A stretch of 10,753 nucleotides of DNA from assembly GCF_035285525.1 (NCBI RefSeq), contig NZ_JAYKGW010000185.1:1-10753 (forward strand), read 5' to 3'. The position numbers were made by a program, and so were the translations under genes. This document shows positions 1 to 10,753 of the stretch, in pieces. Under the pieces are notes generated by a model that saw nothing but the letters and a program-made list of their open reading frames with translations, was not told the origin of the DNA and did no database searches. The stretch's first letter is position 1; each line of letters opens with the position of its first letter. This DNA is from Okeania sp. Lineage in GTDB: Bacteria > Cyanobacteriota > Cyanobacteriia > Cyanobacteriales > Microcoleaceae.

Positions 1-205
1 TTATGTTTTCTATTTGATTATTCTCAATAATATTAGAAATATTTTTCCTAAAAGTTTTACAGGCATAAAAATTAGCATCAATTGCCCAAACCAACTTAAA
101 TCCTGCCTTATGAAATGGTAAATCCATGCCTCCACAACCAGAAAATAAAGATATGATTTTTGGCGCTTGATTCCAATTTATCTTTTTTAAACGTTCAATC
201 AACAT
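1..205 (-). CDS. DNA (cytosine-5)-methyltransferase, N-terminal part only; the gene continues past the left window edge
   Basis: Reverse-complement translation from the ATG at 205..203 gives MLIERLKKINWNQAPKIISLFSGCGGMDLPFHKAGFKLVWAIDANFYACKTFRKNISNIIENNQIENI. LFSGCGGMDLPF..AGF is the FxGxG AdoMet-binding motif I of C5 methyltransferases, and the usual AIDxN..A..TF..N block follows. The frame stays open to the window edge, which explains its absence from the ORF track. Confidence 0.75.
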   Translation of the reverse strand, partial: MLIERLKKINWNQAPKIISLFSGCGGMDLPFHKAGFKLVWAIDANFYACKTFRKNISNIIENNQIENI

Positions 206-502
206 TTTATTCAAAAATAATACAACCAGATACAGGGGATTCTACTTTGGTGAAGTACAACCTACGCGAGTAAGATGCACAGTTCAAAAAAATCGCACTG
301 AGAACATTTAATTATTAATATCTGTACTTCTTATACTTAGAATCTACTGTATAGAAACCAATATAAATTAGAGTTTAATTTTCTGATATTAAATTGTTAA
401 TTTCCCTCAAATATACAGAAAATATACTAATTTTTCCAATTATAAACATTTATAGACAAGATTGCTGATCTAAGATATATTATATTAATAAAGTTAATAA
501 AA

Positions 503-536
503 AGATGAAGCCTTGTGACTTGCTCTTTGTCAAAAT
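503..536 (+). repeat. Isolated 34-nt fragment homologous to an internal part of the downstream kinase gene (1179..1212)
   Basis: agatgaagccttgtgacttgctctttgtcaaaat at 503..536 matches agatgaagggttgcgacttgctctttgtcaacat at 1179..1212 at 30 of 34 positions, on the same strand. Confidence 0.6.
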
Positions 537-710
537 TTATTTCTATAGCGACCGGGAATGATTTATAAGATATTTAATAACTATTAAAAGAAATCAAAAT
601 CTTTCTATATTCTCACTCCTGACTGCTGATTCCTAATTACCAAGAAAATCTCACAAATGAAATATGATTGTTATAGATTTAATCTGTAAATCCTAATTAT
701 CAATTATCCA

Positions 711-805
711 TTAAAAATTATGGCATGGCTTCCAGGAAAAAAAATTTATGGCGATGTAGCTACCGCTAGGCTCCGCCAACGCTAAATTATGCAAAAAGAA
801 TTAGG
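711..805 (+). pseudogene. Relic duplicate of the kinase 5' end (leader, ATG and the first ~20 codons), interrupted by a 24-nt insertion and ending at an early stop
   Basis: 711..755 plus 780..805 aligns with 973..1043 at 65 of 71 positions (ttaaaaattatggcatggcttccaggaaaaaaaattta...aaaaagaattagg). The ATG at 720 reads MAWLPGKKIYGD-[VATARLRQ]-R-stop, compared with MAWLPGKKIYGNRYIIQKELGKGG in the real gene. Confidence 0.75.
756..779 (+). mobile_element. 24-nt micro-insertion of the small-dispersed-repeat type, splitting a HIP1 octamer
   Basis: gtagctaccgctaggctccgccaa is present in the relic copy and absent from the paralogous position in the real kinase 5' end. Its flanks are ggcgat and cgct, which rejoin as GCGATCGC. 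Related copies occur at 1715..1739 (reverse orientation) and 5493..5520. Confidence 0.7.
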
Positions 806-845
806 AAAAATTAGTAGAATATATATGTGAATGGTAAGATTTTAT

Positions 846-899
846 TGTAGGGGTTTGGCTTCCAAATCCCTGCTTGGGTTTGGAGACCAAACCCCTACA
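846..899. repeat. Long palindromic hairpin element
   Basis: tgtaggggtttgg at 846..858 is perfectly complementary to ccaaacccctaca at 887..899. An inner pair, tccaaa (861..866) with tttgga (880..885), extends the stem. It lies between the relic and the real kinase start. Confidence 0.7.
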
Positions 900-981
900 G
901 TTTTCTCTAACAAATCATTGAGGATAACTATAGTAATCCCCATTACAAAAAAACTTCTAACTTCTGATTTAGTTAAAAATT

Positions 982-1785
982 ATGGCATGGCTTCCAGGAA
1001 AAAAAATTTACGGGAATCGTTACATTATTCAAAAAGAATTAGGCAAGGGTGGCTATAGTATTACTTATATTGCTAAAACCAATAAAGGTGAACGAGTAGT
1101 TATTAAAACTCTAAAAGATGAAATTTTTATCTCTAAAAATCTCACAAATTTTCTAGAAAAATATCAACAAGATTTTCGAGATGAAGGGTTGCGACTTGCT
1201 CTTTGTCAACATCCAAATATTGTACAGATAAAAAATGTTTTTACTGAAGGAAAACATCCCTGTATTGTGATGGAATATGTGGTAGGAGAAGATTTAGAAA
1301 AATTAGTTAAAAGAAAGGGGAAATTATCAGAAAATGAGGCATTAATTTACATTAGACAAATAGGAGAAGCTTTAACAGTAATCCACTCTAAAGGTTTATT
1401 ACATCGGGATGTTAAACCACAAAATATTATTGTCCGTAATCTTAACAATAAACCCGAAGCAGTTTTGATTGATTTTGGTATTGCTCGTGAGTTTATTCCA
1501 GATGTGACTTTGACTCAAACTGTGGCTGGTTCAAATGGCTTTTCTCCCATTGAACAATATGCAGAAAAAGCCAAGCGAGGAGAATTTACCGATGTTTATT
1601 CTTTAGCATCAACTCTTTATTATTTACTAACTGCTGAAGTTCCCATTCCAGCACCAGCAAGAGCAGCAAGAATAGCTCTTAACTTACCAAAACAATTTAA
1701 TCCGAAAATTAGCGTTGGCGGAGCAAGTGCGGCAGCTATATCGCTGTCAAGAAGCTATTGTTCAAGGTATGGCATTTCATGCTGA
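982..1785 (+). CDS. Hanks-type Ser/Thr protein kinase catalytic domain. This is the 5' portion of a kinase-GUN4 gene, and the frame is lost at about 1715 because of a 25-nt insertion.
   Basis: Kinase motifs present: G-loop LGKGGYS, VVIKTLK lysine, HRDVKPQNIIV catalytic loop, DFGIAREF, GFSPIEQ. After PKIS (about 1711) the translation turns into low-complexity sequence (VGGASAAAISLSRSYCSRYGISC). The expected kinase C-lobe end (QEAIVQGMAFHAEERPQSVAEWL) continues in the +1 frame. Confidence 0.9.
   Translation: MAWLPGKKIYGNRYIIQKELGKGGYSITYIAKTNKGERVVIKTLKDEIFISKNLTNFLEKYQQDFRDEGLRLALCQHPNIVQIKNVFTEGKHPCIVMEYVVGEDLEKLVKRKGKLSENEALIYIRQIGEALTVIHSKGLLHRDVKPQNIIVRNLNNKPEAVLIDFGIAREFIPDVTLTQTVAGSNGFSPIEQYAEKAKRGEFTDVYSLASTLYYLLTAEVPIPAPARAARIALNLPKQFNPKISVGGASAAAISLSRSYCSRYGISC
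1715..1739 (-). mobile_element. 25-nt micro-insertion of the same family as 756..779, in reverse orientation, disrupting the kinase gene
   Basis: ttggcggagcaagtgcggcagctat resembles ttggcggagcctagcggtagctac, the reverse complement of 756..779, with one extra internal base. Its flanks agcg and atcgct rejoin as aGCGATCGCt (HIP1). Deleting 1715..1739 joins agc gat cgc tgt caa gaa, giving NPKISDRCQEAIVQGMAFHAEERPQSV in a single frame. Confidence 0.75.
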
Positions 1786-2956
1786 AGAACGCCCCCAGTC
1801 AGTAGCAGAATGGTTATCTTATTTTACAGAATTAAAAAGTCAAAATTTAAAAGTCAAAAGTAATGCTTTCTTTACTGAAAATTTTGACAATACAATAATT
1901 TCCCAAGATTATTTGACATCTGAAAATTTGACGAAATCTTTTAATCAAACAGAAGTTGATTATAGAAAATTAGAGAATCTTTTAGCTGCCCGAAAATGGC
2001 AAAAAGCAGATGCAGAAACTAGAGAAATAATGCTGAAAATTTTAGACCGAGAAACTAGAGAATGGGGAACAAAAGCAGAAATAGAAAAATTTCCCTGCAA
2101 AGACTTAAGTATTATCGATAAACTTTGGATTAAATATAGTAATGGTAGGTTTGGTTTCACCGTTCAAAAAATAATTTGGCAGAATATTGGTGGTAAACCT
2201 AATGCTGACCATAATATTTATATCAGGTTTGCTGAACAGATAGGATGGCGACTAAATGAAAATTGGTTATCTTGGTTTGATTTTAATTTTAATATTAATG
2301 CACCAGTCGGACATTTGCCTTGTGGATTAGGGCGAGGAGTAATAGATTTTGGTATTGCTTTTTTATCTCGAATAGAAATTTGCGGACTTGAGGAACCGAA
2401 AAATATTCCTCTTAATATTGGCAAAGTAAAAATAGACTATTCTCGTCTAAGAGATTTTTTGTCAGCTCGAAATTTTCGAGAAGCCGATCAAGAAACTGTC
2501 GCTTTAATGTTGCAAGTAGTTGGCAAAAATAAAGACGAAAAATTGACTCTTTTTGATATAGAAACTTTTCCTTGTTTGGAGCTGGAGAAAATTAATCAAC
2601 TTTGGCTAAATTATTCTCAAGGGCGTTTTGGTTTTACTGTACAAAAATCTATTTATTTTCATGTAGAAAAAAGTATTGAGCAGAGGTTCGGGAAAAATCG
2701 TAAATATCACAAAATGATTTGGCAAAATTTTAGTGATGTTGTGGGATGGCAAGTGGCAGGTAAGATAAAATATTATAGTGAGTTTGATTTTAGTTTAAAT
2801 GCACCTTTCGGTCATTTACCTGTTTCATGGTGTGTCAAATTTAAAGTGGAAAAGTTTGGGGTAGGAGTCTGGCGAGAAACTTTTTTTAATCGTGTGAATA
2901 ATTGTTTGATTAATACAGGAAAAATCTATCTTAATGAAGTAGAAAAAAATCAATAA
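1715..2956 (+). CDS. 3' portion of the same kinase gene: end of the kinase C-lobe, a linker, and two tandem GUN4 domains
   Basis: Repeat 1 (about 1955..2380): YRKLENLLAARKWQKADAETREIMLKI...FPCKDLSIIDKLWIKYSNGRFGFTVQKIIW...IGWR...NAPVGHLP. Repeat 2 (about 2429..2899): YSRLRDFLSARNFREADQETVALMLQV...FPCLELEKINQLWLNYSQGRFGFTVQKSIY...VGWQ...NAPFGHLP. Both match the GUN4 signature W-x-x-AD, FPC-x-DL, LW-x-x-S-x-GRFGF-x-VQ, GHLP. The M at 1715 in the track is a TTG inside the insertion and is not a real start. Confidence 0.85.
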   Translation: MAEQVRQLYRCQEAIVQGMAFHAEERPQSVAEWLSYFTELKSQNLKVKSNAFFTENFDNTIISQDYLTSENLTKSFNQTEVDYRKLENLLAARKWQKADAETREIMLKILDRETREWGTKAEIEKFPCKDLSIIDKLWIKYSNGRFGFTVQKIIWQNIGGKPNADHNIYIRFAEQIGWRLNENWLSWFDFNFNINAPVGHLPCGLGRGVIDFGIAFLSRIEICGLEEPKNIPLNIGKVKIDYSRLRDFLSARNFREADQETVALMLQVVGKNKDEKLTLFDIETFPCLELEKINQLWLNYSQGRFGFTVQKSIYFHVEKSIEQRFGKNRKYHKMIWQNFSDVVGWQVAGKIKYYSEFDFSLNAPFGHLPVSWCVKFKVEKFGVGVWRETFFNRVNNCLINTGKIYLNEVEKNQ

Positions 2957-2958
2957 AA

Positions 2959-3482
2959 AGTCGAATTAAAATTGTTAAAGGTGATATTGCTCAACAGAAA
3001 GTTGATGCTATTGTTAATTCTACAGACCGCGCTCTTTCTTCTGGTTCAACGATATCTTATTCTATTCATAAAATAGCTGGATTAGAACTTAGAGAAGCTT
3101 GTCTAAGATTACATGCTTGTCAACATGGGGAAGCAAAAATTACTAATGGTTATAATTTATTTGCTAAGTGGGTTATTCATACAGTTGCTGCTAGATGGCA
3201 AGGTGGAAGTTTAGGAGATAGAATACACTGATAAAATGTTATCAAAATAGTTTAGCTTTGGCAGAAAAATATGCTGTTAAAACTATTGCTTTTCCTCCTA
3301 TTACTACTGGTGCTTTATGTTTTCCGGTGGAAGTAGCGGCAAGAATAGCTATTACTGAAGCAATTGAGTTTTTGTTAGAATGTAAGTCTATTGAACAGGT
3401 GATTTTTGTTTGCTTTGAGGTTCGGGTTTATGAACAATATTTAGAGGTTTTTTCTGAAATATATAGATATATAGAGGGTTAA
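2959..3482 (+). pseudogene. Macro-domain (Appr-1''-p processing / ADP-ribose-binding family) gene remnant, with no start codon, a frameshift and degenerate motifs
   Basis: Frame 1, about 2959..3231: KSRIKIVKGDIAQQKVDAIVNSTDRALSSGSTISYSIHKIAGLELREACLRLHACQHGEAKITNGYNLFAKWVIHTVAARWQGGSLGDRIH-stop. Frame 3, 3222..3482: NTLIKCYQNSLALAEKYAVKTIAFPPITTGALCFPVEVAARIAITEAIEFLLECKSIEQVIFVCF. Together these follow the macro-domain layout GDIT..VDAIVNAAN..GGGV.GAIH..AG..L..C...GEA.IT.G..L.AK.VIHTVGP.W.GG....L..CY.NSL.LA......IAFP.ISTG. There is no ATG, GTG or TTG between the in-frame stop at 2935 and the domain. NAAN has become NSTD and GGGV has become SGST. Confidence 0.75.
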
Positions 3483-3730
3483 ATTTTCTGAGTGTTGCGT
3501 ATAGAGCAAGAGTAAATACATTTTGTGAAGCACCTCGCTATAGAGGGTGAATGATGGAATTTTCTGATTATGGCTCTATACTTTCTGGTTCATACATTTT
3601 GTGAAGCATCCCAATATGGAGGATGAATGGTGGAATTTTCTGATTATGGCTCTATACTTTCTGGTTTATATATTTTGTGAAGCACCCCGCTATGGAGAAT
3701 GAATGGCGCAATTTTCTCATTATGTTGGTC
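3482..3730. repeat. Tandem repeat, 76-bp unit, about 3.3 copies
   Basis: aattttct(g/c)attatgg... recurs at 3482, 3558, 3634 and 3710, an exact 76-nt spacing. a(c/t)attttgtgaagca recurs at 3518, 3594 and 3670. The array begins on the stop codon of the macro remnant. Confidence 0.85.
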
Positions 3731-3999
3731 AATATTGCACGAACCTTATATTTCTGAAGTTTTCGGGGAGTTGGGATGGGGGATTCCATTTAATATCCCT
3801 ATAATCTTATGTTGTATAATATAACACCCTCCTTGGTTTAGCACTATAAGTCTCTTATTGACAGGGTTCCAGGGTGTTTAAGATAGGGTGAATATCTGCC
3901 AAATTCCATCTAATCCTACCTGTTATACGGGCTGAAGGCTTAAACTGGTCAGTAATGCAGCCCATTTAGAAGTTTTTGTATATCACGCACTCAGCCGTG

Positions 4000-4028
4000 T
4001 TGACACTTAATTACTTTAGTGCTATCCT
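4000..4028 (+). promoter_or_regulatory. Candidate sigma70-type promoter (TTGACA, 17-nt spacer, TATCCT) about 190 nt upstream of the DUF924 gene
   Basis: ttgaca at 4000..4005, a 17-nt spacer, and tatcct at 4023..4028. This is motif resemblance only. Cyanobacterial promoters often lack a -35 element, so the match may be fortuitous. Confidence 0.25.
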
Positions 4029-4224
4029 ACACCACAAGGATTTTTCGTTAAGGGATTAGTCCTTCGCCTTAGTATCTTAGGCAGCTAAGCGCTTTCTAGT
4101 TAATAGCTAGAGATATTCCTGGTGAGAATTCTATGAGCTTCCGGAAGCACTGCTTTTGATAGGGTATATCATTAAGCTATTCTTGATTTTTTTGCCAATA
4201 TAAAACATACTCACAGCCCTAATC

Positions 4225-5061
4225 ATGATTCTCCGAATAAAAGTCACATTTTTCAGTTTTATCTCGTTCCTTCTTGTCTTATTTTGGGTAGCTAGTCCTG
4301 TAGCATTAGCTTTTACTGAACCTATCCTCATTACCGACCCAACTAACACGGTTGATCTCAAAGATTGTCTAAAGCCAAACCCAGATCAACAACAGCATTT
4401 TTTGGAGAAGACTGATCCAAAAGCCATAGAAATTCTTCGCTTTTGGTATGAGCAATGGGATAATGATATAGTTAAAGGAGGAAAAGGAGTCTACAATAGT
4501 AAGTGGTTTCCTCATGGTCCTGCGGGCGCTGCAGGTAGTCAGGAAGTTGATAAGCAAATCCGCGAAAAGTTCTCAAAAACATTTGACGCGGCTGTCGAGG
4601 GCAAGCTGACATGGGAAATCGATACAAATCCCTATGAAAACTTAGCCTATATTTTACTGATCGATCAATTTTCCCGGAACATGTTTCGAGGCACTAACAA
4701 AGCATACAAATATGACAACCTAGGCTTAGCGGCGGCGGACAAAAACCTGCAAGGTTGCTTCTTTAACTATTATTTTACTGGCTACCAAAAGCTGTTTGTT
4801 GTGTATCCGTTCATGCACGATGAAAATCTTGCCTCCCAAAAGCGATCATTAGAGTTTCTCAAGATAATTAACGAAGATGAGGAACATCGATATGAGTTTC
4901 TGAATGCATTTCAAAAGGCATTCGAGCATTACCAAATGATTTTTATGTTTGACCGTTTTCCGCATCGAAATAGTCGCCGTGGCCGTCCGAATAAAGATAA
5001 TGAACGGTCTTACTTGGAAAAAATGCAGACTCTGGGGTTTGTGGATGGCTCCAAATGGTAA
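4225..5061 (+). CDS. DUF924 family protein with an N-terminal signal peptide or membrane anchor
   Basis: LAYILLIDQFSRNMFRGTNKAYKYDNLGLAAA, YPFMHDENLASQ and FDRFPHRNSRRGRPNKDNERSYL match the conserved DUF924 blocks (LDQFxRNxFRG, PxxHSE, F(G/D)RFPHRN..LGR.ST.EE..(F/Y)L). The N-terminus MILRIKVTFFSFISFLLVLFWVASPVALAFTEP is hydrophobic and has an ALA-like cleavage motif. Confidence 0.85.
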   Translation: MILRIKVTFFSFISFLLVLFWVASPVALAFTEPILITDPTNTVDLKDCLKPNPDQQQHFLEKTDPKAIEILRFWYEQWDNDIVKGGKGVYNSKWFPHGPAGAAGSQEVDKQIREKFSKTFDAAVEGKLTWEIDTNPYENLAYILLIDQFSRNMFRGTNKAYKYDNLGLAAADKNLQGCFFNYYFTGYQKLFVVYPFMHDENLASQKRSLEFLKIINEDEEHRYEFLNAFQKAFEHYQMIFMFDRFPHRNSRRGRPNKDNERSYLEKMQTLGFVDGSKW

Positions 5062-5452
5062 TCGTTCCCAACTCTTGGTAAACCTCTAAGTCCTACTGCA
5101 ATCAGAGCATCTTGCTTTGATACGTTATGCTGTCTCTAACGCATCAGAAATATATTTGCTTTTTCATCCTAACCCTGTGCTGCACTCGAGGGCTTGACGA
5201 GCGCTTGGTTCTTACAAAAAAAATCCATAGCCGTCGGTGAGCACAAATGTTAGGCAATAGCTTTGTGATCTAGTATATATCGATGCCAACCCACTGAAGA
5301 CCACCGTCTTCTTGCTGTCACAATCGCCTCATTATTCATATTCAAAGCCAAAACTGTCATCACCAAGCCAGAAGCAGTGGCCAAAGTCCATCGTAATTTT
5401 CTCACAGTGGGGGCAGATACTGTTGCTCCATATGCAGTAGAAAATGGGACAA

Positions 5453-5608
5453 TTACAGCGATTTTTATTTCAGAAAACTACAGTAGGGACGTATGGCTAA
5501 CGCCAAGCTCCGCTAACGCTGGGCGACATGTAACGCATTTTTGTTATGCAACGTCCCTACAAAATTTTGGTTATGGCGATTAGTTTATCTATTTGAAAAC
5601 CACTGTAA
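5453..5608 (+). mobile_element. MITE-like element, copy L, with terminal inverted repeats and a central hairpin; carries a nested ~40-nt insertion
   Basis: The termini ttacagcgattttt (5453..) and aaaaccactgtaa (..5608) are inverted repeats. The central stem pairs gtagggacgt (5483..5492) with acgtccctac (5551..5560). Apart from the nested insert, it aligns along its whole length with the reverse complement of 8187..8302. Confidence 0.75.
5493..5534 (+). mobile_element. Nested ~40-nt insertion inside MITE copy L, containing a third copy of the micro-element core
   Basis: Copy L reads gtagggacgt-[atggctaacgccaagctccgctaacgctgggcgacatgtaac]-gcatttttg, where copy R (reverse complement) reads gtagggacgt-ta-gcatttttg. 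The core tggctaacgccaagctccgctaacgct matches tagctaccgctaggctccgccaacgct (757..783) at 22 of 27 positions. Confidence 0.65.
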
Positions 5609-5629
5609 TCATAACCTTTATTTCTAAAA

Positions 5630-6376
5630 TCAACAATGAAAAATGATGCTAGTTAGTTGATTTTCGACTTCATTCATATAATCTGTTAATCCTGTACTCA
5701 CACCTCTTTTTTGCAAAGTTTCCAAACTTGTTTCTTCCCAACATTTCCGTTCTCTTTCAAATTCTCCTCTTGTGAGTTTTTCCAGCACTATTTTAGGATT
5801 TCTCATCCGTTTAGTTTCTTCTTTTGAATTAGAACATAATCTATGAGATTCCTCACAAGGATCAAACTTTAATTCACTTTTAATCTCTTCCAGAATTTTT
5901 GCTTCTGATTTATCCAGCGGAATAAAACCATTCAAAACCCATGCTTCTCGGTTTCGGTTTGCCATTCCCATAACAATTTTAAATTGGCGATCGCTATATT
6001 CGGAGCGCACTTTTTCGATACTTTCTTTTCGCTCAGGTTGATCATCTAAATCGCGGATAAAGACAACTGCTTTAATTTGTCGTTGTCGCGTTTTTTGCAG
6101 ACAAGAGACAAATTTCAGAATTTTTTTTGCTGCTGCACCATCAGCACCTTTAGCACCACGAGTTTTAGGTATCTTAACACCGGAGTTCTCAATTATACGT
6201 TTAATATCCTTCCAACAGGAATATTCTATATTTTCTTCTAAACCGCTCCACTGAAAAAAGTCTTGAAGTTGTTCTTCTTCTAACCAATCGACTTTTTCCA
6301 GTAAAAGGCGATCGCCTAATTTAGTAGCAGTTCGTGCATCAGCTTTACTTTCTACAATCACAATACATTCATTCAT
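5630..6376 (-). CDS. Small TOPRIM-like protein (resembling DUF4276, RloB or DUF4435), a putative nuclease partner of the upstream ATPase
   Basis: 248 aa counted from the ATG at 6376. The track's longer start at 6391 is a TTG. A GAGGA Shine-Dalgarno sequence (6385..6389) lies 8 nt upstream of this ATG, and the ATG overlaps the ATPase stop as ATGAATGA. The motif order fits a TOPRIM-like fold: an early beta-strand ending in Glu (CIVIVESKAD), an acidic DxD after a hydrophobic strand (AVVFIRDLDDQ, nt 6041..6055), and a later Glu-Trp (NREAWVLNGF). The family assignment is a by-eye inference. Confidence 0.6.
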   Translation of the reverse strand: MNECIVIVESKADARTATKLGDRLLLEKVDWLEEEQLQDFFQWSGLEENIEYSCWKDIKRIIENSGVKIPKTRGAKGADGAAAKKILKFVSCLQKTRQRQIKAVVFIRDLDDQPERKESIEKVRSEYSDRQFKIVMGMANRNREAWVLNGFIPLDKSEAKILEEIKSELKFDPCEESHRLCSNSKEETKRMRNPKIVLEKLTRGEFERERKCWEETSLETLQKRGVSTGLTDYMNEVENQLTSIIFHC

Positions 6377-7499
6377 TTGTTTTTTCCTCAATTACCCAAT
6401 CTTCACCTTCAGCATCCCAAAATTCTCCAGTAGTTAAAGTTTGTTTTGCCCATTCAACATCTGGATGTTCATCTAATCTTTTGCAACAAGTCAATCCTGA
6501 ATTATTGTTAGTTAAAACATGAACTTGAGAGGGTGTAAGCTCATCAATAATATAAGGAGAATGAGTTGAAAAAATAATTTGTAAATTAGGATTCACTTTA
6601 ATAATTTCCTTAAAAACAGACATTAATTCTCGTTGTGCTTGAGGATTAAGTCCTTGCTCAACATCATCTAATAATACTAAATTAGGTGCATTTGGATTCA
6701 TTAAAACTGTCAATAAACCAAGAGCAAGAATTGTTCCTTCACTAATAGCATGGGCAGGAATTTTATCTCCACTCTTCATATCGAAAACTATTTCTTGTCC
6801 TGCCATCTCTTGACTTTCTTGGTAAGAAATAGATTTTCCATCTACTTCTATTAAACGTTGGCGATCGACTGCAACTTTAGCTCGTCTGATTCCAAACCTT
6901 TTGACATCGGGAACAACTTGTCGCAGCATTTCTTGCAAAGATTGAAATTTATCTGGTGCTTCGTTGCGCAAGTCATCTAAGTAAGGTGCTATCCCGGAAC
7001 CATTAAACTCAATTTGTGGTGTCACTGCTTCACTATAAGCAACTGTAGCAAGATTAGCAGCTATCAATTTCAAGTAAACTAAATATCTCCAATACTCTAT
7101 TACTTCAGAAGATACTAATGAGATTTGTCCATCTGAACGCTTATTTCCTTTGGGGTTTGAAAATAATATTGCCCGCCAACCAGAATCATCCTTTTTTCGC
7201 CAATCAAGAGTTAATTTACAGTTTTGTATAGGGTTATCTTCCAAAAAAATATTTACAGTAACAGATATCTGATTTTCTCCCTTTCTTGCTATAATTTCTG
7301 GGGAATTTTCATGTTTAAAAACGTCTTGAAATAATGAATTATTTTCCTGTGCAAGTCTGCTCAAATAATGTAATGCTTGTAAAACAGATGTTTTACCAGA
7401 ACCATTAGGTCCTACGAGTGCGTGCAGTCGGGAATCATCAAATTCAAGGTTTGTTTCTGGATGACTTTTAAAGTTATCTAGTTTTATTGTTTTTAACAT
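6369..7499 (-). CDS. ABC/SMC-like AAA_21/AAA_15-type ATPase (376 aa)
   Basis: The N-terminus MLKTIKLDNFKSH...LHALVGPNGSGKTSVLQAL contains Walker A (nt 7386..7412). Also present are a signature-like AISEGTILALGLL, Walker B LVLLDDVEQGLNP (nt 6657..6680 for LVLLDDVE) and the H-loop IIFSTHSPYIIDE. This layout is typical of the defence-associated AAA_21 ATPases (AriA, PtuA, AbiLi and the OLD N-terminal domain). Confidence 0.85.
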   Translation of the reverse strand: MLKTIKLDNFKSHPETNLEFDDSRLHALVGPNGSGKTSVLQALHYLSRLAQENNSLFQDVFKHENSPEIIARKGENQISVTVNIFLEDNPIQNCKLTLDWRKKDDSGWRAILFSNPKGNKRSDGQISLVSSEVIEYWRYLVYLKLIAANLATVAYSEAVTPQIEFNGSGIAPYLDDLRNEAPDKFQSLQEMLRQVVPDVKRFGIRRAKVAVDRQRLIEVDGKSISYQESQEMAGQEIVFDMKSGDKIPAHAISEGTILALGLLTVLMNPNAPNLVLLDDVEQGLNPQAQRELMSVFKEIIKVNPNLQIIFSTHSPYIIDELTPSQVHVLTNNNSGLTCCKRLDEHPDVEWAKQTLTTGEFWDAEGEDWVIEEKTNE

Positions 7500-7924
7500 T
7501 CAATTACTAACATCCTTATCATTGATAATTTCATAATTTAATTAAGCTAGTTATTCCCAAGTTAATATTATTTATACATTAAATTAACAGCAACAGAACA
7601 AGATTTATTAATACCTAAATAACTGTTAGGAGAAAGCCAATAATTTGAAATTATTCAAGAAAATGGGAAAATTATTATCACCAGCATTAAAAAAAATACT
7701 TTATATTTAAAATTTAGGTGAAAATTATGTAGAATATGATGTATAAAATAGCAAAAATATTTGAAGATATTAAGTTTGTTATTTGAGACTTATTTCTGAA
7801 TAAATCTATTAAGTTGTTTAACTAATAAATTTACTGTTTGGGAACGATTATTATTAACAGTATCGGGTTGATTATATTACAATACGGTTCAGTTAATATA
7901 GAATCCGGTTATATGCTTATCTTA

Positions 7925-8048
7925 TCTACACCAAGGAAGGTAGTAGAAGTATCCCCCCAACCCCCCTTTGAAAGGGGGGCAGAAGAGGAAAAATTAACTG
8001 AGAAGGTACAAAGTTTTTTATCAACTAATTATCTTGATTCTATTCTAG
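7925..8048 (-). repeat. Dispersed repeat with a C6-TTTSAAA-G6 hairpin, in inverted orientation relative to 8299..8423 and 8459..8557
   Basis: The reverse complement of atccccccaacccccctttgaaagggggg (7951..7979) is cccccctttcaaaggggggttggggggat, which matches 8392..8421 and 8527..8556. The flanks also align: the reverse complement reads caagataattagttgataaaaaactttgtaccttctc, against cttgataatcagcgataaaa..aaaacctttatccctctaaaac. Confidence 0.65.
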
Positions 8049-8186
8049 AATAAGACGAAAACTCATAAGATATAGCAATGTGCGCTGGCATGTTTACAAA
8101 TTGCAGGAAGTGTCCAATAGCTTCAAGTCTTATATTATAGGCAATTTATTCTCCCTGTTGCCTGCGCGCAGCGCTATATGGAACCA

Positions 8187-8302
8187 TTACAGCGCTTTTC
8201 AAATGGATGAACTATACCGCCATAACCAACATCTTGTAGGGACGTTGCATAACAAAAATGCTAACGTCCCTACTATGGTTTATTGAAATGAAAACCGCTG
8301 TA
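8187..8302 (-). mobile_element. MITE-like element, copy R, inverted relative to copy L and lacking the nested insertion
   Basis: The termini are ttacagcgctttt (8187..) and aaaaccgctgta (..8302). The central stem pairs gtagggacgt (8236..8245) with acgtccctac (8264..8273). Its reverse complement aligns with 5453..5608 at roughly 85 percent identity by eye. Confidence 0.75.
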
Positions 8303-8423
8303 TATCATATCTTGATAATCAGCGATAAAACTCCGTTCCGCTTACGCGATCAAAAACCTTTATCCCTCTAAAACAATATTCCCTCATGCTTCCCCCCTTT
8401 CAAAGGGGGGTTAGGGGGGATTT
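8299..8423 (+). repeat. Dispersed repeat unit with a C6/G6 hairpin, copy 1, carrying an extra ~21-nt segment
   Basis: tgtatatcatatcttgataatcagcgataaaa[ctccgttccgcttacgcgatc]aaaaacctttatccctctaaaacaatattccctc..cccccctttcaaaggggggttaggggggatt. The bracketed segment is absent from copy 2. Confidence 0.7.
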
Positions 8424-8458
8424 ATTCTACAGTCTAACGATTCAAAATTAAAACTATT

Positions 8459-8557
8459 GTATATCATGTCCGGATAATCAGTGATAAAAAACCTTTATCC
8501 CTTCAAAACAATATTCCCTCCTATTTCCCCCCTTTCAAAGGGGGGTTAGGGGGGATT
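8459..8557 (+). repeat. Dispersed repeat unit with a C6/G6 hairpin, copy 2
   Basis: tgtatatcatgtccggataatcagtgataaaaaacctttatcccttcaaaacaatattccctc..cccccctttcaaaggggggttaggggggatt is a direct repeat of copy 1. It ends about 70 nt before the groEL stop codon. Confidence 0.7.
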
Positions 8558-8627
8558 TCCTTTACTGAACCCTATTGTTAAATTAGGCTAACTTTAAAAT
8601 ATTAGACTTTGGGTTGGTAGGCAAAAA

Positions 8628-10301
8628 TTACATCATTCCCATACCAGGCATTCCCATGCCACCCATACCGCCCATACCGCCCATGCCGCCCATGCCACCA
8701 TCCATATCAGGCATAGCAGCTTTTTTCTCAGGCTTCTCAACAACTACAGCTTCAGTAGTTAATACCATACCAGCAATGGAACCAGCATTTTGCAACGCGG
8801 AACGTACCACCATCGCCGGATCGAGAATACCAGCAGCAATCATATCTTCATATTCGCCAGTTATCGCATTGTAACCAACACTGAAATCAGTAGAACGTAC
8901 TTTCTCAACAACTACGGAACCTTCTGCACCAGAGTTATCAGCAATTTGACGCAAAGGAGCTTCCAAAGCACGCTTCACAATATTCGCACCAATTTGCTCT
9001 TCTTCAGTTAAGCTACCTTTCAACTCCTCCACTTTAGAAGACAAATGAATTAAAGTAGTACCACCACCAGGTACAATACCTTCTTCCACAGCAGCTTTGG
9101 TTGCATTCAAAGCATCCTCAATGCGTAACTTCCGGTCTTTGAGTTCAGTTTCTGTAGCAGCACCAACTTTGATGACTGCAACCCCACCAGCTAATTTAGC
9201 GATACGCTCCTGTAATTTCTCTTTGTCGTAATCAGAGTCAGTCTCTTCAAGCTGTTTGCGAATTTGACCGATCCGCTTTTTGACTTCCTCTGCTGTTTCT
9301 CCACCAGCAACAATAGTAGTGTTGTCTTTGTTAATAGTAATTTTGCGACCAACACCCATCATATCTAAGTCTGCCATCTCTAGACTCAGACCAACTTCTT
9401 CAGAAATTAGTTGACCACCAGTCAGAATAGCAATATCTTGCAGCATAGCTTTCCGGCGATCACCAAAACCAGGAGCTTTCACAGCAGCAACATTTAACAC
9501 ACCTCTTGCTTTATTCACCACCAAAGTTGCTAAAGCTTCTCCTTCAATATCCTCAGCAATAATTAATAAAGCTTGACCAGCGCGAGCCACCTTTTCTAAT
9601 ACCGCTACCAAATCCTGAATAGAAGAAATTTTCTTATCAGTAATTAAGATGCGAGCATTTTCAAACTCCACAACCAACCGCTCTTGATCGGTAACAAAAT
9701 AAGGAGACAAATAACCACGATCGATTTGCATTCCTTCCACAACATCCAACTCTGTAGACAGAGACTTAGACTCTTCCACAGTGATGACTCCATCCTTGGT
9801 AACTTTTTCCATTGCTTCAGAAATCATTTTTCCGACTTCTGCATCACCACCTGCGGAAACTGTAGCAACTTGAGCGATCGCCTCTCCTTCTACTGGTTTA
9901 GCAGCTGTTTCTATTTCTGCAACTAAGTGATTAATAGTTTTTTCAATCCCTTTACGCACTGCCACTGGGTTCGCACCAGCAGCAACGTTTTTGAGACCTT
10001 CCTTAATCATAGATTGAGCTAAAACTGTAGCAGTAGTTGTGCCATCTCCAGCAATATCCTTAGTTTTGGATGCTACTTCTTGAATTAATCTAGCACCTGT
10101 ATTTTCTAGAGGATCTTCTAACTCAATATCCTTTGCTACGGTAATCCCATCATTAACGATTTGGGGAGCGCCAAATTTTTTCTCTAATAATACGTTTCTA
10201 CCTTTTGGACCCATTGTTATTCTGACCGCATCAGCTAAGGTATTGATACCTTTTTCTAGAGCGCGTCTGGATTTATCATCAAATTCTACAATTTTGGCCA
10301 T
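8628..10301 (-). CDS. groEL: Chaperonin GroEL (60 kDa chaperonin), monocistronic cpn60-2 type with no groES immediately upstream
   Basis: [41 protein letters not shown]..., [12 protein letters not shown], and a C-terminal GGM-repeat tail ([24 protein letters not shown]). The start is set at the ATG at 10301, which has an AGGA ribosome-binding site. The track's extra 8 residues (METIRKKD) begin at a TTG. No groES ORF lies between this gene and the window end. Confidence 0.97.
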
Positions 10302-10333
10302 ATCTTTTTTCCTAATTGTTTCCAACTAAAAAT

Positions 10334-10360
10334 TTAGCACTCTATACAATCGAGTGCTAG
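10334..10360. promoter_or_regulatory. CIRCE operator (HrcA binding site) in the groEL leader
   Basis: TTAGCACTC-tatacaatc-GAGTGCTAg matches the consensus TTAGCACTC-N9-GAGTGCTAA at 17 of 18 positions. It sits 32 nt upstream of the groEL ATG. Confidence 0.9.
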
Positions 10361-10380
10361 TTGGTGGAAACCGTACATGG

Positions 10381-10753
10381 GATAATGAATAATTAATAAT
10401 GAATAATTAGGGTTTAGGGTTTTTAGATAATATCAAATCCGGTAGTATCCGTTTAAATAAAGAATGTGGAAAATAATGAATAATTAATAATTAGGATTTT
10501 TGTATAATATCAAATCTGGTAGTATCCGTTTAAATAAAGAATGTGAGAAGTAATGAATAATTAATAATGAATAATTAATAATTAGGGTTTTTGGATAATA
10601 TTAAATCTGGTAGTATCAGTTTAACAAAGAATGTGAGAAGTAATGAATAATTAGGGTTTAGGGTTTTTAGATAATATCAAATCCGGTAGTATCCGTTTAA
10701 ATAAAGAATGTGAGAAGTAATGAATAATTAATAATGAATAATTAATAATTAGG
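10381..10753. repeat. Variable-length tandem array (77-nt and 90-nt units, at least 4.5 copies) upstream of groEL, running off the right window edge
   Basis: The core atcaaatc(c/t)ggtagtatc(c/a)gtttaa(a/c)aaagaatgtg(a/g)gaa recurs, with ggtagtat at 10441, 10518, 10608 and 10685 (spacings 77, 90 and 77). The units differ in the number of internal aatgaataattaataa and tagggttt sub-repeats. Confidence 0.85.

Follow-up and report, generated by a model that had tools for sequence, protein, structure and literature searches.

The 25 nt at positions 1715..1739 of the window (the whole stretch of DNA that was analysed, 10,753 nt) very probably represent a true insertion of a dispersed, non-autonomous repeat, 24 or 25 nt in length, that targets the HIP1 octamer, and that here causes a +1 frameshift in a gene encoding a kinase domain, two GUN4 domains, and a Macro domain. 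In the sequence itself, this copy (TTGGCGGAGCAAGTGCGGCAGCTAT) is preceded by ...AAAATTAGCG and followed by ATCGCTGTCAAG..., being bounded by GCG and ATCGC, the two parts of a split HIP1 (GCGATCGC). Its removal in silico recreated AGCGATCGCT and left a single open frame of 649 codons from 982 to 2956, which reads ...NPKISDRCQEAIVQGMAFHAEERPQSVAEWL.... The first-pass annotation of this DNA had described a kinase frame (from 982, frame 1) and a GUN4 frame (frame 2, to 2956), offset by +1 and meeting at 1715..1739, and had attributed the offset to a micro-insertion of an SDR-type repeat in HIP1. The coordinates were confirmed, and deletion of the insert restored both octamer and frame, as claimed. 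The single gene of 649 codons that it proposed held as an open frame, but the real gene has about 820 codons and a kinase-GUN4x2-Macro architecture. The features referred to below are the following:

711..830, plus strand: decayed partial duplicate of the 5' end of the kinase gene (MAWLPGKKIYGDR, then a stop), recognised from repeats and from the N-termini of orthologues
756..779, minus strand: 24-nt copy of the repeat, TTGGCGGAGCCTAGCGGTAGCTAC, CTA subfamily, T..C variant, from sequence reading and the family census
982..1714, plus strand, frame 1: kinase gene piece 1, codons 1-244 of the Ser/Thr kinase domain (Pkinase, E = 4e-41)
1709..1745, plus strand: occupied target TTAGCG / element / ATCGCT, with HIP1 split between bases 3 and 4
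1715..1739, plus strand: 25-nt small dispersed repeat copy, AAGT subfamily, commonest variant, absent from L002
1740..2942, plus strand, frame 2: piece 2, running from the last part of the kinase domain through a linker to two GUN4 domains
2943..2949, plus strand: run of seven A, against eight in L002, a 1-nt deletion by comparison with L002
2944..3219, plus strand, frame 1: piece 3, the N-terminal part of the Macro domain (KKSIKSRIKIVKGDIAQQKVDAIVNSTDRA...)
3220..3482, plus strand, frame 0: second 1-nt deletion, followed by piece 4, the C-terminal part of the Macro domain
HIP1 target sequence: TTAGCGATCGCT, with TTAGCG^ATCGCT as preferred context
Second target, a hairpin: CTCCCGAAGGGGAG, GC-rich

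The insertion point corresponds to GCG^ATCGC and misses the palindrome's centre by a single base, and the upstream TT of the preferred context is present at this target. No target bases were duplicated at the kinase site, where the octamer was restored exactly once the insert was deleted, and the ends of the element (TTGGCG... and ...AGCTAT) are not inverted repeats. The HIP1 that was hit is conserved in the kinase gene, in which it encodes Ser-Asp-Arg, close to where the catalytic domain ends. As the copy inserted there is of the 25-nt form, and not of the 24-nt one, the frame is shifted by +1.

The closest homologues of the repaired protein were found in Dapis, Okeania, and Hydrocoleum, with 70-86% identity, and not in Nostocales; they are 820-890 residues long and contain a kinase, two GUN4 domains, and a Macro domain. 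Okeania and Dapis belong to the Microcoleaceae, within the Oscillatoriales. Orthologues had been proposed as the place to look for an empty site, and the 25 nt were indeed absent from all six of those compared at the DNA level, which makes one filled site versus six empty ones. In L002, with 88% nucleotide identity over 2.5 kb, the empty site reads AAAATTAGCGATCGCTTTCAAG, and in L132 it reads ...AGCGATCGCATTC, both with an intact HIP1 (AGCGATCGC), whereas the octamer has decayed in the remaining four. In a global alignment, the block missing from L002 was exactly 1715..1739. A neighbour-joining tree of the kinase region placed L132 as the outgroup to the window and all the others; since both L002 and this outgroup carry an empty HIP1, the empty state appears to be ancestral, with the element having entered in the lineage of the window. 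The empty site in L002, together with at least 39 identical copies in other genomes (see below), argues against a match by chance.

The reading frame of this gene is broken at two other points. With the insert, frame 1 from 982 continues to a stop at 1783-1785. Further downstream, the deletion at about 2943 changes frame 2 to frame 1 and makes a TAA at 2954-2956, and the deletion at about 3220-3221, where one A was lost with respect to L002 (GATAAGAAT to GATAGAAT), changes frame 1 to frame 0, piece 4 ending at a stop codon at 3480-3482. The Macro domain is present in the window but split. The first-pass annotation had ascribed inactivation of the gene to the 25-nt version of the repeat, which is not supported, as these two 1-nt deletions may have come before or after it. 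Repair of the three lesions yielded 819 open codons with Pkinase, GUN4x2, and Macro domains. In the repaired protein, the match to the kinase model extends as far as residue 263, against 223-234 in the truncated one, which locates the insert, at codon 245, within the catalytic domain.

No nonsense substitutions were present in the 819 repaired codons, and the dN/dS of the repaired gene against its orthologues was 0.25-0.33, with values of 0.28-0.40 among intact orthologues; no signature of relaxed selection or of long decay was detected by this comparison. The normal dN/dS and the lack of nonsense substitutions indicate that the lesions are recent. Judged by its three frameshifts, the kinase gene is most likely a young pseudogene. 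Both 1-nt deletions, especially that from A8 to A7, could be assembly errors, which is unlikely for the 25-nt insert. The adjoining genes of the contig are intact, and 2,428 nt of the window are 100% identical to an independent Logan contig; the organism is also present in the read set SRR19514071. No independent assembly of the broken ORFs is on record, a scan of JGI metagenomes returned further orthologues and no contig of the same species, and the window contains no known RNA families.

The second copy of the repeat in the window, at 756..779, is flanked by GCGAT (751-755) and CGC (780-782), which, read along the element, correspond to GCG/ATCGC. With AGCG before it and ATCGCC after it on the minus strand, it is oriented relative to its target as the copy at 1715..1739 is, and the TTAGCG^ATCGC context fits both. 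It lies within the decayed duplicate at 711..830, which retains the N-terminal HIP1 common to all orthologues (GGCGATCGCT), and it is this HIP1 that the 24-nt copy occupies. The insert in the kinase gene had been described as the reverse complement of 756..779 plus one extra base. Both copies do belong to the same family, but they differ by CTA versus AAGT and at two further positions. A further fragment was noted at 503-536, near the kinase gene.

The extent of the family was analysed with the pattern TTGGCGGAGCN{2,7}GCGGNAGCTA, which has 19 fixed bases and does not include HIP1, on one genome per species. Matches were obtained in at least 119 stretches, and the counts and taxonomic limits derived from them are those of samples. 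About ten of the matches listed fell in unrelated phyla, at the level of chance for 19 fixed bases. Those in cyanobacteria amounted to at least 110 loci with at least 139 copies altogether, in 788 kb of sampled loci, and the family is abundant, among the matches listed, in Okeania, Dapis, and Trichodesmium-clade cyanobacteria. In fact, 108 of the 110 cyanobacterial stretches listed correspond to Okeania, Dapis, Trichodesmium, Microcoleaceae, or MAGs without a family name; one listed copy was found in a Sphaerospermopsis MAG (Nostocales), with degenerate flanks (GTG/ATCAC), and another in a MAG named Crocosphaera.

Two main length classes were detected. The 24-nt class has at least 77 copies of the form TTGGCGGAGC-CTA-GCGG[C/T]AGCTA[T/C], at least 64 of them identical, and the 25-nt class at least 61 copies of the form TTGGCGGAGC-AAGT-GCGG[C/T]AGCTA[T/C]; a single 27-nt variant, in T. 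erythraeum IMS101, appeared among the matches listed. At least 39 copies, from genomes of Okeania, Dapis, and relatives, are identical to the 25-mer of the window. Therefore, this 25-mer belongs to a discrete subfamily, and it is neither a 24-mer plus one base nor the assembly error that had been considered for it. The association with split HIP1 sites, which the family search had been expected to reveal, was clear: flanks were exactly GCG/ATCGC in 109 of the 139 copies listed and differed by one base in most of the others, and none of these 139 copies was in the reverse orientation relative to HIP1. There were 125 distinct flank contexts among the matches listed, so most copies are independent, although some are in tandem arrays. 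Copies were near-invariant across genera among the matches listed, and full length, with about one truncated among about 125 listed; 5' truncation as in LINEs was not seen in these copies and was rejected. Related split-HIP1 inserts of 22-25 nt have in common only the 5' handle TTNGCGGAGC.

A structured or hairpin-forming element was rejected as well, given a folding energy equal to that of shuffled sequences (z about 0) on both strands, with and without flanks. As for vectors, a viral scan gave three chance-like matches without HIP1 flanks, which does not support a phage, and PLSDB plasmids contained no family member and no cyanobacterial match. A literature search for the literal TTGGCGGAGC returned unrelated primers alone, and no description of the family was found in the literature covered on HIP1 or on repeats in Trichodesmium and Okeania. 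There appears to be no earlier report of this family, of the lineage that carries it, of its 24-nt and 25-nt classes, of the asymmetric flank, or of the target in a hairpin loop.

The asymmetric flank concerns the bases upstream of the octamer. Among the matches listed, T was found at -5 in 62% and at -6 in 51% of the occupied sites on the 5' side of the element, these being the two bases before the A preceding GCG, counted from the insertion point. At the same positions of intact HIP1 sites from the same listed loci (n = 347), T was present in 30-32%, and on the other side of the element in 22-24% of the occupied sites among the matches listed. This TT preference can explain a fixed orientation on a palindromic target. 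In addition, seven copies among the matches listed were located outside HIP1, in a hairpin loop with the structure CGCTCTCC[CG^NA]GGGGAGCG, which lies towards the 5' end of a non-coding repeat, about 275 nt long, with two subtypes and no family in Rfam. Empty versions of this target were also found (CCCGCAGGGG, CCCGAAGGGG, and CCCCTTGGGG). Both length classes were present at the loop in both host-repeat subtypes, which points to repeated insertion at a single loop position. RNAalifold predicts the target hairpin, the pairs of which barely vary; the covariation that it reports lies in the adjoining 5' helix of the host repeat and not in the target hairpin. In HIP1 and hairpin targets alike, the element follows a CG located at the tip of an inverted repeat rich in GC.

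Three other explanations for the state of the kinase gene have to be weighed against a disruptive insertion. The most serious is that the repeat entered a gene that had already lost its function, so that the 25-nt copy is a passenger in a pseudogene, for which we estimate somewhat less than an even chance. It is favoured by the two other frameshifts, by degraded surroundings that include the decayed 5'-end duplicate at 711-830 and the fragment at 503-536, and by the distribution of the family, since 117 of 125 independent copies among the matches listed are non-genic and 25-nt copies are almost never found in open genes. However, the absence of nonsense substitutions from the repaired codons and the normal dN/dS make all three lesions recent, and the insert alone suffices to eliminate the last kinase subdomain together with all that follows it. 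That the frameshift is instead an assembly or sequencing artefact, with a true insert of 24 nt or none, has a negligible probability. It is true that the window is one metagenomic contig, that no independent assembly of the stretch was found, and that one of the other frameshifts falls in an A-run. Nevertheless, the two lengths differ by CTA versus AAGT, which is not a homopolymer slip, and the 25-nt form was recovered at least 61 times, at least 39 of them identical, in genomes sequenced independently by several laboratories; the intact genes elsewhere on the contig and the 2.4 kb at 100% identity to the Logan assembly also speak for its quality.

Gene fission into separate kinase and GUN4 proteins, or translational bypass of the insert, seems very improbable. 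The element does contain a GGAG as well as TTG and GTG codons in frame, an ORF at 1715..2956 begins at its first codon with GGAG-CAA-GTG inside, and the pieces still look selected. Against this, the cut falls within the catalytic domain and leaves the kinase piece without its last conserved subdomain, two more frameshifts follow downstream, the spacing from GGAG to GTG is only 3 nt, and the split architecture occurs in no relative.

As observed among the matches listed, this repeat inserts at specific sites, in a specific orientation, at full length, and without duplication, and its cargo is far too short to code for anything. Elements of the IS200/IS605 family, mobilised by HUH/Y1 transposases through a single-strand "peel and paste" mechanism, also enter on the 3' side of a short, defined sequence in a fixed orientation, without target duplication or terminal inverted repeats; these elements and their non-autonomous derivatives require subterminal hairpins at both ends, bound by TnpA, and measure at least about 100-200 nt. 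The repeat described here resembles them in its insertion 3' of TTAGCG^, in one orientation and with neither duplication nor terminal inverted repeats. In contrast, it has 24-25 nt, no predicted hairpin, and no transposase linked to it, and in our proposal (see below) the hairpin is supplied by the target. Lacking the hairpins and the size that define the family, it is not a member of it and at most works in a similar way. The absence of terminal inverted repeats and target-site duplication also sets it apart from MITEs and classical insertion sequences. REP/REPIN sequences, mobilised by RAYT transposases, have been proposed as possible relatives of SDRs (PMC3116915), and they are similarly short (about 20-40 nt in REPs), highly repeated, non-autonomous, and mostly extragenic. 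However, they are imperfect palindromes, usually arranged as inverted doublets, whereas this repeat is non-palindromic, occurs as single copies, and has a strict target; no splitting of a particular octamer, such as that of HIP1 by this repeat, is known for REPs.

The closest parallel is SDR5. According to later accounts of the original description, it inserts between bases 3 and 4 of HIP1 (Elhai et al. 2008, Genome Res 18:1484, as cited by Elhai 2015, PMC4390886), in many near-identical genic and intergenic copies without obvious target duplication, in Nostoc punctiforme and other Nostocaceae. Xu et al. (2018) state that SDRs had not been found beyond Nostocaceae (PMC5861425), and a 2026 preprint gives SDR5 a length of 21 nt without assigning it a function (bioRxiv 10.64898/2026.06.24.733823). 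As far as these accounts go, the Okeania-group family is like SDR5 in being very short, with near-identical copies that split HIP1 between bases 3 and 4, and in being mobile, as judged from filled versus empty orthologous sites, and it differs in its length (24/25 nt, rarely 22-27, versus 21 nt) and its host range (Microcoleaceae versus Nostocaceae). The first-pass annotation was right about an SDR-type element, of the kind described in Nostoc and Anabaena; the lineage, however, is that of Okeania/Dapis/Trichodesmium, and the family appears to be a different one by sequence. Its targeting of the HIP1 centre, which had been left unplaced, does involve HIP1, though off-centre; and, with the insertion of SDR5 between bases 3 and 4 already published, targeting of HIP1 is not new.

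In 200 kb of the N. punctiforme plasmid pNPUN01, split-HIP1 inserts of 18-21 nt were found, of the type TAGC..GCCG..AGGC, which presumably represent SDR5, and the TTGGCGGAGC family was not found in these 200 kb. Homology to the pNPUN01 inserts, suggested by shared AGC/GCCGC-like motifs, was unconvincing, with similar partial matches in both orientations. The distinction from SDR5 is drawn from its published length and range and from the pNPUN01 inserts presumed to be SDR5.

Regarding the mechanism, the position of the insert behind CG, at the tip of an inverted repeat in both target types, leads us to propose, tentatively and with the odds against the scheme as a whole, that a putative trans-acting, strand-specific nuclease/transferase would recognise a GC-rich palindrome or hairpin and cut its apex on the 3' side of CG, at GCG^ATCGC in HIP1 and at CTCCCG^NAGGGGAG in the second target. 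A pre-formed or templated module of 22-27 nt, with the conserved 5' handle TTNGCGGAGC, might then be joined. A broader version is more doubtful still: TTNGCGGAGC modules of 22-27 nt might be moved by an undescribed insertion system recognising the apex of a GC-rich palindrome or hairpin and the asymmetric TT flank, for which HIP1 would be the main landing pad in at least two distant lineages, Nostocaceae and the Trichodesmium clade. If this were true, HIP1 would gain a concrete molecular partner, and the micro-cargo would be far shorter than all elements known to carry their own recognition ends.

The main mechanistic rival is an RNA-templated route, which we consider unlikely. A transcript of a copy, including its HIP1 halves, would pair at a nicked HIP1 (AUCGC/GCGAT-3'), to be reverse-transcribed and sealed. 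Such a route agrees with an insertion point that, from its geometry, matches the bottom-strand cut that GCGAT^CGC-type cleavage would make, with near-invariant copies across genera among the matches listed, as if derived from a few masters, and with the richness in reverse transcriptases of Trichodesmium-clade genomes (PMC4143802). However, the matches listed include no 5'-truncated copies, no reverse transcriptase could be associated with the repeat, the bases that would pair do not include those of the asymmetric TT preference, and the second target has no HIP1 halves.

How SDRs move has been a question since 2008, and the role of HIP1 since the 1990s. A second, unrelated family with SDR5-like behaviour is now available, in a lineage for which the accessible literature reports no SDR, and its asymmetric target preference and non-HIP1 hairpin-loop target offer comparative handles on the genes common to SDR-bearing lineages, the strand used, and the structure cut. 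Taken alone, the window represents an ordinary outcome, one young pseudogene.

Finally, the genic copies were analysed with respect to the reading frame. Among the matches listed, 8 of 125 contexts were genic and 117 non-genic, and seven of these eight copies had 24 nt and left real ORFs open, in genes for dnaN, an RND transporter, a Na/H exchanger-Usp protein, an IS630 transposase, and a hypothetical protein. The sole genic 25-nt copy among the matches listed (L088) breaks a kinase-like ORF. A tabulation of genic copies by length had been suggested, and the trend fits, with 7 of 73 independent 24-nt copies in genes versus 1 of 51 25-nt copies, although the excess is not significant among the matches listed (Fisher p = 0.14). 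For annotation, this means that 24-nt copies lengthen real proteins by eight residues, including the DNA polymerase III beta clamp, and that 25-nt copies produce frameshifts resembling assembly errors. A 24-nt copy had been assumed to add eight codons in frame at the kinase site too. This is tolerated in other frames, as in dnaN, but in the frame of this site (AGC G/AT CGC) it would read AGC GTT GGC GGA GCC TAG, with an in-frame stop, so that the shorter form would not be harmless here. The dnaN copy occupies an identical site in an Okeania and a Dapis genome, and the hypothetical gene has an orthologue without the copy, such a presence/absence difference being seen between the orthologous genes L027 and L113.

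In addition to HIP1, the dispersed element showed a second recurrent insertion target, a hairpin loop (CGCTCTCC[CG^NA]GGGGAGCG). The host of this hairpin, which is located close to its 5' end, is a non-coding, conserved repeat approximately 275 nt long that ends in ...GTTGTCGCGTAAGCGCAACGTCGGGAGTATGTCAAT, presents two subtypes with compensatory changes, and gave no match in Rfam. Occupied (among the matches listed) and empty versions were found at the following sampled loci (L-numbers):

24-nt copies in the loop: L003, L025, L047, L065, L084
25-nt copies in the loop: L076, L110
Empty loops: L012, minus strand, 5889; L048, minus strand, 5005; L093, plus strand, 7531; L097, minus strand, 6416

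A HEARO RNA was also present in L110 (6573-6785).

Regarding variation within the family, the two variable positions in the 3' part of the element co-vary across the loci among the matches listed, giving GGCAGCTAT vs GGTAGCTAC; a perfect palindrome, GTAGCTAC, lies within the second of these. Each variant appears in both the 24-nt and the 25-nt classes, a pattern that would fit either recombination between the 5' and 3' parts or four master forms. Furthermore, other inserts splitting HIP1 (L016, L019, L020, L096, L100, L101) have only the 5' handle TTNGCGGAGC in common with the family:

24 nt: TTCGCGGAGCGTTGCGT[A/C]AGCAGT
25 nt: TTCGCGGAGCGTTGCGTTACTCTGT
22 nt: TTTGCGGAGCATCCCGCAGGAA
23 nt: TTAGCGGAGCTTTGCGGAGCGCA

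As these inserts of 22-25 nt share nothing beyond the handle, a superfamily with a conserved 5' handle and a variable 3' part is suggested. The handle was also detected after GCG on the minus strand of the window at 5519-5497 (AGCG|TTAGCGGAGCTTGGCGTTAGCC...), followed by neither a recognisable family 3' end nor ATCGC, and this sequence is either a rearranged relative of the family or a product of chance.

In dnaN, the DNA polymerase III beta-clamp gene, of Okeania sp. SIO2B3 (L041) and Dapis sp. BLCC M126 (L099), a 24-nt copy sits in frame and contributes the residues LAEPSGSY. The insertion site is identical in the two genera, and the insertion is old and has been tolerated by an essential gene. 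Many copies lie within tandem arrays in which the whole unit is repeated, and therefore part of the copy number derives from passive amplification:

L057: period of 56 nt, 7 copies
L052: 97 nt
L064: 100 nt
L014, L030, L054: about 330 nt

Outside the main clade, single 24-nt copies were detected in MAGs named Sphaerospermopsis sp. SIO1G1 (L055, a 681-kb contig, with degenerate flanks GTG|ATCAC) and Crocosphaera (L056), which could be the consequence of transfer, mis-binning, or a wider distribution.

Upstream of the real kinase gene, the window carries decayed fragments of a second copy, at 711-830 and 503-536:

711-751: 98% identity to 973-1013
780-808: matches 1018-1046
503-536: matches 1179-1212, out of order

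At the N-terminal HIP1, the main gene has lost the site (GNR), which the duplicate fragment still carries (codons GDR). In Dapis sp. BLCC M172 (L122), an IS605-type orfB/TnpB gene (1366-2641) adjoins the intact kinase-GUN4-Macro orthologue directly upstream.

A long hairpin repeat (TGTAGGGGTTTGG...CCAAACCCCTACA), which probably represents a further small dispersed element, occupies 828-931 of the window. It recurs in L010, L024, and L047, where the L047 copy is close to the approximately 275-nt repeat hosting the second target. Further repeats of three kinds were found at 3516-3743, 7953-8565, and 10376-10753, comprising three 76-nt tandem units, direct and inverted copies of CCCCCCTTTCAAAGGGGGG-containing repeats, and, at the contig end, 77-nt AT-rich tandem units.
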